Sequence record: MH460460.1
Reading direction: 5' to 3' (one strand)
DNA: 64,000 nucleotides
Part shown: one piece after another, positions 1 through 64,000 of the stretch
Layout: each line of letters opens with the position of its first letter
How positions within the stretch are numbered: position 1 is the stretch's first letter
Notes under the pieces: model-generated
Told to the model about the DNA's origin: nothing
What the model saw: the letters and a program-made list of their open reading frames with translations, nothing else
Databases searched by the model: none
Translations under genes and position numbers: made by a program

Positions 1-1
1 A

Positions 2-286
2 TTGATGAAAGTAGAGATTGATCTCGGCAAAGATGCCGAACTAACTCCAAATGCGCAGCGTGCCGAAGACCGCGCTAAAGAACGTCGCCGTCTTAAAGAG
101 TATGGCGATACTCCGGAAGATGAGATCGAACAGAAGGAAAAGGAAAAGGAAGATCAGGCGGAAGAAAAACGCAAAACTGATAATCCACCGCCTCCTGAAA
201 ATCTCGGTCAATATAAACCGGAAACTTACGAAAGTCTGGATCAACAACTTTCCCATACGGACAGACAAATTTCTAAAAATCTGTAA
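2..286 (+). CDS. 3' fragment of a charged hypothetical protein
   Basis: Open from window edge; E/K-rich; stop lies inside a CTGTAAATA motif. Confidence 0.55.
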   Translation: MMKVEIDLGKDAELTPNAQRAEDRAKERRRLKEYGDTPEDEIEQKEKEKEDQAEEKRKTDNPPPPENLGQYKPETYESLDQQLSHTDRQISKNL

Positions 287-289
287 ATA
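281..289 (+). promoter_or_regulatory. Class-L motif CTGTAAATA upstream of the sigma gene
   Basis: Recurrent intergenic motif. Confidence 0.5.
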
Positions 290-321
290 GTGGGTAGGTT
301 AATTTTTCTTTGGGTGCGATA

Positions 322-1359
322 ATGTCGGACAAGTCCAATCTTACGGGCGGTCAGACTGAGGAAGTATTAGATACTCTGCTTTACGATTCATTACGCGAGA
401 TTGTAGAAAATACAGACTTGTTTGATGTTCAGCTTGTCTATCTCCTTAGTTTGATCACTTCGAATAAAAAACGTAAGCCTTACAATGCTGAAACTCGCGA
501 GCGTGCCATTAGTCTTGTGATCAAAACTCTGACTACTCCACGCGAAATGCGAATGCAGTATCTGGTCGAAGTGAAGATGGAGCGCAACTTCATCTATATC
601 TTTTTGGAAAATGTTCTGAACAAGTATTATCGCACCTATGTTGATTTGTACCGCATGTTCATTTCAACAACGGATAGCGATAAGCGTGCGATATATGCAA
701 AACGTTTGGATGTGATTGTTCGCGCCACTGGTGCAAGTTCGCGTTCAAAACTTTTTGTAGCGCTTGTTCGTTTGAATGATATGTTGCCTTTGTTCAAAGA
801 CTACTTTCATTCTGTCGTTGCTGATTTCTATCGCCTGTGTCAGAAGCACGCGAAGTTTTATATCGACACGAACAAGGGGAAACAATTTGATAGCAAGGAT
901 GTGAATCAAAATTTCCTGCGAAATGTGTTAATAGCAATAAACAAATACGATAGCGCGAAAGGTGCAATCGTAAGTTATGTTAAGTGGTGGATTCTCAACG
1001 CCCAAACGTGTAGTAGCAGTGATCACGAATATGGTATCGCCTACACAATTCCGCAAACGCAGAAGAAACGTTTGGCTACGAAAGAAGACACTACTTCCGT
1101 GAATTTTTCTGTCAGTCTTGATACTCCGACGAATGAAACTTCTGATGAGGGGATGGACGCATCCCTTCACAATAAAATGGGCAGCGAAAACCTTGAAGAT
1201 TCAGTTAACGGAACGAGACAGGCAGAGAAACTTGGCCTGTTGGTGAAACGTGTTGATCCATTCGGAATCGCTCGCCTGACTATGGATATTCGGGAAGCAT
1301 TCGAAAAGGAAGAATTGGATTTCATGCAAGCCTACATGCGCCGACAAGACTTGTCGTAA
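322..1359 (+). CDS. Divergent sigma70-family RNA polymerase sigma factor (region 4 apparently missing)
   Basis: VNQNFLRNVLIAINKYDSAKGAIVSYVKWWILNA matches sigma region 2.2-2.4 pattern; SVSLDTP matches region 3.2; ATG at 322 chosen over TTG 310. Confidence 0.75.
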   Translation: MSDKSNLTGGQTEEVLDTLLYDSLREIVENTDLFDVQLVYLLSLITSNKKRKPYNAETRERAISLVIKTLTTPREMRMQYLVEVKMERNFIYIFLENVLNKYYRTYVDLYRMFISTTDSDKRAIYAKRLDVIVRATGASSRSKLFVALVRLNDMLPLFKDYFHSVVADFYRLCQKHAKFYIDTNKGKQFDSKDVNQNFLRNVLIAINKYDSAKGAIVSYVKWWILNAQTCSSSDHEYGIAYTIPQTQKKRLATKEDTTSVNFSVSLDTPTNETSDEGMDASLHNKMGSENLEDSVNGTRQAEKLGLLVKRVDPFGIARLTMDIREAFEKEELDFMQAYMRRQDLS

Positions 1360-1372
1360 AACTAACACGAAT

Positions 1373-1380
1373 CTGTAAAC
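1373..1380 (+). promoter_or_regulatory. Class-L motif CTGTAAAC upstream of SSB-recA
   Basis: Recurrent intergenic motif. Confidence 0.5.
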
Positions 1381-1419
1381 GTTAAGTATACCGATTCAAC
1401 TCAATATTGAGGATTAAAC

Positions 1420-2607
<1,188 letters not shown>

Positions 2608-2622
2608 GTAGGTGATCTCATA

Positions 2623-2648
2623 GGGCGGCATTAGTCGCCCTTTCTTTT
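2623..2648 (+). terminator. Rho-independent terminator after SSB
   Basis: GGGCGGC-ATTA-GTCGCCC then TTTCTTTT. Confidence 0.7.
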
Positions 2649-2661
2649 CAGGAATCCAGTA

Positions 2662-4167
2662 ATGGCTAAAACCAAAACGAAAGAGAAGGTTGCGAAGAAA
2701 TCAAAAGCCGTTGAAGGTGGAGATCTCGTTGTAGCCAAAGCGAAGAAATCAGTTGTTGAAGCGCTTGAACCAAAAGTGTTTGGCATTGATATGAACGCTT
2801 ATCTTGACGGCGTTATTGATGCTGTTGAGAAGAAAACTAAAATCAGTTCGCAAAACATGATGCGTTATGCGGAGCGTATCAGTACCGGAATTCTGGCACT
2901 GGATATGTATCTGGATGGCGGTATTGTTCCGGGCGGCTGGTATACGTTTGCAGGCGGTGAGCAAAGTTGTAAATCAACTCTAGCAATGTGTATTGCGGCA
3001 GCTTTGATCAAACAAAACTTCCGTGGCACTACAAGTTACTTTGACTACGAAGGTTCGGCAGATGAGCAATACGCTGCGAACCAGTTGAAGACTCTTGGCG
3101 TTAAAATTGATCCGAAAGAAATCTTCGGCGTCAAAGATTCCGAAACTGATGAATGGTTGGTTCGTCCTCGTATTCGTTACTATGCGCCGGATAACGGAGA
3201 GAAGTTCTTCGATTATATGTCGAGTATTCGCCGTCGCCTTCCGGATAAAGTTGTAGAAAAAGATGGTCGCGCATTCTTTATTTTCGAAAACACGAAAGAG
3301 AATAAAAAGTTTGTCGGCAATCACTACGATAAGAAATGGTTTAGCAGCCATAACCAATTCAAAGTTCCTGCACCTGATGCGCACATGCAAAGCCTCACTC
3401 TCGTTGACTCTTATCCTGCGATGATGCCGGATCAAGTGGATGATGATGAAGGTAGTAAAGCAATGGCGTTGCAGGCGCGTATGTTCTCGGACGGTATCAA
3501 ACGTTTCCGTGGTGGTATGCGTCGTAAGATGATGACGATCATTGGTATTAACCAGTTGCGTCAAAAACCTGCGACAATGTTTGGTTCTCCGGAATATGAA
3601 CCGTGCGGCGATGCACTGAAATTTTATTCTGACGTTCGTTTGCGTATGGCGAGCCGTGCTGTTCCTCAAGGTTGGCCTCAGCTTAAAGATGCGCCGGGTA
3701 TCGTTGGTGAAGACAGCGTAACTGTTGAAGGCGGCATTGACCGTTATCGCTTTATCGCAATTCGCACAACGAAAAATAAAATGGGCGGCATTCCAAACCA
3801 AACAACGTGGGTTCGTTTGTGGGAATCCGATGGTAACGGTGAAGCGCGTGGTTTCGATCCGGTTTTCGATACATGGCATTACATGAAAACTATCGGACTG
3901 ATCAGCGGTACGCGTAACCGTATCAAGTTTGTTGATCCATGTCCTCTCGCAAGTAAGGTTGCAATCGACTGGCAGGAATTCCGTACTCTGATCAATGGCA
4001 ACAAAGAACAGATTACGAAACTCTGCAAGAAGATGGGTGTTAAGCCTAACTCTCTGCGTGCGTGGTGTTTCAAATTCATCAAGACACCGAAAGGGAAAGA
4101 TTTACTGCGTAAGAGCATTATCTCAAAAGGTAAATCTTCTTCTGACGATGACGGTGATGATGATTAA
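2662..4167 (+). CDS. recA: RecA/UvsX recombinase
   Basis: ISTGILALD, Walker A GGEQSCKST, Walker B LVDS, ALQARMFS, GINQLR, GDALKFYSDVRL. Confidence 0.95.
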   Translation: MAKTKTKEKVAKKSKAVEGGDLVVAKAKKSVVEALEPKVFGIDMNAYLDGVIDAVEKKTKISSQNMMRYAERISTGILALDMYLDGGIVPGGWYTFAGGEQSCKSTLAMCIAAALIKQNFRGTTSYFDYEGSADEQYAANQLKTLGVKIDPKEIFGVKDSETDEWLVRPRIRYYAPDNGEKFFDYMSSIRRRLPDKVVEKDGRAFFIFENTKENKKFVGNHYDKKWFSSHNQFKVPAPDAHMQSLTLVDSYPAMMPDQVDDDEGSKAMALQARMFSDGIKRFRGGMRRKMMTIIGINQLRQKPATMFGSPEYEPCGDALKFYSDVRLRMASRAVPQGWPQLKDAPGIVGEDSVTVEGGIDRYRFIAIRTTKNKMGGIPNQTTWVRLWESDGNGEARGFDPVFDTWHYMKTIGLISGTRNRIKFVDPCPLASKVAIDWQEFRTLINGNKEQITKLCKKMGVKPNSLRAWCFKFIKTPKGKDLLRKSIISKGKSSSDDDGDDD

Positions 4168-4208
4168 TTCTTTGGCGGGGAAACCCGCCTTAGTTTCAGG
4201 AGAAAGTA

Positions 4209-4610
4209 ATGTCTGATTTTCTTCCATCCGATATTCGTCCCGGAACGCTGTTTGATAATCCGGTTGAATATGTTCCGGAACTTTCACTTGCTCTTTTCAA
4301 TCGCCTGTTGGTTGAACTCAAAAAGAATTCGGTATCCAGTAATCGCTTTGCGTTTATGGTTGGCGATGCACTGCGCGAAAGTTTTGATGACTGTCGCCGT
4401 GGCGCGAGTGATATGTTGCTGTCGATGTATTTCGATCCGTACATGAAAGAACTTCCAAAAGAATATTTGGGGGTTATTCTCGGTACTCCTATCTTCGCGA
4501 ACTCTGATTTAAATCCCTATGCGCTTATTGCTGTAAGTTTCGCGCAATCCCGCGACGGCAAATATGATGCGCAATTTCAGACTGGTATTGATCTCACGCC
4601 AAATCTGTAA
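4209..4610 (+). CDS. Hypothetical protein
   Basis: Packed ORF with SD; ends CTG-TAA in motif. Confidence 0.65.
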   Translation: MSDFLPSDIRPGTLFDNPVEYVPELSLALFNRLLVELKKNSVSSNRFAFMVGDALRESFDDCRRGASDMLLSMYFDPYMKELPKEYLGVILGTPIFANSDLNPYALIAVSFAQSRDGKYDAQFQTGIDLTPNL

Positions 4611-4663
4611 ATAGGTATTGAAGAATTGCTGTGTGTAGTCTTGCTCTCATAAAGAGCATTTTC

Positions 4664-4690
4664 GGGGCGCTTCGGTGCCCCATTTTTTTT
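4664..4690 (+). terminator. Rho-independent terminator
   Basis: GGGGCGC-TTCG-GTGCCCC then A+8T. Confidence 0.85.
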
Positions 4691-4727
4691 AACTCTCGAT
4701 AGCCCAATGCGGGCAGGAGAAAATCAA

Positions 4728-5507
4728 ATGTCAAACTTCATTGAAGTGACCGTTATCCGCGATACTCAGGTATTAGACGGAATCATTCATGGCGCATACC
4801 GCCGCAATCGTGACGCAATGAAATCCGTTAAGGAAGCGTCAAAATTTAATAACACGCAAGAAGTCGAATCTCTCAAGATGATGGTAAATCAAAACTTCTT
4901 CGCGTATGTCGATGTTACGAAAAAAGCTGCGGAGTCTGCAATCTTCTCTGCGCTCAAACGCGATGACTCAGGTTTCATTACTACCGGTATTCATGTTTGC
5001 CAAAATGATTTTCGTGGAAGGTCTGCGCAAAGTCCTTCCATTATTTTCTCTGATAATCTCGAAGTGATTTCAGATCAGGATTTATCGTCGGCACTGCGCT
5101 CGATGTTTATAACGCTTTTCCGAAGCGGTGCGACATTCAAAAAGGCTTTCCGTTTTTATTGTTCCGGAAACTTTTCAGAAAAATTCTGCCGCTGTTTAGC
5201 CGAAGCATATTACAATTTTAAAATCGACGGTGTGGGTCATATCCATCCGTACACCGGAACGAAGTCGATGCCTATTCCGGCGCAGGATCTTCACTCGCTG
5301 TTCATTGAGAATCGTACACCAAATAAAGAACTGGATAGTGCGAAATATATTGTTGTCGGCGAAGACCACGCAATTTATTATTCAGACCAGTTAATTGATC
5401 GTCTGATTCGCTACTGCACTTCTCGCGATATTCCTTTGTACATTCCGGAACAGCGCTATCGTCAATTCGTGATTGGAACTCAAATTCATTTTGGAGTAAT
5501 CGCGTGA
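4728..5507 (+). CDS. Hypothetical protein, possible degenerate SLOG/YspA-like domain
   Basis: AGGAG SD before ATG 4728; weak secondary-structure-order resemblance only. Confidence 0.5.
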   Translation: MSNFIEVTVIRDTQVLDGIIHGAYRRNRDAMKSVKEASKFNNTQEVESLKMMVNQNFFAYVDVTKKAAESAIFSALKRDDSGFITTGIHVCQNDFRGRSAQSPSIIFSDNLEVISDQDLSSALRSMFITLFRSGATFKKAFRFYCSGNFSEKFCRCLAEAYYNFKIDGVGHIHPYTGTKSMPIPAQDLHSLFIENRTPNKELDSAKYIVVGEDHAIYYSDQLIDRLIRYCTSRDIPLYIPEQRYRQFVIGTQIHFGVIA

Positions 5508-6082
5508 AAATAAATTTTGTGAACGACACGAACCCTAAAGCGTATCGTGTCGGCTTGTCTGTGTTTAGCGATTCTCCGGAAATGGAAAAACGCATTACGG
5601 ACAATTTTAACAAGCAGCCAGACACGTTGCATTATTCTCGCCTTACTCAAATCGTTCGTGATCGCCTGTGTGAGTTTGGCGTCAATATTCCTTTTGAGTG
5701 CGGCGCTGTTTTAAATCCTGTTTATGTGATTGCGTTTCGTAGCAGCTTTCTTGCCGTGCCTCTTCGCTTAGTTCAATTTATTGCGGAAGCGCATAGAGAA
5801 GTCTACGATCAGGCAGAGGCTTTTGCAGGTTGTCCTCGGCAAGAACTTGCGGCCTCTGTTACTGCAACGCTTCAAGTTCGCGCCATAGAGCTTGGATATT
5901 TGAATCTTGATTTCCGCATTAGCGATTCTATGGATCTGAATATTCTGGCTGGATCGTATTCGGTGCATGTTGATTTTTCTAATCAGGTTTTGGAAATCAC
6001 GCACGAAAAAGTTCGGCATGTCGGAACGATTGATTATATTCTGTTGGATTTATTTGGAGAACATCATGACTGTAGCCACTGA
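5504..6082 (+). CDS. Hypothetical protein
   Basis: GTGA start/stop overlap; no motif recognised. Confidence 0.6.
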   Translation: MKINFVNDTNPKAYRVGLSVFSDSPEMEKRITDNFNKQPDTLHYSRLTQIVRDRLCEFGVNIPFECGAVLNPVYVIAFRSSFLAVPLRLVQFIAEAHREVYDQAEAFAGCPRQELAASVTATLQVRAIELGYLNLDFRISDSMDLNILAGSYSVHVDFSNQVLEITHEKVRHVGTIDYILLDLFGEHHDCSH

Positions 6083-6599
6083 AATCGTTCAAAATTTTAT
6101 TTCGCATATCTCTGAAAAACTTAACGGTACTCCTGATTATAGCAACACCGATCAGGGCGTCATGGTTCAAATTGAAATCAAAGCGTCGCAGAATCTATCG
6201 GGGAAAATTGATTTGTCTATCGCGAATGAAGACGAAATCAAAAAATCTTATCCCCACGGTTTTCATATTCTGCGTGTCTTCGATACGCAATCGTTCCTGA
6301 TCGCTTCCGGTTATGGCCGACCTGAGCATATGTATGTTTTGCAATTTGAAGTTTTGGCAAAGCAAGAAAATGAAATGTCGGCAGAAGAAAAAGCCGATGA
6401 GAAAGAGCGTATTAAAAATCTCAAAGCGCAGCAACAAGTCGAGGCAGATTCTCTGGTTCTTACTTCTCTGGAAAATGGAATCGTCGATCTGATTCGTGCT
6501 AGTGATGATAAAATTCAGGCGTATGATGAAATGACGGATGCGAAAAAGAAAGTAATCCGCTCTCATTTGAACACCTTGCTGGCGCTGATGCGTTTGTAA
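6066..6599 (+). CDS. Hypothetical protein
   Basis: GGAG SD before ATG 6066. Confidence 0.65.
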   Translation: MTVATEIVQNFISHISEKLNGTPDYSNTDQGVMVQIEIKASQNLSGKIDLSIANEDEIKKSYPHGFHILRVFDTQSFLIASGYGRPEHMYVLQFEVLAKQENEMSAEEKADEKERIKNLKAQQQVEADSLVLTSLENGIVDLIRASDDKIQAYDEMTDAKKKVIRSHLNTLLALMRL

Positions 6600-6679
6600 A
6601 AACTTAGCCCACCAACGATTTCCTCCATAATTTATTTTGGTAGCATAGATTTGTTACTACAATAATAAGAGGACACGTT

Positions 6680-6928
6680 ATGGCGAATCGCGGTGAAATT
6701 AGACTCGCATATAATCAGCGTCGTGATCAGTGGTTCTCTAAGGAGGAAGAAATTTCTTCTGCGAAAACCGTTGCATTCGTTGACTGCCGTATGTTTGTCC
6801 AATGCACATCCGATTGTGTTTCCGAACAATCCACCGATAAGAAAGTAATTTCTTACTACCGTGAGAATGCGCTTGTTGGTCAAGTCGTGTGGGTCGAAGA
6901 GGAAGTTCACTTTCGACTTATGATCTAA
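6680..6928 (+). CDS. Small hypothetical protein
   Basis: GAGG SD; followed by terminator. Confidence 0.6.
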   Translation: MANRGEIRLAYNQRRDQWFSKEEEISSAKTVAFVDCRMFVQCTSDCVSEQSTDKKVISYYRENALVGQVVWVEEEVHFRLMI

Positions 6929-6934
6929 AAAACC

Positions 6935-6976
6935 AAAGGCTACTTTTTCTCTGGGGAAAGTAGCCTTTTTTATTTT
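6935..6976 (+). terminator. Rho-independent terminator
   Basis: AAAGGCTACTTT/AAAGTAGCCTTT stem then T-rich run. Confidence 0.75.
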
Positions 6977-6991
6977 CCGTGAGGATTCCAT

Positions 6992-8809
6992 ATGTCTACT
7001 ATTTCTTTGTCGCAGAAGAGTCAAGAGATTGCCTCTCTGTCGGCATCTGTTGCGCAAAAGGAAGCTGCAAAGTTTCTTTTTGGCAAAAACTATTTGAAGA
7101 TCCTTGAGACAATCGAGAAACTTGCGAAGTCGAAAGTGGTTGTATCGCCTCAATTGCGTGGTCTGCTTCTGATGATGCGCGATGCAGAAGACGCAGAGAT
7201 CATTAAGTTTCAGAAATCCGTGCCGGGTAAAGCAACCATCAAAGCCGCGCAGGATCTGCTTAAAGCAAAAACTCTGGATGCAAGTTTGAAAGCATTCCGT
7301 GGAATAAAGGTTGCGAAGAAATGGACGCAGGAGGCAGGCAAAACAAAAGACGTGACGAAGCCTGTTCCGAAAGTTAAACCTGCTCGCCAGCCTAAACCTG
7401 CGCCGGAAGAAAAACCTGTTCTGAAAGTTGGTGAACAAGTTAAGTCTGCACCGAAAATTGGAACGCCTCAAATTCCTGATCTCACCAATAAACCAAATCC
7501 GGATACCAAATTCGGCAAACTGGTTAATGACACCGTTCGCGTTATCGTGAATGCTGCATACCTGATCGATGATTCAATGATCATGCTGACCAAAAACGGC
7601 GGCTATCAAATTCGTATCTATCCAAAAGTTACTGACAACCCGCGTGAAGATCTCGCTTATGGGATCATTGTTCATAAAGACGAAACTTTCAGTTACGGTG
7701 TTTATGACAAAAACGGTATCGGTAAAACTGTCGGCAGTGATACCAACATGCGCAAAGCAGTGTCGCGCATTATTCACGAAATCGAAACCAACAACCCGAC
7801 CAATGCTAACGCGTTTCAGGTTGCTTTCGGTAGAGGCAAAGCAAAAGACGATCATAAATCTGAAACCGTTCTGGTTGATGAAATTTCTGATGTGTTGCCG
7901 CAAACTCTGGATAAAAAGTTTGAGAACTATACCGATCACGTTAAAGCGATTGGCGATAACCTCAAACGAAATATTCCCGGCCTGAAAACTAAATTGCTTC
8001 CTCGCGGTCTGGAATTGATCATGGGGCAGGATGAATTCGGCACGCTGAAATTCGGTGATGGGCGTTGGTTACTCACGCCTTATAAACGCGTACACAAGAC
8101 GGTTGATATCGGGCAGAACTATGACGCAGGCTACGTGATTCAAACACTGAAAGATATGTTTGAGGCTGATCGTAAACGTGCTGCGCGTAAAGAAAAAACT
8201 CACGGCGTAACAGATAACCTGATGTTGAAATACAAACAGGATATGATGAGCGCACTGGCAAGTAGCGATCTGAAACTGTTCGACGAAGTTCATAACGGAA
8301 AAGAAACCAACGACGATAATCTTGTTTGGGATATGTCGTATCGTATGCCTGAAACTGGAATCTCGTTGCCTGTTTCTATTCGCTATAATCGCCGTCGTGG
8401 TTACAGCTTTGGATTGAATGGCGCACCTTACACGATGATTCAACCGGGCGTAGCTCAGAACATTGGTAAGTTTGTTCGCGCTCTCAAATCCACTATTGCC
8501 GCTGTTGTGAAAGGTAGCAGTAAAAAATATGCGCTTGTTGATGGGCGTCCGTTTACTCCGGGAACTGGCGTGCTGCACGCGAAAGCGAAAGCGGTTGATA
8601 TTCGCTGCACGCAAACAGCAATTTTCCTTACTGGTAATCCTGCGGCGGTTTCGACTTTGTTCGACGGAAGTTTCAAACAGCCTCTGCTGGATTCTAAAGG
8701 TACGGCAACCGTGAACCGTGCGGCACCGAACAACTATCGCATTCTCTGCAATAATGAGGAAGTGCGTGATCAAATCCTGATGGGTGCAAACATCATCCGG
8801 AAACTGTAA
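6992..8809 (+). CDS. Multidomain hypothetical protein (605 aa) with K/P-rich linker
   Basis: GAGG SD; long ORF with phage-like codon usage. Confidence 0.8.
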   Translation: MSTISLSQKSQEIASLSASVAQKEAAKFLFGKNYLKILETIEKLAKSKVVVSPQLRGLLLMMRDAEDAEIIKFQKSVPGKATIKAAQDLLKAKTLDASLKAFRGIKVAKKWTQEAGKTKDVTKPVPKVKPARQPKPAPEEKPVLKVGEQVKSAPKIGTPQIPDLTNKPNPDTKFGKLVNDTVRVIVNAAYLIDDSMIMLTKNGGYQIRIYPKVTDNPREDLAYGIIVHKDETFSYGVYDKNGIGKTVGSDTNMRKAVSRIIHEIETNNPTNANAFQVAFGRGKAKDDHKSETVLVDEISDVLPQTLDKKFENYTDHVKAIGDNLKRNIPGLKTKLLPRGLELIMGQDEFGTLKFGDGRWLLTPYKRVHKTVDIGQNYDAGYVIQTLKDMFEADRKRAARKEKTHGVTDNLMLKYKQDMMSALASSDLKLFDEVHNGKETNDDNLVWDMSYRMPETGISLPVSIRYNRRRGYSFGLNGAPYTMIQPGVAQNIGKFVRALKSTIAAVVKGSSKKYALVDGRPFTPGTGVLHAKAKAVDIRCTQTAIFLTGNPAAVSTLFDGSFKQPLLDSKGTATVNRAAPNNYRILCNNEEVRDQILMGANIIRKL

Positions 8810-8814
8810 ATATT

Positions 8815-8844
8815 AGGGAGTGGGCGAAAGCTCATTCCCTTTTT
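8815..8844 (+). terminator. Rho-independent terminator (copy 1 of identical 30-mer)
   Basis: GGGAGTGGGC-GAAA-GCTCATTCCC-TTTTT. Confidence 0.8.
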
Positions 8845-8861
8845 CAATTCTGGAGCCAAAA

Positions 8862-9455
8862 ATGTCCTCTGTTTCATGTCTGGTGATTCGCTGTAATCAA
8901 AAACAATTCGAAGCGAAAGAAATCTTTTCGTATCTTCGAATCAAAGCAAAACTTTCTACCGTCTCTGCTGTTATGCTCGCTGTTGAAGACGCAGGACGCT
9001 ATTCGTTTTATATCCTGCGCGATCTGTTTTATTTCCGTAACGTGTCGAAAACGAAAACTGACAAGCCGTTTACTATCAAGTGGACAGAACATCCGGAACC
9101 GGTAACGCAAAACCAATTGCTTGATGGCAACCGCTGGCACCTGACGCAGTTTTTTAATTCCGACCGTGGTTTGGATTCCGGATATATGGTTTCAGAATTG
9201 CAGACCGCAACCAATGTTAGCCTGACGCATTGCCAACGTTTCTTTGTTGATCCGGAAACCACTGTTCCGCGCAATCGCGTTAAGCGTGTTGTTGAGCGCA
9301 ATCCGTTTTTGAAATCTGCTACGGTTGGTGAAATCATTCGCGAAATGAATCGCCGTGGCTATGAAATGACTTACGCACCGAAAGAGAACAGCAATGAAAA
9401 AGATGGGAACGGTAACGGTTCTGTCGTTGAAGGACAAAGCGCCGAAGAACGTTGA
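8862..9455 (+). CDS. Hypothetical protein
   Basis: GGAG SD before ATG 8862. Confidence 0.65.
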   Translation: MSSVSCLVIRCNQKQFEAKEIFSYLRIKAKLSTVSAVMLAVEDAGRYSFYILRDLFYFRNVSKTKTDKPFTIKWTEHPEPVTQNQLLDGNRWHLTQFFNSDRGLDSGYMVSELQTATNVSLTHCQRFFVDPETTVPRNRVKRVVERNPFLKSATVGEIIREMNRRGYEMTYAPKENSNEKDGNGNGSVVEGQSAEER

Positions 9456-10035
9456 TTTGGATATCACTCCAGTTTCTACTGATGACGAGTGGAGCGCGTT
9501 AAGCCCTTTTAAACTCGGCCCTTGTCGAACGGCAGGCGGTACTTTATTTTTCAATTTCGAAAATCTCTGGCAGTACAGTAAAGTTTATCCGGAACATCTG
9601 GAATCAGATAACGATCTTCTTTGCGGAGAAGTTGCTTCGGAATGGTTTCGCTGGCACATGAGCGGCGCACGCGAAAGAAGAGGCATTCGCTATCCTATGG
9701 GGAAAGGAGCAAAAGCAAAATTCTCCGTTTGGGGAAACCTGCGCCTTTCCTATATCTCAGCACGTAAAATGATTTACGTTCCTGAATATTCAAAACTGCT
9801 TTTGGCTAACACGAAGTTCCGAAAACTTTTAAGGCAGTACAATAAAGGCGCTAACATTGTCATTCGTGATTACGATACTTACGATGCTTTGAAAGCGTAT
9901 GCGAATAAAAAAGAACATCATCCGTTTCTTTATGCGTTGAATAATCCTGATAAGAAATTCGGTCATGGTTTCGTTATTGGCATGGCGCTGATGTTGAACC
10001 CTGTTCCCGGATGGTACGATCAATGGGTGCTGTAA
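9394..10035 (+). CDS. NADAR-like (YbiA-related) putative ADP-ribose/N-glycosidase
   Basis: LSPF...FENLWQYSKVY...RYPMG...YISARKMIYVPEY; motif order resembles NADAR LSNF...EHYYQAxKF. Confidence 0.45.
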   Translation: MKKMGTVTVLSLKDKAPKNVDLDITPVSTDDEWSALSPFKLGPCRTAGGTLFFNFENLWQYSKVYPEHLESDNDLLCGEVASEWFRWHMSGARERRGIRYPMGKGAKAKFSVWGNLRLSYISARKMIYVPEYSKLLLANTKFRKLLRQYNKGANIVIRDYDTYDALKAYANKKEHHPFLYALNNPDKKFGHGFVIGMALMLNPVPGWYDQWVL

Positions 10036-10724
10036 TGTATAACGTAAACGAACCTCTAAGCCCAATGTTGAGAGATATAAAAATGCGTTCAATGCCTATG
10101 AAAACTTTATTTATCAGCGTCACCGATTCTCAGTTTGGTACTCATGCCGCTCGTATCTCCAATGAACTGGCTAAAGTTCTTCTTGCTGATCCGGTTGAGT
10201 CCGTTTGTGTTCTGCGCAAAACCAATTCTAATCTGCACGTTTTCGAAATCTATTTCTGCAAATCGGCGGAGATTGATTTCAACGGCGCAGAATACCACGT
10301 TCGTTTTGTTCCGCTCTCGCGCCCGGTAGCAACTTATCCCGGCACCGGAATGTTCGATCCGTCGATTCTGAATAGCGCTATTGAAAACGGTTCGCTGCTG
10401 AACGATCAGCTTTTCACTTCTGAAATGCAACGTGCTTCCAGACAAACGCTCTCGCCTGTTGTGATGAATGCCTCTGTTCGTCACCGCATCGGTGATTACT
10501 CTGCGCATCTGACTGCGAAAGATAACACGATTAAGGCGCTCAACGACGAACTGAATTTACATCGCGCCGTTCTGCGCAAAGACTATTGGATTTGGGAGGA
10601 CGATTTTAAATCTAATGGTTTGGACTCATTGAACTGCCCAATCTTAATTTCTCCGGAACAGTTACGCAGTCTGATTCTCGCTGCAACGCGAAGTTCAGAA
10701 CTTGCTTTGGAGATTAGTGAGTAA
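10035..10724 (+). CDS. Hypothetical protein
   Basis: TAATG coupling; C-terminal YWIWEDD..LDSLNCPILI phage motif. Confidence 0.65.
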   Translation: MYNVNEPLSPMLRDIKMRSMPMKTLFISVTDSQFGTHAARISNELAKVLLADPVESVCVLRKTNSNLHVFEIYFCKSAEIDFNGAEYHVRFVPLSRPVATYPGTGMFDPSILNSAIENGSLLNDQLFTSEMQRASRQTLSPVVMNASVRHRIGDYSAHLTAKDNTIKALNDELNLHRAVLRKDYWIWEDDFKSNGLDSLNCPILISPEQLRSLILAATRSSELALEISE

Positions 10725-11041
10725 TGTTCAGCACAATGATGTTTATTCGTGTCTTCGGATCTAGTTACATGATCAATCCTACTCTGATTGATGCCGGACG
10801 AAAAACTGTCGTAGTAGATCCGAAAGATTTTGTTCCACTGATTCCCGGCTTTGTTGTCGGTGCGCCTTACGCTATTTGCCCGTTGCCTAAAATCTTGAAA
10901 AAGGTTGGGTGTGATTGGCGAGTAAAATCTTTCGAGCGCCTCGAATCGGGCAAATGGCGCTACTTGTTTCATTACCTTAATACGGAATGGACAGTAGAAA
11001 TGATCGTGGGAAAAGATTATGGGAAAGTTATCAAAGGCTGA
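10724..11041 (+). CDS. Hypothetical protein
   Basis: TAATG coupling. Confidence 0.6.
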   Translation: MFSTMMFIRVFGSSYMINPTLIDAGRKTVVVDPKDFVPLIPGFVVGAPYAICPLPKILKKVGCDWRVKSFERLESGKWRYLFHYLNTEWTVEMIVGKDYGKVIKG

Positions 11042-12188
11042 TCAGATTCGTCATGCGCAGGCGATGGATCTAATCAATAGTGATAAACCTCTCACGTTCG
11101 ATCAGAAACTTTTTGTGTATGAAAACTATTTCGAAAGCGCTACCAGTAACGTGCGTGAACTCGGAAGTTTTCATACACCTCTTTCTTACGCGTGGGATTT
11201 TGAATTAGATATTCAAGGATATGGATCGCTCGTTGACCTGTGCGCAGGCACGGGCATTTTGTCGTTCTGCTACAGACACCGCATGAAATACTATCATCCG
11301 GATGAAGTGCCTACGATTGTTTGCGTGGAAATAAATAAAGAATACTGCGACATAGGCAAGAGACTTTTGCCCGAAGCAATTTGGGTAAACGATGATGCGT
11401 TGACTCATGATGTTTTGCAGTATCTTGATCCGTGTACGAAATTTAAGAATGCGATAAGCAATCCACCATTCGGATATTTGAAAACGTCCGAACATATGGG
11501 AAAATATCGCGGGAAAGATTTTGAATTTCGAATCATAGAGCGTGCCTCACAAGTAGCGGAATATGGTTCGTTCATTATCCCACAACAAAGCGCCCCGTTC
11601 ACATATTCTGGAACGAGACACTATCAGGAACGAGATAGCAAAAAATATATCAACTTCCACAAAGATACCGGCATCGAATTAACAGCGGGTATCGGCGTAG
11701 ATAGTTCCGTCTACAAAGATGAATGGAAAAATACTTCGATACTCTGCGAAGATGTACAAGCAGACTTCACGAAGGAGCCAAACAGAATGAAGCAACGATT
11801 GAAATTGATGCACGGCGACACGCTGGAAAAAATCAGAACGATTCCTGATACCAGTGTGGATCTGATCGTGTTCAGTACCGTTAATAAACGTTGGACTGAT
11901 CCGATTCAAATGCAGGAACTCTATGAAGAGTTTATGCGCGTGAAAACTGATAACGGAATCATCATCGTTACAACCGGGCATCGTTTAGATCCTAAAACAT
12001 ATCATGCGCTGATCAAAAAGCACTGTCCTAAAAATGGAGTGGTGTTAGATCCTTATATGCTGCGCGGATACACCGGATACATTTGCGCGAAACTCCAACT
12101 CAAGTATATAGGCATCGAGCAAGATCCTCTCTTTTACTCGGTTTGTAAAAGTTACATTGTTGATGCGTATAAAAAGTTCAGTCAATAA
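11019..12188 (+). CDS. DNA amino-methyltransferase (motif I then NPPF) fused to a degenerate beta-class MTase module
   Basis: DLCAGTGILS, VCVEIN, ISNPPFG; C-terminal LMHGDTLEKIRTIPDTSVDLIV...VVLDPY...YIGIEQD lacking DPPY. Confidence 0.85.
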   Translation: MGKLSKADQIRHAQAMDLINSDKPLTFDQKLFVYENYFESATSNVRELGSFHTPLSYAWDFELDIQGYGSLVDLCAGTGILSFCYRHRMKYYHPDEVPTIVCVEINKEYCDIGKRLLPEAIWVNDDALTHDVLQYLDPCTKFKNAISNPPFGYLKTSEHMGKYRGKDFEFRIIERASQVAEYGSFIIPQQSAPFTYSGTRHYQERDSKKYINFHKDTGIELTAGIGVDSSVYKDEWKNTSILCEDVQADFTKEPNRMKQRLKLMHGDTLEKIRTIPDTSVDLIVFSTVNKRWTDPIQMQELYEEFMRVKTDNGIIIVTTGHRLDPKTYHALIKKHCPKNGVVLDPYMLRGYTGYICAKLQLKYIGIEQDPLFYSVCKSYIVDAYKKFSQ

Positions 12189-12201
12189 TTAGAGGAAACG
12201 T

Positions 12202-12390
12202 ATGAGGAAAACTCCAGTAGCCGTTTGCGTAAACTCTGCGTTGATGCGCGGTGCAACTATAGCTGCCTATTCAGAAGAATATAACTGGCATTACGTTCCA
12301 ATCTCTGACGAAGAATTTTTGCGTCGCGTAGTAGCAAACGGCAAGTCTGCATTAATAAAGGATCGACAATGGGAAAGCTCAAAGTTTTAG
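12202..12390 (+). CDS. Small hypothetical protein
   Basis: GAGG SD; fills gap between the MTases. Confidence 0.5.
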   Translation: MRKTPVAVCVNSALMRGATIAAYSEEYNWHYVPISDEEFLRRVVANGKSALIKDRQWESSKF

Positions 12391-13592
12391 TTGGCGACTG
12401 CAAAAGGAGTTTGAAAAAGATTCCTGACGCCAGTGTTCAAATGTGCGTAACAAGTCCTCCTTATTACGGTCTGCGTGATTACGGAAACCCTGCGCAGATC
12501 GGATTGGAGGAAACGCCGGAACAGTACATTGAATCTTTGGTAGAAGTTTTTCGTGAAGTGAAGCGCACGCTTAAAGATGATGGCGTGTTGTGGTTGAACA
12601 TCGGCGATAGCTACTACAATCCTTCGAAAAAGAAACACAAAAATCTTAAAGGAAAAGATTTGATCGGCATTCCGTGGATGCTCGCTTTCGCATTACGTGA
12701 GGACGGTTGGTATTTACGGCAAGATATCATCTGGCAGAAAACATCGCCTATGCCTGAAAGCGTTCGTGACCGCTGCACCGGAAGCCACGAATACATGTTT
12801 CTTCTCGCTAAGTCTCCGAAATATTATTTCGATAACGAGGCGATCAAAACTCCTGTTAAGCAGGATTGGGGAACACGTAATCGCAAGGATGGGAAGTATC
12901 ACAACGAAGGAACCGGATTGCAGCCACATTCCGGATTAGAAAAAAGTTATTCCAAAGCGAACAAGCGAAGTGTTTGGACGCTCGCGCCTCAGCCGTTCAA
13001 AGGCGCACACTTTGCAGTCTATCCACCGGATTTAATTCTGCCTTGTATTCTCGCAGGATCGAGAAAAGGCGATACCGTTTTAGATCCGTTTGGCGGTTCC
13101 GGAACAACGGCGGCAGTAGCGAAATATTTAAATCGCAATGCAATCCTTTGTGAGTTGAATCCTGAATACGCAAAAATAATGCCGCAGCGTGTCGAGAGTG
13201 TTCTCGCAAACTATGCTGCAAAGAAAAAATCCCCACTTACTTTATTACGCGAACCTAAAAACTTGCGAAAAGTTAAGAAGGGAAGTGCTGATCTGATAGT
13301 TGTTGAAAAATTCGATCTGCCTATCTCTGAAATCTCACGAATCAAATCTGACAATGGTTCTGCTTTTGTCTTGGATAGAAAACTTTCGGTGAAAGAACTT
13401 ACTGAACTTATTCTGTCGAACACAACGGAAGGCCAAACAGTTTTCTCACCAAACATCCGGAAAGGAAGAATCGGTGTTGTGTGCGCTAAACTGAATCGTC
13501 GTCTGATAGGAATCGGTCATAAACATTATGACGAGGCCAAAGAGAAGATCGTTAAGAGCTATCGCAAGCACTATAAAGAACAATCCGCGTAA
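12369..13592 (+). CDS. Beta-class DNA methyltransferase (m4C/m6A) with second degenerate MTase module
   Basis: GDC...SVQMCVTSPPYY, HEYMFLL, HFAVYP, VLDPFGGSGTT, ILCELN. Confidence 0.92.
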   Translation: MGKLKVLVGDCKRSLKKIPDASVQMCVTSPPYYGLRDYGNPAQIGLEETPEQYIESLVEVFREVKRTLKDDGVLWLNIGDSYYNPSKKKHKNLKGKDLIGIPWMLAFALREDGWYLRQDIIWQKTSPMPESVRDRCTGSHEYMFLLAKSPKYYFDNEAIKTPVKQDWGTRNRKDGKYHNEGTGLQPHSGLEKSYSKANKRSVWTLAPQPFKGAHFAVYPPDLILPCILAGSRKGDTVLDPFGGSGTTAAVAKYLNRNAILCELNPEYAKIMPQRVESVLANYAAKKKSPLTLLREPKNLRKVKKGSADLIVVEKFDLPISEISRIKSDNGSAFVLDRKLSVKELTELILSNTTEGQTVFSPNIRKGRIGVVCAKLNRRLIGIGHKHYDEAKEKIVKSYRKHYKEQSA

Positions 13593-13649
13593 GTCTCCCG
13601 GCGGGGAAATGGAATGCCCCGCAAAACTCCCTTCTCTTTGTCCTTTGAA

Positions 13650-13706
13650 GTCTACAAATCGCTGTCCAAAATACCGCTCGAAACTCCCCTATTTTCTTGA
13701 TATCCT
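13650..13706 (+). promoter_or_regulatory. Class-E promoter
   Basis: GTCTACAAA-N4-TGTCCAAAAT; TATCCT 38 nt after TGTCC start. Confidence 0.7.
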
Positions 13707-13768
13707 AAACCCTCTAGGGCGCATTGCGTCCACATACTGTCAATAACCCAAATAAAGGATTCATCTAT

Positions 13769-14104
13769 ATGTCTACTATCTCTGACGTGAAAGGTATTGT
13801 TGCTTGTGTACTGGCTAACCCGGTTACGCTTCCTCTTACTGTTGCGTTTGGTAGCGCTCACGTCGATCCGGAATACCAACTCGAAATAACCGAGCGCGAT
13901 ATGCAGGATGTAACGCCGCTCGATCTGGAAGAACAGACAGTGCTTCTTAATGCACGCATCGACGCTAATAAAAACGTGCGTTACATTTTAATCGGCGAGT
14001 GGAATGCGCTCGAATCTTTCATGAAAGAAAATTTCCGCGTCGGTAGTTATCATTCGTACATGCAGAAACTTGAAGCCGAAGATAAATACCGCAACAAGAT
14101 TTAA
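13769..14104 (+). CDS. Hypothetical protein
   Basis: AAGGA SD; first gene after class-E promoter. Confidence 0.65.
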   Translation: MSTISDVKGIVACVLANPVTLPLTVAFGSAHVDPEYQLEITERDMQDVTPLDLEEQTVLLNARIDANKNVRYILIGEWNALESFMKENFRVGSYHSYMQKLEAEDKYRNKI

Positions 14105-14166
14105 ATAAAAGCTCATGCGCTCAAACAAGGGCGCATTTCTCTCAAAATCGTTTAAGGATAAATTTT

Positions 14167-14646
14167 ATGTACACGTTAAATCAAATCGTTCAGAAGATCA
14201 TTAACCACGTTCCGGACGTGGCAGAAATCAGTCACATCGAATTCATTCATAAAAGCGGTTGTGATTATGTTTACTTCCAACTGCACGGCATTACTTATCG
14301 TGTTGATGCTGGCTTGTCTGTTGAAGAGAAAGACGGTTCGTTTTTAGTTTCTTCTCAGGCCGCACGAAATATTCAGGCTGTTCTCCGTGGCGAACGTAAA
14401 ACGCTTATCAATACAGAAGCGCGTAACAAAGCGGTTGACGATATCGTTAACAACGCATCGCACATTGAATTGCAGGAAGTTCTGATCGGTATTGGCGAGC
14501 CGGAAGAAGGTTCGTTAGAAGAGTTGCAGAAAGCGGTGCGTGATTGGCTGCACGGCGATAGCAAAATGCTGATCGAGAAAATGGAAATCATCTGGCTGTT
14601 CTTCGGTCATGATAAAGCAACTGCATTCAATGAGGCGTTTCGCTAA
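14167..14646 (+). CDS. Hypothetical protein
   Basis: AAGGA SD. Confidence 0.65.
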   Translation: MYTLNQIVQKIINHVPDVAEISHIEFIHKSGCDYVYFQLHGITYRVDAGLSVEEKDGSFLVSSQAARNIQAVLRGERKTLINTEARNKAVDDIVNNASHIELQEVLIGIGEPEEGSLEELQKAVRDWLHGDSKMLIEKMEIIWLFFGHDKATAFNEAFR

Positions 14647-15161
14647 TGGACATTCAAACGATTTTGAAATACACGCCGGAACAGTACAAAGAAAAAGTAA
14701 CTGTTGCCCTCAACAACTACGCGCCGATTGTTGAACAATTTCAGGAAGAGATTTTCACGCGACTTAGAGAAGTGTCAAACAAGCCATACATCACGGCAGC
14801 AAGTGAATATCTCTTTCCGGTGAAAAACATTTCTATTTATATGCGCTACGGCGCTGGTCGTGCTGGTCGCTACGGTCATGATACATTGTGCATTGCGAAC
14901 ATCGAAGTTCCAAAACGTCTGGAACACAAAGGCTTCTTTACTGCGCTGATCTTTTCTCTGATTGCAGAATGCCAGCAACGCAAAATCATTCTTATGGTGG
15001 AGAATCCGCTGGAAAGATTCTTTCAGGATTTTCTTTTGCGTATTGGTTTTATCTGTCCGAACCGAAATGGTTTAGGGATCGGCACTTTCCATCGTCCGAT
15101 TGACGAAGGCCAGATTAGCCTTTACCCGTTCTACAATATGGATAAAGAACATGCAGAATAA
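14646..15161 (+). CDS. GNAT-family acetyltransferase-like protein
   Basis: LCIANIEVPKRLEHKGFFTALI (motif A variant) ... FLLRIGF (motif B). Confidence 0.6.
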   Translation: MDIQTILKYTPEQYKEKVTVALNNYAPIVEQFQEEIFTRLREVSNKPYITAASEYLFPVKNISIYMRYGAGRAGRYGHDTLCIANIEVPKRLEHKGFFTALIFSLIAECQQRKIILMVENPLERFFQDFLLRIGFICPNRNGLGIGTFHRPIDEGQISLYPFYNMDKEHAE

Positions 15162-15576
15162 TTACGCTGTTAATATGGTCGCTGGTTTCATTCGTGAGAT
15201 AGCGCGAGCGCCGCATCGAATCTTTAACGAAGTTCCAATTCGTTTTGGTTCCGGCGAAACTGTTGTGTCAGTAGAAAAAGAATCGCACGCAGTTGTTGCA
15301 ACGTTAGTTGATTGTCCGATTGAATCGCACGAAGAACTTTTAGCATTCGTTAATGCTACGTTCAAACAGCTTTCCGGATATCGCGCTACGTTGCGTTTTC
15401 TTGGCGGTACGGATCTGAATCAATACGCCGACGATCATTTGCATGAACTCACTGAACACTGGCAATGCAAATATGATGTTGTGCGAACTGGTTATTATTC
15501 TCTGGAAGTGTTTCGTTGTCTTCCATACAAAGAAGGGCGAAAAAGTGAAATTTCGCAAACTGCTGACCCGCAATAA
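15151..15576 (+). CDS. Hypothetical protein
   Basis: Packed ORF; no motif recognised. Confidence 0.55.
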   Translation: MQNNYAVNMVAGFIREIARAPHRIFNEVPIRFGSGETVVSVEKESHAVVATLVDCPIESHEELLAFVNATFKQLSGYRATLRFLGGTDLNQYADDHLHELTEHWQCKYDVVRTGYYSLEVFRCLPYKEGRKSEISQTADPQ

Positions 15577-15819
15577 AAACAGGCGCTCCATTTCCGCAAG
15601 CTGTTTTATCGGACGTTTGTTTTTCGAAATTGGCGTAGGGCGTGAGTTATGGTACTTCACGCGCTTTGGTAAAAATAACGATCATCGCATTTATCATTTG
15701 GTTCATGTGGGTGTTACGCGTCTGGTGAATCCTAGCGGCGAAGCGCACACTGATATGTTGGTGATCTCATTTCTCCTGCTGAATATTAAATTTGGCTGGA
15801 TGACAATTAAGGATAAGTA

Positions 15820-16038
15820 ATGGCTGATTACACCAAAGAAGTGCTTGAGCAAATGAACATTGCTCAACTCACTGACATTGCCGACGAGTTTCGTTTGTAT
15901 GAGGATATGCACGACGACGATGACGCTCCTGATCAATCGGAAATGATTGAAGATATTCTGGCAGAACAAGAACGTTTGAGTCGTGCTAACGAATATTCTT
16001 TGAACCGTCTGAAAAATTCTATTCTTACGCGAGACTAA
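15820..16038 (+). CDS. Small acidic protein consisting of one helix-loop-helix (HeH/Rho-N-like) module
   Basis: LEQMNIAQLTDIADEF...DQSEMIEDIL; AAGGA SD. Confidence 0.6.
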   Translation: MADYTKEVLEQMNIAQLTDIADEFRLYEDMHDDDDAPDQSEMIEDILAEQERLSRANEYSLNRLKNSILTRD

Positions 16039-16039
16039 A

Positions 16040-16798
16040 ATGCCGAAACCTAAAAAACAAACTCTGTTCGATTCGCTGCACGCCAAATTCTTCACAAAGA
16101 ATCCGTGCGCACAAATGCAAGATATTCTGCGCATCGTTGTGGTGAAGCCTGTTAACTCTCTTCACTTCAAATTGGTTGTGCGTCCTGCTGCATGGAATCA
16201 ACACGAAGAAAACTTTCGTGAGATTTCTATTAGACGTGCCGAACTGCATTACGTCGATATAATCTGCACGCAGGGAACTTTCGCTGATAGCACTCACGCC
16301 GAAACAATGGAACAGGCGATGGATGCAATCTATAAATATCTTTCGGCACGAAGCATAGCCCGAACAAAACTTTTCGACGCTGCTGCTGTTTACGCGCACA
16401 CGTTGAGAAATAGCGGTGCCGCTGGCGTTTCAGTTTCTGATTGTATTGACCGGATCATCATTCGTGATTTATCTGTAAACTACTCTACAGAACTGCACAT
16501 AACGCAGAAAAGCAACGGCAGAATTACAATGTCGTTGTATGCGAACGGCGAACTTTCATTTTGTACCGAACCACAAACGGAACAGCAACTAATAGACAAA
16601 GCAACTTACGTTTTGTTTGGCGGTGGTCCGGTTGAGGACGCGCTACCTAAATTGCTTCGCCACGAAGTTAAAGCCGTGACTCAAATGTTGGAGAAATACA
16701 ATGTCAATCTTAACGAGGACACAATCACTTTTAAGAAGGAAGATTTTTTCTCCTTTGTTGGCGATCTTGTTCAGCACAAAGCGCCGGGCAAGAATTAG
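16040..16798 (+). CDS. Hypothetical protein
   Basis: Packed ORF. Confidence 0.65.
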   Translation: MPKPKKQTLFDSLHAKFFTKNPCAQMQDILRIVVVKPVNSLHFKLVVRPAAWNQHEENFREISIRRAELHYVDIICTQGTFADSTHAETMEQAMDAIYKYLSARSIARTKLFDAAAVYAHTLRNSGAAGVSVSDCIDRIIIRDLSVNYSTELHITQKSNGRITMSLYANGELSFCTEPQTEQQLIDKATYVLFGGGPVEDALPKLLRHEVKAVTQMLEKYNVNLNEDTITFKKEDFFSFVGDLVQHKAPGKN

Positions 16799-17064
16799 TT
16801 TAGCCGTAGCGTTTGCCCTGTACATTTGCTTTATCCTGTTTGACGCGTTTGTTTATCACGTCTCACAACCTGTTCGCATGTTCGTTATTTTCATTGCGAG
16901 CGTATTCTTCGGTCACGCTTTGTTTCAGGCGTTTCCGATCAGGAGTCGTCGGTCATGATTGAGTACGGCGACATAAAATTCCATATGTCAAACCGTCGAT
17001 TCTGGTTTTGGATCGCGGTTGCACTATTTCTTATAATCTCTCTTAATTGAGGAAAGGTACTAAA

Positions 17065-17658
17065 ATGAAAAACTTCTTTGCAAAATTCTTCGACCTTCGC
17101 GCTTACGACAATTGGAATCTCGGCGCGTTTTTCATTCTCTTCATTGTCTACGCTGTTATGGATGTTTTCATTCCGGACGGTTACGAGACTCTGTATCTGA
17201 TTCTCGCAATCGGGCTTAACATTGCAGTGCTTGTTTTTGATCAGAATGAATTGCGTAAAGCCGAAGCCAATGTGCCGTCTGCGTGGTGGATTCTTTTGAT
17301 GCCTGTTTACGTTTATATGCGTGAGAAAAAGAATGGCAAAAAGAATCTGCGCGTCGCTCATGCGTATCTGCTGCTTATGCTTGCCTCAATGCTTTTCGGT
17401 TTCAGTGCTGATAACGCTCGCAATCCGGAACGCGTTGCCGCCGATGTGTGTCCTATTGTTGACACGATTGATCTGTATCGTAACGCTCGCATTACCTGCA
17501 CGCGTGCATACAACTTCACCGAACAGTATGACGGTTTCTGGAAAGGCCGTGTCCATCTTTCGAATAACATGATTGTGTCTGTCACTGCTGATTACAATCA
17601 GAAAGATGGTTCTGTTTACGTTCAGACTCAGGGGATCTCGGATGACGCAGGTTACTAA
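17065..17658 (+). CDS. Membrane protein (about 4 TM plus soluble C-terminal domain)
   Basis: Hydrophobic segments; WWILLMPVYVYMR motif. Confidence 0.65.
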   Translation: MKNFFAKFFDLRAYDNWNLGAFFILFIVYAVMDVFIPDGYETLYLILAIGLNIAVLVFDQNELRKAEANVPSAWWILLMPVYVYMREKKNGKKNLRVAHAYLLLMLASMLFGFSADNARNPERVAADVCPIVDTIDLYRNARITCTRAYNFTEQYDGFWKGRVHLSNNMIVSVTADYNQKDGSVYVQTQGISDDAGY

Positions 17659-17992
17659 GAAACGCTACTGCCCGGAAACGGGAGTTGAGTTGCGCGAGGC
17701 GCTTGGAATTCCGCGTGTCGTGATCGTATGCCATATGATCGAACGCGAACGCGGTAGCGGTAAACGTCCTGATGGTTTCGTTTACTGCGAGAGCAAAGAG
17801 AACTTGCAGAAGTTTTCAGAGTTTATCTATCAGCAAAAAGTTTCTTCGCGTGGTGAGTGTTACTCTGAAATCCTCAACACTGAATTGGTTCAGGTCAGTG
17901 AAGAATATCTCAAAGAACTTTCCAAACATCGTGATGATCTTCATCGTCCGTGGATTTGGGAAAACTCCAGCAAGCACAATGTTATTGTGTGA
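17642..17992 (+). CDS. Hypothetical protein
   Basis: Packed ORF. Confidence 0.55.
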   Translation: MTQVTKKRYCPETGVELREALGIPRVVIVCHMIERERGSGKRPDGFVYCESKENLQKFSEFIYQQKVSSRGECYSEILNTELVQVSEEYLKELSKHRDDLHRPWIWENSSKHNVIV

Positions 17993-18000
17993 GGTGAGCT

Positions 18001-18351
18001 ATGAAAATTGACAGCACGGTAATACGAGAACTTGTGTTGAAGCAACACGAATTCCGTTCAGAGTTGTCTAACGCCGACGCGCTGTTGTGTGTATCGCAAT
18101 TTGCGGCGCTGGCTGCAACTGGTTTTCCGGTTGTTGCTGGTTTTACTATGGAAGAAGTGCCGGACGGTCAAAAGGGAATTCAAGTTGTATTCCCTGATTA
18201 CGGAATTCTTTCTCAAGTCACAAAAGAAGATATGCGTGAAGTTGAAAAGCGTCTCGTCGCAGATTACGATTGGGGAAGTGCTGCAATTGAACGCGGAAGT
18301 TTTTACAGCGGATTTAAAGGCCGTTCGTTCCGTTTGATTCTCCTGTATTAA
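18001..18351 (+). CDS. Hypothetical protein
   Basis: GAGGTG SD. Confidence 0.65.
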   Translation: MKIDSTVIRELVLKQHEFRSELSNADALLCVSQFAALAATGFPVVAGFTMEEVPDGQKGIQVVFPDYGILSQVTKEDMREVEKRLVADYDWGSAAIERGSFYSGFKGRSFRLILLY

Positions 18352-18362
18352 GGAAACAAAAA

Positions 18363-18611
18363 ATGCCAATGTCATTTCCAGATTTTGATTCACTGAAACG
18401 TCGTGCAACTCAACGCAATTTTCGTCAACCTAATCCTGACGAAACTGAACAGGAATTCCGCGCCGCTTTTGCTGATTACATGTTGGAAGTTGATCGCGTC
18501 GAAAGCGCAGAAATCCGAACGGGAAAAGGTTGGGATGAAATGCAAGATGATCCTGCCGCCATGTTGCGAGCGATGGGATTAGGCGACGTTGTGGATTCGA
18601 TTCGCAACTAA
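18363..18611 (+). CDS. Hypothetical protein
   Basis: AAGGA SD; followed by terminator. Confidence 0.65.
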   Translation: MPMSFPDFDSLKRRATQRNFRQPNPDETEQEFRAAFADYMLEVDRVESAEIRTGKGWDEMQDDPAAMLRAMGLGDVVDSIRN

Positions 18612-18617
18612 AATAAA

Positions 18618-18648
18618 AGGGAGTGGGCGAAAGCTCATTCCCTTTTTT
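18618..18648 (+). terminator. Rho-independent terminator (copy 2 of identical 30-mer)
   Basis: Same sequence as 8815..8844. Confidence 0.8.
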
Positions 18649-18687
18649 GGCTTCTCCTACCGGATTCATAGGAAGCGGATAAGGCAA

Positions 18688-18744
18688 ATACACAAATCCT
18701 TGTCCAAAATCTAGCTGGTTTTGGCTCCAGTTTTCAGGCATACT
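18688..18744 (+). promoter_or_regulatory. Class-E promoter
   Basis: TGTCCAAAAT at 18701; CATACT at 18739. Confidence 0.65.
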
Positions 18745-18775
18745 AAAAGGGCACCAACTACACCAATATAAGGAA

Positions 18776-19054
18776 ATGAATATGACCACTTTAACCCCGC
18801 TCGACCGCAAGAATGTTCAGACCGTGCTTACTGTTCTTTTCGAGGAAAAAGAATCCGAACGGAAGAGAAAGAACTTACGTGTAAGCACACGGCAGTTTTT
18901 GAAACTGGCGCATATTCCTTCTGTACGAAAAACGGAAGCACTTGATATGATCAAAACGGTTTCACGTTCTGCCAAATTCAGATCGACGTTTGGCAAATGG
19001 ATAATGACAATCGATCAGGCAAACAGAGATAGCATTTTATTCATGCAGCCTTAA
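18776..19054 (+). CDS. Small basic protein, possible member of the 44113/46401 family
   Basis: First gene after class-E promoter; LRVSTRQFLKL...TFGKWIMTID. Confidence 0.6.
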   Translation: MNMTTLTPLDRKNVQTVLTVLFEEKESERKRKNLRVSTRQFLKLAHIPSVRKTEALDMIKTVSRSAKFRSTFGKWIMTIDQANRDSILFMQP

Positions 19055-19118
19055 ACATTGTGAAGGGCATTCGAAAGAGTGCTCTTTGAAATGTTAACAA
19101 CCCAATAAGGAAATAGTT

Positions 19119-19547
19119 ATGACTCGTCGCATTTACCCACGTCGCAATGAAGTTTATACGCTGGCTCAAATTCAAAACGAACTGGCATTGCGCGATGGCC
19201 CTTCGCTAAACTTTGTTGTGCGTGCGAAAGACGGCTCAAAAATTGAAGCCTGCTTGCAAGATTCGCATGTAACGGAAGCGGAACTTTTATCGGTTCCCGG
19301 TTTCGCTGATTCGAAATGGCGCTACCACTACGAAACCCACGAATGGATTCCGGTGTTCTACTACTCCGATGAAAACGAAAAACCGATTACGGATTTCATC
19401 GACTTTGAAGAACATATCGATCCATATCGCAAGGAACCGGATCTGTGGTGTACGCCGAAAGGTTTTCCACGCGAACAGTATTACTATCGCGATGAGCATG
19501 GTGTGATTCGCCGCCGTCATGATGGTAAGCGTCACAACGAATACTAA
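19119..19547 (+). CDS. Hypothetical protein
   Basis: AAGGA SD. Confidence 0.65.
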   Translation: MTRRIYPRRNEVYTLAQIQNELALRDGPSLNFVVRAKDGSKIEACLQDSHVTEAELLSVPGFADSKWRYHYETHEWIPVFYYSDENEKPITDFIDFEEHIDPYRKEPDLWCTPKGFPREQYYYRDEHGVIRRRHDGKRHNEY

Positions 19548-19607
19548 AAGATGGATGGGGGATCATCAAATCCCCCTCCTTTGGTTTAAGAATAGGGAAA
19601 AACGGTA

Positions 19608-19955
19608 ATGGCTTTTCAATCCTTAAAATCTGCGCGTGTTGATATTTCCAAATCCAAAGAAGTTCAAAAAGACTTTGCAAGCCTTTGCTATACCGGGGCG
19701 TTGCGTCTAGCTGTCCGTAAAGATATTCGCGATGAAATAGAAGTTGATTTTGAAACCCTATCTCTGCGTTTTCCTGTCAAATATTACTGCCCCGGAAGCC
19801 CGAAACTGAGTCTATCTATCGGGCAGTCAGTCGCACAACAATTTTTAAAAGATCCGCGATTAGTTTCTAGTTCAAACCGCACGTTGCGTACCACAAACAT
19901 AACCCGCGACGGTGCTTACGCTATTCTCCACTTTTTACAGGAAGAAAAATCATGA
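19608..19955 (+). CDS. Hypothetical protein
   Basis: Packed ORF. Confidence 0.6.
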   Translation: MAFQSLKSARVDISKSKEVQKDFASLCYTGALRLAVRKDIRDEIEVDFETLSLRFPVKYYCPGSPKLSLSIGQSVAQQFLKDPRLVSSSNRTLRTTNITRDGAYAILHFLQEEKS

Positions 19956-20245
19956 GTGCAATATCCGATGATATGAAAAAACACAACGGCTCTTTCACAC
20001 GCACGGCAAGCAGTACACATTGCTGTTCGTTGTGGCACATTCCGGGAATGTGTGATTATCATCTTGCAAAGTCTGTTGTTGTTTTCTTTGACAACAAAGA
20101 TGATGCAGAAAATTTCTGCCGTCCTAATTCCATGCCTCCGGAAATGTGCGAGGTTTACGATTTCTCAAATAAAATTTGGGATGATCATTTCTCAATGGGT
20201 AAGTACGGCGAGTACGGAATCTTCACCCACGAAAATCACTGTTAA
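19952..20245 (+). CDS. Hypothetical protein
   Basis: ATGA overlap. Confidence 0.6.
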   Translation: MSAISDDMKKHNGSFTRTASSTHCCSLWHIPGMCDYHLAKSVVVFFDNKDDAENFCRPNSMPPEMCEVYDFSNKIWDDHFSMGKYGEYGIFTHENHC

Positions 20246-20254
20246 GGAATTGCT

Positions 20255-21040
20255 ATGAACAGCAAACTTGCTCTTATTGCCGCTATTTGTGTTGAAGCAT
20301 TTACTAAGAACGAAACTGATAACATCGCAACGATTACCGTTCGTGCTCTCCTGCAATCTGCGAACATCACAATCCAACCAAACAAAATCATTTTTGAAAG
20401 CGAAGACTTCGCTGATGATTGCGCTGTCGTTGCCGAACTTACTTGCGCTGGTGAAAACATTCGCATTGAATCCAAAATGTACGACGATTCTTTTATGGAT
20501 GCGTCGGATTTTGAGGATGCGCGTACCGTTGTTTTCTCCGAAGCAACTCACTCCCTCCAATTTGTCTGCTCTCAATTGGCGAGTCTAACTCTCGATCCGG
20601 AATTCTCAATCGTTCCTCTGGAAGACACTCGCGTATGTGGTGTGAAAAATTCTTATGCCGCAGACAACGAAGACGTGCTGGACGAGTACGACGATTTTGA
20701 AGAACGCGATCCTGTTCAGCTTAAAGCAAAACGCATTGCTTTCTTGGACAAGCATTTCGGTACTCCTGAATTTATTCGTATGTGCGAAGAGATTGACGTG
20801 CCTGCCTTTGAAAACAAAAAGCAAGCTATTTCCTATTTCGAGCATACGGAAGATGATCCAGAATCGACAATGAATATTGTTGATACGTTTGAAACGTACA
20901 TGGAACTTGATACTTCCAGTTACGATTGGGATGACCGTTACGATTTGATGGAATCAATCATTGAAAAGATTGATAAAGATATCAAATCGAAAAATGATCG
21001 TAAGTCTCTTCTGTCAAAAATCCGCGAGTGGATAAAATGA
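20255..21040 (+). CDS. Acidic hypothetical protein
   Basis: AAGGA SD. Confidence 0.7.
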   Translation: MNSKLALIAAICVEAFTKNETDNIATITVRALLQSANITIQPNKIIFESEDFADDCAVVAELTCAGENIRIESKMYDDSFMDASDFEDARTVVFSEATHSLQFVCSQLASLTLDPEFSIVPLEDTRVCGVKNSYAADNEDVLDEYDDFEERDPVQLKAKRIAFLDKHFGTPEFIRMCEEIDVPAFENKKQAISYFEHTEDDPESTMNIVDTFETYMELDTSSYDWDDRYDLMESIIEKIDKDIKSKNDRKSLLSKIREWIK

Positions 21041-21645
21041 ATACTTTCAACGATTATCTTGCTGCATTAACCTGTCTGCTCGCTGCGATTCTTGTTATCA
21101 ATATTCTCAATCCGGAAGTGCGCTACGGCTTGCTGCGTTTCTTCACTGGAGATTATACAGATGCGGTTGAAGAGGCGTTGAGAACGAAAAAGTTCCCGAC
21201 GCAATTTCAATATAAGACGGTGACTTTTTCTGGCGATCTTGTTAGCGCTGTTTGGCGTGCGACACTATCAAAATCTGAACACAAAGATATCGTTGTGATT
21301 CGTATTGGCGATGACCGGATCGCAGATTGGATTCATTCAATCTATAAGTTTCCTGCGTGGCTTGGTTCACGTCGCATTCGTCTTGGCAGATGTTTTTACG
21401 AAGTGGTTCGCGTCGAAAGAAAAGATGATGGCTTGTATATGCACATCTTGCACAAAAAATTGAATCCAATGTTTCGTTTTTACGTGGCAATTCAGATTCT
21501 GGCTATTGTTGGAATGTTTGGCATTTTGATCTACGCGGCATTCAAACACCAGAATCCGGAATTCTTCGAACCCGTGATCTACGGATCATTTATTCTTATG
21601 GCATTATCGTATCTCTCACTTCACATCAAAGGATCAAGTAAATGA
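21037..21645 (+). CDS. Membrane protein
   Basis: N-terminal TM and two C-terminal TMs; ATGA overlap. Confidence 0.65.
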   Translation: MNTFNDYLAALTCLLAAILVINILNPEVRYGLLRFFTGDYTDAVEEALRTKKFPTQFQYKTVTFSGDLVSAVWRATLSKSEHKDIVVIRIGDDRIADWIHSIYKFPAWLGSRRIRLGRCFYEVVRVERKDDGLYMHILHKKLNPMFRFYVAIQILAIVGMFGILIYAAFKHQNPEFFEPVIYGSFILMALSYLSLHIKGSSK

Positions 21646-22361
21646 AATCAATGACTCGCGTTATCTCAATTCTTGCTGGAACTGATGAACTGTCAGAGGC
21701 GTTTATTTCTGTTCTGCATAAAGCAGATGTAGACGTTAACGTAGATATCGACCGCGTTATTCTGCTCAACGATTATGGCTCTGCGACGTTGGTTCCAAAC
21801 GATAACGCCGTTGAAATCGAATCATCCAATCTGCACGGCAGTCGCGTTATCATTAATGATCCTGTTAGCGCGTTGTTGTTTGCGCTGTATCGTTTGAATC
21901 TGCGTCTTGACGTTGAAGATGAAGATCAGATTGGTGTTCTGCCTACCGGGTATCCGGTGCTTCCGGAACCGCGCTGCACGTTTGCCGATCATAGCGCGAA
22001 AGCGTACACCAAAGAACAGATGCTTGAATATGCGCGTGATGCTGTTGTGCGTTTCACTGGCATGGCACCGTTTGAAATTGAAGCCGATCCTGTTCCATTC
22101 GATGACATGTATAAAGAACATGCCGTTGAATGGTGCGATACTTGCGGCGGTCAGATCGGTGATGACTGTTCGTGTGAAGATGAAGAGGGAGACGAAGACG
22201 AAGAATGGGAAGACGCTGATTGCGAACATTGCGGCTGCACAAATTGCGATTGCGACATTGACGAAGATTCTATTTGTTCAAAATGTCATTCCGCGTCTTG
22301 CCAGTGTTTGCCGGATTTCGACGGGCAAGAAGATCCTGAACAGGTGAAGGAGGAACGCTAA
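21642..22361 (+). CDS. Hypothetical protein with Cys/acidic metal-binding tail
   Basis: Three CxxC...CxC clusters in D/E-rich C-terminus. Confidence 0.7.
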   Translation: MKSMTRVISILAGTDELSEAFISVLHKADVDVNVDIDRVILLNDYGSATLVPNDNAVEIESSNLHGSRVIINDPVSALLFALYRLNLRLDVEDEDQIGVLPTGYPVLPEPRCTFADHSAKAYTKEQMLEYARDAVVRFTGMAPFEIEADPVPFDDMYKEHAVEWCDTCGGQIGDDCSCEDEEGDEDEEWEDADCEHCGCTNCDCDIDEDSICSKCHSASCQCLPDFDGQEDPEQVKEER

Positions 22362-23023
22362 TGCAGCCTCTCGAACATTTTCGCCTTACAAAAAATCTGA
22401 ACACTTCTTACTTCGCGTTGAGTGGTCATTGTATTGGCGTGCGTTTGTTTTGGATGCCGATGATTACCGAAAAGGGCAGTGAGATTAAATTGCCTGTGAT
22501 TGCAGATGCAAAAACTTTTGGCACTCACGTAAAAGATTACACAAAAATTCCTGTGCTGCGCGTTGAGCACGTTACAGAAGATATTGTGAATCGCTCTATC
22601 GGTATTCTTTCCATTTTCACTACAAACGTTCTGCGAATTATTTCCGATGAGAGTCCGATGGCTTACGCGGGAATTATTCCAAATGTGCGCTCCGCAAAAG
22701 AAGATGATAGGTTTATTGTTCCTATCGCTGTCGATGTTCAGCCTCGGTTTAATCAGGCTCTCAACCGAAACATCGACGTTTATGTTTTACACATGAAAGC
22801 TCAAGTGAAACTTGCATCGTCTTACATTGACGCACTCCAAAAAGAATTTTGGGATCATGCGTTGAATGTTCCTGCTGGAATGCGTTGGGGTGAACTTTGC
22901 GAACAGGTTGCGGAGGGAAGACTTTCTTTCCCGATCAAACTCAATCCTATCTACATTGATACGAATCTTGAATCCGTTCCTCAAGAGGTTGTCGATAAGA
23001 TTAACGAAAGAAAATTTCGATAA
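22361..23023 (+). CDS. Hypothetical protein (paralogue A)
   Basis: Shares motifs with 23094..23765. Confidence 0.7.
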   Translation: MQPLEHFRLTKNLNTSYFALSGHCIGVRLFWMPMITEKGSEIKLPVIADAKTFGTHVKDYTKIPVLRVEHVTEDIVNRSIGILSIFTTNVLRIISDESPMAYAGIIPNVRSAKEDDRFIVPIAVDVQPRFNQALNRNIDVYVLHMKAQVKLASSYIDALQKEFWDHALNVPAGMRWGELCEQVAEGRLSFPIKLNPIYIDTNLESVPQEVVDKINERKFR

Positions 23024-23093
23024 ACAAGATCCGGAACCACTGATTAAAACTGCGCAGGTTTCGGCCTGCGTAAAACTGAAATGGAGATTTATT

Positions 23094-23765
23094 ATGATTC
23101 CTCGTATCAAGACGCCAACAACCGAAGGTAAATTTTTCAACATTGATAATCGTTGGTGTGAGCGGTACAGATTTTTTCTTCCTGTTAGAGTTTATAAAGA
23201 AGGATCTGAACCTAAAAGTATTTTCGTTTTTGTCAAAGCAGACAAAGATACTCCACGCGCAATTCATGAATATGTTTTTCCTTGTCTGCACGCGCATTAT
23301 TCTGATGACGGTATCACGAATGTCGAAGCTGTTCGTTTTGCTGTCCGTACTGATCGCTTTCTTCCGCTGTCACATCTGACAAGCCATTATGCTTATCTCG
23401 GTATGCTTCCTGATGTTCGTGTTGCTCAAGATGGCGAACATTTCCTTGTGCCGTTTCTCTGCAAAGAAACAGGCGTAATCAATCCTCGACACAATCCCCG
23501 TCCGTTGATTGAAGTTTTCGCAGACGTGAATACACGTTTGTATTCTCCAGAAGTTGATCGTTTCTATTCTGAAACGCTTCCTCTTTGGGAAGATCCTTTT
23601 GAGAATTCTTGGAGTGAGATCTGTAAATCTATTTCTGAGGGAAGCCTTGAATTGGATTTTGCTTGCAATATTCCTTCTGAATTGCTGCGACCAGAAAACG
23701 ATGTGATTCCTCGTGAACTTCTCGATCACGTTTTTACAGAACGTAGAAATAGGAACACTCGATGA
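23094..23765 (+). CDS. Hypothetical protein (paralogue B)
   Basis: GGAG SD before ATG 23094; shares motifs with 22361..23023. Confidence 0.7.
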   Translation: MIPRIKTPTTEGKFFNIDNRWCERYRFFLPVRVYKEGSEPKSIFVFVKADKDTPRAIHEYVFPCLHAHYSDDGITNVEAVRFAVRTDRFLPLSHLTSHYAYLGMLPDVRVAQDGEHFLVPFLCKETGVINPRHNPRPLIEVFADVNTRLYSPEVDRFYSETLPLWEDPFENSWSEICKSISEGSLELDFACNIPSELLRPENDVIPRELLDHVFTERRNRNTR

Positions 23766-23980
23766 ATCCACTACATGCAAGTCAGACCGCTTTCTATGTT
23801 CTTGGTTCCATCACGCTTCTCGCACATCTTCTTTCTTTGGTCTACCGTTATATGAAGATTGTTGAAATGCGTCAGAAGCGACGGGCAAAAATTGCGAAAC
23901 AGAAAACGCCTCTCGATAAAATTCGTGCCCGTTTGAAACAGGCAAAGCGCGAGGCGATCTATCGACCGAAGAAACTCTAA
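23762..23980 (+). CDS. Small membrane-anchored basic protein
   Basis: One TM, basic tail. Confidence 0.55.
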   Translation: MNPLHASQTAFYVLGSITLLAHLLSLVYRYMKIVEMRQKRRAKIAKQKTPLDKIRARLKQAKREAIYRPKKL

Positions 23981-23988
23981 GGATAAAT

Positions 23989-24198
23989 ATGAGAACAAGT
24001 TTGACTGTTGCGATCATGGCGCTTGTTGCCAAACAGCATAACATTGAAGTTGTGTGTAGTCAGAGCATTGAAAATGATGCAACGTGCGGTTGGTTTGAGC
24101 GCGAGCGTGAACAAAGATCTGCACCGCATTGGCAGACGCGTGCGCAATACAAGAAACTTGTTCTTCCTAAGAGGTCACGTAAATCTAAACGGAGATAA
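23989..24198 (+). CDS. Small hypothetical protein
   Basis: AAGGA SD. Confidence 0.5.
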   Translation: MRTSLTVAIMALVAKQHNIEVVCSQSIENDATCGWFEREREQRSAPHWQTRAQYKKLVLPKRSRKSKRR

Positions 24199-24200
24199 CC

Positions 24201-24407
24201 ATGAAACAGTACGGAGATAAAATTCTCGGATTACTTTGGTTTTTCGCTGCTCTTGCTGCTGGACTATTTTTTATTTTCTGGCTGAAAGAAAATCCCCCTG
24301 TTCGCACCGCTCGCTATGTTGCGATCTGTGTAGGCTTTATCGCGCTCTTGGTTATGACAAGCCAGCGCTCTTATTTCTATTTCAGAAAAGAGAGAAATCG
24401 CAGATGA
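24201..24407 (+). CDS. Small 2-TM membrane protein
   Basis: GGAG SD; two hydrophobic segments. Confidence 0.55.
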   Translation: MKQYGDKILGLLWFFAALAAGLFFIFWLKENPPVRTARYVAICVGFIALLVMTSQRSYFYFRKERNRR

Positions 24408-24904
24408 ATACTTTGGCAACTCTGCTTTCAAGCATGGCTGAAATTGTCGCTAATCATGAAACCATGAGCGAAGATGAAGCACGCAATTTGTATTTCCGTC
24501 GCATTGCAAACGTGCGTGCCAAACTGTCTCGCAATTTAGATAGCACTTGGGATGATGACTCGCGTTCCTTGTTCGAGAGTTTGGAATCTGCTCGCACTCT
24601 TTCTGAGAACATAAAAGATTTTATCGCGTATCGAATCATTTTCTTTTGCGAAAAACGATTCAAAGATTTTGATTGGTCTTCAATGTCTGTAAGAGATCTA
24701 CAGGCTTGGGGTTTTGTTCCTGCTGGTTTCACGCAGAACACAAATTTTCCGATGATGCGCATTCCGCTTTATCTGGTTCCTGTTTTTCCAAAAGGCGTCG
24801 TGGTCATGAAAGAATCTATGGACGTTGGTTATCCGTGGACAGGCAACGAAGACTTCTCTTATTCAAACGGCACGATTGATTATCGTCTGGTGCTAAGGAA
24901 TTAA
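24404..24904 (+). CDS. Hypothetical protein
   Basis: ATGA overlap. Confidence 0.6.
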   Translation: MNTLATLLSSMAEIVANHETMSEDEARNLYFRRIANVRAKLSRNLDSTWDDDSRSLFESLESARTLSENIKDFIAYRIIFFCEKRFKDFDWSSMSVRDLQAWGFVPAGFTQNTNFPMMRIPLYLVPVFPKGVVVMKESMDVGYPWTGNEDFSYSNGTIDYRLVLRN

Positions 24905-24905
24905 A

Positions 24906-25622
24906 ATGGCTAACATGCTCAAACAGAGTGAACGTAAATTCATTTTCGCAGCCAACGCCGAATCTATGTCGGCAATGAGCTATACAATTCACACTGCCGA
25001 AAAAGTAGAATCAGGCAACAAAGAAATTTATGTTGGCCTGCATTTTCAGCACGAATCGAAAGTAACTATTCATAACGAGGCAGCAATTCCTCTGAATGGT
25101 TTCGTGCGCAAGCTACAATTGCTGCATACCAAACTGATAGAGATCGTCGATGCTATGCGCGACGAGAAGCCTGTTTGTTTTCGCGTGTGGCTCGATCAAG
25201 ATGTGAAGTATTTCACCTCTTCTATTTGCGCGATGATTGGCGACAACGAATATGGTTTTGTTGAACTGGCATCCTGCACAAAAACGATTCGTTTTAATCT
25301 CGATAATCGTGAAGAAGTGCGCCTCGGTTTTATCAACATGGCAGTGTTCATTGCCGATCTTATAGGCGTGCTGCAAACTCGCTACAGCAAATACTTTATC
25401 GACGTAGAAAAACTGCGCAAAAGTATTCCGCGATTGAAGCGTGTTTTCGCAGAGCATGTTTCAACCTACAACATTCAGACGAAAGATGAATTCGACAAAG
25501 CATTGGAGAAGTTCATCGCAAAAGAATCACGCGGCGACAACGATGCTACTTCTTTCCTGTATGCTGAGTTGGAACAGTACGCCGAAGATCTTCGTCTCGA
25601 TAACGAACAGTGGGAACTCTAA
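24906..25622 (+). CDS. Hypothetical protein
   Basis: AAGGA SD. Confidence 0.65.
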   Translation: MANMLKQSERKFIFAANAESMSAMSYTIHTAEKVESGNKEIYVGLHFQHESKVTIHNEAAIPLNGFVRKLQLLHTKLIEIVDAMRDEKPVCFRVWLDQDVKYFTSSICAMIGDNEYGFVELASCTKTIRFNLDNREEVRLGFINMAVFIADLIGVLQTRYSKYFIDVEKLRKSIPRLKRVFAEHVSTYNIQTKDEFDKALEKFIAKESRGDNDATSFLYAELEQYAEDLRLDNEQWEL

Positions 25623-25864
25623 TGGACAGACACTGCCGCGCTTTTGATTTGATAGTTCAGGAACTCAAGCGAGAACTTCGCAGCGAAGATATTGCGCCTG
25701 AGAAATTCGCACGTATTGAAAAAGCACTAACCGATCTGCGCGACCTGCATATCTATCAGGCGGTAGAATCTGGCCTTGAGCATAAAAATATTGCGCTTGG
25801 CTACAGCATGAGTACCGGGCGCGTTACTCAAACGCACAACGCAATGAAAAGGAAGTTCCCGTGA
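25622..25864 (+). CDS. Hypothetical protein
   Basis: TAATG coupling. Confidence 0.55.
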   Translation: MDRHCRAFDLIVQELKRELRSEDIAPEKFARIEKALTDLRDLHIYQAVESGLEHKNIALGYSMSTGRVTQTHNAMKRKFP

Positions 25865-26322
25865 ACACTTTTCTAATGTTACCTACTGAGCATAATCTGG
25901 CTTACGCTTTTGGACACAAACAATTCAATAAGACAGATTCTGATTTAAATTTCTGGCGAGCGCATTTTAGTTCCCCTCGGCTTATGGATGTTCGCTCTCA
26001 TAAAAGTTTAGGCGCTCCGCAAGTTGGTTATTCGTTTTTGAGCGAGCATTCTATGCTCTGCGACAACCGATTTAAAACTGAGGCCATCACATACACAAAT
26101 ATGATGTGGCACAACTCGCTTGATAGTTTTCGCACCGATGATCCGAACTTCCCCTACGCAATTCAGATCTGGAGTGTGGAACCTAAAGAAATGTCTGAGC
26201 GCTTCTTAGCTGCTGCCGTTATTCTTTCGTTCACGGATTATGATCTCTCCGATCCGCGCACTGGAATTGCTGTTAATGAAATGGCGTTGGAGTTTGACCT
26301 GCCTTTAAAACCTTTGGAGTGA
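25861..26322 (+). CDS. Hypothetical protein
   Basis: GTGA overlap. Confidence 0.55.
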   Translation: MNTFLMLPTEHNLAYAFGHKQFNKTDSDLNFWRAHFSSPRLMDVRSHKSLGAPQVGYSFLSEHSMLCDNRFKTEAITYTNMMWHNSLDSFRTDDPNFPYAIQIWSVEPKEMSERFLAAAVILSFTDYDLSDPRTGIAVNEMALEFDLPLKPLE

Positions 26323-26945
26323 TTATGTCTCACCTGTTCACGCTGGCGCACCGTAAACAAAAACAGAAACCTTCTGATCACGAACACTACCACGGCGATT
26401 TCTGTGAGAAACAATATCTGATGGGTATGCGCCTTTCTGCTCGCGCAAAAGAACTGCGCAAATTGATCAAGTTTAAACGCAACTCTATTGAAACGTTGCG
26501 TAGGCATCTGTGCAAAAGTGATAACCACGAACTTTACTGGAAAGAAGTGCGCGACACCAAAAACAATCCTGTAACTCTCGCTGAGTTGCGTGCTGAGTTG
26601 GCGCAGACAGAAGCAATGCTCCGCACGGTTAAAGTTAACTATGAACTTGCCTTCATGGTTTCTCGGTCATTTGATCGCACGCATATTCAGAACAGAATCG
26701 TGTGGGAATCTCATCGCCTCGGAAAGAAAGTTTTCGATCCTGAGTTTCAAACAGATTTGATAATCGGAATTGCGAGCGCTAAAGATTCAGAATGCGCTGA
26801 GGTTCAATCCAAAATTCTGAAAGGTCGTGAAGTTCACTGTTCGAGTGGCGCATTCTTTTCGCTGCCTCCCGAAAATGAATTCGGAAAGCATTTGCAGTTT
26901 CCCGTAACTCACACAATTCGCATGACAGCTAAAGGTGAAAAATGA
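26319..26945 (+). CDS. Hypothetical protein
   Basis: Packed ORF. Confidence 0.6.
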   Translation: MIMSHLFTLAHRKQKQKPSDHEHYHGDFCEKQYLMGMRLSARAKELRKLIKFKRNSIETLRRHLCKSDNHELYWKEVRDTKNNPVTLAELRAELAQTEAMLRTVKVNYELAFMVSRSFDRTHIQNRIVWESHRLGKKVFDPEFQTDLIIGIASAKDSECAEVQSKILKGREVHCSSGAFFSLPPENEFGKHLQFPVTHTIRMTAKGEK

Positions 26946-27484
26946 AAGGCAGAAGTGTTGGCGTAACTTTAACTTATTTTCTTCGACACAATCCTGCGCA
27001 GATCGGATTGGAAATGGATTCGCAGGGTTGGGTTGATGCACGCGATTTGGTGAACAAGTGCGATAAGCTGGTTGATATGGATCAGCTAATCTCTGTTGTG
27101 AAAAATGACGAGAAACGTCGCTTCGAATTTACAGACGATTTTAAAAAGATTCGTTGCGCACAAGGTCACTCGCTCGACTTCGTGAAAATTGATTATGAGT
27201 CTTTAGTGCCTCCGGATATTCTTTATCACGGAACCAACATCAATAACGTTAACGATATTCTGATTAACGGCGTGCGCAGTATGAATCGAAATCTGGTTCA
27301 TCTTTCTCACGATTGGGTAACGGCTGAAAATGTCGGTTCGCGGAAGAAAGCTGTTTGCCGTGTTCTCTACATTAGTGCGCGTGCGATGCACGATGCTGGC
27401 TATAAGCTGTATCGCTCAAACAACGGCGTATGGCTAACGGATTTCGTGCCGCCTGAGTTTATCCGGGCAGATAAACCCGCATAA
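26942..27484 (+). CDS. kptA: NAD-dependent RNA 2'-phosphotransferase (Tpt1/KptA)
   Basis: FLRH, GWV, KRRF, IRCAQGHS, LYHGT, RNLVHLS, NNGVWLTDFVPPEFI. Confidence 0.95.
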   Translation: MKGRSVGVTLTYFLRHNPAQIGLEMDSQGWVDARDLVNKCDKLVDMDQLISVVKNDEKRRFEFTDDFKKIRCAQGHSLDFVKIDYESLVPPDILYHGTNINNVNDILINGVRSMNRNLVHLSHDWVTAENVGSRKKAVCRVLYISARAMHDAGYKLYRSNNGVWLTDFVPPEFIRADKPA

Positions 27485-27541
27485 CTCCGCAAATCCCTGT
27501 CCAAAAATCCGCTGTCTTTTCGCAAGCCTTTCCTGTATCCT
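27485..27541 (+). promoter_or_regulatory. Class-E promoter
   Basis: CTCCGCAAA, TGTCCAAAA at 27498; TATCCT at 27536. Confidence 0.75.
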
Positions 27542-27586
27542 AAAGGGGAAGGCTTTTCCGTTTAAACCCAAACTAAAGGATTATAT

Positions 27587-27979
27587 ATGAAACCGTTAAC
27601 TACTCCCGTTGAACTTCCTGAATACCTGCGTGCTGCTTACTCGGATATGACTGACGCTCTTTCCGATCAGTTTGAGAAGCACGGTTTAGACCAGCAAGAA
27701 ATTGCAACTTATCTTGCGGCGCAATTAGTTTCTTTGCTTCCGGATCTCGGCGTGACAAGTTTAACTCCGATCCTGCATACAACTCTTCCGGTTCGTGTCG
27801 GTCTTTTAGATGCGCATGAAAATTCTGTAGCGCTGATGGAAAAGATCGAACAGTTGGATGACGATTCTGTTGATGAATACATTCAACAACTGCGCAAAAG
27901 TAATCTCGCGCCTGAGAAGTTTTCTTGCAAAAACATTGCGCGTAAATGGTTACGTCTTTTCATGGCAACAAATAAGTAA
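27587..27979 (+). CDS. Hypothetical protein
   Basis: First gene after class-E promoter. Confidence 0.65.
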   Translation: MKPLTTPVELPEYLRAAYSDMTDALSDQFEKHGLDQQEIATYLAAQLVSLLPDLGVTSLTPILHTTLPVRVGLLDAHENSVALMEKIEQLDDDSVDEYIQQLRKSNLAPEKFSCKNIARKWLRLFMATNK

Positions 27980-27988
27980 GGAATAGAA

Positions 27989-28246
27989 ATGGCAGTTGGT
28001 TTCACAAAAGATGATGGTGTGCATGACACTATCGAAAGCAACACTCAAAACGAAATTGATTATGCTCGCGCACAACTTATGGGCGCTGGAAGCAAACACT
28101 GTTTAGAGTGTGGTACGAAAATTCCAGAGGCGCGACGTAAAGTAATGCCTAACGCAAAATACTGCGTCGCTCATCAAGCTGAACATGACGGTTCATCTTA
28201 CACTTACTACAACCGTCGCGGTTCGAAAGACTCTCAACTGAGGTGA
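27989..28246 (+). CDS. TraR/DksA-family zinc-finger protein (YbiI-like)
   Basis: CLECGTKIPEARR..P...CVAH; C-terminal YNRRGSKDSQLR as in enterobacterial YbiI. Confidence 0.9.
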   Translation: MAVGFTKDDGVHDTIESNTQNEIDYARAQLMGAGSKHCLECGTKIPEARRKVMPNAKYCVAHQAEHDGSSYTYYNRRGSKDSQLR

Positions 28247-28557
28247 ATATGGAATGGTTTCTAGTTGCGTTTGGTCTGCGTTATCCTTCGGCAGAATACG
28301 CACTGAATATGTCTAAGGCGTGCGTGCAAATTTCTCCAACGTCCTATGTTGTCAAAAGCAAAACAGGATTTGCAGACGCAGTAAACAAAGAGACTGCCAG
28401 ACTCTCTATTACGCACGCGATTCCGGACACGTTGAAAAAACGTGAAGCACATTTAAAACAAGCGTCGGATATTAGATATCCGTGCATGATTTTCTTTTCC
28501 GACGATTCAATGCAGATCGTAAATATTGATTACGATCAATCTGACGCTATGGAGTGA
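28243..28557 (+). CDS. Hypothetical protein
   Basis: GTGA overlap. Confidence 0.55.
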   Translation: MNMEWFLVAFGLRYPSAEYALNMSKACVQISPTSYVVKSKTGFADAVNKETARLSITHAIPDTLKKREAHLKQASDIRYPCMIFFSDDSMQIVNIDYDQSDAME

Positions 28558-28559
28558 TT

Positions 28560-28700
28560 ATGGCCGACAAAGAAGAACAGCCTTATTCTCGCTGCACTGA
28601 TTGCGGTGAAGATCTTGAAGAAGGCGAAGTGTATGGTGAGTGGGATGATTTATGCGAGTCCTGCTTTTATCAACGCGAACGTGAAGGAAGGGGATCGTAA
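28560..28700 (+). CDS. 46-aa C4 zinc-finger microprotein (not in supplied ORF track)
   Basis: MADKEEQPYSRCTDCGEDLEEGEVYGEWDDLCESCFYQREREGRGS; GGAG SD; TAATG coupling to next gene. Confidence 0.6.
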   Translation: MADKEEQPYSRCTDCGEDLEEGEVYGEWDDLCESCFYQREREGRGS

Positions 28701-29134
28701 TGTATCATAGCGCTCTCGATCAGGAGGAACCAATCTCTCCTGTTCAGTTTGAAGAAATAAAGAAAGACCAAAAGAAACAGCAACGCAATTTTATTCGCAA
28801 TGCAATCAAGCGCATCAATTTATGCTTGGTTGAAATTGCAGGCGGCGAAACTCCTACGCCGTTCTACGGACGGCATCGCGGTAGTGGTGGCGATTACATG
28901 AAACAGTATCAAGAATACTGCGAATGGCTCGAAGGTGAATACGCCCAAAAAGAATTGGATCTGGTTCCCGGTTTAATTCATTTGGAATTGTGCCACTGCG
29001 ATTGTGTAGATCCTCCTGCGCTGTACAAAGAACTTCGTGATCGTCTTATCGCTTCCGGTTGGGGCGAAAGCACGCGAGTGCATAAACGTGCTGGCCCAGA
29101 AAATATGGTTTGGGTTAGTCTGGACGAAATCTAA
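28700..29134 (+). CDS. Hypothetical protein
   Basis: TAATG coupling. Confidence 0.6.
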   Translation: MYHSALDQEEPISPVQFEEIKKDQKKQQRNFIRNAIKRINLCLVEIAGGETPTPFYGRHRGSGGDYMKQYQEYCEWLEGEYAQKELDLVPGLIHLELCHCDCVDPPALYKELRDRLIASGWGESTRVHKRAGPENMVWVSLDEI

Positions 29135-29153
29135 AAGCAGAAGAGGAAGAAAA

Positions 29154-29603
29154 ATGATCCCAAATCATTTTAAACTAAAAACGATTGGCTGTGACACAAT
29201 CACTCCAATCGTTCTGCGCGAACTCCATTTGCAGATGGAGAAAAATGTTAAAGTCGATCTTGCTGAGGCGTTCACTCTGCTGATGGAAGCGCAAGCGTTG
29301 TACATTGATTTGCGCCAGCAAGAATCGGGTCAGTCTGCTGATTACTATTATGCTGAGATCGGCAGAGGCATCGAAAACCTTCTCATTAAATATTCGCTTG
29401 AGTGGGTACTCGATCCAAACAAACTGGAAGAATACGTTCTGAAATTTATTACTGAACGTAACTTCAAAAAAGTAACGGATACCGTTTATGAAAACACTTG
29501 TCCGGATGCGCAGTATTCTTTTTATGAGGCGCGTATCTTCTCTGCAATCTTCACTGACAGTTTTGCAGCAAGTGATTTCGGAAGTATCATTGTAGAGCAT
29601 TGA
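29154..29603 (+). CDS. Hypothetical protein
   Basis: GAGG SD before ATG 29154. Confidence 0.6.
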   Translation: MIPNHFKLKTIGCDTITPIVLRELHLQMEKNVKVDLAEAFTLLMEAQALYIDLRQQESGQSADYYYAEIGRGIENLLIKYSLEWVLDPNKLEEYVLKFITERNFKKVTDTVYENTCPDAQYSFYEARIFSAIFTDSFAASDFGSIIVEH

Positions 29604-29611
29604 GGTAGTAA

Positions 29612-30574
29612 ATGCGCGTAGGGTTCGCTTGTAAATATATGGGGAAAGACGGCAAACAGCCTTTCCCGTCTCGCACCGTCACGGCTTCTCGTTTATCGCT
29701 TTTGCAGCGCGACGAGCAAATAGAAAAACTGATTGAGATCGGCTTACACAATATTCGTTCCGTTCATGCAATGGCACGTATGTTAGCGATACGATCTGAA
29801 ATGAAACGCATGATGCGAATCACAAGCGAACTCCTACCGCTTTTTACTCACAAAGATTTCAGTGCTATTAGTCGCAAGTATGTTTTGCCTGCGGTTGAAA
29901 AGCCTTTGCGTGAGTTAGGTGACTTTGCTCGACTGCATCGCATTAGACTTTCATTTCATCCGGGTCAGTTTACCGTGCTTGCTAGTGATAGGCCGGAAGT
30001 CGTAGAAAACTCCATTCGCGATCTTGAGTATCACACTCTGATTGCTTCGCTCATGGGTTACGGCAAAAAATTTCAAGATTTCAAAATCAACATTCACCTG
30101 AGCGGCAAACTCGGCGCAGACGGATTCAGAAAGAATTTTAAAAGACTTTCTCCTGAGTGCCGCCGCATGTTGACAGTTGAGAATGACGAGCTTACAAGCC
30201 ATGTTGAGGACTGCTTACGTCTCTCTGATCTTTGCCCGGTGGTGTTAGACATTCATCACCATTGGGTTATGACGAACGAATACATTCAACCAAATGATCC
30301 ACGCGTGCAACTGGTTATCGAAAGCTGGCGCGGCGTTCGTCCTACTATGCACTATTCTGTTTCACGTCCTGAATTCGTTCCTTCTGATGTTTTTCCGGAT
30401 CAGAACAAACTATCTGTTCCAAAAACTAAGTTGCGTGCGCATTCAGATTATTTTCACAATCAACTTGTAAACGCGTGGGCGCTGTCCTTCGACTCGTTCG
30501 ATATTATGTGCGAGTCGAAAGCTAAAAACCTAGCGGTAGTTGATTTGTTGCAGAGGCAAAAAGTATGTCCTTAA
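29612..30574 (+). CDS. uvsE: UV-damage endonuclease (UvsE/UVDE)
   Basis: GFACK, RLSFHPGQFTVL, INIH, LTVENDE, VLDIHHH, PTMHYS, RAHSD, DIMCESKAKNLA. Confidence 0.95.
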   Translation: MRVGFACKYMGKDGKQPFPSRTVTASRLSLLQRDEQIEKLIEIGLHNIRSVHAMARMLAIRSEMKRMMRITSELLPLFTHKDFSAISRKYVLPAVEKPLRELGDFARLHRIRLSFHPGQFTVLASDRPEVVENSIRDLEYHTLIASLMGYGKKFQDFKINIHLSGKLGADGFRKNFKRLSPECRRMLTVENDELTSHVEDCLRLSDLCPVVLDIHHHWVMTNEYIQPNDPRVQLVIESWRGVRPTMHYSVSRPEFVPSDVFPDQNKLSVPKTKLRAHSDYFHNQLVNAWALSFDSFDIMCESKAKNLAVVDLLQRQKVCP

Positions 30575-30662
30575 AGAAATTTATTCGTACCGTTCGTTTT
30601 CGTTTCAACAACTGGCGTATGCGTCGCCTGCATAAGCAGTGCGATAAGCTAATGACTAAAAA

Positions 30663-31484
30663 GTGAGGCTTACCGTGAAAAACTATGCGACTCTTTCTGA
30701 GTTAGTATCTGGCGTTCGATTCGCTCTTGTGGTGGAACGTATGAACGTCTCTGAACTTAATCCGGACTTTGTGAACGAGCTTGAAAAAGCAGAGGCCAGC
30801 GCTCATCCAAAAGAATTGCAGAACTACGCAATCGCTGCTCTGCAAAACTGTAAATTCTCCATAACCAAAACTGTTCTGAATCAGGTTAGCAGTATGGCGG
30901 CAGAACATCCATTGTTTGATCGTCCGTTTGAAATCATTTCTGACGCCGACATTAAACAGTTTCTGATTTCTCTCCCTAGTGAGAAATTGGTTACTGCGTG
31001 CCGCGCCTGTAACGTTCTTGTAGACCACGGACACCTTCGCGATAGCGCGGAAGAGTTAGCACGTCTCTCTTCGATTCGTCTGCTTACCTTCATGCCGTCT
31101 GCTGAGTTGTCAGAAGTGGAATCTCTGAACCGTCTGGAACTCTTTGCATTCGCTGTCGAACATTTTGTATGGGTTCGCCACGTTCAGAAGATCGATGACT
31201 TTTTGAAAACAGCGCTGAGTGAAAAACAGCGTGATGATCTTATGGCAAGTCTCGGCGTCGATATTACCGACGAAGATTATGAAACAGATATCGACGAAAA
31301 CATATCTGCGGAACTCGTCGCAACCGGACTCGACGTATTGCAAGACGATGCTGATTGGGTCGATTGGTCAAGCTGGACTCCAGAAGATCCGACGCTCGAT
31401 GTTTTCGAAGCGCTCAAATACTCGTATGAAAAACTTACGCCCGAAACCGCAAAGTCTGCGCGTGATGCGTTAAAGGATAACTAA
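30663..31484 (+). CDS. Acidic all-helical repeat protein
   Basis: Several short helix-turn-helix-like units. Confidence 0.65.
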   Translation: MRLTVKNYATLSELVSGVRFALVVERMNVSELNPDFVNELEKAEASAHPKELQNYAIAALQNCKFSITKTVLNQVSSMAAEHPLFDRPFEIISDADIKQFLISLPSEKLVTACRACNVLVDHGHLRDSAEELARLSSIRLLTFMPSAELSEVESLNRLELFAFAVEHFVWVRHVQKIDDFLKTALSEKQRDDLMASLGVDITDEDYETDIDENISAELVATGLDVLQDDADWVDWSSWTPEDPTLDVFEALKYSYEKLTPETAKSARDALKDN

Positions 31485-31491
31485 GGCAACT

Positions 31492-32103
31492 ATGATGAAA
31501 CAGATCACTTCCGAAGCAGTAATTGGTCGTTTGCTTAATGAGGGTGAATGGTGGTACGCGCTGGCTTTGTTCTCGGACAAAGATCTGATGGCGCTGTTGC
31601 AGTCAATGGGAATTGAAAACGTAGCCAATCAACCGCGAACTAAAATAGTTCTGGTGCTTTCGCAGCGTCTTTCAGAGAGCGGTAAATACATTGATTTGAT
31701 CCGCGATTACTTCAATCAGAATTTCCTTGTGCCGTTTGAAATCCCTACGCACAAATCTGAATTGTGGTTTAACTTCGGCGACTGCGAAGCGATGGTATCT
31801 CAACGGCTGATTAACAGCGAATACGATATCAATATCGATCCGCAAATTCACAAAGATTTTGTTCTCGACGCGCTCACCATTGAGCAACTTCGCGAAGTGT
31901 ATAACATCAACAACATCGCTGATGAAGACTTCAAAGATAAAGATCGTGAATGGCTGATTGAACAAATCAACCAAATTGATTTTGTCGAAGAGTACGATAA
32001 CTTTTTGCGTGACTCCGGCGAACTGTCTCACATCAAAACTGAACACGGTGCAATCATTGAATTCTTGTTCGGTTCCGCAATCGTAGAAGAGGATGAAGAA
32101 TAA
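31492..32103 (+). CDS. Acidic protein with two HeH-like modules
   Basis: FSDKDLMALLQSMGI...; LTIEQLREVY...DREWLIEQI. Confidence 0.7.
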   Translation: MMKQITSEAVIGRLLNEGEWWYALALFSDKDLMALLQSMGIENVANQPRTKIVLVLSQRLSESGKYIDLIRDYFNQNFLVPFEIPTHKSELWFNFGDCEAMVSQRLINSEYDINIDPQIHKDFVLDALTIEQLREVYNINNIADEDFKDKDREWLIEQINQIDFVEEYDNFLRDSGELSHIKTEHGAIIEFLFGSAIVEEDEE

Positions 32104-34080
32104 ATGTTAGACTTCAATTTGCAGCTTCCGAAAACTGGTGCGCAGCGTCAAAACGCAATCAAACAAATTGCGACGCTGTTCGGTTCCCTGATTTCTTCGG
32201 AAACAAGTCTGGTAGAAGATCAGACTCCGGAACAAACCGTTCACGCTTTCATGAAAAAGCAATTGCGTGCGCCGGAATACCCGATGTTCTTAGCCGTCAT
32301 TTTTGATGATGGTGAAATTCCGGAAGAGTTTGCAGAATACAATATCGTAACGCTGCAAAATGTTTTGGATGATGCCACTTCCGGACGGATGCTTGAGTTG
32401 AATGATCTGTTCGCGTTGGAGAGCGATGAGTCGATGATTAAACTGGCTCGCGCAATCGGCATTAAAAATCAGATGAGCGGCGTTACTTTCCGTATGGATA
32501 TCCTGAAAAGGATTTACGAAAACCTGCAAACCTTCGAAAGATTGTATCCGACTACGGAAGCGTTATCCGAATTTTTCGGTGCGCGTTATGCGTTTGACCG
32601 TCAGGCCGAATCTATTCGCTGGCAGCAACTCACTACACGTTTGGACGCCTCGCGTATTATTGCAGAGAACCGTTCAATGTACGCGAAACTGAGTGGCATG
32701 TTCGGACGCTGGTATAACGAAGCGGTGCAATATTTCGCTACTTCTATTTTGGAAGTGGAATCATCAACAAGACCTCATATGCTTTCTTCGCGTGTAGCGC
32801 AAATCGGGCCACAAAATATTCTGCGTAAACTTTTCGATCTCGGTCTGCTGTCTCGCGAAAAATTCGAAGAGTTTATTAAATTCGAAAACATCGAATTCGA
32901 TGCCGTGTTGAAAGCAATCGTGCAAGGTTGGTTCGATGCGTTCGACGGCAAAGAACAGGATATCGTTTCCGTTGATAGTATGAGCAATGATGCTCGCACT
33001 ATCATGGAACAGTTTGTCTCTGAATATCGTTGCGACGATGAAGAAGACGACGAAGACGACGAAGATGATTACGATGAAGAGGAAGAAGAGGAGGACGACG
33101 AAGACGAAGAAGACGACGAAGATGACGCGCCTCCCGTCAAAAAAGTCGCTCGCCGTAAAGTTCTGAACGAAGAAGACGACGACGAAGACGACGAAGACGA
33201 CGAAGAGGACGAAGAGGACGAAGAGGATGATGAAGAAGAATCCGGCGCGGCTACGCAAAAAGAATTACTCGGACTTCTGAGCGAAGATATCGACGTTAAC
33301 GAGCATAGCCTTTCCTACTGGCTCAATGCGAAGACCGAAGATGTTCGCCGTGCGCTGATCGATTCCGGAACTGCTGCGTCTCATATCGTAAAAAGTATGC
33401 GCCATTATCAACTGCTGGAAGTTATGTCAGAAGAAGCGGATTTGTGCATGGATGAAGTTTTCTCGTATTCCGATATAGCGAGCGCTGCATACAAAAACTG
33501 GATGGAGAACTGGCGTAGTCGTTTCGAAACTTCCGGCTATAAACTGAAAGTTCTTTCTGCCGTTGTTCGCGAACTGGTTTCCGGAATGGAACTTGCCGAC
33601 TACACAACGGAAGAAATGGAGAATCAGATCGAGTCTTACATTGAGTGCATCGAATCTGTTAGCGGTCTGTATACGTTTGCCGATAAGTTTATCGCTGCGG
33701 TAGACAAATACAAAATGCAATCGGGGTTCAATATCGATCCGGTTTCCAACGTACCTTATCCGGCTCCTGCGTCAGAGCAACACCGCAAACTGATGGTAGA
33801 TGCGGTCGCCTCCAAAGTTGTCGATCCGTATCGCGCACGTAACATGAGCGAATCTGAACTCCGCGCTGCAATGGCAGAAGCGGAAGCGATGAAAGAAGAA
33901 ACTCCGGTTGCGAAAGTAACTAACGAAAACTTTCGTGAAGTGATTCCTACTCTTTCGCGTCAGAGTCTGATCGCAGAACTGGCGGCGCGTGGCTATAGCG
34001 ATAACAGCCTGCGTAAACTCGGTGCTCCGCGCCTCGCAGAAATGTTCTTGAATGCTATGGAACGTCTCGTTAATAAATAA
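32104..34080 (+). CDS. Large acidic low-complexity protein with HeH-like modules
   Basis: Two long D/E tracts; three HeH-like units. Confidence 0.8.
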   Translation: MLDFNLQLPKTGAQRQNAIKQIATLFGSLISSETSLVEDQTPEQTVHAFMKKQLRAPEYPMFLAVIFDDGEIPEEFAEYNIVTLQNVLDDATSGRMLELNDLFALESDESMIKLARAIGIKNQMSGVTFRMDILKRIYENLQTFERLYPTTEALSEFFGARYAFDRQAESIRWQQLTTRLDASRIIAENRSMYAKLSGMFGRWYNEAVQYFATSILEVESSTRPHMLSSRVAQIGPQNILRKLFDLGLLSREKFEEFIKFENIEFDAVLKAIVQGWFDAFDGKEQDIVSVDSMSNDARTIMEQFVSEYRCDDEEDDEDDEDDYDEEEEEEDDEDEEDDEDDAPPVKKVARRKVLNEEDDDEDDEDDEEDEEDEEDDEEESGAATQKELLGLLSEDIDVNEHSLSYWLNAKTEDVRRALIDSGTAASHIVKSMRHYQLLEVMSEEADLCMDEVFSYSDIASAAYKNWMENWRSRFETSGYKLKVLSAVVRELVSGMELADYTTEEMENQIESYIECIESVSGLYTFADKFIAAVDKYKMQSGFNIDPVSNVPYPAPASEQHRKLMVDAVASKVVDPYRARNMSESELRAAMAEAEAMKEETPVAKVTNENFREVIPTLSRQSLIAELAARGYSDNSLRKLGAPRLAEMFLNAMERLVNK

Positions 34081-34089
34081 ATCAAGAGT

Positions 34090-34118
34090 TGGCCTGATCA
34101 TTCAGGCCACTTTTATTT
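34090..34118 (+). terminator. Rho-independent terminator
   Basis: TGGCCTGA-TCAT-TCAGGCCA then CTTTTATTT. Confidence 0.75.
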
Positions 34119-34132
34119 AAAAGGCAAATTTT

Positions 34133-34792
34133 ATGGAAGCGCAAATTTTAGAACTGGCGTCATTCACTGATAGCGAGATTGACGCACTGCATAATGTTCT
34201 TAGCGATCAAGAAGCGAAGACTCGCGAAGAGAAGATTAAGTTTCTTCTCTCCTATCAAAAATCCTCCCCGACGATTAAATCGTTTCGTCCGTTCCTTGAG
34301 AATGGAATCAAACCTGCGAAACCAAAACCTGAAAAGGATTTGCCTGATCCGAAAATAATTCGAATGTACACGCGCCATAATAATCCAACGCCTTTGATTT
34401 TATATCTGGCGAGTTATGGATTGAGCGCAGATTTTATTGCAAGTGCAATCGTCGAACATTTCGAAGAAGGGCGTTTTGATTTTCCTTCGCAGATTCAAGT
34501 TGAGCAAATCATCGCCGCCGGAAAATACGAATTGGAACCTGTTGCATATCATATGCAGTATATTCGAATCTGCGAAGTTGCACGCCGATTCAGATTCAGC
34601 GGATACAATCTTTTCTATTCTCCGCTCTATTTCGATGGGTATCATGAATCACAAGGCGGTTGGGGAATGACGCTTTCAGAGAAGGATTCCCAAAAGTTCG
34701 GCTATGCCCTGTTAAGCGGCGATACGGTGCATTGCATTATTGACACCATAACGCATACTGCCAGATTCGACACTAATAAACTCCGCAAATAA
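34133..34792 (+). CDS. Hypothetical protein
   Basis: Ends in L-R-K-stop encoded by promoter element. Confidence 0.65.
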   Translation: MEAQILELASFTDSEIDALHNVLSDQEAKTREEKIKFLLSYQKSSPTIKSFRPFLENGIKPAKPKPEKDLPDPKIIRMYTRHNNPTPLILYLASYGLSADFIASAIVEHFEEGRFDFPSQIQVEQIIAAGKYELEPVAYHMQYIRICEVARRFRFSGYNLFYSPLYFDGYHESQGGWGMTLSEKDSQKFGYALLSGDTVHCIIDTITHTARFDTNKLRK

Positions 34793-34837
34793 GTGTCCAA
34801 AATTTCGGTAGAAATCTGGCTTAAATTTGGCTAAACT
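34781..34837 (+). promoter_or_regulatory. Class-E promoter
   Basis: CTCCGCAAA, TGTCCAAAAT at 34794; TAAACT at 34832. Confidence 0.75.
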
Positions 34838-34927
34838 TTTGAGACGGGCAGGCAATACCGCTTGTCCGTTGGGAAGCGGCATAGGCGTCTTTCCAAAGTA
34901 GGTGGTAACTTTAGAAAGGAGTCTTAC

Positions 34928-35107
34928 ATGACAATCGCGAATCGGGTAGATCCCATTCAGGCTGTTCGCTATTACGAATCAAATCAGGAAACCGAATCGG
35001 CGAAACGTCGCGCCGAATTAAATCATAGTCACGCAAGTTCAGTCTCATGCAAAGTTTCTTTTTCCGATCTTTATCACAACGCAATTGCTAAATGTAAAGG
35101 GGAATAA
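34928..35107 (+). CDS. Small hypothetical protein
   Basis: AAGGAG SD before ATG 34928. Confidence 0.55.
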   Translation: MTIANRVDPIQAVRYYESNQETESAKRRAELNHSHASSVSCKVSFSDLYHNAIAKCKGE

Positions 35108-35110
35108 GTC

Positions 35111-35359
35111 ATGCCACATTTTTCCGTTGTTAACGCTCACGTAGAATATGTTGGCGTGGGCTATTCTGGCCCGTTCATGCGTCAGATTGGACGGCCTCAC
35201 GAAATTGCATCATACCCAACTTGTGAAGAAGCAATTCGAGTCGCGTGTGAATTGAAAACCGCAAGCGGCGATCAAACGGATTGGAAAGTAGTAAATGAAT
35301 TTTCAGAACGTGTCATGTACGACACAACCAAACAACCTACGGAAAACTTAACGGAGTAG
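35111..35359 (+). CDS. Hypothetical protein
   Basis: Packed ORF. Confidence 0.6.
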   Translation: MPHFSVVNAHVEYVGVGYSGPFMRQIGRPHEIASYPTCEEAIRVACELKTASGDQTDWKVVNEFSERVMYDTTKQPTENLTE

Positions 35360-35362
35360 TAA

Positions 35363-35821
35363 ATGAAAATTTCTAGCATTGTGTTATCTGCAATTCTGTT
35401 TGCAACGGTACAGCAATCTTATGCTAGTGAGTCTGTTCCCAAAATCTTTACTCAGGATCTGGCATTGACGAAATCTGTTGATGCTCGCTGTCAGAAAACT
35501 TATGCAGGTTTTGAGTTTCTGCAAGGCGCTGATTTAGATTTTGGCGTTAGTTCTTCTCGGTATGAAACTCGCCCTATGTGGCCTCTGATTTGCTCGTTGT
35601 CTGAAAAGGCAGTCTCGACCAAAATCACTAAAGAGTCATATGGGGTGCGTGTGGTTTACGTGTTGGAAAACGGAAGCACGAATGAATATGATTTCGTGAA
35701 CACGATTGAAAACGCTTTTGAAGTTGCTGCATTCAACGGCAACATGATGGACAACTATAAATCGCAGAATGCTTTGCTTGACGTAATGACTGTTCTGTAT
35801 AAAGAAGTGATGGAGAAATAA
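35363..35821 (+). CDS. Putative exported protein
   Basis: Signal-peptide-like MKISSIVLSAILFATVQQSYA. Confidence 0.65.
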   Translation: MKISSIVLSAILFATVQQSYASESVPKIFTQDLALTKSVDARCQKTYAGFEFLQGADLDFGVSSSRYETRPMWPLICSLSEKAVSTKITKESYGVRVVYVLENGSTNEYDFVNTIENAFEVAAFNGNMMDNYKSQNALLDVMTVLYKEVMEK

Positions 35822-35823
35822 TT

Positions 35824-36120
35824 GTGGCAAAGATGAACCGTAAGAAAGCACTGGATGCAATGGTTAAAGCCCACAACGAAGTACAGTCAAATACTCTCGT
35901 TCGTTTTCAAGCCGAAGGCATGGAAAGTTCTGCGTTGTTCCCACATCGGGAAGAAATCATAAATAAGATTATGCGCGGCGTTGATCCTGCTGTTGCGATT
36001 GACGATGCGATTGGCGCTGCAATTCGTTTGCACCGCATTAGCCTCACCTCAAATACAAAGGTTCCTTCCTTCCGCGATTTGATGGATGCCGAAGACCTCG
36101 AACTTTTAAAATCCTTATAA
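35824..36120 (+). CDS. Hypothetical protein
   Basis: GGAG SD, GTG start. Confidence 0.6.
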   Translation: MAKMNRKKALDAMVKAHNEVQSNTLVRFQAEGMESSALFPHREEIINKIMRGVDPAVAIDDAIGAAIRLHRISLTSNTKVPSFRDLMDAEDLELLKSL

Positions 36121-36132
36121 GGTAAAACGAAA

Positions 36133-36426
36133 ATGAGTTATCAAGCAACTGATACTGCACCTCGTAAACTGGAACTGAATAAATCCTCACTCCAGTCTTT
36201 GACGCTCTATGCCCACGGTCTGATTAGTTTGTCCGATCTTATCCATCTGCTCGGTGGGGAAAAAATAACTATCTCGCATGTGAGTACAACTTTCACTAGC
36301 GACTGTATCACGATCTCGAACGGTATTAAGCAGACTGATCTTTTCTTCCATTTGGCGAGACTGTCCGGCGAAGAAGATGAGCGCGGCTTCCCAATCAACG
36401 ACGAAACTTGTGTCGTCAATCTGTAA
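36133..36426 (+). CDS. Hypothetical protein
   Basis: Ends CTG-TAA in motif. Confidence 0.6.
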   Translation: MSYQATDTAPRKLELNKSSLQSLTLYAHGLISLSDLIHLLGGEKITISHVSTTFTSDCITISNGIKQTDLFFHLARLSGEEDERGFPINDETCVVNL

Positions 36427-36480
36427 ACAAAATATAGGCGTGGCATAGGCTGCGCCTTTCTACGTTATGGGGAATTATTT

Positions 36481-36924
36481 ATGGGCGTTGTTTCTACTGT
36501 AGGCTACGACTTCTTTCCGAAACAAAATGAAGAAGCGCTGAACTCTCGCGTTGAGTTTAAAATCCAGTTGGCTGATAGCAAAACCGTAACTCTGCGCGGT
36601 GTTGTTGTTCGCAGTGATGCAGAAATGCCTTTCCGTGAAATCGTTCGTCTTGATGACGATCTGTTTGACGATGGCACTACGCACTATTTCGATTCGCGCA
36701 CCTTCAAAAACTATCCGGGTAATGACAGTTTCATGAAACCTGTTGAATCTGCCTTCTGTTTTGAAGGTAAAGAAATGGGCGTGTGCTATCGTTACGACAC
36801 GAAAAATACTGTACGTGGTAAAGTTATTTTCGACCGTGGCCCTTTAACTCTGATTCAGATTCTCGAAGGCGCAAACGAAAACAAAATCGTTCATGCTGGC
36901 GAATGCCAATACACGCAGATTTAA
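36481..36924 (+). CDS. Hypothetical protein with tandem small beta domains
   Basis: FPKQ...RGVVVRSD; VCYRYDT...RGKVIFD...ECQY. Confidence 0.65.
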   Translation: MGVVSTVGYDFFPKQNEEALNSRVEFKIQLADSKTVTLRGVVVRSDAEMPFREIVRLDDDLFDDGTTHYFDSRTFKNYPGNDSFMKPVESAFCFEGKEMGVCYRYDTKNTVRGKVIFDRGPLTLIQILEGANENKIVHAGECQYTQI

Positions 36925-36926
36925 TC

Positions 36927-37217
36927 ATGAGAAAAATCCCGGCTAAATCTAAACGGAAGTCTGTTGAGAAAAATTCTCTTCAACTTTTGAAGGCAGGCAA
37001 AACGTTCTATGTGAGTATTTCTTCTGGCGACAAGAGCGAAGAAATCAAGATGACTAACGATTACAAATACGTTAAGACTTGCATGGTTGCTGTTGCCCAT
37101 ATCTCCGGCAATCCAGAAGTGCGCCTGCATTTAGGCCGCAACCTTATGGATGACACGCCGGATACATACATCTTCGAAATCGAAATTTCGATCAAACGTA
37201 AAAAAGGAAAAAATTAA
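36927..37217 (+). CDS. Basic hypothetical protein
   Basis: Packed ORF. Confidence 0.55.
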   Translation: MRKIPAKSKRKSVEKNSLQLLKAGKTFYVSISSGDKSEEIKMTNDYKYVKTCMVAVAHISGNPEVRLHLGRNLMDDTPDTYIFEIEISIKRKKGKN

Positions 37218-37783
37218 TGGAACAAGTATTCACTCCGGCTCTGGCAGAAATTCATTTCAACATTCTGCCTGATGAAAAGTACAAAGCAAATTTCATCCCG
37301 CCGTCATATGGCACTCCGTTTAGCGCGGCACTGGATGTTTTTGCGCAGGAAGATTTTCATATCACGCATGAAACTCAACTTGTGCCGTTAGGTTTCCGCG
37401 CTGAATTCCCTACTGGTACGGCGTGCATTTTACTTCCGCGTTCTGGTTTCGGTGCGAAGTTCGGCGTTGCTTTGGCAAACACTCTCGGCCTGATCGATCC
37501 TGATTATCGTGGCCCGTGGATGGCGGCGGCATGGTTGAACGGAAGTGGTACGCGCGTTAAAGAAACGCAATTCCCGATCAATGAAGAATTTGAACAGAAC
37601 GGGCAGAAGTACGCACGCGACACTGGCGAAACTGGTCGCCGTCTTTTGATTCCTCGCGGCGAAGCATTTGCTCAATTGCTGTTTGTGAAAACCGAAAGAC
37701 CGCTTCCTATGATTGTCTCAGAATTGTCTGAAACAGTGCGCGGTGAAGGCGGTTTCGGTAGTACCAATAAGATCGCCAAATAA
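37217..37783 (+). CDS. dut: Trimeric dUTPase with insertion
   Basis: SAALD, PRSG, GLIDPDYRG, AQL, RGEGGFGST. Confidence 0.95.
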   Translation: MEQVFTPALAEIHFNILPDEKYKANFIPPSYGTPFSAALDVFAQEDFHITHETQLVPLGFRAEFPTGTACILLPRSGFGAKFGVALANTLGLIDPDYRGPWMAAAWLNGSGTRVKETQFPINEEFEQNGQKYARDTGETGRRLLIPRGEAFAQLLFVKTERPLPMIVSELSETVRGEGGFGSTNKIAK

Positions 37784-37792
37784 TTTTACTGT

Positions 37793-38074
37793 ATGGGTCG
37801 CCACATGAGACGAGACACGCCGCTTAAAAACTTGCGTGCTGTTCTATTGTATCTGGCTCGCAATGAGTACGAGGCGAACGAGAAATTCTTTCGTCTGCAT
37901 TGTGAAAAAGCATTGCGTAAAATGCGCAGTGAAAGATTCTTTCTAGGGCGCTTATATCTCTACAAGATTGGTCGATGGCAAATCCTTTGGATCGATCCAT
38001 ACAACTACGATTGTCTTGTACGTGATAGGAGGGGTATAGCAAAATATAAAAACCTTTACGGTCTGTTATTATGA
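37793..38074 (+). CDS. Basic hypothetical protein
   Basis: Packed ORF. Confidence 0.5.
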   Translation: MGRHMRRDTPLKNLRAVLLYLARNEYEANEKFFRLHCEKALRKMRSERFFLGRLYLYKIGRWQILWIDPYNYDCLVRDRRGIAKYKNLYGLLL

Positions 38075-38112
38075 CGGCCTAGCGCAAAACAACTAGGAGA
38101 AAATAAATTCCA

Positions 38113-38679
38113 ATGAACCTAAAACTTATTGAGGTGATCAAAAGAGGTTCCCTTGCCAGAATGTGCGCGGGACTGATCCTATCTCTAGCAATTCCTTTGA
38201 CTGTAGATGCTTCCGTTTCATCTTCACAGCACATACAAGGAGAAAAACTTTTAAAGACTTCCGTTCAGAAAAAATCTGCTACGAAACGTCTGCAAAAGTT
38301 GTACGCACATTTACCGCAGCCAGAAGATCTCGGTGACGTGTTTGATAGCGCTGCTAAAAAACACGGAATTGATACACGACTTTTGGTTTCGTTATGTGTA
38401 ACTGAATCCCAACTTCGAAAGTCTGTCGTTAATCGCGGTGCAATTGGTATGTGTCAGGTTGTTCCTCGCTACCATTCCACAACGCGAAAAGAAATGATGA
38501 ACTATCGCAAGAATGTGGATAAGGCAGCGGAAATCGTAGCCGACTTGAAAGCTACTTGTCGAAACAATGTTAGGTGCATCGTGCATTCTTACAACGTGGG
38601 CAAAACAGCTTACAAGAAAGGCGCTCGTTCTCCGCAGTATTACGCTAAGGTTATGAAGCAGTACCATCGAGACGTGTAA
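38113..38679 (+). CDS. Lytic transglycosylase (SLT domain) with N-terminal hydrophobic/signal segment
   Basis: AAKKHGID...VTES, GAIGMCQV, SYNVG. Confidence 0.88.
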   Translation: MNLKLIEVIKRGSLARMCAGLILSLAIPLTVDASVSSSQHIQGEKLLKTSVQKKSATKRLQKLYAHLPQPEDLGDVFDSAAKKHGIDTRLLVSLCVTESQLRKSVVNRGAIGMCQVVPRYHSTTRKEMMNYRKNVDKAAEIVADLKATCRNNVRCIVHSYNVGKTAYKKGARSPQYYAKVMKQYHRDV

Positions 38680-38683
38680 CACT

Positions 38684-38720
38684 AAGGGAACCTGTAGGAA
38701 TAACTTATAGGTTCCCTTTC
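38684..38720 (+). terminator. Terminator after transglycosylase
   Basis: AAGGGAACCT...AGGTTCCCTT long stem. Confidence 0.65.
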
Positions 38721-38726
38721 GTTTAT

Positions 38727-38783
38727 CTCTGCAAATTTGTGTCCAAAATAATGCTTGTTTCTGCCGCTTCGTTAGTTTAAGAT
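38727..38783 (+). promoter_or_regulatory. Class-E promoter
   Basis: CTCTGCAAA, TGTCCAAAAT at 38740; TAAGAT at 38778. Confidence 0.75.
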
Positions 38784-38825
38784 AAGGGCAGGGCGCAGTA
38801 TACACACATTTGCATAGGTAAACTT

Positions 38826-39119
38826 ATGAACAAGCTAAGGACTCAAGCGCAAGCGCGTAAACTCTGGTTAGACTTCATCGCGTTTAAACTCGAACTCGAC
38901 CGCGTTAAAAGACCTAACGCAGCCATTACAGAAATGTCCGACAAGATTTGCGCAATGTATCGCGCAATCTCGTCAGAGAAATACAAAACTGCTTTAAAAC
39001 TCGGTGAGGAAGTTTTAGCAGTTAGTATCCAGTACAAAGCGCGTTATGAAAAAGACGCACTTCAATTTTTAAAACTTTGCAATCTCGCGGGAGAAGTTGT
39101 ACGCGGTCTTAAAAAATAA
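38826..39119 (+). CDS. Hypothetical helical protein
   Basis: First gene after class-E promoter. Confidence 0.6.
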   Translation: MNKLRTQAQARKLWLDFIAFKLELDRVKRPNAAITEMSDKICAMYRAISSEKYKTALKLGEEVLAVSIQYKARYEKDALQFLKLCNLAGEVVRGLKK

Positions 39120-39134
39120 ATGAGGAATTAGATT

Positions 39135-39647
39135 ATGAACGTAAATGCTTTACTTGATTTCCAAAACGAACTGTTAAAGCCTTTCGCTCCGTCTCAGGAA
39201 TTCGCATTGATAACTCTCATCGTTCCACACACGGACGAAGAAACTGTCGTTGATTACTGTACTGAAATTCAGTACCGCTTTCCGCATGTTGCTTCGCTGT
39301 ACGATGCCTATGCAATTAAGCGCCCCGAAAATGCGATTCCTCTCATTGTTCCTGTCGCCGACAAAACAAACGTGCGTGAAGAACTGTTTGAATTGAAAGC
39401 TGGCTCTGTTGGCTTGAGCGAAGATTTTTATCTTCTCCTTTCCACGTATGTTTCTCGCGTGCCGGAACACGTAAGCTCTCCTGATGAACTGCACTTAGGT
39501 GCAAGTGATCGAATTGCGAGATTAACGCTGGATGATTTATCCGCTGCTATCATGCACGGTTTTTATTCTGGCGTACCGCCTATTGTTGGCGAAACGAAAC
39601 GAAAAAGCGCTGGTTTCTGGCGCACACTTTTTCCATCTGCTGCATAA
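39135..39647 (+). CDS. Hypothetical protein (possible paralogue of 40553..41077)
   Basis: GAGG SD. Confidence 0.65.
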   Translation: MNVNALLDFQNELLKPFAPSQEFALITLIVPHTDEETVVDYCTEIQYRFPHVASLYDAYAIKRPENAIPLIVPVADKTNVREELFELKAGSVGLSEDFYLLLSTYVSRVPEHVSSPDELHLGASDRIARLTLDDLSAAIMHGFYSGVPPIVGETKRKSAGFWRTLFPSAA

Positions 39648-39653
39648 GGAGAA

Positions 39654-39803
39654 ATGATCATGTCAGAGCGGGAAGAGTTTGAAATTTGGTTCGCACGAGA
39701 AAAAGCGCCGAAGATTGATCCGTCGCAGATATTTCTTATGCGAGAAATAATGTGGGAAGGCTGGCAAGGGAAAGCCAGCAATCTCGATCCAGATAAAAAG
39801 TGA
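39654..39803 (+). CDS. 49-aa phage microprotein (not in supplied ORF track)
   Basis: AAGGAG SD; EREEFEIWF...MWEGWQGKA. Confidence 0.55.
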   Translation: MIMSEREEFEIWFAREKAPKIDPSQIFLMREIMWEGWQGKASNLDPDKK

Positions 39804-39845
39804 TCGATGGTGAGCAAAATTCTGTCTCGCCGTTAGGAGAATAAA

Positions 39846-40553
39846 ATGGAACTGCTAACCGGTATTGAGTTTGAAGCTCGTTTAAAAAGTTTAACTGATC
39901 AGTACAATCTCGTTGAGTATCACGAATGGATTCAGAAAAACAATTCTGTTCGTGGCACTGCATTCTATCATTCGAACCTGCACATGGATGGCGTTGCGAT
40001 GTTGTGTATGGATCTTCTTCCCGAAGAAGCGCATGATGATCGCGATGCAGTTTTTTGTTTGCTCGCCGCTGCTTTGATTCACGATATGGATCATACGCTC
40101 GGTGAATATAGCGATAACGTTAATATCCAAAATGCAATTGCGGCACTCAGAGATTGGACGTGGGCTTCTCCTGCCGATTCCGATTTCAAACGTCTGTTAC
40201 CTGAAATCGAAAAGCTGATTCATATTACGGAATTTCCGTATACGCCGGATCGTGAACCTCAAACGGTTTATGAAAAAGTTCTGCGTGACTCCGATATCTT
40301 GTGGGGAATTTTGCCCGGTCGCGCCGTAACGATTGTGGAAGGGTTACGAACTGAATTGCTGCATTCGTTCCCGCAATATACAAGCGACGGCTTTCGCTTA
40401 GTCAACTTCATTTATGATCGAATCGACTTCCTTCGTTCGCTGAATTGGGCGACGGAAAAAGGAAAGAAACTTTTTGATCGTTTTATCATTCAACATAAAC
40501 TGGAAATGTTGGATTACATTAACTCAGTTAAATCATACGAGGACAGAAAATAA
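39846..40553 (+). CDS. HD-domain phosphohydrolase (class I cyclic-nucleotide PDE-like signature)
   Basis: FYHSNLH, AAALIHDMDH, LRDSDIL. Confidence 0.8.
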   Translation: MELLTGIEFEARLKSLTDQYNLVEYHEWIQKNNSVRGTAFYHSNLHMDGVAMLCMDLLPEEAHDDRDAVFCLLAAALIHDMDHTLGEYSDNVNIQNAIAALRDWTWASPADSDFKRLLPEIEKLIHITEFPYTPDREPQTVYEKVLRDSDILWGILPGRAVTIVEGLRTELLHSFPQYTSDGFRLVNFIYDRIDFLRSLNWATEKGKKLFDRFIIQHKLEMLDYINSVKSYEDRK

Positions 40554-41077
40554 TGTTCCCCATCACCAATGTAGTTGAGATTGTAGATCTTGCCGCAATT
40601 CAAAACAAACTTTGCGATGTAGCAATTCAGCGCGGAATGTTACCGCACCGAAAATCAAAATACAGCGTGTTCTTTATCCCGGTTCATCGTTCCTCAAATG
40701 AGAACGAAGTATTGGATGTGTACACTCAGGCGCTGGATCGCTTCTCGCTCAAACTGGTTACTTCAATTGCGAAATACAAGAAGCATTTTCTCCCGCTCGT
40801 TGTGCCGATTGCATATTCAGAAGATCCGTTCTTCATCCATTTGGACGGAGACGTGGTGAAGATTGAAATGCAACCATACTACAGCGAGTTAATTGGTGGT
40901 GCGGCTAACAGTAACCTCGTCTCTAAATCCCTTGTTGGTGCAATCGTGGCTAGTCATCACCGATATGATATTCCTGTCGATGAGTTTGATGGTTACTTGG
41001 AAGGAAATTTCCTACACACGATTCGCGCCAGCTTGAACCGAATAAGTTGGCCTAGAGCGGCTAAGGAGTCCAAATGA
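40553..41077 (+). CDS. Hypothetical protein
   Basis: TAATG coupling. Confidence 0.65.
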   Translation: MFPITNVVEIVDLAAIQNKLCDVAIQRGMLPHRKSKYSVFFIPVHRSSNENEVLDVYTQALDRFSLKLVTSIAKYKKHFLPLVVPIAYSEDPFFIHLDGDVVKIEMQPYYSELIGGAANSNLVSKSLVGAIVASHHRYDIPVDEFDGYLEGNFLHTIRASLNRISWPRAAKESK

Positions 41078-41529
41078 TTTACGATCCTAAAAACGGATTG
41101 TTAAATGTGGGTGACGTTGAAATGCGCACTCGTCCTGTTTTGTTTCAGCACAAACTCTGGCAGAACATGGAAGAGTATTTCAAGCAGGCTGAACACAATT
41201 TTGTTGACCGCTACAACGCGCTGAATGGAACCTCGCGTTCTGTTCTGCCTATCTCTTTCGTGTACGTTATTTCGAAAGGCGGTCATCGCGTTCGTACTTC
41301 AACGCTACTGGAAAAGTTTGGCTACGATGGCGATAAATTTAATCCAGTAGATCCGGATTACAAGTTTCTGCTTGGTGAGTTATTTTCTCGCTACACAAAA
41401 ATTCCGGCTGAACAGTGTTTTGTTCAAAGTTTCAAACTGCCTGAAAGTCGGCTGTTACTTGAAACAATCAATTTTCTCATCCTGCCTTGCGAAGATTTCT
41501 TCGTCGGCATTGTTAGCTTAGAGGGTTAA
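41074..41529 (+). CDS. Hypothetical protein
   Basis: AAGGAG SD. Confidence 0.65.
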   Translation: MIYDPKNGLLNVGDVEMRTRPVLFQHKLWQNMEEYFKQAEHNFVDRYNALNGTSRSVLPISFVYVISKGGHRVRTSTLLEKFGYDGDKFNPVDPDYKFLLGELFSRYTKIPAEQCFVQSFKLPESRLLLETINFLILPCEDFFVGIVSLEG

Positions 41530-41736
41530 ATGGAAACGATCTCTATTCGTGTAAAGCGTGCGGAAGTTCTTGTTGGGAATGGCGTTGATAAAGTATTGCT
41601 GGTTACTGAACTTCCGCTCGGTGTTGCTCCCTTCAACGATGAAGGGCAGACACTTGAATTTAAAGTTGCTGCTGGCAAGGGCGTTCTTTATGTCCAGAAG
41701 CATTTCAATCTGAATCCAAAAGTCACAAGGGTATAA
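41530..41736 (+). CDS. Small hypothetical protein
   Basis: GAGG SD. Confidence 0.55.
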   Translation: METISIRVKRAEVLVGNGVDKVLLVTELPLGVAPFNDEGQTLEFKVAAGKGVLYVQKHFNLNPKVTRV

Positions 41737-41742
41737 GCGATC

Positions 41743-42147
41743 ATGAGTAAGAATAAATCAGTTTATGATGTTCTTCTGCAACGCACACTTTCAAGCCTGT
41801 TGAATCTTAGTCAGGCTGACACGGCTACGAAGGTTTCTATCACCGTCGCCGGAAACGCGTATAAGTTTTCTCTGCCTTTTGAAAAAGAAAAAGTGCTTCG
41901 CGTTGTTGTGCGCGTAAGCGATAAAGGCAATCTGAAAATCAAAGCAACGTTAGACAAACCTGTTAAACGTTTTATCTCTGGCCTCGTTGCGATTGCTAAA
42001 GATAATATGGTTTCTTCTAACGATGGTCTACGCGACTTCACCAAAGTAAAAGACAAACTTTGGAAAGCGTATGTGAAGAAAGCCGAAGCTGAATTGCGTA
42101 GCAAGATTATTCGTTCAGCGCTGGCTTCCTACCAGTGGACAAAATAA
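41743..42147 (+). CDS. Basic hypothetical protein
   Basis: Followed by terminator. Confidence 0.6.
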   Translation: MSKNKSVYDVLLQRTLSSLLNLSQADTATKVSITVAGNAYKFSLPFEKEKVLRVVVRVSDKGNLKIKATLDKPVKRFISGLVAIAKDNMVSSNDGLRDFTKVKDKLWKAYVKKAEAELRSKIIRSALASYQWTK

Positions 42148-42148
42148 C

Positions 42149-42170
42149 GCGCTCCTGTTGGGGCGCTTTT
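42149..42170 (+). terminator. Rho-independent terminator
   Basis: GCGCTCC-TGTT-GGGGCGC-TTTT. Confidence 0.65.
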
Positions 42171-42195
42171 ACTCTCTCTTTAGGAATTGCAAATC

Positions 42196-42819
42196 ATGCG
42201 TTACGAACTGAATAAGCCTTATGTTTTCTTTGCAGCACAAACCGTTTTTGAAGATGGTCGCGTTGTTGAAAAGATGCACGCGTACCAATCAACAAATCCG
42301 AACGATGAACTGCGCGATATTAAATTTGTTGTTGCGCAGTGCAAAGAGCACCACAAAGTTCCGTGGGATCAAGATCCGAAAGGCGAAAAGAAATACGATG
42401 GTTTTATTTTCGAACTGCCTGATGGTGAAAAAGCAACGAACCAGTATCCGCACGCCAGCTACGGTCAAATGTCTGACACTGCTGATGGTGTTATTTCTCT
42501 GCTCTCACATTACTACGAAAAGTTCGACAAAGACTTTGATAAGATTTCCGAAGCCGATGTTTATATCGAATACTTTTCTTTCCAGCGCCATATGGAAGCA
42601 TTGGAGTCGGCGATTTATAAGTTTTCGCCGGAAGGAGATCGAAGCGATCCGGAGTATCACGCCAAACTGGTTGAGCGTCGCAATCTGCTGATTTCAGAAC
42701 TGGCGAAACAGCTTAATATGACAATCCAATTCTCGCAGTACAGCGTGACAACCAAAGACGGCAGCGTTATCGCGCCTCCCGGATTATATCGCTCAGAGTT
42801 GGCTCCACTCTGCAAATAA
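42196..42819 (+). CDS. Hypothetical phage protein
   Basis: Ends in L-C-K-stop encoded by promoter element. Confidence 0.7.
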   Translation: MRYELNKPYVFFAAQTVFEDGRVVEKMHAYQSTNPNDELRDIKFVVAQCKEHHKVPWDQDPKGEKKYDGFIFELPDGEKATNQYPHASYGQMSDTADGVISLLSHYYEKFDKDFDKISEADVYIEYFSFQRHMEALESAIYKFSPEGDRSDPEYHAKLVERRNLLISELAKQLNMTIQFSQYSVTTKDGSVIAPPGLYRSELAPLCK

Positions 42820-42864
42820 GTGTCTGAAATACCGCTGGTAACATATACGCCTTTTCTGTAAACT
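42808..42864 (+). promoter_or_regulatory. Class-E promoter (variant)
   Basis: CTCTGCAAA, TGTCTGAAAT at 42821; TAAACT at 42859. Confidence 0.7.
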
Positions 42865-42919
42865 AAGGGAAAGGCGTTTCCTATCTCAAATCACATAATA
42901 GACTGCAAGGAGTTCTATA

Positions 42920-43525
42920 ATGTTCGCAATCAAAACCGTAACCGACCTGAACAACCTGATCGAACTGCAAGACGCTGTACTGTCCGAAGTGTTGGGGAAA
43001 TCTTCCGATATGCGTTTGAACAAATACCAATGGAATTTGGATTTGTACAAACATAAATGGACGATGATTAAAGTTCCGGTTGAGGTTTACGGTTTTCATG
43101 ATGTTGAAGAAACAAATATGCGTTTGCATTTTGTTCGTCATTATCTGAAAAACTCACATTCGTTTTTGAAGAGTATTGTTTCGCCTCGCCGTGTTTCATT
43201 ATCTGGAAAATGGATTCCGTTTTTCATGCCGGGAGGTTTTGATTTTAGCAATGCCGTTCGATTGACGAACGACAACGAAAATATTTTGTCGGGCGTTTCC
43301 CCTGCGGGTCGTGCATTTCTCGAATGCAGTATCAATCCTCTTTTTCGTACAGAGTGGATGCTGGAAGATATCGTGAGCGCAATCGTGTGGGCGAAAGTTC
43401 AATACAACTTAACGCCTGAAACTTTTAATGTGGATGTGTTTAGCGCATCACATGCAATTCTTCATTACGTGCGCAAAGTCCTCTGGTCTTTCGCCAATCC
43501 AAAGTTTAAAAAGGCACACGCATGA
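42920..43525 (+). CDS. Hypothetical protein
   Basis: AAGGAG SD; first gene after class-E promoter. Confidence 0.7.
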   Translation: MFAIKTVTDLNNLIELQDAVLSEVLGKSSDMRLNKYQWNLDLYKHKWTMIKVPVEVYGFHDVEETNMRLHFVRHYLKNSHSFLKSIVSPRRVSLSGKWIPFFMPGGFDFSNAVRLTNDNENILSGVSPAGRAFLECSINPLFRTEWMLEDIVSAIVWAKVQYNLTPETFNVDVFSASHAILHYVRKVLWSFANPKFKKAHA

Positions 43526-43698
43526 GTATCTCGGAAAAACTTGCAGAACTGCAACGCAAAGGCAAGATTATTTTTCCTACCGGAATTGATTTAGGTGACT
43601 TCGAATTTGCTGCACGTATGCGCGGAATTCAATTCACAAAAACAAACGTAGAAACATCCACACGCACCGTCGTTCGATATAAGGTAACTGCACAATGA
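43522..43698 (+). CDS. 58-aa hypothetical protein (not in supplied ORF track)
   Basis: ATGA overlaps at both ends. Confidence 0.5.
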   Translation: MSISEKLAELQRKGKIIFPTGIDLGDFEFAARMRGIQFTKTNVETSTRTVVRYKVTAQ

Positions 43699-44102
43699 AA
43701 GTTTTAGATTTAGATAAATTTAAAGGCACGTTGGCGCAATACGCAGCGGCTCGCAAGGTTGAAGAAATTTTCTCGCAGGTTGATCAACACATGCAGCGCA
43801 ACGGCGCGATTGCTTTTACTGTTCCGATGGATGAGTTTTTCGCAAACGGTTCGGATGTTGAAATTGTTTGCGGTCAAGGTGCGATGGTTGATCACCTTTG
43901 GGATGAAGCTGAAACAACCGCGTGCATCAATCGCGTACTGGCTTCTCCTGAATTCGCCAACTGGTTCGGCGGCTGGCTGGTAGCAGATGGAACGGAGTAC
44001 ATGAAGAAGCACGCTGTACTCAAATCAGAAATGCCGGATCAAAAAATCTTTGTCTTCATTCCAGAAATTCCGGTTCTTTCGTTGAAACAAATTTTGAGTT
44101 GA
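43695..44102 (+). CDS. Hypothetical protein
   Basis: ATGA overlap. Confidence 0.65.
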   Translation: MKVLDLDKFKGTLAQYAAARKVEEIFSQVDQHMQRNGAIAFTVPMDEFFANGSDVEIVCGQGAMVDHLWDEAETTACINRVLASPEFANWFGGWLVADGTEYMKKHAVLKSEMPDQKIFVFIPEIPVLSLKQILS

Positions 44103-44112
44103 GGGAAGTAAA

Positions 44113-44946
44113 ATGTCTGCTGTAACAAGTCAGAACGATTTTGATGCAGTGCGTACTGCGCTGGAGAGCATTTTAAAAGCTAATGAAGATGCTCGCCGTG
44201 GATTGTACGAGAAGGGTGAGTTGTTTAACGACAACTTTTTGAAGTTTTCCGTTTCTGATTTACATAAAAGTTTGCAGAATACTCCGCGTAGAAAACTGCC
44301 TCAGATTGTTGAGAAAGTTTTAGGCGATTTCAACTTTAGAGCAATTCACGGAGATTGGGCGCTCGTTAAACACGATGCTCCCGACTTCACTTTAATTGAA
44401 TTGCCTCACTCTGCAACGAATGTCGTTGGCGTTACTTTTTCAAAAGATTCTTATAAAGGAAAACTTGTCGAGTTAGGCGATACTGATTTTGCGGAACCTG
44501 TCGTTAAGGAGAAAGTAAAACCTCCTGCTAAACAGCGAACGAAAAAAGTTATCGCTAAGAAGGAAGAAGTAAAAAGTAATTCCGTTGTTCAGGAAGAAGT
44601 TGAACCTGAACATGTAGAGAATGCTCCTGCCTCTGTATTGGAAGTTAAAAAGAGAAGGGCGGCTGTTGAAAAACTTTCACCGGAAGATCGGCGTCAGTCT
44701 TCTGGCACTTATCAACAATTAAAATTCGTTTTGCTTTCTATGACAAAAGAAACGCTAGACGTTTTGGCAGAAACATTGAACATTGGCGAGTTGGAACCTA
44801 CGGTGCGCGGGGCGGTAGAAGATATTCTCCGCTTCATGGATTTCGAATCTATTCGCGATGCAGCGGATAATATGGGAATCACACTGAAAGCTCGCAACAA
44901 CGCAGACGCAGCATTGTTAGAATTTCTAATCGTCCAATCTAAATAA
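44113..44946 (+). CDS. Protein with winged-helix-like N domain and two C-terminal HeH-like modules
   Basis: Paralogue of 46401..47144. Confidence 0.7.
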   Translation: MSAVTSQNDFDAVRTALESILKANEDARRGLYEKGELFNDNFLKFSVSDLHKSLQNTPRRKLPQIVEKVLGDFNFRAIHGDWALVKHDAPDFTLIELPHSATNVVGVTFSKDSYKGKLVELGDTDFAEPVVKEKVKPPAKQRTKKVIAKKEEVKSNSVVQEEVEPEHVENAPASVLEVKKRRAAVEKLSPEDRRQSSGTYQQLKFVLLSMTKETLDVLAETLNIGELEPTVRGAVEDILRFMDFESIRDAADNMGITLKARNNADAALLEFLIVQSK

Positions 44947-44962
44947 ACCCGTGGAGAGAATC

Positions 44963-45745
44963 ATGTTAACCATTCAGCGTAAAACCAGTTTCAGCGGCAT
45001 CACCTTTTCTTTTATGCGCAACGGCAAACTGATTGCCGCGCATGTTTCCGGCCTGCTGCTTTCTCAGGCAATTGCAAAAATGTATGGCAGCTCAATGACC
45101 GTCTGCATTCAGTACAAAGACGGTCGCGAAGTTGAGGATCAAGTAATCATGCGCCGTGTGGTGCAAGCCGATCCTATGCAGGATTCCGAATCTTTTATTG
45201 ATATGTGCTTGTGCTTGGATTTGGGTACAGCGTTCGCCGAAGTTCCGTTGATTGCTATGCGCAGCAAAACGAAACCGGAAGAGAAAGCTGTTAAGCGCGT
45301 TATTGTTCGCGATGCGGATCGCATGGAGAAATTTTTAATAGAACAGCGTGACGCGATTGAATTGCAGTCACTCTACGAATTCCTCGTTGATAGCGAACTG
45401 CGAAACGTTCGCCATGTTGTTCGCTTCCTCGGCCTGACTGTTGAGGGCGGCACCGAAGTTGAAGATCACGCCGACGAGATTATCGAAGTTCCTCGCGCTG
45501 TATGGCATGAGCAATTCCTTGCCAACGAAATGAAGTTAGACGCAGACGCGCCTCTTGTTACTCTGGCGCAGGAAGCAATCTTCTTCATGGAAAATAAACA
45601 TCGCGTTGATGCGTCTCTGTCTTTTGACGATGACGAAGATTTTGACTTCGAAGATGAAACAGAAATTTTCTCCGAAGAGTTCGACGGCGACAACATCGAA
45701 GAAACAATTCTTTCCGACGATAGCAGTCTGGAAGAAGACGCGTAA
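44963..45745 (+). CDS. Hypothetical protein with acidic tail
   Basis: GGAG SD before ATG 44963. Confidence 0.7.
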   Translation: MLTIQRKTSFSGITFSFMRNGKLIAAHVSGLLLSQAIAKMYGSSMTVCIQYKDGREVEDQVIMRRVVQADPMQDSESFIDMCLCLDLGTAFAEVPLIAMRSKTKPEEKAVKRVIVRDADRMEKFLIEQRDAIELQSLYEFLVDSELRNVRHVVRFLGLTVEGGTEVEDHADEIIEVPRAVWHEQFLANEMKLDADAPLVTLAQEAIFFMENKHRVDASLSFDDDEDFDFEDETEIFSEEFDGDNIEETILSDDSSLEEDA

Positions 45746-45899
45746 GAATTAGATTGTGCATTTTAGAGCGAATTGCTCTAGGCTTGAATTTGGATTTCCC
45801 CTTACTGCGAAGGAATGCGGTGTTTAAATTCAAGCCAACTTTTTATGTTTCTTTGCGAGGGAACATAAACGGTTCAACCACACAAAGAGAGGCTACGCT

Positions 45900-46250
45900 G
45901 TGAAAACTATCAAATTCCATTTTGGCGCAAGCCAGTTAAACACACTCACGCTTAACCGCAATGCGATTCAATCAGAATCGCAGGTTAAACAGATTCTGAA
46001 TATCCTGATGTGTCCTGCTCGCGTTTGGGAAGCGATTGTCTCTAACGACAACGTAAAGCAGGTTACGCTTTTTAATAGTGCCTCTGAAATGGCTCCTTAC
46101 GTTTCGCCGCATAAATCCATTCACCATTTGGACAGAAACAGCGATACCTTTATCGAAGATTTCCGGGCGCTGCTTTCTTCTCATAACGGCGTCTACCTAA
46201 ACGGCACCGATATTCAAGTGCTGGCTTTAGGCGAAGATGAGATCGAATAA
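45900..46250 (+). CDS. Hypothetical protein
   Basis: GAGG SD, GTG start, after structured leader. Confidence 0.6.
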   Translation: MKTIKFHFGASQLNTLTLNRNAIQSESQVKQILNILMCPARVWEAIVSNDNVKQVTLFNSASEMAPYVSPHKSIHHLDRNSDTFIEDFRALLSSHNGVYLNGTDIQVLALGEDEIE

Positions 46251-46307
46251 CTCTGCAAAACAGTGTCCAAAATAGCGATGGCATTTCGGCACTGAAATCT
46301 GTAAACT
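46251..46307 (+). promoter_or_regulatory. Class-E promoter
   Basis: CTCTGCAAA, TGTCCAAAAT at 46264; TAAACT at 46302. Confidence 0.75.
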
Positions 46308-46400
46308 GTAGTCAGAGGCAAATGGCCTCAACAAGCGTGTAAGGATTTACGGGGTTTTCACCTTACATGCTTTCAACGTAAATCCCAAAGGAAATAAATC

Positions 46401-47144
46401 ATGCCTAACGAAAAAACTTCTGTTCCTTCTCGCAAAGAATTCGCGGCATCTAGAGCGGCGGCAAAGAAAGTGAAATCTGCTCCTGCTTCTGTTCGTGCGA
46501 AAAATTCAACGAAAGATGTTAGTCGCGAAACTGACGCTGATCGTTTGGATAAATTTGTGATTGCGGTTCTGGAAGAATGGCGTGTAGCCAAAGAGAATAA
46601 TCTCGCTGGCTCCGATCAAAACATCATCAAAGTGAGTATGCGCGAAATCAAGTTGCTCATGTCTCGAACTTTGAAAAACACGCGTGTATCTCGGCTGCAC
46701 GATCTGATTAACGATACGTTATCCGGATTGAACATCGCTGAGGTTTACGGTTCGTGGGTGTTCGTTGATTGGGATTCTCCAGACTGTCTGTTTATCCAAC
46801 TGCCGAAAACATCGACCAACGCGATTCGTGTTCGCGTTGCCAGTAAAGCGGGAAGCGCTGAATTCTCGCTCCAAAAATCCACTGAGCAATTGATTGAAGA
46901 TCGATTCCGTGTGGAAGAGGACGAGGACGAAAATCAAACCGTTGTCGATGACGGAGACATTGATCGTGAATATGACGGTCGCCCTGAGAATGTTCGTAAG
47001 ACAGAGAAGCAATTGCGGTCTTGGACGCTTGAGCAATTACAAAACTTCGTAATTGAAAACAAGATTGAAGTCTGGGCCGGTGCGGATTATAACTACGAGA
47101 CACTTCTTGTTGCCGTGTTGGATTTCAAAACTAAACAGGCATAA
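46401..47144 (+). CDS. Protein with basic N-tail, winged-helix-like domain and C-terminal HeH-like module
   Basis: Paralogue of 44113..44946. Confidence 0.7.
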   Translation: MPNEKTSVPSRKEFAASRAAAKKVKSAPASVRAKNSTKDVSRETDADRLDKFVIAVLEEWRVAKENNLAGSDQNIIKVSMREIKLLMSRTLKNTRVSRLHDLINDTLSGLNIAEVYGSWVFVDWDSPDCLFIQLPKTSTNAIRVRVASKAGSAEFSLQKSTEQLIEDRFRVEEDEDENQTVVDDGDIDREYDGRPENVRKTEKQLRSWTLEQLQNFVIENKIEVWAGADYNYETLLVAVLDFKTKQA

Positions 47145-47152
47145 TTGATTAC

Positions 47153-47179
47153 GGGTGGCACTTCGGTGCTGCCCTTTTT
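47153..47179 (+). terminator. Rho-independent terminator
   Basis: GGGTGGCAC-TTCG-GTGCTGCCC-TTTTT. Confidence 0.8.
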
Positions 47180-47199
47180 AAATTTCTGGAGAAATTTTT

Positions 47200-47730
47200 A
47201 TGAAATTCCGTAATGCCGAAAACGTTGCTGCTTTGCTTGTGTTGAATCTGAAAACATACAGCGACGAGAAAGAAAAAGATTTAAAACGCGTTCTTATCGG
47301 CGCAAGCAATCTCGCTGAACTGTTTGGCTACACAAACAACTATATTGAACCTGAGAAACTTAAAGAACTTGAGTTTCATTTGCGCCAGCGCGGTTATCTG
47401 TTCTTCGTTTTTGAAAGCGGTATATATGGAATGCTCCGTATCTCTACGCTGGCAAACTGGCCTCGCATTGCAATGTCACGCATTGAGGCGGCGTTAGATT
47501 TGCCGCTGGAAGATATTGAATCGCTAATCAATGCAGATTCAAATGATCAAGGTGTTCCGCTCGATAAAGAAAATGATCTCTATCCTAATACGTGGAGTTT
47601 TGATCGTATCCAACAATACTTTTTCAAACATCTTACTGATTTGGATATTAGCGCGTACACAACTCGGCAAGCGGCCTGCTTAGTTCAAAGGCATATGCGC
47701 AAACACAATATCGTTCCGGCGAAGGGTTAA
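47200..47730 (+). CDS. Hypothetical protein, possible winged-helix-like
   Basis: GGAG SD. Confidence 0.65.
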   Translation: MKFRNAENVAALLVLNLKTYSDEKEKDLKRVLIGASNLAELFGYTNNYIEPEKLKELEFHLRQRGYLFFVFESGIYGMLRISTLANWPRIAMSRIEAALDLPLEDIESLINADSNDQGVPLDKENDLYPNTWSFDRIQQYFFKHLTDLDISAYTTRQAACLVQRHMRKHNIVPAKG

Positions 47731-47735
47731 AAATC

Positions 47736-48113
47736 ATGGGATACATTGATCAGCTTGTTTCAAATCACAATCTGTCTGCGCAAGAGCGTCGCCAGAAATA
47801 CAGCACGTTCGTAGCCAAAACCGCGCCTAAAAAATCCGGCGATGTTGTTCGTATTGATCTGATTCGTGCGATGGCTTTTGTTGGTGAAACGAATTTTAGT
47901 GAAGAGGCGCAGTTGAAATTCGTTTCTGATTACAACTCGGTGCTTTCGTATGAAGAACATCCGTGCTTCATGTATCGCACAATCGAAGGTGAATACGCGC
48001 ACCGCAATTGCAGACACGTCACTTACGTTGTTCGTTTACCGAAACGCGGTGATAAAATTTCAGAAGCGATGATTGATGACGGTTCGATCATCGTTGGTGG
48101 GAGTAAATTCTGA
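47736..48113 (+). CDS. Hypothetical protein
   Basis: Packed ORF. Confidence 0.6.
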   Translation: MGYIDQLVSNHNLSAQERRQKYSTFVAKTAPKKSGDVVRIDLIRAMAFVGETNFSEEAQLKFVSDYNSVLSYEEHPCFMYRTIEGEYAHRNCRHVTYVVRLPKRGDKISEAMIDDGSIIVGGSKF

Positions 48114-48478
48114 TGCCAACAATCGAAGAAGTAAAAAACAGCGCAACCATTTATCAGTTTCTACACAATCCTTATGGTGTAGTTCGCGCCGGAACCTACA
48201 AGCCAAATCTTTTGGATTGTTGGGCGTTGGTTGTCGATACCATTCCGAAATGCTTTATCGCGCTTTGGGGAAAGATGTGTGAATTAAGCTGGCATATGTC
48301 GATTCGCCGTCTGCTTATTTGGTTGCTGTTTATGCCGTTCTGGATTCTGATTGTTGTGCCAATGCCGCTCACTTTCTGGATTTGGGGAACGTATGTTTAT
48401 TTCTACATGCGCGGCGAACCTGAGCGCCATAAGAAAGTTCAGGAACGTCTTAACCGGAAGTTAGATTCTCTAGTGTAG
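48113..48478 (+). CDS. Membrane protein
   Basis: TGATG coupling; hydrophobic hairpin. Confidence 0.6.
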   Translation: MPTIEEVKNSATIYQFLHNPYGVVRAGTYKPNLLDCWALVVDTIPKCFIALWGKMCELSWHMSIRRLLIWLLFMPFWILIVVPMPLTFWIWGTYVYFYMRGEPERHKKVQERLNRKLDSLV

Positions 48479-48534
48479 TCTGCAAAATAGTGTCCAAAAT
48501 TTCGGTGGTTTTTGCCGCCTCGTTTTGATACACT
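48478..48534 (+). promoter_or_regulatory. Class-E promoter
   Basis: TGTCCAAAAT at 48491; TACACT at 48529. Confidence 0.75.
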
Positions 48535-48535
48535 A

Positions 48536-48614
48536 TTTGGACAGGGCAGCAATGCCCTACAAGATTCAACGTGAAGTGGAAACTTTTTGTAGGCAGGGAA
48601 GCCTACACTTTTTT
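48536..48614 (+). ncRNA. Candidate ~75-nt small RNA
   Basis: Bracketed by class-E promoter and terminator; 5' GNRA hairpin; no SD-led ORF. Confidence 0.4.
48588..48614 (+). terminator. Terminator between tandem class-E promoters
   Basis: TGTAGGC-AGGGAA-GCCTACA-CTTTTTT. Confidence 0.75.
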
Positions 48615-48639
48615 GCAAAGTCTCCTACTAAGGGGGGAA

Positions 48640-48696
48640 CTCTGCAAAATAGTGTCCAAAATTGCGATTGATAATATCGCTACTTTCCATCACTAT
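48640..48696 (+). promoter_or_regulatory. Class-E promoter
   Basis: CTCTGCAAA, TGTCCAAAAT at 48653; CACTAT at 48691. Confidence 0.7.
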
Positions 48697-48762
48697 TTAA
48701 TCTCACTCGGCGCAGTGCCGAAACAAACAAGCCTTAACTAATATTTCTTAGGAGAAATAATC

Positions 48763-50376
48763 ATGGCAATTGCAACCTCTACCAAACTGATCGGCAAAAA
48801 CATCGTTCTGCTGGACGGCACCAAAACCAAAATCACTGACGCAATGGCAACTGGTTATAAAGTTGCTGATCGTACTGTTCGCGTTGCGTCAAAGCAAGTT
48901 GCTAAGAAAGGCGCTTGCTATTACGAAATCCCGGTTACGTCTCTGCGTGAACTGATCGATTCCGGTGAAGGTTATGTTTCTTTCGCTGACAAAGCGATGC
49001 AGAAAAAAGTCGGCACTGATGCTTTCCTTGAAAAACCTGCTAAAACTTCTGGCCGCAAACCGAAAGAAGAGAAAACTTCTGGCCGCAAACCGAAAGAAGA
49101 GAAAACTTCTAACGTGCGTCCGAAACGTGGTAGCAAACCTACCAAAGAAGAAGACGAAGCCGAAGAAAAATCATCACGTCGCGTTAAACGTCGCGGCAAT
49201 AGCGATGCAGGTTTCGGCGCTCTCGCTGACTTCCTGATCAACGGCGGTAACAGCAAGAAGAAAGTTTCTCTCTCCACAATCGATCAGGATCTGGCGACTG
49301 TTCTTACTGAACGTCTGGTTAGCACGGTTAAAGATACCTCGCTGGCTAAATTCGACCGCAACAATGCGCTGATCGAAAACGCATTTGATGTTGGCTACTC
49401 AACTGAATTCGATGCGACTGGCGGTGACGTTCGCGTAACGCTCAATATCAAATACGCGCTGGAACAACCGGAACCGGAAGAAGTAAGCGGCGGTTTCGAA
49501 ATCTCTCCGGAACTGGCGAAGAAAATCAAAGCGCGTGTTGGTAAAACTGTTGGCAAAAAACTGGCTGCGGCAATCGCTGGACACCTCGGCGTTGAAGCAA
49601 GCGATATGACAGCGGGAACTCTGCTGGTTCGTGAAGGTGAGGATGGTCAGTTTGTTTTCTGCGGCGCAAGCAGCGAAGACAATAACAAAGCTGTTCTGTT
49701 CAACACTGAAAGCGAAAAATTCCGTACTGTAGGCGGCGCGTCTCTGGCTAACTACTCCATCGTCGAAGAAGACGAAGAGGAAGAGGAAGACGAAGAAGAC
49801 GAAGACGAAGAAGAAATTGAAGAGGAAGAGGACGAAGACGAAGACGACGGCGAAGCCGAAGACGACGATGCCGAAGACGATTCCGAAGAAGGCGAAGATG
49901 ACGCGGAAGGTGAAGACGACGATTCCGAAGATGCTTTCGAATACGCTTCCGTAAATAAAAAGCAACTGGCGAACGTAGACAAAAAGATCACGGCTAAAAA
50001 TCTGCCGATGCTGTCTAAACTTTGGGGCGTGCCGCAAAGCGCTCTGATTACTGGTCTGAAACTGACAGACGGCGATGATACTTTTGTGTTTATCGGTATG
50101 GACGAAGACGGCGATCTGCTGGTTGTCGAAGAAGGCGCGAAGGAAGTTGTAGCATTTGACGCTGACGATATCTCAAGCCTGTCTGGTTACTCTCCGGTTG
50201 TTGGTGAAGCCGAAGACGACGCAGAAGAAGATGGCGAAGATTTCGAAGATGACGGCGAAGACTACGACGATATGGACATTGACGAACTGCGCGATGTTGT
50301 AGTTCAGAAAGGTCTGGCAAAAGTTCGCGCCGCCGAAAACATGACGGAGAAAAAACTCCGCGCTCTGCTGAAATAA
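48763..50376 (+). CDS. Modular acidic protein (beta N domain, basic linker, duplicated domain, D/E tracts, C-terminal HeH)
   Basis: AGGAG SD; internal repeats. Confidence 0.8.
   Translation: MAIATSTKLIGKNIVLLDGTKTKITDAMATGYKVADRTVRVASKQVAKKGACYYEIPVTSLRELIDSGEGYVSFADKAMQKKVGTDAFLEKPAKTSGRKPKEEKTSGRKPKEEKTSNVRPKRGSKPTKEEDEAEEKSSRRVKRRGNSDAGFGALADFLINGGNSKKKVSLSTIDQDLATVLTERLVSTVKDTSLAKFDRNNALIENAFDVGYSTEFDATGGDVRVTLNIKYALEQPEPEEVSGGFEISPELAKKIKARVGKTVGKKLAAAIAGHLGVEASDMTAGTLLVREGEDGQFVFCGASSEDNNKAVLFNTESEKFRTVGGASLANYSIVEEDEEEEEDEEDEDEEEIEEEEDEDEDDGEAEDDDAEDDSEEGEDDAEGEDDDSEDAFEYASVNKKQLANVDKKITAKNLPMLSKLWGVPQSALITGLKLTDGDDTFVFIGMDEDGDLLVVEEGAKEVVAFDADDISSLSGYSPVVGEAEDDAEEDGEDFEDDGEDYDDMDIDELRDVVVQKGLAKVRAAENMTEKKLRALLK
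49042..49110 (+). repeat. 30-bp exact tandem repeat (2 copies + 9 bp) encoding KTSGRKPKEE
   Basis: AAAACTTCTGGCCGCAAACCGAAAGAAGAG x2. Confidence 0.95.
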
Positions 50377-50442
50377 AAATTAACGGAATGGCGCGGTAAC
50401 ACTGCCGCGCTTCCTCAACCTATTTAAAAGTTTTAAGGAAAA

Positions 50443-51375
50443 ATGAAAATGGCTATCACTCCTAACAAAGATTTGGTTAACGTTGTTGTTCGTCTGCTGG
50501 ATGGCAAAACTTCTCGCATCACTGGCATTACTAAAACTGGTTACACGGTTGAAGGTTCTGATAAGCAAATTCCGATGACGGAACTTGTGCGTAAAGGCCG
50601 CGTGTTGCAGCAACTCGATCCGGCGAAGCTGAAAGAAATTCCGGCTGAACAAACTTATCTGATGAGCGACGGCTATCTGCATATCCATACCCGCGATGCA
50701 ATGCGCCGCATCAAGAAAGGCGAGACGGTTGATATCCCGCCGTCAAATTCTGAATGGCTGCGCAAAACCAAAACGGTGAAGGTTGTGAAAGTGAAAGGCG
50801 AATCTAAGCCTAAAAAGATTACGCCGAACAAACCTGTTCGCGCTGACGCTTCTAAAGTTAAGGCTCCGAAGCGTCTTAAAACTGACGCGCAGAAAACTAA
50901 AAAGGTTGTGGCAAAAGCTGCGCCTAAATCAACTCCGGTTGATCGTAGCGCCGAAACTGCTGAGACGTTGTTCCTAGTAATCGAAAACGCTCGCACGAAT
51001 CGCAAAGCGTTTAAAGAGTTTAAAGCGATTGTCTCGGCTGCGATGGGTGTTACGGCAAAAGATCTGCCGGATACTGCAAGCGAGATCATCGAAAAATTCG
51101 GCGCTGCGAAAGTACGCAAAGGTCTGGCGGCTCTGTCTGAGCATTTCAATCGCCGCCGTGCGGAACTGAGTTTGCCTCGTAGCTTGAAAGCGTTTATCTC
51201 AAGCGGTCGCTTAACTCTGACTCCTGCGCAATTCCGTCAAGTGCTGGAAGTAATCGCTCCGACGATTCCGAAAGAGATTGTTGCTGACGTTGCTAAGTAT
51301 TATTTCAACGGCGAATTCGTTATCAGCAAAACCCCGGATCGCAACACCACGAAAAAATCTAACGGTGGCAATTAA
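50443..51375 (+). CDS. Basic protein sharing N-terminal domain with 48763..50376
   Basis: LLDG...IT...GY.V shared; K/A/P-rich linker. Confidence 0.75.
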   Translation: MKMAITPNKDLVNVVVRLLDGKTSRITGITKTGYTVEGSDKQIPMTELVRKGRVLQQLDPAKLKEIPAEQTYLMSDGYLHIHTRDAMRRIKKGETVDIPPSNSEWLRKTKTVKVVKVKGESKPKKITPNKPVRADASKVKAPKRLKTDAQKTKKVVAKAAPKSTPVDRSAETAETLFLVIENARTNRKAFKEFKAIVSAAMGVTAKDLPDTASEIIEKFGAAKVRKGLAALSEHFNRRRAELSLPRSLKAFISSGRLTLTPAQFRQVLEVIAPTIPKEIVADVAKYYFNGEFVISKTPDRNTTKKSNGGN

Positions 51376-51737
51376 TGGAAAAATCTGACGTGATCGTAAA
51401 TGGAATCTTCGGTCAGGTTTATTCCCGCCTTGTTCTCGCCGCAACGCAACGCGTTCTTGTTTACTACAATGAATTGTGTCCTGTTGTTTTCGGCATTCAG
51501 TTTTCAAAAATGAATAAAGAACAGGCCGATGTGATTTGGGATATTCTGATCGAAACAATGCGTATGGATGCGAAGGCGGGGCGGCTTCCTCTCGCCGCTC
51601 TTTATATCTCGCGCAAGTATGAAAAGAAACCCGGCGCAGGCTTCTGGTCTGCATATCACACATTTTACGGCTCTGAAATCTCGGAAGATGAGTGGTCTGA
51701 ACTTGTGGAAAAAATCTGGAATTCATATTCCATGTAG
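51375..51737 (+). CDS. Hypothetical protein
   Basis: TAATG coupling. Confidence 0.6.
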   Translation: MEKSDVIVNGIFGQVYSRLVLAATQRVLVYYNELCPVVFGIQFSKMNKEQADVIWDILIETMRMDAKAGRLPLAALYISRKYEKKPGAGFWSAYHTFYGSEISEDEWSELVEKIWNSYSM

Positions 51738-51745
51738 GAACGATC

Positions 51746-52222
51746 ATGAAAAAGAAATTTACTCCGAAAATCCCGCGCTCGAAGGTTGTGCCGCCTAGCG
51801 AGCGTGCCGAAATGGATCAGCTTGTCGCCTATTATCTTTCATCGGTAGGTAACAGCATGACGATGGTAACGCAACTGACGTTCTTCAACGTCACGAACTA
51901 CTGGCACATGACAGACGTTCACGATCCCGAAGCGTCCACGCAGAAGAATCACAAACTTCTGCGTGAGATAACGCAAAAGCTGAACAAATACTGTAAAGAT
52001 AATGGGAAGCCTCTTTCTTTGCTTCCTTTGCCCGATCAGCCCGGCGTTGAATTGAACGGCGAAACTGTTGTGGTAATTCCGTGGGAATTTTTAAATACCA
52101 CGGAATCGCGTCAAGCTGTTGATGCGTTATTCGAAATGGTATCTGCGAATGGTAATACAGATCTGGTTGCAGATGCTGATCTGAGGGATAAATATGTTTT
52201 TAGGGCACCTACTGACGTTTGA
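51746..52222 (+). CDS. Hypothetical protein
   Basis: AGGA SD. Confidence 0.65.
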   Translation: MKKKFTPKIPRSKVVPPSERAEMDQLVAYYLSSVGNSMTMVTQLTFFNVTNYWHMTDVHDPEASTQKNHKLLREITQKLNKYCKDNGKPLSLLPLPDQPGVELNGETVVVIPWEFLNTTESRQAVDALFEMVSANGNTDLVADADLRDKYVFRAPTDV

Positions 52223-53462
52223 AGATCGTCAAAAGCTGTTAAAACTTTATGGCTGGAAAATCATTGATACCTCCCCAAAGTATCTTGAATCTTCCAAAAT
52301 GGTTTGTGGCGTTCGCCATGTTCGAACTAAGTACGGTGCGCGTGAGCAAGTGTATGATATTTTGTTCCCGCGCATTCGTGCGAAAACGGTTCTGCGTTTG
52401 TTTAAAAACTTGCGCCGTGGTCAACGTGGAATGCTGTTAGAACAAATTTCAATTCTGTTCGAATTGGGATTGGGTGTTCCGAAGCAAAAACAAATCGCCG
52501 ACTATATCCTGCATTTAGACAATGTGGACGATCAGGAAGTTGGAATCAAGTACATTGGTAAACTGATAAAACAGTACATCGCCAATTACAAGTTTTCGAT
52601 GGACGATCATGATTACATGTACTGCGCTCAATTCACTGAGCAATTGTTGCTGATGAAGAAATTCATCGGGAAGACAAAACAGAACGTGAAAAAATCAGTG
52701 CGCGTTCCGGAAGGAAAGCCGTGTGTTATGGTTTATTCGCTGACTGACTTCAACGGTGCGAAATTCAGTTTGGTAGATGCTTACGCATTTTCATCGAACG
52801 GTTTTCCGATACCGATTTCAACATCTGTGATGCGAAAAGAGTTTGGTGCTGTCCCGCGCCAGTTTAACAGCTACGCGTTGAAGTCGCACGGACAGTATAT
52901 GTTGGTTTTCGGTATTCTACATTGGAACGAAGACGGCGAAGAAAACTTCCAGCACATGCAAACGCTGGACGATGATGAATACGAAGTTCTGGTTGACCAT
53001 TACGATAAGTATTGTTCGAAAGAACTTCTTGCGATGCGCAAGTTCCGCGATGTTGATCGCGAAGTGCATAACGCACATCGTCACGCAATTGAAGTTCTGG
53101 CAGTTAAAGAAGATGCAACCAAAAAAGAAAGGCGTCTGGTTCGCGAAGCGGAAACATATTTCGCTGAACGTGAGAAAGCTGTAAAGCAACTATCACGATT
53201 AGAACGAAAGGCCGCGAGCAAACTTGCTGAATCTGGCCCGGTTGCTTCTGCTCAATTCTTCGCTCTCGATATCGGGGCAATTGGAATTAGCCGCAAGCTG
53301 CGTACATTGGTTAGCACACCGCCTGAAACTCTCGCGAAAAGTTTAACCGCGTGGGGATTCACAACGGCGTTGAATGCGAATCCTAAATGTCTATCTTCTC
53401 GAATCTATTACGGCGTAACTTCTACGCGCCGTAGCTGGCAAATTGAAACGGAGAAAAAATAA
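52194..53462 (+). CDS. Hypothetical protein (422 aa)
   Basis: Long ORF; coupled to next gene. Confidence 0.7.
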   Translation: MFLGHLLTFEDRQKLLKLYGWKIIDTSPKYLESSKMVCGVRHVRTKYGAREQVYDILFPRIRAKTVLRLFKNLRRGQRGMLLEQISILFELGLGVPKQKQIADYILHLDNVDDQEVGIKYIGKLIKQYIANYKFSMDDHDYMYCAQFTEQLLLMKKFIGKTKQNVKKSVRVPEGKPCVMVYSLTDFNGAKFSLVDAYAFSSNGFPIPISTSVMRKEFGAVPRQFNSYALKSHGQYMLVFGILHWNEDGEENFQHMQTLDDDEYEVLVDHYDKYCSKELLAMRKFRDVDREVHNAHRHAIEVLAVKEDATKKERRLVREAETYFAEREKAVKQLSRLERKAASKLAESGPVASAQFFALDIGAIGISRKLRTLVSTPPETLAKSLTAWGFTTALNANPKCLSSRIYYGVTSTRRSWQIETEKK

Positions 53463-56410
53463 TGAATTCCTCTCAAACTTTCGGAACCGCCGCACATGCG
53501 GCAACTGTTACGGAACAGAATCTGAATGCAGGTTCTCCGGCAACTAAAAGCACGGTAATTGTTGTGCTGTGTCCGACTGTAAACGGCAACCAAATTTTCC
53601 GTGCGGAAAATAGCGGCAATGTTTCTCAAACAGTCGCGCAGGGTAAAGCGCTTAATCGTCTGACTGATCTTCTGGCGATGGCAGGCGATAACGCTGGTCA
53701 TGAACTGATGAGCGCTGCCGCTTCTATCGACGAGCGCTGCAAGCTGAAAGACAGTGCTGCGATGATTCTTCGCTATACTGTAAATGGTAGTGTAGAACGT
53801 CTCCAGAAAACTTTGTCTGAGGCGTTGTTTAAGGTCGGCGAAAAAGCTGCAAATGATAATACTACGTTAGCGTCGTATGCCAGTCGTTTTGGTGTTCACG
53901 CAATCGCGGTATCTGCGGAAAGTAATTCATACGCAATCGTTACAGCGATTCGTGATCAACTGGAAGCGTTCGACCGCAACGAAAGCAATTTTATCGTTGC
54001 GCAGAAAGCAAGTGTTGAGCAAATCAATGCTCCGGTTATCGACTGGTCTGCAACTTCCGCAAACGTTGTTCTGGAAGGTGCTGCGTTAAGTTTTGTAGTT
54101 CGCTCGGAAAAAACCCGCGTGAATTTCCTGATTAATCCTATTAAGGGGAATAATGTTGTGAGTAACGATCAGAAAGCTCTGTCTGTTTTCAGCCGCGAAA
54201 ATCAGGCGTCCGTAACTATGGAAGAAAAAGTCGCTGCACTCGAAGCTCTCGGTTACGATCTCGGCGCTATGCCGGATGAAGAAATTGCGCTGTCCTACGA
54301 TAGCGAGCGCGTTGATTTTCTGGAAGGCGCTGGCGTTGAAGTAAACTCCGGCGACGAAGGCGAAACTGACGACGCCGAAGAATCGGAAGAAGATTCCGAA
54401 GAAGGCGAAGAGGAAGAGGAAGAAGAGGAAGACGATTTCTCCGCTTCTGAAACTCTGGCAGAAATTCTGACTAACGCCCAACTGGATCGCGCTCAACTGA
54501 AAAAGCTGGTGTTCCTCGCAGGCGGTAAAGTGTTTACCTCCGACACCGAAGAAACTCTGACGGTGAAACTGCTGGAACTGGTCGAAGATAAAGACTACAG
54601 CGAATTCTTCCAGTTTGCGCTGGACGCTAATGAACGTCTCGGCGGCGTTGAAGGTTTTGCTGATTTCCTTCACAACGAAAGTGTTCTCGCTACCGACGAA
54701 GAAGAATCTGAGGAAGAAGATTCCGAAGATGACGGCGACGAAGGCGACGATGCCGAAGGCGACGACGATGATTCCGAAGATGAGGATGATTCGGAAGACG
54801 AAGATGGCGAAGATGAAGACGACGAAGACGAAGAAGATCTTTCCTTCAACTCTGTTGTCGAATTCATCGAACTGATCGGCGGCGATCTGAATCGCGAAGT
54901 TATTCGCGCAATTGCTCGCTCCGAAAACTTCGGCCTGAAAACTTACAAGAACGAAGACGCTGCTGCAATCTTCGAACGTGTAGTTGAAGTGCTGAACAAT
55001 AACGAACTTTCTCCGGAAGATTTCGAACAACTGATTCACGATCTCGCGCAGATCGAAGTTGTTGCCGCTGCCTATCCGGAATGGGCTGAGTACGAAGTCA
55101 ATCCGACTGACTACACTGAACTGTTTAACTTCGAAGGCGGTTCCCTGTCTCACGAACAGCGCGTTGCCGCTCTCGAAGCTGCGGGTAACGATCTCGAAGG
55201 TATGGGCATGGTTGCCGTGCTGAAACTCTTCGAAGAGTATCGCCGCGAAAATGGTTACGGTCAGGAAAGCGAAGAAGCTGCTGACGAAACTTACGCGCTG
55301 GATTCTGATGCGGAAGACGAAGGCGAAACTGACGAAGGCGACAACGCCGACGAATCTTCCGACGAAGAGGAATCCGAAGAGGAAGAATCTGAGGAAGAAA
55401 CCGAAGAAGAAAACGACGAAGCGTTTGTTTCCGATTCTTCTGAAAGTGATATCGGTACTTTCCTGCGTGTTCGTCAGGAACAAATGCTGCTGGTCAACTT
55501 CACGCTGACTGATCGCAGTACGTTTGAAGATCTCGCCGAAGAACTGCGCGATCAAAACGGTGTTGATTACCGCGTACCAATCAACATGAACGACGAAGCC
55601 GAAGGTTCTATGTACCTGCCGCTGACTGTCGCGAGCGATCTGCTGTCTGGTTCTGCTGCGCTGCCGTTCATGTCTGATCGCAAAACTTTCAACGTGGAAG
55701 ACTACGCTGAAAAACTGGCTAACACTATGCGCGGTCAAATTTCTGCGCTGCTGTATGAAGGCCGTCTGGAAGCTGGACAAGATCCGTACACTAGCGGTCT
55801 GGTGCTCGGTGATTTCGTTGAAGACGAAGACGAAGATCTGGATGAAGACGAACTGAGTTCTGACTATCTGAACGAACTGGTCGGCGATCACATTCCGATG
55901 GCGTCTCTGTACAACGCACATGTTGGCGTGCGTCCGGTTGTAGTTGATACCGAAAGCACTGTTCTGAATACCATCGTGCTTAACATTGCAATGCCTTGCA
56001 TTTGGGGCATCGGCAAGAAGAAAGTAAAAGATCTGGTAATCAGCACTTACAACCGTGTGCTTGCGCACATCGGCGAAACCGATATTAAAGTTTATGTTGG
56101 TTTCACGCTGAATTCCGGTTCACTGGTTTCTGATGAAAACCTGCAATTGGTTGTTCGTTCTGTTGGCGAAATGGCAAGCGAAGAAATCGCGGTGCATTCT
56201 TTCTCTTCTAACGATGTTCAGCGCATCGAAGAAAGCGAAGATCTGGTTGAAGCCGCGCATTCTGTCGGCACCGAAAACCTGCCGCTGGCGCTGCTGTCCT
56301 CCGGTATCGCTGACGCTGCATTTGCGAACGGCGGTGATCTGATTGTGATTCTGTCTCCGGCGGGTGATAGCGAAGACTACTCCGACGACGAAGACGAATC
56401 CGAAGAGTAA
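53462..56410 (+). CDS. Very large acidic protein (982 aa) with D/E tracts and repeated helical modules
   Basis: TAATG coupling; alternation of folded segments and D/E runs. Confidence 0.85.
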   Translation: MNSSQTFGTAAHAATVTEQNLNAGSPATKSTVIVVLCPTVNGNQIFRAENSGNVSQTVAQGKALNRLTDLLAMAGDNAGHELMSAAASIDERCKLKDSAAMILRYTVNGSVERLQKTLSEALFKVGEKAANDNTTLASYASRFGVHAIAVSAESNSYAIVTAIRDQLEAFDRNESNFIVAQKASVEQINAPVIDWSATSANVVLEGAALSFVVRSEKTRVNFLINPIKGNNVVSNDQKALSVFSRENQASVTMEEKVAALEALGYDLGAMPDEEIALSYDSERVDFLEGAGVEVNSGDEGETDDAEESEEDSEEGEEEEEEEEDDFSASETLAEILTNAQLDRAQLKKLVFLAGGKVFTSDTEETLTVKLLELVEDKDYSEFFQFALDANERLGGVEGFADFLHNESVLATDEEESEEEDSEDDGDEGDDAEGDDDDSEDEDDSEDEDGEDEDDEDEEDLSFNSVVEFIELIGGDLNREVIRAIARSENFGLKTYKNEDAAAIFERVVEVLNNNELSPEDFEQLIHDLAQIEVVAAAYPEWAEYEVNPTDYTELFNFEGGSLSHEQRVAALEAAGNDLEGMGMVAVLKLFEEYRRENGYGQESEEAADETYALDSDAEDEGETDEGDNADESSDEEESEEEESEEETEEENDEAFVSDSSESDIGTFLRVRQEQMLLVNFTLTDRSTFEDLAEELRDQNGVDYRVPINMNDEAEGSMYLPLTVASDLLSGSAALPFMSDRKTFNVEDYAEKLANTMRGQISALLYEGRLEAGQDPYTSGLVLGDFVEDEDEDLDEDELSSDYLNELVGDHIPMASLYNAHVGVRPVVVDTESTVLNTIVLNIAMPCIWGIGKKKVKDLVISTYNRVLAHIGETDIKVYVGFTLNSGSLVSDENLQLVVRSVGEMASEEIAVHSFSSNDVQRIEESEDLVEAAHSVGTENLPLALLSSGIADAAFANGGDLIVILSPAGDSEDYSDDEDESEE

Positions 56411-56421
56411 TCTGTAAATAA

Positions 56422-56453
56422 ATGGTGTGGGGCAAATTGCTCTGCACCATTTT
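56422..56453 (+). terminator. Hairpin/terminator after the 982-aa gene
   Basis: ATGGTGTGGGGCA/TGCTCTGCACCAT stem, directly after CTGTAAATA at 56412. Confidence 0.6.
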
Positions 56454-56464
56454 AAGGATTCCTA

Positions 56465-57217
56465 ATGTCTGATACGCAAATTGAAGTTTTACATCGGACA
56501 CTGTTTTCAACGCGTCAGTCACTTGATGAAAACATCATGGCACGTCGCGCAACCGAAAAGGTGTTGGATGAGCGCCTGAGTGAATTAGGCCGCTGTCAGG
56601 TTCAATTAAGCATTGCTCAAGAGCGAATTCTGAATCTCCAGACTGAATATAATAATGTTGTGGAGAAATCGGAAAGCAAAGCGAAGGATATGGAAGAAAC
56701 TTTCCGTACCTCCGAAGCAAAGCTGAAAGAAGAAATAGTAATTCTGAACGACAAGATTTCGGAACTGCGTGCGCTCTGCCGTGATATGCCGGAAACTCCT
56801 GCGGAACAACTGCTGGAAAACGTACTGCATAAAACGATGGCGTATCTGCATTCGACTGTGGTGTATTTCGCTGCCCTCACGTTGAATTCCAATCCGCAAT
56901 CTCTGGCTGGTAAAGAGTTGCTTGCGCTGACGAAAAAGCAAACCCTGAATCCGGGCAAATTGTTTTCACTATCTGTAAAGGAAAAGCAGATAGTCTTAGA
57001 AAACATTCGTTCGTTTGTGCAAGCAGAACTTGATAATTCTGAATACACAAACATCCGGGCGGTAATTACTGCAATGACCGCTTCGGATAAATCGTGGAAG
57101 ACGTTTCGCGATAGCCTGAAAAATTCTAAGGTGCTTTTCTCACTCGCATCTGACAAACTGGAATTTGACTCTGCGGTAAACGCGGTCGTTGAATTCATTC
57201 TTGAACAATTGAAGTAA
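56465..57217 (+). CDS. Coiled-coil protein
   Basis: Heptad-rich N-terminal half. Confidence 0.7.
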   Translation: MSDTQIEVLHRTLFSTRQSLDENIMARRATEKVLDERLSELGRCQVQLSIAQERILNLQTEYNNVVEKSESKAKDMEETFRTSEAKLKEEIVILNDKISELRALCRDMPETPAEQLLENVLHKTMAYLHSTVVYFAALTLNSNPQSLAGKELLALTKKQTLNPGKLFSLSVKEKQIVLENIRSFVQAELDNSEYTNIRAVITAMTASDKSWKTFRDSLKNSKVLFSLASDKLEFDSAVNAVVEFILEQLK

Positions 57218-57239
57218 TGAACGGGAGTTCGAAATAATC

Positions 57240-57818
57240 ATGGCTAAATCAAAGTCCACCTCACTGGTTCCGAAACGCATTGAGCGTATCACGAAAAAAG
57301 CTGGTGCAATCGCGCAGGTCAAATCCAAACAAACCGATCTGGCGCACGATATCGAAATCTCGACTCGCGGCGCACACGAAGTTTCCGGTTTCGTGATCGA
57401 AGTTACCGCTGACGATAGCGTAACGATCCGCCACAAGAAAGGCGCTGGTAGTTCCAAACAGATCGTAAGCACGTTTACCAAAAACCAGATCATTAGCTTT
57501 ATCGGTGAAGCTGGCGGTATGGGGCAACTGCTGGTTGACGCGTACATGGTTGTTCAGGTAATTCGCGGTCAAACTGTAAAAGTTAAAGACGATGTGATTA
57601 TCGCAACTGATATTCAGACTGGCGAAGTCACTCGCATCGCAACCAACATTCCGGGCTACGATGTTCGCGCAATTGTTGACGAAGCTGTTGCTTCTAAAAA
57701 GTACGGCACTCCGATTGCAGTTGAAAAGAAAAAAGGCGCGGGCAAGGTAGAAAAAATTGCCAAAGGCGGCAAAGATAAGTCCGGTAAAAAGAAAAAGAAG
57801 TCTGACGAAAACTTCTAA
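57240..57818 (+). CDS. Protein with possible Sm/Hfq-like fold and basic tails
   Basis: DIEISTRGAHEVSGFVIEV...FTKNQIISF; K-rich termini. Confidence 0.5.
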   Translation: MAKSKSTSLVPKRIERITKKAGAIAQVKSKQTDLAHDIEISTRGAHEVSGFVIEVTADDSVTIRHKKGAGSSKQIVSTFTKNQIISFIGEAGGMGQLLVDAYMVVQVIRGQTVKVKDDVIIATDIQTGEVTRIATNIPGYDVRAIVDEAVASKKYGTPIAVEKKKGAGKVEKIAKGGKDKSGKKKKKSDENF

Positions 57819-57836
57819 TTCGGTTCCGGCCTGAAT

Positions 57837-57970
57837 CTGTAAAGTAACGTTGAAGGACAGAATCTGTAAATCAATTCTGTCAGACAGAAACTGTAAACAG
57901 TTAATGTCAAACGCCACTGATTAATTTCGGTGGCGTCAGTTAAAAACATTTTTCTCTTAATCTGTAAATA
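57837..57970 (+). promoter_or_regulatory. Cluster of four class-L motifs with palindromes
   Basis: CTGTAAA at 57837, 57864, 57891, 57962. Confidence 0.6.
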
Positions 57971-58022
57971 GTAATTGAACAAAGCGTTCATTACTGAACT
58001 TTCCTAAAGGATAAAATGAATC

Positions 58023-58805
58023 ATGGCTAAAGCAAAGAAAACCTCTAACGTAGCAATGGAAACTCTGGCTAAAATGGCTGGCCTGCTTGTAGAAGCGGCT
58101 GCCGATGCAGAAGTTGCAGAACTTCTCGCCGAAGCCGGTCTGACCGTTGCCGCTAAAGGTAAAGGCAAAGCTAAAGCTGCTAAAGCTGAACCGAAAGCAA
58201 AAGGCGGCAAGAAAAAGAAAGTAACTGCCGCACAAATCGTTGAAGCCATCGAAGATGGTGAGTCCATCGAACTCGAAGGCACCGACGAAGAAGTTCTGCG
58301 CGAAGCCGTGGTCAAAGCGAAACTGACCAGTAAGAAAAAAGCGGCGAGCCTTGATGAAGAGGAACTGCTGGAACTGATTCAGGAAGCGTTGGGTTCTTCT
58401 GATGACGAAGAAGAAGACGACGAAGACGAAGACGACGAGGATGATTCTGATGAAGATGATTCCGACGACGAAGACGACGAAGACGAAGACGACGAGGATG
58501 ATGAAGACTCGGACGACGACGAAGACGACGAAGACGGCGACGACGAAGATGATGAGGACGACGAGGACGACGAAGACGAGGACGAAGATGACGAAGATGA
58601 AGATCGTGATCTGGAAGACCTCGACGAAGACGAACTCCGCGCGTTAGCCATCGAAGAAGGCGTGTTCACCAAAGCGCAGGCCAAAAAGAAAGACGAAGAT
58701 GCACTCCGCGAAGCGCTGGAAGCTCACTTCGCTGGTGACGAAGATGAAGACGAAGACGACGAAGACTTCGACGACGAAGACGACGAAGACGAAGACGACG
58801 AGTAA
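58023..58805 (+). CDS. Basic-N/acidic-C nucleoid-like protein with two HeH-like modules
   Basis: AKGKGKAKAAKAEPKAK; long D/E tracts; DEEVLREAVV..., DEDELRALAI... Confidence 0.8.
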   Translation: MAKAKKTSNVAMETLAKMAGLLVEAAADAEVAELLAEAGLTVAAKGKGKAKAAKAEPKAKGGKKKKVTAAQIVEAIEDGESIELEGTDEEVLREAVVKAKLTSKKKAASLDEEELLELIQEALGSSDDEEEDDEDEDDEDDSDEDDSDDEDDEDEDDEDDEDSDDDEDDEDGDDEDDEDDEDDEDEDEDDEDEDRDLEDLDEDELRALAIEEGVFTKAQAKKKDEDALREALEAHFAGDEDEDEDDEDFDDEDDEDEDDE

Positions 58806-58982
58806 TTAATCTTCAACTGCGGCACGCCCCGCTAAGTTGTATGACGAGCGCGGGGCAAAAAATCTTCAAAAAACTTTGAAGAAAATTTTGTAGAAGTATG
58901 TTGAACATGCTAATGTACTTCTACGCAGAAAACGAATTCTGTTTTTACTCCACAACGAACAAATTGAATTTAAGGATTTATC

Positions 58983-59501
58983 ATGTCTAAGAAAGTAATC
59001 TCCGGCCTGAACAAACAAATCAAATCCATCGAAAAATCCGATGCCGCTCTGGTGAAGACCATCGAAGGTTTGCAGAAACAGCGCGAAAATCTGGCGTCTA
59101 CCAAAGACGGTCTGACCGAACAGGTTGCCGCTCTGTCCGGCGAAGCTGCTGCTCCGGCTGCTAAAGGCAAAGCGAAAGCTGAACCGAAAGCGAAAGCTGC
59201 TAAAGCTGATCCGAAAGGCAAAGGCAAAAAAGCCGCCGAAGAAAAACCGGCTAAAGCCAAAAAAGAAAAAGCTGCTAAAGCTGAGAAGCCTGCTAAGGCT
59301 GACAAGAAAGCGGCTAAAGGCGAAGGCAAAAAAGCCAAAGCTGAAAAGCCCGCCAAAGCTGATAAAAAAGCTGCGAAAGGCGAAGGCAAAAAAGCCAAAG
59401 CTGAAAAGCCTGCTAAGGGCAAAAAAGTGAAAGGCGAAAAAGCCAGCAAGAAAAAAGGTAAAAACGCCGACGCAGGTTTTGAATTCGAACTGGACGATTA
59501 A
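58983..59501 (+). CDS. Histone H1-like (K/A/P-rich) protein with N-terminal coiled coil
   Basis: KAEKPAKADKKAAKGEGKKA repeats. Confidence 0.8.
   Translation: MSKKVISGLNKQIKSIEKSDAALVKTIEGLQKQRENLASTKDGLTEQVAALSGEAAAPAAKGKAKAEPKAKAAKADPKGKGKKAAEEKPAKAKKEKAAKAEKPAKADKKAAKGEGKKAKAEKPAKADKKAAKGEGKKAKAEKPAKGKKVKGEKASKKKGKNADAGFEFELDD
59279..59417 (+). repeat. 60-bp degenerate tandem repeat in the histone-like gene
   Basis: Two units plus partial encoding AEKPAKADKKAAKGEGKKAK. Confidence 0.85.
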
Positions 59502-59528
59502 TAGTTCCCTGCGCTGATTAAGTTGATA

Positions 59529-59560
59529 CGGGTTAGGGATTATCTCCCTAGCCCGTTTTT
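59529..59560 (+). terminator. Terminator after histone-like gene
   Basis: CGGGTTAGGGA/TCCCTAGCCCG then TTTTT. Confidence 0.8.
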
Positions 59561-59594
59561 CGTTTCTGGTCGATTTTTCTCGATAGGTTTCCAA

Positions 59595-59936
59595 ATGGAT
59601 CTTCACTCACGTTTCAAAAAACTTAACGAAGACTTGCTCGAACTTCAACAAGCTGTTCATCGCGTCGTTCGTATCTCTCCTTCAAAGTTCGCCGTTTGTT
59701 TTTATGATCGTCATGAGCAATCGCTTCGAACCAACGTTATTGATTCTCGTACAGCACACGAAATAAAACTCATTCAAGAAATGTCTGGCGCTGAGTTGCA
59801 ATCCTATGGCGCTTTCGTTTCAGCCATTCAAGAATGGTGTGAAGCTGAATCCCCCGGTGAATTCCCTATTCCATTAGACAAAGCAGACTCTGATAGCTAC
59901 CGCACGCTAATTGATGCGATGACGATCCGGGAATAG
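59595..59936 (+). CDS. Hypothetical protein
   Basis: ATG 59595 after terminator. Confidence 0.55.
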   Translation: MDLHSRFKKLNEDLLELQQAVHRVVRISPSKFAVCFYDRHEQSLRTNVIDSRTAHEIKLIQEMSGAELQSYGAFVSAIQEWCEAESPGEFPIPLDKADSDSYRTLIDAMTIRE

Positions 59937-59939
59937 CAA

Positions 59940-59996
59940 CTCTGCAAATCTGTGTCCAAAACGTCGATAGCTTATCTAATACTTTCGTGCTAGAAT
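59940..59996 (+). promoter_or_regulatory. Class-E promoter (topoisomerase operon)
   Basis: CTCTGCAAA, TGTCCAAAA at 59953; TAGAAT at 59991. Confidence 0.75.
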
Positions 59997-60054
59997 AGGC
60001 GGCGGGGAAATCCGTACATTAGACGTGTGAGGGAATCACGTTCGGAGAAAAATC

Positions 60055-62115
60055 ATGGCGAAGAAAGCCGAAGTAAAAGTTCTAAAAAAGAAAGTAGTAG
60101 CCAAAGCGGTTGGAAAAGAAATCAAGAGCAAGAAAAATGCTCAAGAGGGATTCACCGCTCTTTCTGTAATGGAAGGCTTGCGTAAAAACCCCGGTATGTA
60201 TCTCGGCGAACCGGGCGAAGATATGGCATATCGTTGCGTCAAAGAAGTTACCGACAACGCATACGATGAAGCCGTGGCAGGACGAAATAAATTAATCGAA
60301 GTGATCTTCAACGAAGACAAAGATATTTATATCGTTGCTGATGGTGCTGGCGGCATTCCGACAACTGTTAAAAAGATTTACGATGGATCTTCCGAAGCGA
60401 TCATGACTTCCGCATTTACGCGTGTTCACGCTGGCGGTAAATTTGATAACGCTGCATACAAAACTTCTGCTGGTACGCATGGTGTTGGTGTTACTGCTGT
60501 TAACGCCGTGTCAGAAAGAATTCGTGTGTGGTCGAACTTCGAAAAGAAAACAAAAGGCATGGAGTATTCCAAAGGCGAATGCGTAACAGCAATCAAGAAT
60601 TGGGAAGTCGATGCTGATGTTGTGAAGCTGCTGCAAGATCCGGCGAAAAAATACGGAACGATTGTCGCGTGGACTCTCGACCAAACTGTTGTGAGTATCG
60701 ACTCGCGCCGTGGTAAAAAACTGCCGAAGGATTACACTCACGCAAAACTTAACGTTGAGCGTACTCGCGAATGGTTGCAGGCAATGTCTGATCTCAATCC
60801 GGGATTAGAGATTCGCTTTACGCACATCAAAGATAAAAAAGGTAAGCGCACTGTTTTCTTAAACAAGAAAACTATGAGCGATGTAGTTAAACGCATTGCA
60901 GACGAGCGCGAATTGGTTTTGGACGGCAAGCCGTTCGAACTGAAAACTGATTACGTTTCTATCGCGATCAGTTGGGCTGATTATCCGGATACCGATTTGT
61001 TGCGCACGTTCGTAAACACGTCTCCTACTCTGGATCATGGCTGGCACGTAACAGGTTTCAGAAGCGCTCTCGAAGCTGCATTGAAACCGTATCTGCCGAA
61101 AGCGAAGAAAGGCGGCAAAACATTTACGGCAAGTGATTTGCTTGTCGGTGTTATTGGCATGTTCGACTGGCGTATGCACGGCGCACAATATACATCGCAG
61201 GTAAAAGATAAACTTGCTAGTCGTGTTGAAAAAGAAGTTCAGGCGATCATTGAAAAACCGTTGACCGATTTCTTTGCGAAAAATAAATCTCTCGCGAAGA
61301 AAATCATCAAACGCGCAGAAGCAATGATGAAAGGCCGTGATGAGTTGAGCGCTGTTATTCGTTCGATGGCTGACACGAAGAAAAAAGTTGCTGGTAATTC
61401 GTTGCCTCCGTTCCTCGAAGCTGCGCCGCGTTGTAAACCGTTTGAGCGTGAATTGGTTGTGGTGGAAGGTGACTCCGCAGGCGGTACAGGTAAGAACGCT
61501 CGCGATCCTTACTATCAAGAGATCATGAAAGCTGGCGGTAAACCTCTTAACGGTTTGAAAGCGCCGCTGGCAAAAGTGCTTGTGCATAAACAGGTGCAAG
61601 GTTTGTTGGTGAGTATTGGCGCGGATTTAAAAACACTCGATCCCAAAGCAGAGAATCCAACTCTGAGCACGGAAAAATTACGCATTGGTAATCTGCTGTT
61701 CCTCGCAGATGCTGACCCGGATGGCAGTCACATTAACACGCTGTTCCTCGCTGTTATCTATCGACTGTTGCCGGATATGATGCGCGAAGGCCGTGTATGG
61801 GTTGTCGATGCTCCACTCTATAACGTGATGTACAAAGGCAAACATTATGGCGGCATGACGTTTGAAGAGTGTCGTGCGATTGCGCCTAGCGCCGTTAAGG
61901 ATAGCGAAATCGTTCGTGCGAAAGGTTGGGGTGAAGTTAACCCTGATGTTCTGCGTGCGATTGCATTCGATCCGGAAACGCGCCGACTCATTCGAATCAA
62001 TCCGTTTGAGAACGCAGAGCAAGAACGTTTCTTCCGTGGTGTCGTTGCGGAGGACGCGATCTATCGCCGCCGTTTGTTAGGTCTGGTTGAAGTAAATGCA
62101 GGGGATGAAGAATAA
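60055..62115 (+). CDS. gyrB: Type IIA topoisomerase, ATPase/TOPRIM subunit (GyrB/ParE-like)
   Basis: [52 protein letters not shown]. Confidence 0.95.
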
Positions 62116-63797
62116 TGGCAACCATTAAGCCGAAGAAAAACGCGAAGCCAGAAAAAACGAAAGTTAAACCTGCTGCGAAATCGAAAGCCGTTGCGAAGAA
62201 ATCCAAAGGCATTGAAGTTGCCGATATCAAGCCGGGTAAAAAACTCAAAAAGAAAACTGATACTGCAATCACTACCGCAGTAGAAAGTAAGTATCCGCTC
62301 AAAGGACAGAAGCCTGAAAACATTCGTGACGAAGGTTTGGCTGCGTTTACTGAGCGTGAGTTGCGTAAGTATGGATCTTACGTTGTGGAAGATCGCGCCA
62401 TTCCAGATTTTCGTGATGGTTTGAAACCTGTTCACCGTGCGATCATTTGGGCAATGTCGGATCTCAATCTGTTGCCGTCCGGTGGTTTTAAAAAGAGTGC
62501 GCGTGTTGTTGGTGATGCTCTCGGTAAATATCATCCTCATGGTGATGGTGCGTGTTATGGCGCAATGGTTACGGTTGCTAACACCGTGCCCCCTGCTGTA
62601 GATGGTCAAGGCAATTGGGGAACGCCAACTGATCCATTTGCTGCGATGCGTTATACCGAAGCAAAACAAAGCCGCTTCACGCAAATGTTTTTGCTCGATA
62701 AAAACTATTTGCAAGTTACGCCGATGGTTAGCAACTTCTCTAACGATATGAAGTTGCCTCTTCACCTTCCGGCGCTGTTACCGTTCATGTTGTTTGCTGG
62801 TACGGTTCCGGCTCCGGCGTATGGTGTGAAGTGCGGAAACCCAACGTTCACTTTCGCCAGCGTTGCGCGTGTCGTAATTGATATGCTTAACGGCGTTGAA
62901 TACGATCACAAAAAACTCGCGAAGACATTAGTTATTCAGCATGAGTTTGGTTGTAAGAACATTACTTCCAGTAGCGAAATGTTGAACCTGATGCGAACCG
63001 GGCGCGGCAAAGTAACTTACGAACCGGAAATGAAAATTGATCTGAAACGCAAAACGATTGTGATTCAGACGTTCGTTCCTCTCGGATTCGCGTCGGAAGA
63101 CGGCATTGAAAAAATGCTGACGAAGTTCGCTTCTATTCAGGGCGTATCAACTGCGCATTCTGTTGGCGGCGAGCGAAATCCGGATGCGGGTACTTATGGT
63201 TGTGCTGTTGAAGTTGTGATCGGTCGCGGTGTTGATGAAGATCGTTTCTATGAGATCGCGCAGGAAGTTCAAAAGCTCGTTACCAAATCCGTTTCGTATA
63301 TTCTCGGTGTCACTGTTCGTCATGCAGATAAGCCGAATAGCTTTAAGTATCTCGATTATCTCTCCTACTTCAAAGCGTGGGTGACGTATCGTAAGAAACT
63401 CGAAGTGCGTATGTTGGATTGGTTGATTACGCGTGCGCAGAAAGAACTCCACTTGCAGGAAGTTTATTTATTCGCAGTAGAGAACAAAGACAAGTTGCTT
63501 AAAGCGCTGCCTAAAGTTCTGGCTTCGAAGACTCCTGATGAGGCGCTCGCGAAAGCAATCAAGCTCCCGGTCGAAGATGCAAAAATCATTTTGGATCGTC
63601 AGGTGCGTAAACTGGCGACGCTTGAGAAAGCCGATCTGGTTGCGAAAATTAAATCGTTGAAATCCGATATCGCTGGCTGGCAGAAAGGCTTGAAGGCTCC
63701 GGGCAAGTATGCAGGGAAAGACACGGAAGATCGTGTTGTTCGTTACTTGAAAAATCCGGATGAGAACAAGCCTAAACTCGGCTACGGAAAACTGTAA
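62115..63797 (+). CDS. gyrA: Type IIA topoisomerase, breakage-reunion subunit (GyrA/ParC-like, no CTD)
   Basis: [40 protein letters not shown]. Confidence 0.95.
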
Positions 63798-63874
63798 ATA
63801 CTAATTGGGATCTGTAGACTAGGAATATTCCTAATACTGTAAATAATAGTAATTAGGAACTGTAAACAGATCCC
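63792..63874 (+). promoter_or_regulatory. Cluster of class-L motifs with palindromes
   Basis: CTGTAAA at 63792, 63837, 63860; CTGTAGA at 63812. Confidence 0.55.
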
Positions 63875-64000
63875 TTTTCCGCATACCAGAATGTTTTGTG
63901 GTATGCTTAGAGTCAAAGACGGCTCTCACTCTCGTTACGAGGTTATTTGAATGAACTCTCCAGTTGTTGCACTACGCAACCGTATTGATGATGTTGTTGA

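Follow-up and report, generated by a model that had tools for sequence, protein, structure and literature searches.

The question raised by this locus is why two adjoining DNA methyltransferase genes, M1 and M2, running in the same direction, should each end in an inactive, methyltransferase-like tail. They lie in a stretch of 64,000 nucleotides (record MH460460.1), here called the window, from Dickeya phage vB_DsoM_JA13, a jumbo phage whose genome is about 254 kb long; the isolation paper counts these phages, along with Y3, AD1 and Yoloswag, as members of the 'hairy' myoviruses (PMC6143709). The two genes of the original prediction are present in the list of open reading frames, on the plus strand, like all the features described here: M1 (JA13_234; 11019-12188, 389 aa), supported by its annotation and by phrog_3820, is composed of a gamma-like core and tail 1, and M2 (JA13_236; 12369-13592, 407 aa), supported by its annotation and by PF01555, of a beta-class core and tail 2.

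A small ORF of 62 aa, JA13_235 (12202-12390), is located between them, and its 3' end overlaps the start of M2 by 22 nt. Homologues are found, at 39-77% identity, in the relatives L002, L006, L007, L013 and L014. Family searches gave no match for it; the idea that it might be a third degenerate copy, corresponding to the motif I half, was rejected, as neither BLASTP nor the family searches gave a match, and the RefSeq label "putative methyltransferase", carried by its homologue in phage JA29, is unsupported. Scans of positions 8500-14800 for promoters and terminators were uninformative: promoter-like sites were fewer than expected from shuffled sequence, and terminator-like sites were within about 1.5 standard deviations of the shuffled expectation.

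The assignment of the two enzymes to different classes, as originally proposed, is supported by the order of their motifs. In the M1 core (aa 1-256; 11019-11786), motif I, DLCAGTG (aa 73-79; 11235-11255), is followed by NPPF (aa 148-151; 11460-11471), both invariant in 66 homologues; this is the order of the gamma class, where motif I precedes motif IV (NPPF/Y) and the variable region comes after the catalytic domain. The phrog_3820 family matches aa 1-257 of M1 with an E value of 3.5e-91. Among solved structures, those nearest in fold to the M1 core are Type I HsdM, M.TaqI and CamA (E about 1e-6); RNA methyltransferases are also among the fold matches, DNA adenine being a putative substrate. 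Within Pfam, the core scores best on MTS, with 18 bits, under the cut-off of 23, and a PDB sequence search returned no match falling in the M1 core.

In the M2 core (aa 1-284; 12369-13220), SPPY (aa 29-32; 12453-12464) is followed by DPFGGSGT (aa 239-246; 13083-13106): motif IV is ahead of motif I, both are intact, and this is the beta-class order. M2 scores 195 bits on PF01555, above the cut-off, and its core matches TTHA0409 (E 6e-21) and CcrM (E 1e-16); M2 is not a CcrM orthologue, scoring 113 bits where the cut-off is 830. For both cores, relatives are known which stop where the core stops and bear no tail: the RB43 ORF030c-type methyltransferase (YP_239006.1, 244 aa) is 50% identical to the M1 core, and the methyltransferase of Serratia phage Smarc2 (QPB10042.1, 297 aa) is 65% identical to the M2 core, in each case over the full core length. 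The tails may therefore be seen as additions to the cores.

Each tail, 120-130 aa long, is a shrunken core of a beta-class amino-methyltransferase. Tail 1 occupies aa 257-389 of M1 (11787-12185) and tail 2 occupies aa 285-407 of M2 (13221-13589). Their relatedness, already proposed from a pair of aligned strings which do occur in the sequence, is supported by BLASTP, with 36 identities over 115 positions (31%) and an E value of 9e-13; in all the relatives examined, tails of the two types match each other, with E values from 3e-4 to 2e-14. Both match the C-terminal part of PF01555 (cut-off 26.7 bits): tail 1 above the cut-off, with 35.4 bits, at profile positions 170-216 only, and tail 2 below it, with 18.2 bits.

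What the tails have lost was evaluated by comparison with 60 canonical beta-class enzymes. The catalytic motif is missing from both, as predicted: D-P-P-Y is 97-100% conserved in the canonical set, while the former motif IV reads FSTVN in tail 1 (11871-11885) and is a gap in tail 2. The target-recognition region is missing as well, as had also been claimed: a common gap replaces a median of 110 central residues of the canonical enzymes, and tail profile positions 30-68 stand opposite residues 40-204 of the CcrM chain. In solved beta-class enzymes, this central segment holds the recognition loops and the dimer joint. The former motif I is DPYMLRGYTG in tail 1 (12048-12077) and SPNIRKGRIG in tail 2 (13446-13475), so that G-S-G (98, 97 and 100% conserved in the canonical enzymes) has become L-R-G and R-K-G, respectively, with arginine or lysine in the former cofactor loop of both; in the remote M1 tails P0157 and P0158 the loop contains no glycine. 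Three acidic positions, 93-100% conserved in the canonical enzymes, are retained by tail 1 (GD, the D of DPY and the E of IGIE) and are all gone in tail 2.

These replacements bear on the suggestion that, by binding SAM or by mimicking a methyltransferase, the tails soak up the cofactor or distract host restriction or defence proteins. The acidic residues of tail 1 speak for it, two of them being at positions which, by analogy with Asp88 and Asp301 of N4CMT (PMC10406627), would touch the cofactor. A SAM-binding decoy, however, hardly fits with a loop in which Leu-Arg (tail 1) or Arg-Lys (tail 2) has replaced the first Gly and the Ser, with the loss of all three acidic positions in tail 2, or with the glycine-free loops of the remote M1 tails; nor would a decoy need fusion to an active enzyme. 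None of the observations made here speaks for the anti-restriction variant either, and this part of the original prediction is highly improbable.

The fold of tail 1 was modelled by AlphaFold2 (pLDDT 93, pTM 0.88). The model is an alpha/beta sheet, where five strands alternate with five helices, and has the class I methyltransferase fold in the beta-class order. When compared with CcrM, TTHA0409 and M.BceJIV, it gives TM-scores of about 0.8, normalised to the tail, the best being CcrM (0.82); its top 38 PDB matches are all beta-class, most with TM-scores of 0.6-0.8, normalised in the same way. The model leans to a beta-class fold, because its alignment consists mostly of beta-class enzymes. 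The tail folds the same way in a model of full-length M1, whose alignment includes 9 tail-bearing rows and no canonical beta-class enzymes, which were left out as they misaligned onto the core; the pTM of this model is only 0.73, and its placement of the tail relative to the core is tentative. An independent BFVD model of M2 from phage JA11 superposes on the tail 1 model along 131 contiguous columns, with a TM-score of 0.81, an rmsd of 2.1 A and 30% identity; the superposed region is taken to be the JA11 tail 2.

If the tails were functionless, decaying leftovers of once complete, fused methyltransferases, the loss of catalytic and cofactor motifs would be expected, and so would their rate of change, which is two to four times that of the cores. 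Yet, as judged by codon comparison, the tails are under purifying selection: dN/dS, well under 1, is 0.08-0.27 where dS is unsaturated, and elsewhere pN is 0.21-0.33 vs. a pS of 0.75-0.94. None of the 13 aligned tails contains a stop codon or a frameshift, the residues of the degenerate loop are invariant within each tail family, and the fold is predicted with high confidence. Decay is thus already disfavoured, and very little credit can be given to it. Both tails are basic (pI 9.2 and 10.1), with a net charge which, among relatives, ranges from +1 to +9 for tail 1 and from +9 to +14 for tail 2.

The architecture was also sought in other phages, as the original prediction had proposed: among 1.84 billion representative proteins, the module is found only in this phage clade, and a literature search found no description of it. 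Six related lineages (JA29, L003, L006, L007, L013, L015) keep the tailed M1-M2 pair. Three others (L010, L011, L012) feature a tailed M1, with no M2 in the contig DNA examined, and L014, a syntenic relative, features an M2 whose tail is 81% identical, the M1 gene being absent from the locus; contigs without the partner gene are only 3-36 kb long, compared to a genome of about 254 kb, and the partner could lie elsewhere there. Two candidates for a separate tail were rejected: P0006, which seemed a free-standing tail, starts inside the core and is thus only part of an M2 homologue, and the 137-aa ORF following P0160, a tail-less M1 relative, in L020 is unrelated (hhalign probability 0.2%).

This distribution weakens the central proposal of the original prediction, according to which the tails bind each other, joining M1 and M2 into one complex able to lay two marks at once. 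The genes are adjacent and co-directional, with ORFs overlapping or nearly abutting, the pair is retained in the six lineages named above, tails 1 and 2 are paralogous, and beta-class enzymes are usually dimers (PMC6787082, PMC10406627). Tailed forms of each enzyme are found, however, with no partner nearby, within the limits of the short contigs, and L014 lacks M1 at the syntenic site; both tails are basic; and nothing in either corresponds to the segment where CcrM has its dimer contacts, D113, F130 and H134 (PMC6787082). The same missing segment appears to hold most of the cage and tenon residues of N4CMT (PMC10406627), if the numbering offset of the crystallised construct is assumed correctly. 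Since the canonical beta-class joint is absent, any contact between tails would need a new kind of interface, and a heterodimer formed through them is unlikely.

A different kind of evidence comes from the junction between core and tail of M1, where a Shine-Dalgarno-like AAGGAG (11772-11777) is followed, after a 9-nt spacer, by the in-frame ATG of Met257 (11787-11789), the whole site spanning 11772-11789. Site and start codon are found in 10 out of 10 tailed M1 homologues, even in lineages with completely different linker peptides. The hybridisation energy of the site ranges from -4.3 to -8.6 kcal/mol, vs. -2.9 to -6.4 for the gene starts of the window, and, gene by gene, it ranks in the top 0.5-7% of codon positions. 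Met257 falls at the position of the start codon of canonical beta-class enzymes; the conserved start may therefore be seen as the mark of an old gene fusion. At the M2 junction, no conserved internal start is found.

The site may still be in use and yield a free tail 1 protein; its conservation hints that tail 1 may also act as a free subunit, in which case a role in assembly would fit better than one purely in cis. The tails could then be self-association modules, same kind binding same kind, possibly with free tail 1 participating, which set the oligomeric state of each enzyme separately. Such a role would account for the persistence of each tail without the other enzyme, and it agrees with the tail model, where loss of the edge hairpin should expose the strand at aa 52-61 as a sheet edge. 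The lack of an internal start in M2 is against it, and the purine-rich codons of the Glu/Gly/Lys linker could by themselves imitate a Shine-Dalgarno site; all in all, self-association is rather unlikely. Quite unlikely is an extended version of the same scheme, in which the junction start would give rise, beside the fused form, to a free subunit, a pseudo-methyltransferase of about 15 kDa, free and fused tails assembling via a new, non-canonical interface and regulating or linking both methyltransferases; if true, the phage would have its own version of the regulation by pseudoenzymes known from METTL3-METTL14 or DNMT3A-DNMT3L.

Leaving aside its own family, tail 2 finds its best full-length match in the M1 tail family, rather than in canonical enzymes or its own core: it scores 48.6 bits against the M1 tail of P0155, in one stretch spanning the deletion junction, vs. 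34 bits or less for canonical enzymes and 2 bits for its own core. As the deletion occurs at the same junction in both tails and tail 2 is closest to M1 tails, the module arose once. A gene of the gamma class would have fused with one of the beta class located downstream of it, whose former ribosome-binding site and start codon would be those still seen at the M1 junction; after fusion, the beta half would have degenerated into a structural domain, a copy of which would later have joined the neighbouring, unrelated beta-class M2 in the Salmondvirus-like clade. The best explanation, tentatively preferred here, is that each tail is a dead module of single origin, acting as a non-catalytic helper domain which serves its own enzyme in cis, rather than an obligate device for coupling M1 to M2. 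The helper would probably bind DNA, a role proposed because of its basic charge and of the analogy to CcrM's C-terminal domain. That the common tail might be an import tag for a phage nucleus was considered and set aside, not refuted.

Methyltransferases are among the main means by which phages counter host restriction, and an accessory domain altering DNA engagement would bear on how jumbo phages protect their large genomes. The steps of the evolution of a viral pseudoenzyme would be readable here from natural variants: fusion to the gene upstream, loss in block of catalysis, cofactor pocket and recognition loops, survival of a small domain under selection, and copying to a second, unrelated methyltransferase. 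The shortened module also delimits a minimal stable part of the beta-class core.

Among known systems, the same layout is found in CcrM of Caulobacter crescentus (PDB 6PBD), where a beta-class domain of about 260 aa is followed by a short linker and by a basic, non-catalytic C-terminal domain of about 90-120 aa; this domain binds DNA at the non-target strand, and activity depends on it (PMC6787082). That domain, however, is SAND-like, with six antiparallel strands (PMC6787082), while the tails are shortened, Rossmann-like methyltransferase cores. The tail 1 model, with its five strands and five helices, is not SAND-like, and its matches fall on methyltransferase domains. Inactive methyltransferase partners also include DNMT3L, Trm6 and the second module of PRMT7. 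In METTL3-METTL14 (PMC5023411), similarly to the tails, a methyltransferase paralogue dead for catalysis is kept as a scaffold or nucleic-acid-binding helper of an active enzyme. Most partners of the METTL14 type are separate chains, with a full fold, which pair via the normal methyltransferase interface; the tails, in contrast, are fused in cis and found on enzymes of two classes, and the core residues missing from them, about 110, include the dimer joint. A similar division of labour is featured by the Mod dimer of the Type III enzyme EcoP15I, a beta-class pair where only one subunit methylates and the other reads DNA (PMC4490356); its two subunits are the same, full-length and each potentially active, while the tails are permanently dead and shortened.

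Two neighboring methyltransferases encoded in the window end in the same type of module. The gamma-like enzyme M1 (JA13_234, 11019-12188, 389 aa) and the beta-class enzyme M2 (JA13_236, 12369-13592, 407 aa) form a tightly packed, co-directional block on the + strand, together with an intervening 62-aa ORF (JA13_235, 12202-12390) whose end shares 22 nt with the start of M2. The C-terminal 132 residues of M1 (tail 1) and 123 residues of M2 (tail 2) are 31% identical over 115 positions (E 9e-13), and in all relatives examined each tail recovers the tail of the other type, with E values from 3e-4 to 2e-14. Both match the C-terminal portion of PF01555, and tail 1 has, at its start, a further match to the N-terminal portion of beta-class profiles (phrog_67). 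Set against their 60 most similar canonical beta-class enzymes, the tails lack the D-P-P-Y motif, 97-100% conserved in that set, and a stretch of median 110 residues is missing from both between one and the same pair of alignment columns. The original prediction of two alignable, beta-class-like modules, devoid of DPPY/SPPY and of the target-recognition region, is thus confirmed.

The cofactor loop G-S-G (98, 97 and 100% in the canonical set) is replaced by L-R-G in tail 1 and R-K-G in tail 2; the Asp preceding it (98%) and the Glu of IGIE (100%) are retained in tail 1, and are replaced by Ser and Gly, respectively, in tail 2. Both tails are compact, basic and conserved domains, non-catalytic and with the cofactor loop blocked or lost, and a role as SAM-binding or anti-restriction decoy, also proposed originally, is given very little credence. 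The tail 1 model (pLDDT 93, pTM 0.88) features five strands alternating with five helices; its best matches among solved structures are all beta-class (CcrM, TM-score 0.82; TTHA0409 and M.BceJIV, 0.79). The model was built from an alignment rich in beta-class enzymes and is therefore biased towards that fold. The same secondary structure is, however, present in the full-length M1 model, whose alignment contains only nine tail-bearing rows and zero beta-class enzymes. The tail 1 model also superposes on an independent BFVD model of JA11 M2 over 131 contiguous columns (2.1 A, 30% identity), a stretch taken here to be the M2 tail, the target range not being reported by the tool.

The tails are under purifying constraint: dN/dS is 0.08-0.27 where synonymous divergence is measurable, and elsewhere pN is 0.21-0.33 against a pS of 0.75-0.94. 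Their rate of change is two to four times that of the catalytic cores, and far below the neutral rate. Stops or frameshifts are found in none of the 13 aligned tails, and the substituted loop residues are invariant in close families (DPYMLRG..G in M1; S-P, then K-G-R-I-G, in M2). That the tails are mere leftovers, as their lost motifs might suggest, is highly improbable.

The cores are those of recognizable enzymes. M1 residues 1-256 match phrog_3820, "DNA methyltransferase", over the full length (E 3.5e-91), with motifs in gamma-class order (DLCAGTG, motif I, then NPPF). The full-length AlphaFold2 model (pLDDT 89.5; pTM 0.73, which does not fix the core-tail arrangement) is closest to Type I HsdM subunits, M.TaqI and CamA (E ~1e-6), with some RNA methyltransferases close behind. 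DNA adenine is only the likely substrate, since curated families all stay below their cut-offs on the M1 core. M2 residues 1-284 form a complete beta-class enzyme, with SPPY followed by DPFGGSGT (PF01555, 195 bits; TTHA0409, E 6e-21; CcrM, E 1e-16). SPPY is commoner in N4-cytosine than in N6-adenine enzymes, and the GenBank label of M2, "putative DNA adenine methylase", is therefore uncertain; UniProt calls an M2 homologue cytosine-N4-specific. M2 homologues vary downstream of GDSYYN, where insertions reach 35 residues (columns 85-120 of the M2-relatives alignment; window M2 aa 84-95), and the M2 of one related contig, L006, features a deletion of ~20 residues further on (columns 198-229; window M2 aa about 160-195). 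Target specificity may differ between these relatives, because the indels fall in loops that recognize DNA in CcrM.

Close relatives of both cores are tail-less. The M1 core is 50% identical, from end to end, to RB43 ORF030c (244 aa) and to ~280 similar genes of T4-like phages, all of them terminating where the core does. A further 85 of 94 M1 homologues (E <= 1e-5), of 238-476 aa and mostly below 300, have no tail or only short unrelated extensions. For the M2 core, identity is 65% with a tail-less methyltransferase (297 aa) of Serratia phage Smarc2 and about 60% with cyanophage enzymes, likewise without tail. The tails are additions to otherwise ordinary enzymes.

They are also rare. The window DNA is 100% identical to Dickeya phage vB_DsoM_JA13 (MH460460.1; genus Salmondvirus), a jumbo myovirus of 254 kb, and 95-98.5% identical to the corresponding regions of JA11, JA33 and JA29; among 50,697 phage records, no DNA match is found outside the JA phages, to which complete tails in the phage collection are restricted. 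A two-tail profile, run against 1.84 billion representative proteins, gives three matches below 1e-30, namely the families of M1 and M2 and a fragmentary M2 homologue, after which scores drop sharply to ordinary beta-class enzymes, matching in two pieces. In BFVD the compact module is present in JA proteins only; the other significant matches are longer methyltransferases, most over about 200-300 columns. Free-standing beta-class-like proteins of 130-162 aa, without central region and DPPY, are encoded in other phage contigs: P0118 (L017:4001-4489, also L018 and L019), which lies directly 3' of a DNA polymerase III alpha gene and is found on four contigs, and P0092 (L016:384-776). They may represent truncated modules of a like kind that arose independently. 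A 1282-aa metagenomic protein, P0007, contains about 20 tandem repeats of 59 residues, each matching tail residues 21-46 only (motif IV strand region).

The deletion lies at the same junction in both tails. Outside its own family, tail 2 best matches M1-type tails (P0155, 48.6 bits), in a single stretch across the junction; it scores at most 34 bits against canonical enzymes, and 2 bits against the core of M2 itself. Judging from sequence similarity, tail 1 is the less derived copy, because it scores about as well against canonical enzymes (62 bits, in two pieces) as against the tail of P0156, the most distant clear tailed M1 (62 bits). Tailed M1 is also spread more widely, extending beyond the close clade (P0001-P0004, P0154, P0155) to P0156, 49% identical to M1 overall and 34% in the tail; support is weaker for P0157 and P0158, with tail-profile matches at hhalign probabilities of 76% and 55%. 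The module would have arisen once, on M1, and would later have been copied onto the neighboring M2 in the Salmondvirus-like clade.

The M1 junction carries an in-frame ATG (Met257, 11787-11789, +), preceded by a Shine-Dalgarno-like AAGGAG (11772-11777, +) with a 9-nt spacer. Both elements are present in 10 out of 10 tailed M1 genes, with linker peptides wholly different among deep lineages (TKEPNR, VPEIER, FEGERE, QRELDY). Met257 sits exactly where a free-standing beta-class gene would start, because, counted from it, the conserved Gly of the GD motif near the N-terminus falls at position 10, and at positions 6-14 in 45 of 56 canonical beta-class enzymes. On the simplest account, loss of a stop codon joined a gamma-class gene to a beta-class gene downstream of it. 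The predicted anti-Shine-Dalgarno pairing energy of the junction site (-4.3 to -8.6 kcal/mol) equals or exceeds that of eight window gene starts (-2.9 to -6.4 kcal/mol), and ranks in the top 0.5-7% of codon positions in each tailed M1 gene. Survival of the site, despite saturated synonymous sites between tailed M1 lineages, suggests that it may still be selected, for example for production of a free tail protein; purine-rich linker codons are, however, a possible confound. No comparable internal start is found at the M2 junction.

The pair of enzymes is retained in JA29 and in related contigs (L003, L006, L007, L013, L015), and the tails had been predicted to join them into a heterodimer. The 8.8-kb scaffold L014 (13 member sequences in its M2 cluster) has the gene order of the window (DUF6939 gene, 237-aa ORF, 105-aa ORF, 62-aa ORF, M2, downstream ORF) without M1: the 105-aa ORF homologue is directly followed by that of the 62-aa ORF (L014:3289-3850, compared with window 10724-12400). 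The M2 tails of L014 and of the window are 81% identical. The reverse is seen in L010 and L011: in 11 kb of a 21-kb contig and 11 kb of a 36-kb one, respectively, a tailed M1 lies among different neighbors, with no M2. These natural variants speak against an obligate coupling, with the reservation that the contigs are small relative to the ~254 kb genome and a partner gene could be elsewhere. The DUF6939-family gene (9394-10035, +), three genes 5' of M1, is syntenic in all close relatives (71-83% identity). Homologues of the 62-aa ORF are present in five relatives, L014 included, with 39-77% identity; family search gives no match for this ORF (12202-12390), and the RefSeq label of its JA29 homologue, "putative methyltransferase", is unsupported.

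A canonical pairing of the tails meets further difficulties. Both are basic (pI 9.2 and 10.1; net charge from +1 to +14 across relatives), and the residues of the beta-class dimer joint have no counterpart in them. In CcrM the joint consists of Asp113-His134 pairs and of Phe130 in an aromatic cage (PMC6787082); tail profile positions 6-29 and 69-124 align with CcrM chain residues 16-39 and 205-260 (chain numbering being native + 8, as judged from Tyr34 of DPPY). In rotifer N4CMT the tenon is Phe206 and the cage residues lie within 191-264 (PMC10406627); assuming a construct numbering offset, the tenon and most cage residues appear to fall in the stretch missing from the tails. The predicted heterodimer is accordingly weakened, and coupling of M1 to M2 by the tails is improbable. 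Self-association of tails, with or without free tail 1, is only slightly less doubtful.

A short linker connects each tail to the C-terminal end of an active enzyme, and the tails persist with or without the other enzyme nearby. The favored reading, quite possible though short of an even chance, is that a tail would aid DNA engagement by its own enzyme, through backbone contacts or positioning; the Arg and Lys of the former cofactor loop would be on the face which meets DNA in active enzymes. A precedent is offered by CcrM: a 10-residue linker joins its beta-class core to a basic C-terminal domain, which is required for activity and binds the non-target strand (PMC6787082). A comparable supporting role is played by inactive methyltransferase paralogues, METTL14 among them (PMC5023411).

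Follow-up and report, generated by a model that had tools for sequence, protein, structure and literature searches.

A class I phosphodiesterase-like HD protein of Dickeya jumbo phage JA13, a candidate eraser of a host cyclic-mononucleotide signal

Phages destroy the cyclic-nucleotide signals of bacterial immunity with enzymes of two established folds, the 2H fold and the metallo-β-lactamase fold (PMC9117128; PMC13728456). Acb1 acts against CBASS and the nuclease Apyc1 against Pycsar (Hobbs et al. 2022, PMC9117128), and a review of November 2026 names only Acb1-, Apyc1- and 2H-type phage phosphodiesterases (PMC13728456). Whether an HD-fold enzyme does the same job is the question raised by a gene of jumbo phage JA13, which infects the potato pathogen Dickeya solani. 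The gene lies in the window analysed here, a 64,000-nt stretch of the phage record, and currently bears the bare label "phosphohydrolase", as does its orthologue gp287 in the near-identical sister phage JA11. It is not discussed in the papers on the JA phages and on phage PaBG, and no pertinent paper came up in literature searches for PDEase_I in phages or for a cAMP phosphodiesterase of phage origin. A first-pass annotation of the window had read a class I phosphodiesterase (PDE) pattern from its YHSNLH and AALIHDMDH segments and proposed an HD-fold degrader of Pycsar or CBASS signals, or an enzyme acting on cAMP or (p)ppGpp; the open reading frame and both motifs are present (Table 1).

Table 1. 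Positions in the window of the HD gene, its conserved motifs and the flanking features
Feature	Coordinates	Strand	Basis or remark
Terminator-like hairpin	38684..38718	+	15-bp stem, then T-rich tail
Ribosome-binding site AGGAG	39835..39839	+	Read from sequence; 6 nt upstream of the HD gene ATG
PDE-like HD phosphodiesterase gene, 235 aa (predicted activity)	39846..40553	+	ORF list; 100% identity to the record of phage vB_DsoM_JA13, MH460460.1
Y41-H42-S43-N44-L45-H46 (YHNxxH motif, S for N)	39966..39983	+	Aligned to PDE sequences
A74-AALIHDMD-H83 (HDxxH motif)	40065..40094	+	Aligned to HDxDH of PDEs
D90-N-V-N93, family-specific, after 4–5 inserted residues that the PDE signature lacks	40113..40124	+	Conservation
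I125-HITEFP-Y132 (IxxT[E/D] motif)	40218..40241	+	T128 invariant in the family (122/122) and in the sister clade (60/60)
R147-D148-S-D150	40284..40295	+	Invariant in 122/122; D148 and D150 also in 60/60 of the sister clade
L167-R-T-E170 (conserved GLRxE helix)	40344..40355	+	E170 in 122/122 and 60/60 of the sister clade; L167 in 119/122
R192-I-D-F195, spaced like the Gln switch and Phe clamp of class I PDEs	40419..40430	+	Family alignment
174-aa gene, no assigned function, 3′ of the HD gene	40553..41077	+	ORF; start overlaps the HD stop as TAATG
Terminator-like hairpin	42149..42166	+	7-bp GC-rich stem, then TTTT

Searched alone against Pfam, NCBIfam, PADLOC and the PDB (phmmer), the protein gave no significant match. 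Pfam PDEase_I (PF00233) scored 13.6–13.7 bits (E 0.056), below its cut-off of 24.8, and covered profile positions 1–47 of 238 only; Pfam HD scored 14.1 bits (E 0.059), below its cut-off of 22, and the top PDB match, a phosphodiesterase, had an E value of 0.58. PHROG 16069 'phosphohydrolase' matched the query over its full length (E 1.2e-40, residues 11–230 on positions 17–242 of 245), and close relatives were all that a word-based homologue search from this one sequence and a viral-contig scan returned. Related loci were searched for with a 10-sequence subset of the family. The family comprises ~780 representative clusters, for the most part from jumbo phages, and a PDB search with a profile of 122 diverse relatives retrieved PDE10A as the best match (E 2.8e-11), with class I PDEs accounting for all 60 matches listed. 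PDEase_I was matched at E<0.01 by 67 of the 122 members, reaching 2.8e-8 in the best relatives and falling, where the extent was shown, within profile positions 1–70 of 238, while Pfam HD was matched at the same threshold by 64.

A structure comparison with PDEase_I, which the first-pass annotation had proposed as a check, was run on an AF2 model of the protein (pLDDT 95, pTM 0.92, 12 helices), and class I PDEs filled the first 15 places throughout. Their matches had Z scores of 14.8–16.8 and r.m.s.d. values of 3.7–4.9 over 214–232 aligned residues, with PDE9A aligned over 231 of 235 residues at Z 16.8. Foldseek gave TM scores by query of 0.55–0.62 between the model and PDEs, and ESM Atlas gave 0.73–0.75 to eukaryotic PDEs; other HD folds (2pq7, YedJ, YpgQ, alarmone hydrolases and SAMHD1) ranked behind. 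The all-helical core carries the HD-superfamily pattern H...HD...D (H46, H79-D80, D148/D150), and the modelled fold aligns, colinear over the whole protein, with PDE9A, PDE10A, PDE5, PDE2, PDE4 and the trypanosomatid PDEs, whose YHxxH and HDxxH motifs align at the sequence level with YHSNLH and HDMDH. Judged by profile and modelled fold, the nearest known relatives of this HD-fold enzyme are the class I cyclic-nucleotide PDEs, and the resemblance first read from two motifs was borne out by the family profile and the model, although the single sequence stayed below significance.

The protein is outside formal PDEase_I membership, since it scores under the Pfam threshold and lacks the PROSITE signature. 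Run as a regular expression on the 122 members, PS00126 (HD[LIVMFY]xHx[AG]xx[NQ]x[LIVMFY]) matched one of them and did not match the query. The family departs from the signature spacing because its His-to-Asn distance is longer by 4–5 residues, an insertion that contains an invariant Asp. Against ~320 residues (~300–340 in the solved structures matched here) and 16 helices in the catalytic domain of class I PDEs, the phage-borne protein has 235 residues, ~90 fewer, and no regulatory domains. Moreover, the YHN pattern claimed for it held only in part, since the doubled His is kept but Ser replaces Asn, and Arg occupies the putative position of the switch Gln. Two further identities were rejected: that of an HD-GYP cyclic-dinucleotide PDE, as the HHExxDGxGYP motif is missing (neither GYP nor HHE occurs in the translation) and no such Pfam match was found, and that of Apyc1, as the fold is an all-helical HD fold and not a metallo-β-lactamase.

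The residues H42, H46, H79, D80, D90, T128, R147, D148, D150 and E170 are invariant in all 122 diverse members, Y41 and H83 occur in 121 and N93 in 120, an intact catalytic set, and the protein is apparently an active enzyme. H42 would act as the general acid and H46 as the first metal ligand; by alignment to PDEs, H79 and D80 are predicted metal ligands and H83 the third His of HDxxH, and D150 (or D148) would supply the fourth ligand. From the colinear fold match, the IxxT[E/D] motif may correspond to the 'ATD' turn that class I PDEs conserve, and whole-length colinearity likewise suggests R192 and F195 as structural counterparts of the Gln switch and Phe clamp, so that the family consensus would hold an equivalent of the fourth Asp as well as of the T-[D/E] turn and the Q-x-x-F clamp. 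Colinearity is what places D150, E170 and R192/F195 on the PDEs, because a search for a full-length bona fide PDEase_I sequence in JA11, 14 control genomes and 301 Bacteroidota genomes found none. Position 192 is Gln in 85 members, Asn in 15 and Arg in 10, F195 is present in 120, and R192 covaries with S/T43 and L85 in a clade of Dickeya, Yersinia and Erwinia phages. Because this clade has Arg at the presumed position of the base-reading Gln, PDEs give no guide to its base specificity.

Taking the profile, model and conservation data together, we tentatively propose that the protein is a two-metal HD-superfamily phosphodiesterase, a miniature class I PDE that erases a host cyclic-mononucleotide signal, and put the chances of this reading a little below even. 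In such an enzyme, H46, H79, D80 and D150 would bind the two metals, the phosphorus would be attacked by a metal-bound hydroxide, H42 would protonate the leaving 3′ oxygen, and a 3′,5′-cyclic mononucleotide would open to the 5′-monophosphate; the base would be clamped by F195 with L167/I163 and read by residue 192. During infection, the enzyme would remove a host cyclic-mononucleotide signal, the likeliest target being a Pycsar-type immune signal (cCMP/cUMP or related).

HD-fold neighbours of the model also include Mesh1, SpoT and the small alarmone hydrolases (Z 9–11), which counts for a hydrolase of (p)ppGpp or another alarmone. Its motif, however, is HDMDHT rather than HDxxED and the HD_4 profile does not match it, and a RelA/SpoT-type hydrolase was rejected on these grounds. 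JA13 also encodes a separate HD_4 (alarmone-hydrolase-type) protein of its own, and one phage relative (P0029) holds HD_4 and a PDE-like HD domain in one polypeptide, implying different jobs for the two. Consequently, the (p)ppGpp option of the first-pass annotation has lost ground, and we regard an alarmone hydrolase as very improbable.

A plainer role would be that of a nucleotide-pool enzyme, a dNMP/NMP phosphatase or (d)NTP pyrophosphohydrolase of the YpgQ, YedJ or YfbR type serving phage DNA synthesis, which would make the finding an ordinary one. The existing generic 'phosphohydrolase' annotation fits this role, as do respectable fold matches to 2pq7 (Z 14.8), YedJ (3gw7, Z 12.4) and YpgQ (5dqv, Z 11.8), proteins of ~175–215 residues with an HD metal site. 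These matches, however, cover 171–184 residues of the model versus 214–232 for class I PDEs, and 2pq7, YedJ and YpgQ are missing among the 60 listed PDB profile matches, so they are not the closest sequence relatives; YfbR-like is matched by a single one of the 122 members. In addition, the doubled-His YHxxH with its general-acid His is a phosphodiesterase feature common to PDEs.

The gene neighbourhood bears on the same role. The order dUTPase - x - SLT - phrog_28242 - HD is common to JA13 and phage Yoloswag, and the PaBG gene lies near dCTP deaminase and NUDIX genes, arrangements that count for the nucleotide-pool role, which they fit as well as they fit the reading we prefer. In JA13, the two hairpins are the likely upstream and downstream limits of a transcription unit of eight genes (38826–42147), and a terminator cuts the dUTPase and SLT genes off from this unit. 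The stop/start overlap suggests that the HD gene is translationally coupled to the downstream 174-aa gene, which is kept in close relatives only and matched nothing in Pfam or PHROG. A nucleotide-pool enzyme would further leave unexplained the cyclase linkage of a sister clade, described below, and we consider this role unlikely.

This sister clade of the HD domain was found in 102 of the 301 Bacteroidota genomes sampled. It is homologous to the family over the whole domain (hhalign probability 97.5–98.2%; HMM E 1e-12 to 1e-30), is set apart from the phage clade in the tree with a support of 0.978, and keeps the core residues H42, H46, H79, D80, T128, D148, D150, E170 and F195, with Tyr or Phe for H83 and Cys or Ala for R147. 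Its members comprise three cyclase-HD fusions, at least 10 HD genes abutting a cyclase gene or lying ~1 kb away at most, one cyclase-PycTM-HD cluster and 15 HD-PycTM fusions, the PycTM assignments being confirmed with Pfam and PADLOC. A cyclase lies within 5 kb in 18 of the 49 loci that are not of the PycTM type, against an expected 0.36. The linked cyclases belong to class III and match PADLOC PycC models, many of them being large, multi-domain and TPR-containing, and the clade also has ~495-aa HD-X proteins beside ~350-aa PycC-like cyclases. The genes next to the first two HD-PycTM fusions encode no cyclase, and ~435-aa Bacteroidota cyclases were ruled out as HD fusions. Literature searches for PycTM with an HD domain, DUF5706 and HD-CE found no relevant paper, and the cyclase-HD, HD-PycTM and cyclase plus HD-X modules apparently constitute an undescribed Pycsar-like architecture, in which the HD domain may act as a sensor, timer or off-switch. 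Unlike the phage enzyme, which is free-standing, these HD domains belong to cellular systems of the multi-domain or operon type.

The cyclic-mononucleotide link drawn by the first-pass annotation is strengthened by the cyclase and PycTM linkage of the sister clade, but not by the gene contexts of the phage members, which are neutral, as are those of the closest cellular stand-alone relatives. No cyclase or PycTM gene was found near either group, and the cellular stand-alone relatives adjoin trp genes, a PBP and endonuclease III. Such housekeeping neighbourhoods, as opposed to defence islands, would suit a 3′,5′-cNMP phosphodiesterase acting on ordinary host signalling, most likely the cAMP/CRP regulon (or cGMP), so that host metabolism or receptor expression would be reprogrammed and no immune system disarmed. 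The closest known enzymes are indeed cAMP/cGMP phosphodiesterases, and the TPR-containing multi-domain cyclases of Bacteroidota are typical of ordinary signalling. Against this stand the PycTM effector module fused to the sister clade, the counter-defence-type domains fused to phage relatives and the Gln-to-Arg change of the query clade, which speaks against plain purine reading, and we give such a role a low probability. The phage fusions, which join the PDE-like HD domain to HD_4 and to DUF4326, were counted for a counter-defence reading as fusions to counter-signal domains.

DUF4326, fused to one relative, has been tied to NAD/ADPr systems (Iyer et al. 2021, PMC7824862), and it raises the prospect that another messenger is degraded: cyclic di- or oligonucleotides (CBASS, type III CRISPR), 2′,3′-cyclic nucleotides or ADP-ribose-derived Thoeris-type signals. 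The structural neighbours of the model include PDE domains of the SidE type (Z 10.6), which cleave phosphodiesters of ADP-ribose; the scaffold is ~70–90 residues short of the PDE catalytic domain and its pocket may be more open, and a second phosphate might be bound by Arg in the base site. The partners of the sister clade, however, are class III mononucleotide cyclases and not CD-NTases, and an Acb1 homologue is already present in JA13 and in four of five further carrier phages, which undercuts the CBASS target of the first-pass annotation. We therefore find degradation of another messenger improbable and regard CBASS, like ppGpp, as a less likely target.

Removal of a cyclic-mononucleotide signal, the reading we prefer, would let the PDE-like HD enzyme complement the Acb1-type enzyme of JA13, which handles cyclic oligonucleotides. 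Apyc1 and the wider metallo-β-lactamase group (PF23023, PF12706, PF00753) gave no match across the sister genome JA11, and none of the five further carriers had an Apyc1 or metallo-β-lactamase match; the absence of Apyc1 is weak evidence, as Apyc1 is uncommon in general. An anti-Pycsar-like role is plausible, with a likelihood we would set between rather doubtful and nearly even. The HD protein would then share the job of Apyc1 and Acb1, destroying a cyclic-nucleotide immune signal, with a fold unrelated to either. Its likeness to AcrIII-1 and the ring nucleases is one of strategy, a free-standing viral version of a cellular signal-degrading domain; they differ in fold, act on cyclic oligoadenylate and have no homology to it. 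More speculatively, and in our estimation doubtfully, the protein could be the first HD-fold phage counter-defence enzyme, a free-standing copy from the domain lineage of the Bacteroidota modules, with which jumbo phages would hydrolyse cyclic-mononucleotide immune signals; in the Dickeya, Erwinia and Yersinia phage clade, the Gln-to-Arg change would retune it, for example to pyrimidine cNMPs. If true, a third, HD/PDE-type fold, widespread in jumbo phages, would enlarge the known counter-defence repertoire, and the class I PDE fold, which matters in medicine, would gain a compact model from a bacterial virus. One of the cyclase-linked HD domains of Bacteroidota scores above the threshold of Pfam 'HD-CE' (PF24391), and the sister clade, for its part, suggests that these bacteria hold a large set of cyclase-based systems that have yet to be studied.

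The window belongs to Dickeya phage vB_DsoM_JA13 (JA13; genus Salmondvirus, 254 kb, MH460460.1), a jumbo myovirus whose host is Dickeya solani, and window positions 39000-41500 correspond to 225000-227500 of that record with a 100% match. The HD gene proposed by the first-pass annotation was present exactly where it had been placed, with a stop codon overlapping the start of the next gene (TAATG), and is one of eight small consecutive genes on the same strand (38826-42147), with terminator-like hairpins on both sides of the run; an alternative genetic code was not required. Its orthologue gp287 in JA11, a near-identical sister phage, is annotated as "phosphohydrolase" in RefSeq and as hypothetical in GenBank.

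The motifs YHSNLH (residues 41-46) and AAALIHDMDH (residues 74-83), on which the annotation had based a resemblance to class I cyclic-nucleotide phosphodiesterases (PDEs), were both found, and the region containing these N-terminal motifs fell below the Pfam cut-offs of 24.8 bits for PDEase_I (13.6 bits, E 0.056) and 22 bits for HD (14.1 bits, E 0.059). The top PDB sequence match was a phosphodiesterase (E 0.58), PHROG 16069 "phosphohydrolase" matched end-to-end (E 1.2e-40), and NCBIfam and PADLOC profile scans gave no match. Judged from this single sequence alone, the PDE resemblance would be suggestive only. It is borne out as real and specific by A2, a 122-sequence alignment of diverse relatives (members beyond the query's own clade share 21-33% identity with it). 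The best 60 matches listed for the A2 profile against all PDB sequences were class I PDEs only, with PDE10A on top (E 2.8e-11), followed by PDE5 and PDE9, the alignments covering the block from YHNxxH to HDxxH, and 67 and 64 of the 122 members matched Pfam PDEase_I and HD, respectively, at E<0.01. An AlphaFold2 model of the query on A2 (mean pLDDT 95, pTM 0.92, 12 helices) then allowed the structure comparison suggested by the annotation, in which class I PDEs occupied the first 15 ranks of an exhaustive search (Z 14.8-16.8; 214-232 of 235 residues aligned colinearly), the top ranks including PDE9A, Leishmania PDEB1, PDE8A, RhoPDE, PDE2A, PDE5, TcrPDEC1, PDE7A, PDE3A, PDE1B and PDE4. Lower-coverage HD families came after them (2pq7, Z 14.8 over 171 residues; YedJ, 12.4; YpgQ, 11.8), and an alarmone hydrolase (11.1), SAMHD1 (10.7) and the SidE PDE domain (10.6) lower still. 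Foldseek (E about 1e-3, TM by query about 0.6) and ESM Atlas (TM 0.73-0.75) agreed on the PDE fold.

When 1.84 billion cluster representatives were searched exhaustively with the profile, 782 qualified as relatives at E<=1e-3, 204 of them at E<=1e-10, and almost all are 200-260 aa long. Jumbo phages are the source of the named members (Yersinia fHe-Yen9-02, many Erwinia phages, Pseudomonas PaBG, Noxifer, Aeromonas ACP1, Klebsiella phages, Ralstonia phiRSL1 and Lak megaphages), and the family's ESM Atlas clusters are 60-100% viral. Across A2, H42, H46, H79, D80, D90, T128, R147, D148, D150 and E170 are invariant and Y41, A75, H83, G86, N93, A97, I125, P131, L167, F195 and T203 nearly so, giving the consensus PYHNxxH ... 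AALFHDxxHSGGxxxDxxNI ... IxxTEFPF ... RDADLL ... GLRxE ... QxxF. Class I PDEs are marked by an ATD turn, a fourth metal Asp, and a glutamine switch with a Phe clamp. On the model, the family's IxxT[E/D] turn, xDxD-L helix, conserved Glu and Q-x-x-F pair would have obvious PDE counterparts, an equivalence drawn from colinearity.

Despite this similarity, the query protein is not a formal class I PDE. The query and most relatives scored below the PDEase_I cut-off, their matches spanning profile positions 1-62 of 238 only, and the PROSITE PDE signature was matched by one of 122 members owing to a 4-5 residue family insertion that includes an invariant Asp. Compared with the PDE catalytic domains that it matched, the protein is smaller by 70-90 residues, and the Dickeya/Yersinia/Erwinia phage clade carries three covarying changes, with S/T in place of the Asn of YHN, Leu in place of a conserved Gly, and Arg in place of the PDE glutamine. 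The query almost certainly acts as a metal-dependent phosphodiesterase with an HD fold. Its most likely substrate, with an even or slightly better chance, is a 3′,5′-cyclic mononucleotide, favoured by the PDE-type fold, by the doubling of the histidine and by a sister clade's linkage to cyclases, and PDE specificity is not transferable to it because position 192 is Arg. Manipulation of host cAMP by such an enzyme has a small probability.

The protein itself is not new, given that the gene is already annotated and the family stands under a generic HD label. In the literature searched, we found no description of a compact, phage-dominated, class-I-PDE-like clade, of its Arg-variant subclade, or of its kinship to cyclase- or PycTM-linked HD domains. 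In the text consulted, the phosphodiesterases named by a jumbo-phage survey are of the HD-GYP, HD-alarmone, DHH, calcineurin-like and 2H types, and a PDE-type HD is not among them (Iyer et al. 2021, PMC7824862).

The strongest new evidence on function came from a Bacteroidota sister clade. Among 301 Bacteroidota genomes sampled, 102 contained A2-profile relatives, matched over nearly the whole domain. When 60 of these loci were scanned for the HD (A2 HMM) and, using custom-built HMMs, for class III cyclase domains and the Pycsar effector module PycTM, 15 HD-PycTM fusions and three neighbouring-gene pairs of HD and PycTM emerged, the PycTM identity being confirmed on three examples by Pfam PF18967 (E 1e-37) and PADLOC PycTM models. 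Three single polypeptides fused cyclase and HD (466, 529 and 573 aa), a cyclase gene adjoined each of five roughly 495-aa HD-X proteins (four of these cyclases about 350 aa), more stand-alone HD genes abutted 655-690-aa cyclases, and one locus read cyclase-PycTM-HD. Excluding the roughly 400-aa HD-PycTM type, a cyclase lay within 5 kb at 18 of 49 loci against about 0.36 expected from the same genomes' cyclase density (binomial 3e-26, for loci that are not phylogenetically independent and show at least five different arrangements). Eight of nine HD-linked cyclases tested matched PADLOC PycC models (E 4e-25 to 4e-5), which also recognise ordinary class III cyclases. These recurrent modules look like undescribed Pycsar-like systems. 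The sister clade retains H42, H46, H79, D80, T128, D148, D150, E170 and F195 with Q or N at position 192, but differs from the phage family in having Tyr/Phe for H83 and Cys/Ala for R147, and in a FastTree phylogeny all 60 Bacteroidota HDs formed one clade (support 0.978) that included neither the phage family nor its cellular stand-alone relatives. The closest of the latter, in a Bacteroidales genome, candidate-phyla-radiation bacteria and a 2.25-Mb chromosome, neighbour ordinary genes (trpD/trpC, a PBP, endonuclease III), and the neighbourhood scan found no cyclase or PycTM near them. PADLOC models found no match in the last 290 or so residues of HD-X; separately, they gave faint SduA (Shedu, DUF4263) matches to the first 140 or so residues of the cyclases of about 350 aa.

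On jumbo-phage contigs, query-type HDs were fused to an HD_4 alarmone-hydrolase domain (P0029), to DUF4326 (P0034), a domain tied to NAD/ADP-ribose conflict systems by Iyer et al. 2021 (PMC7824862), and to a YunG-like domain (P0076), making these proteins candidate polyvalent counter-signal proteins; that the HD enzyme acts on other nucleotide messengers has a small probability. JA13 itself has two more enzymes that degrade signals. One is a second, 194-aa HD protein of the HD_4 type (RelA/SpoT-type alarmone hydrolase-like, E 1.4e-17), and the (p)ppGpp option raised by the annotation for the query HD protein is judged unlikely. The other is a 2H phosphoesterase of 149 aa that hit the anti-CBASS family Acb1 in Pfam (51 bits, E 1.7e-13) and is currently annotated as 'putative cyclic phosphodiesterase' or 'RNA ligase'; phages Yoloswag, PaBG and ACP1 have homologues, as does an IMG/VR relative. 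No metallo-beta-lactamase or Apyc1, the anti-Pycsar enzyme, was matched in JA11, and five other carrier phages had Acb1 in four cases and Apyc1 in none. This pattern would fit an HD enzyme that takes care of cyclic mononucleotides, as weak evidence given that the carriers are related and Apyc1 is uncommon. Our best reading, held at slightly less than an even chance, is that the HD enzyme erases a host signal; the signal destroyed during infection would preferably be a Pycsar-like immune signal, favoured by the links to PycC and PycTM, by the fusions seen in phages and by Acb1 occurring without Apyc1.

Coordinates of the HD gene, its surroundings and related loci (window positions unless a record or fetched locus, L, is named)
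Feature	Coordinates	Strand	Evidence or remark
HD gene (PDE-like phosphodiesterase candidate)	39846-40553	+	ORF, 235 aa
Ribosome-binding site AGGAG	6 nt upstream of HD gene	+	sequence reading
Terminator-like hairpin	38684-38718		upstream flank of eight-gene run
Terminator-like hairpin	42149-42166		downstream flank of eight-gene run
dUTPase-to-HD block	37217-40553; Yoloswag-type locus L007 2578-5747		shared gene order
SLT-small gene-HD	L011 3881-5969		phiKZ-like contig
Fusion P0029	L010:5001-6200		HD_4 + HD
Fusion P0034	L011:5001-5969		DUF4326 + HD
Acb1 homologue	MH460460.1 185572-186021 (window 1-21 + upstream); JA11 L036:1348-1797		Pfam Acb1; ends 21 nt into window
HD_4 protein	MH460460.1 36195-36779 (outside window); JA11 L037:1393-1977		HD_4 match
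Example HD modules	L072:4038-5624; L070:5010-6728; L069:4188-5585	+; -; +	with class III (PycC-like) cyclases / PycTM
Further example HD modules	L076:3042-5590; L106:2172-5543	+; +	
SduA-like cyclase N-termini	L067:5581-6627; L077:596-1663	-; +	E 7e-4; E 2.6e-4

The gene order dUTPase, a small gene, SLT lytic transglycosylase, phrog_28242 and HD is common to Salmondvirus and Yoloswagvirus (Erwinia phage Yoloswag), and SLT, small gene and HD recur in a distant contig whose capsid gene is of phiKZ type. In PaBG the HD-family gene lies near a dCTP deaminase and a NUDIX gene. Nucleotide-pool housekeeping as the role of the HD enzyme has a small probability, about equal to that of host cAMP manipulation and of other nucleotide messengers. 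The gene at 39135-39647 (phrog_28242) keeps its position just upstream of HD in Yoloswag, and together with those at 40553-41077 and 42920-43525, all of unknown function and on the + strand, has a weakly paralogous look (hhalign on small alignments: E 1.4e-4 and 52% probability for 40553 versus 42920, E 3e-3 for 39135 versus 40553). ESM features gave an Imm44-like hint for the 40553 product (score 0.81), which we note only as a lead.
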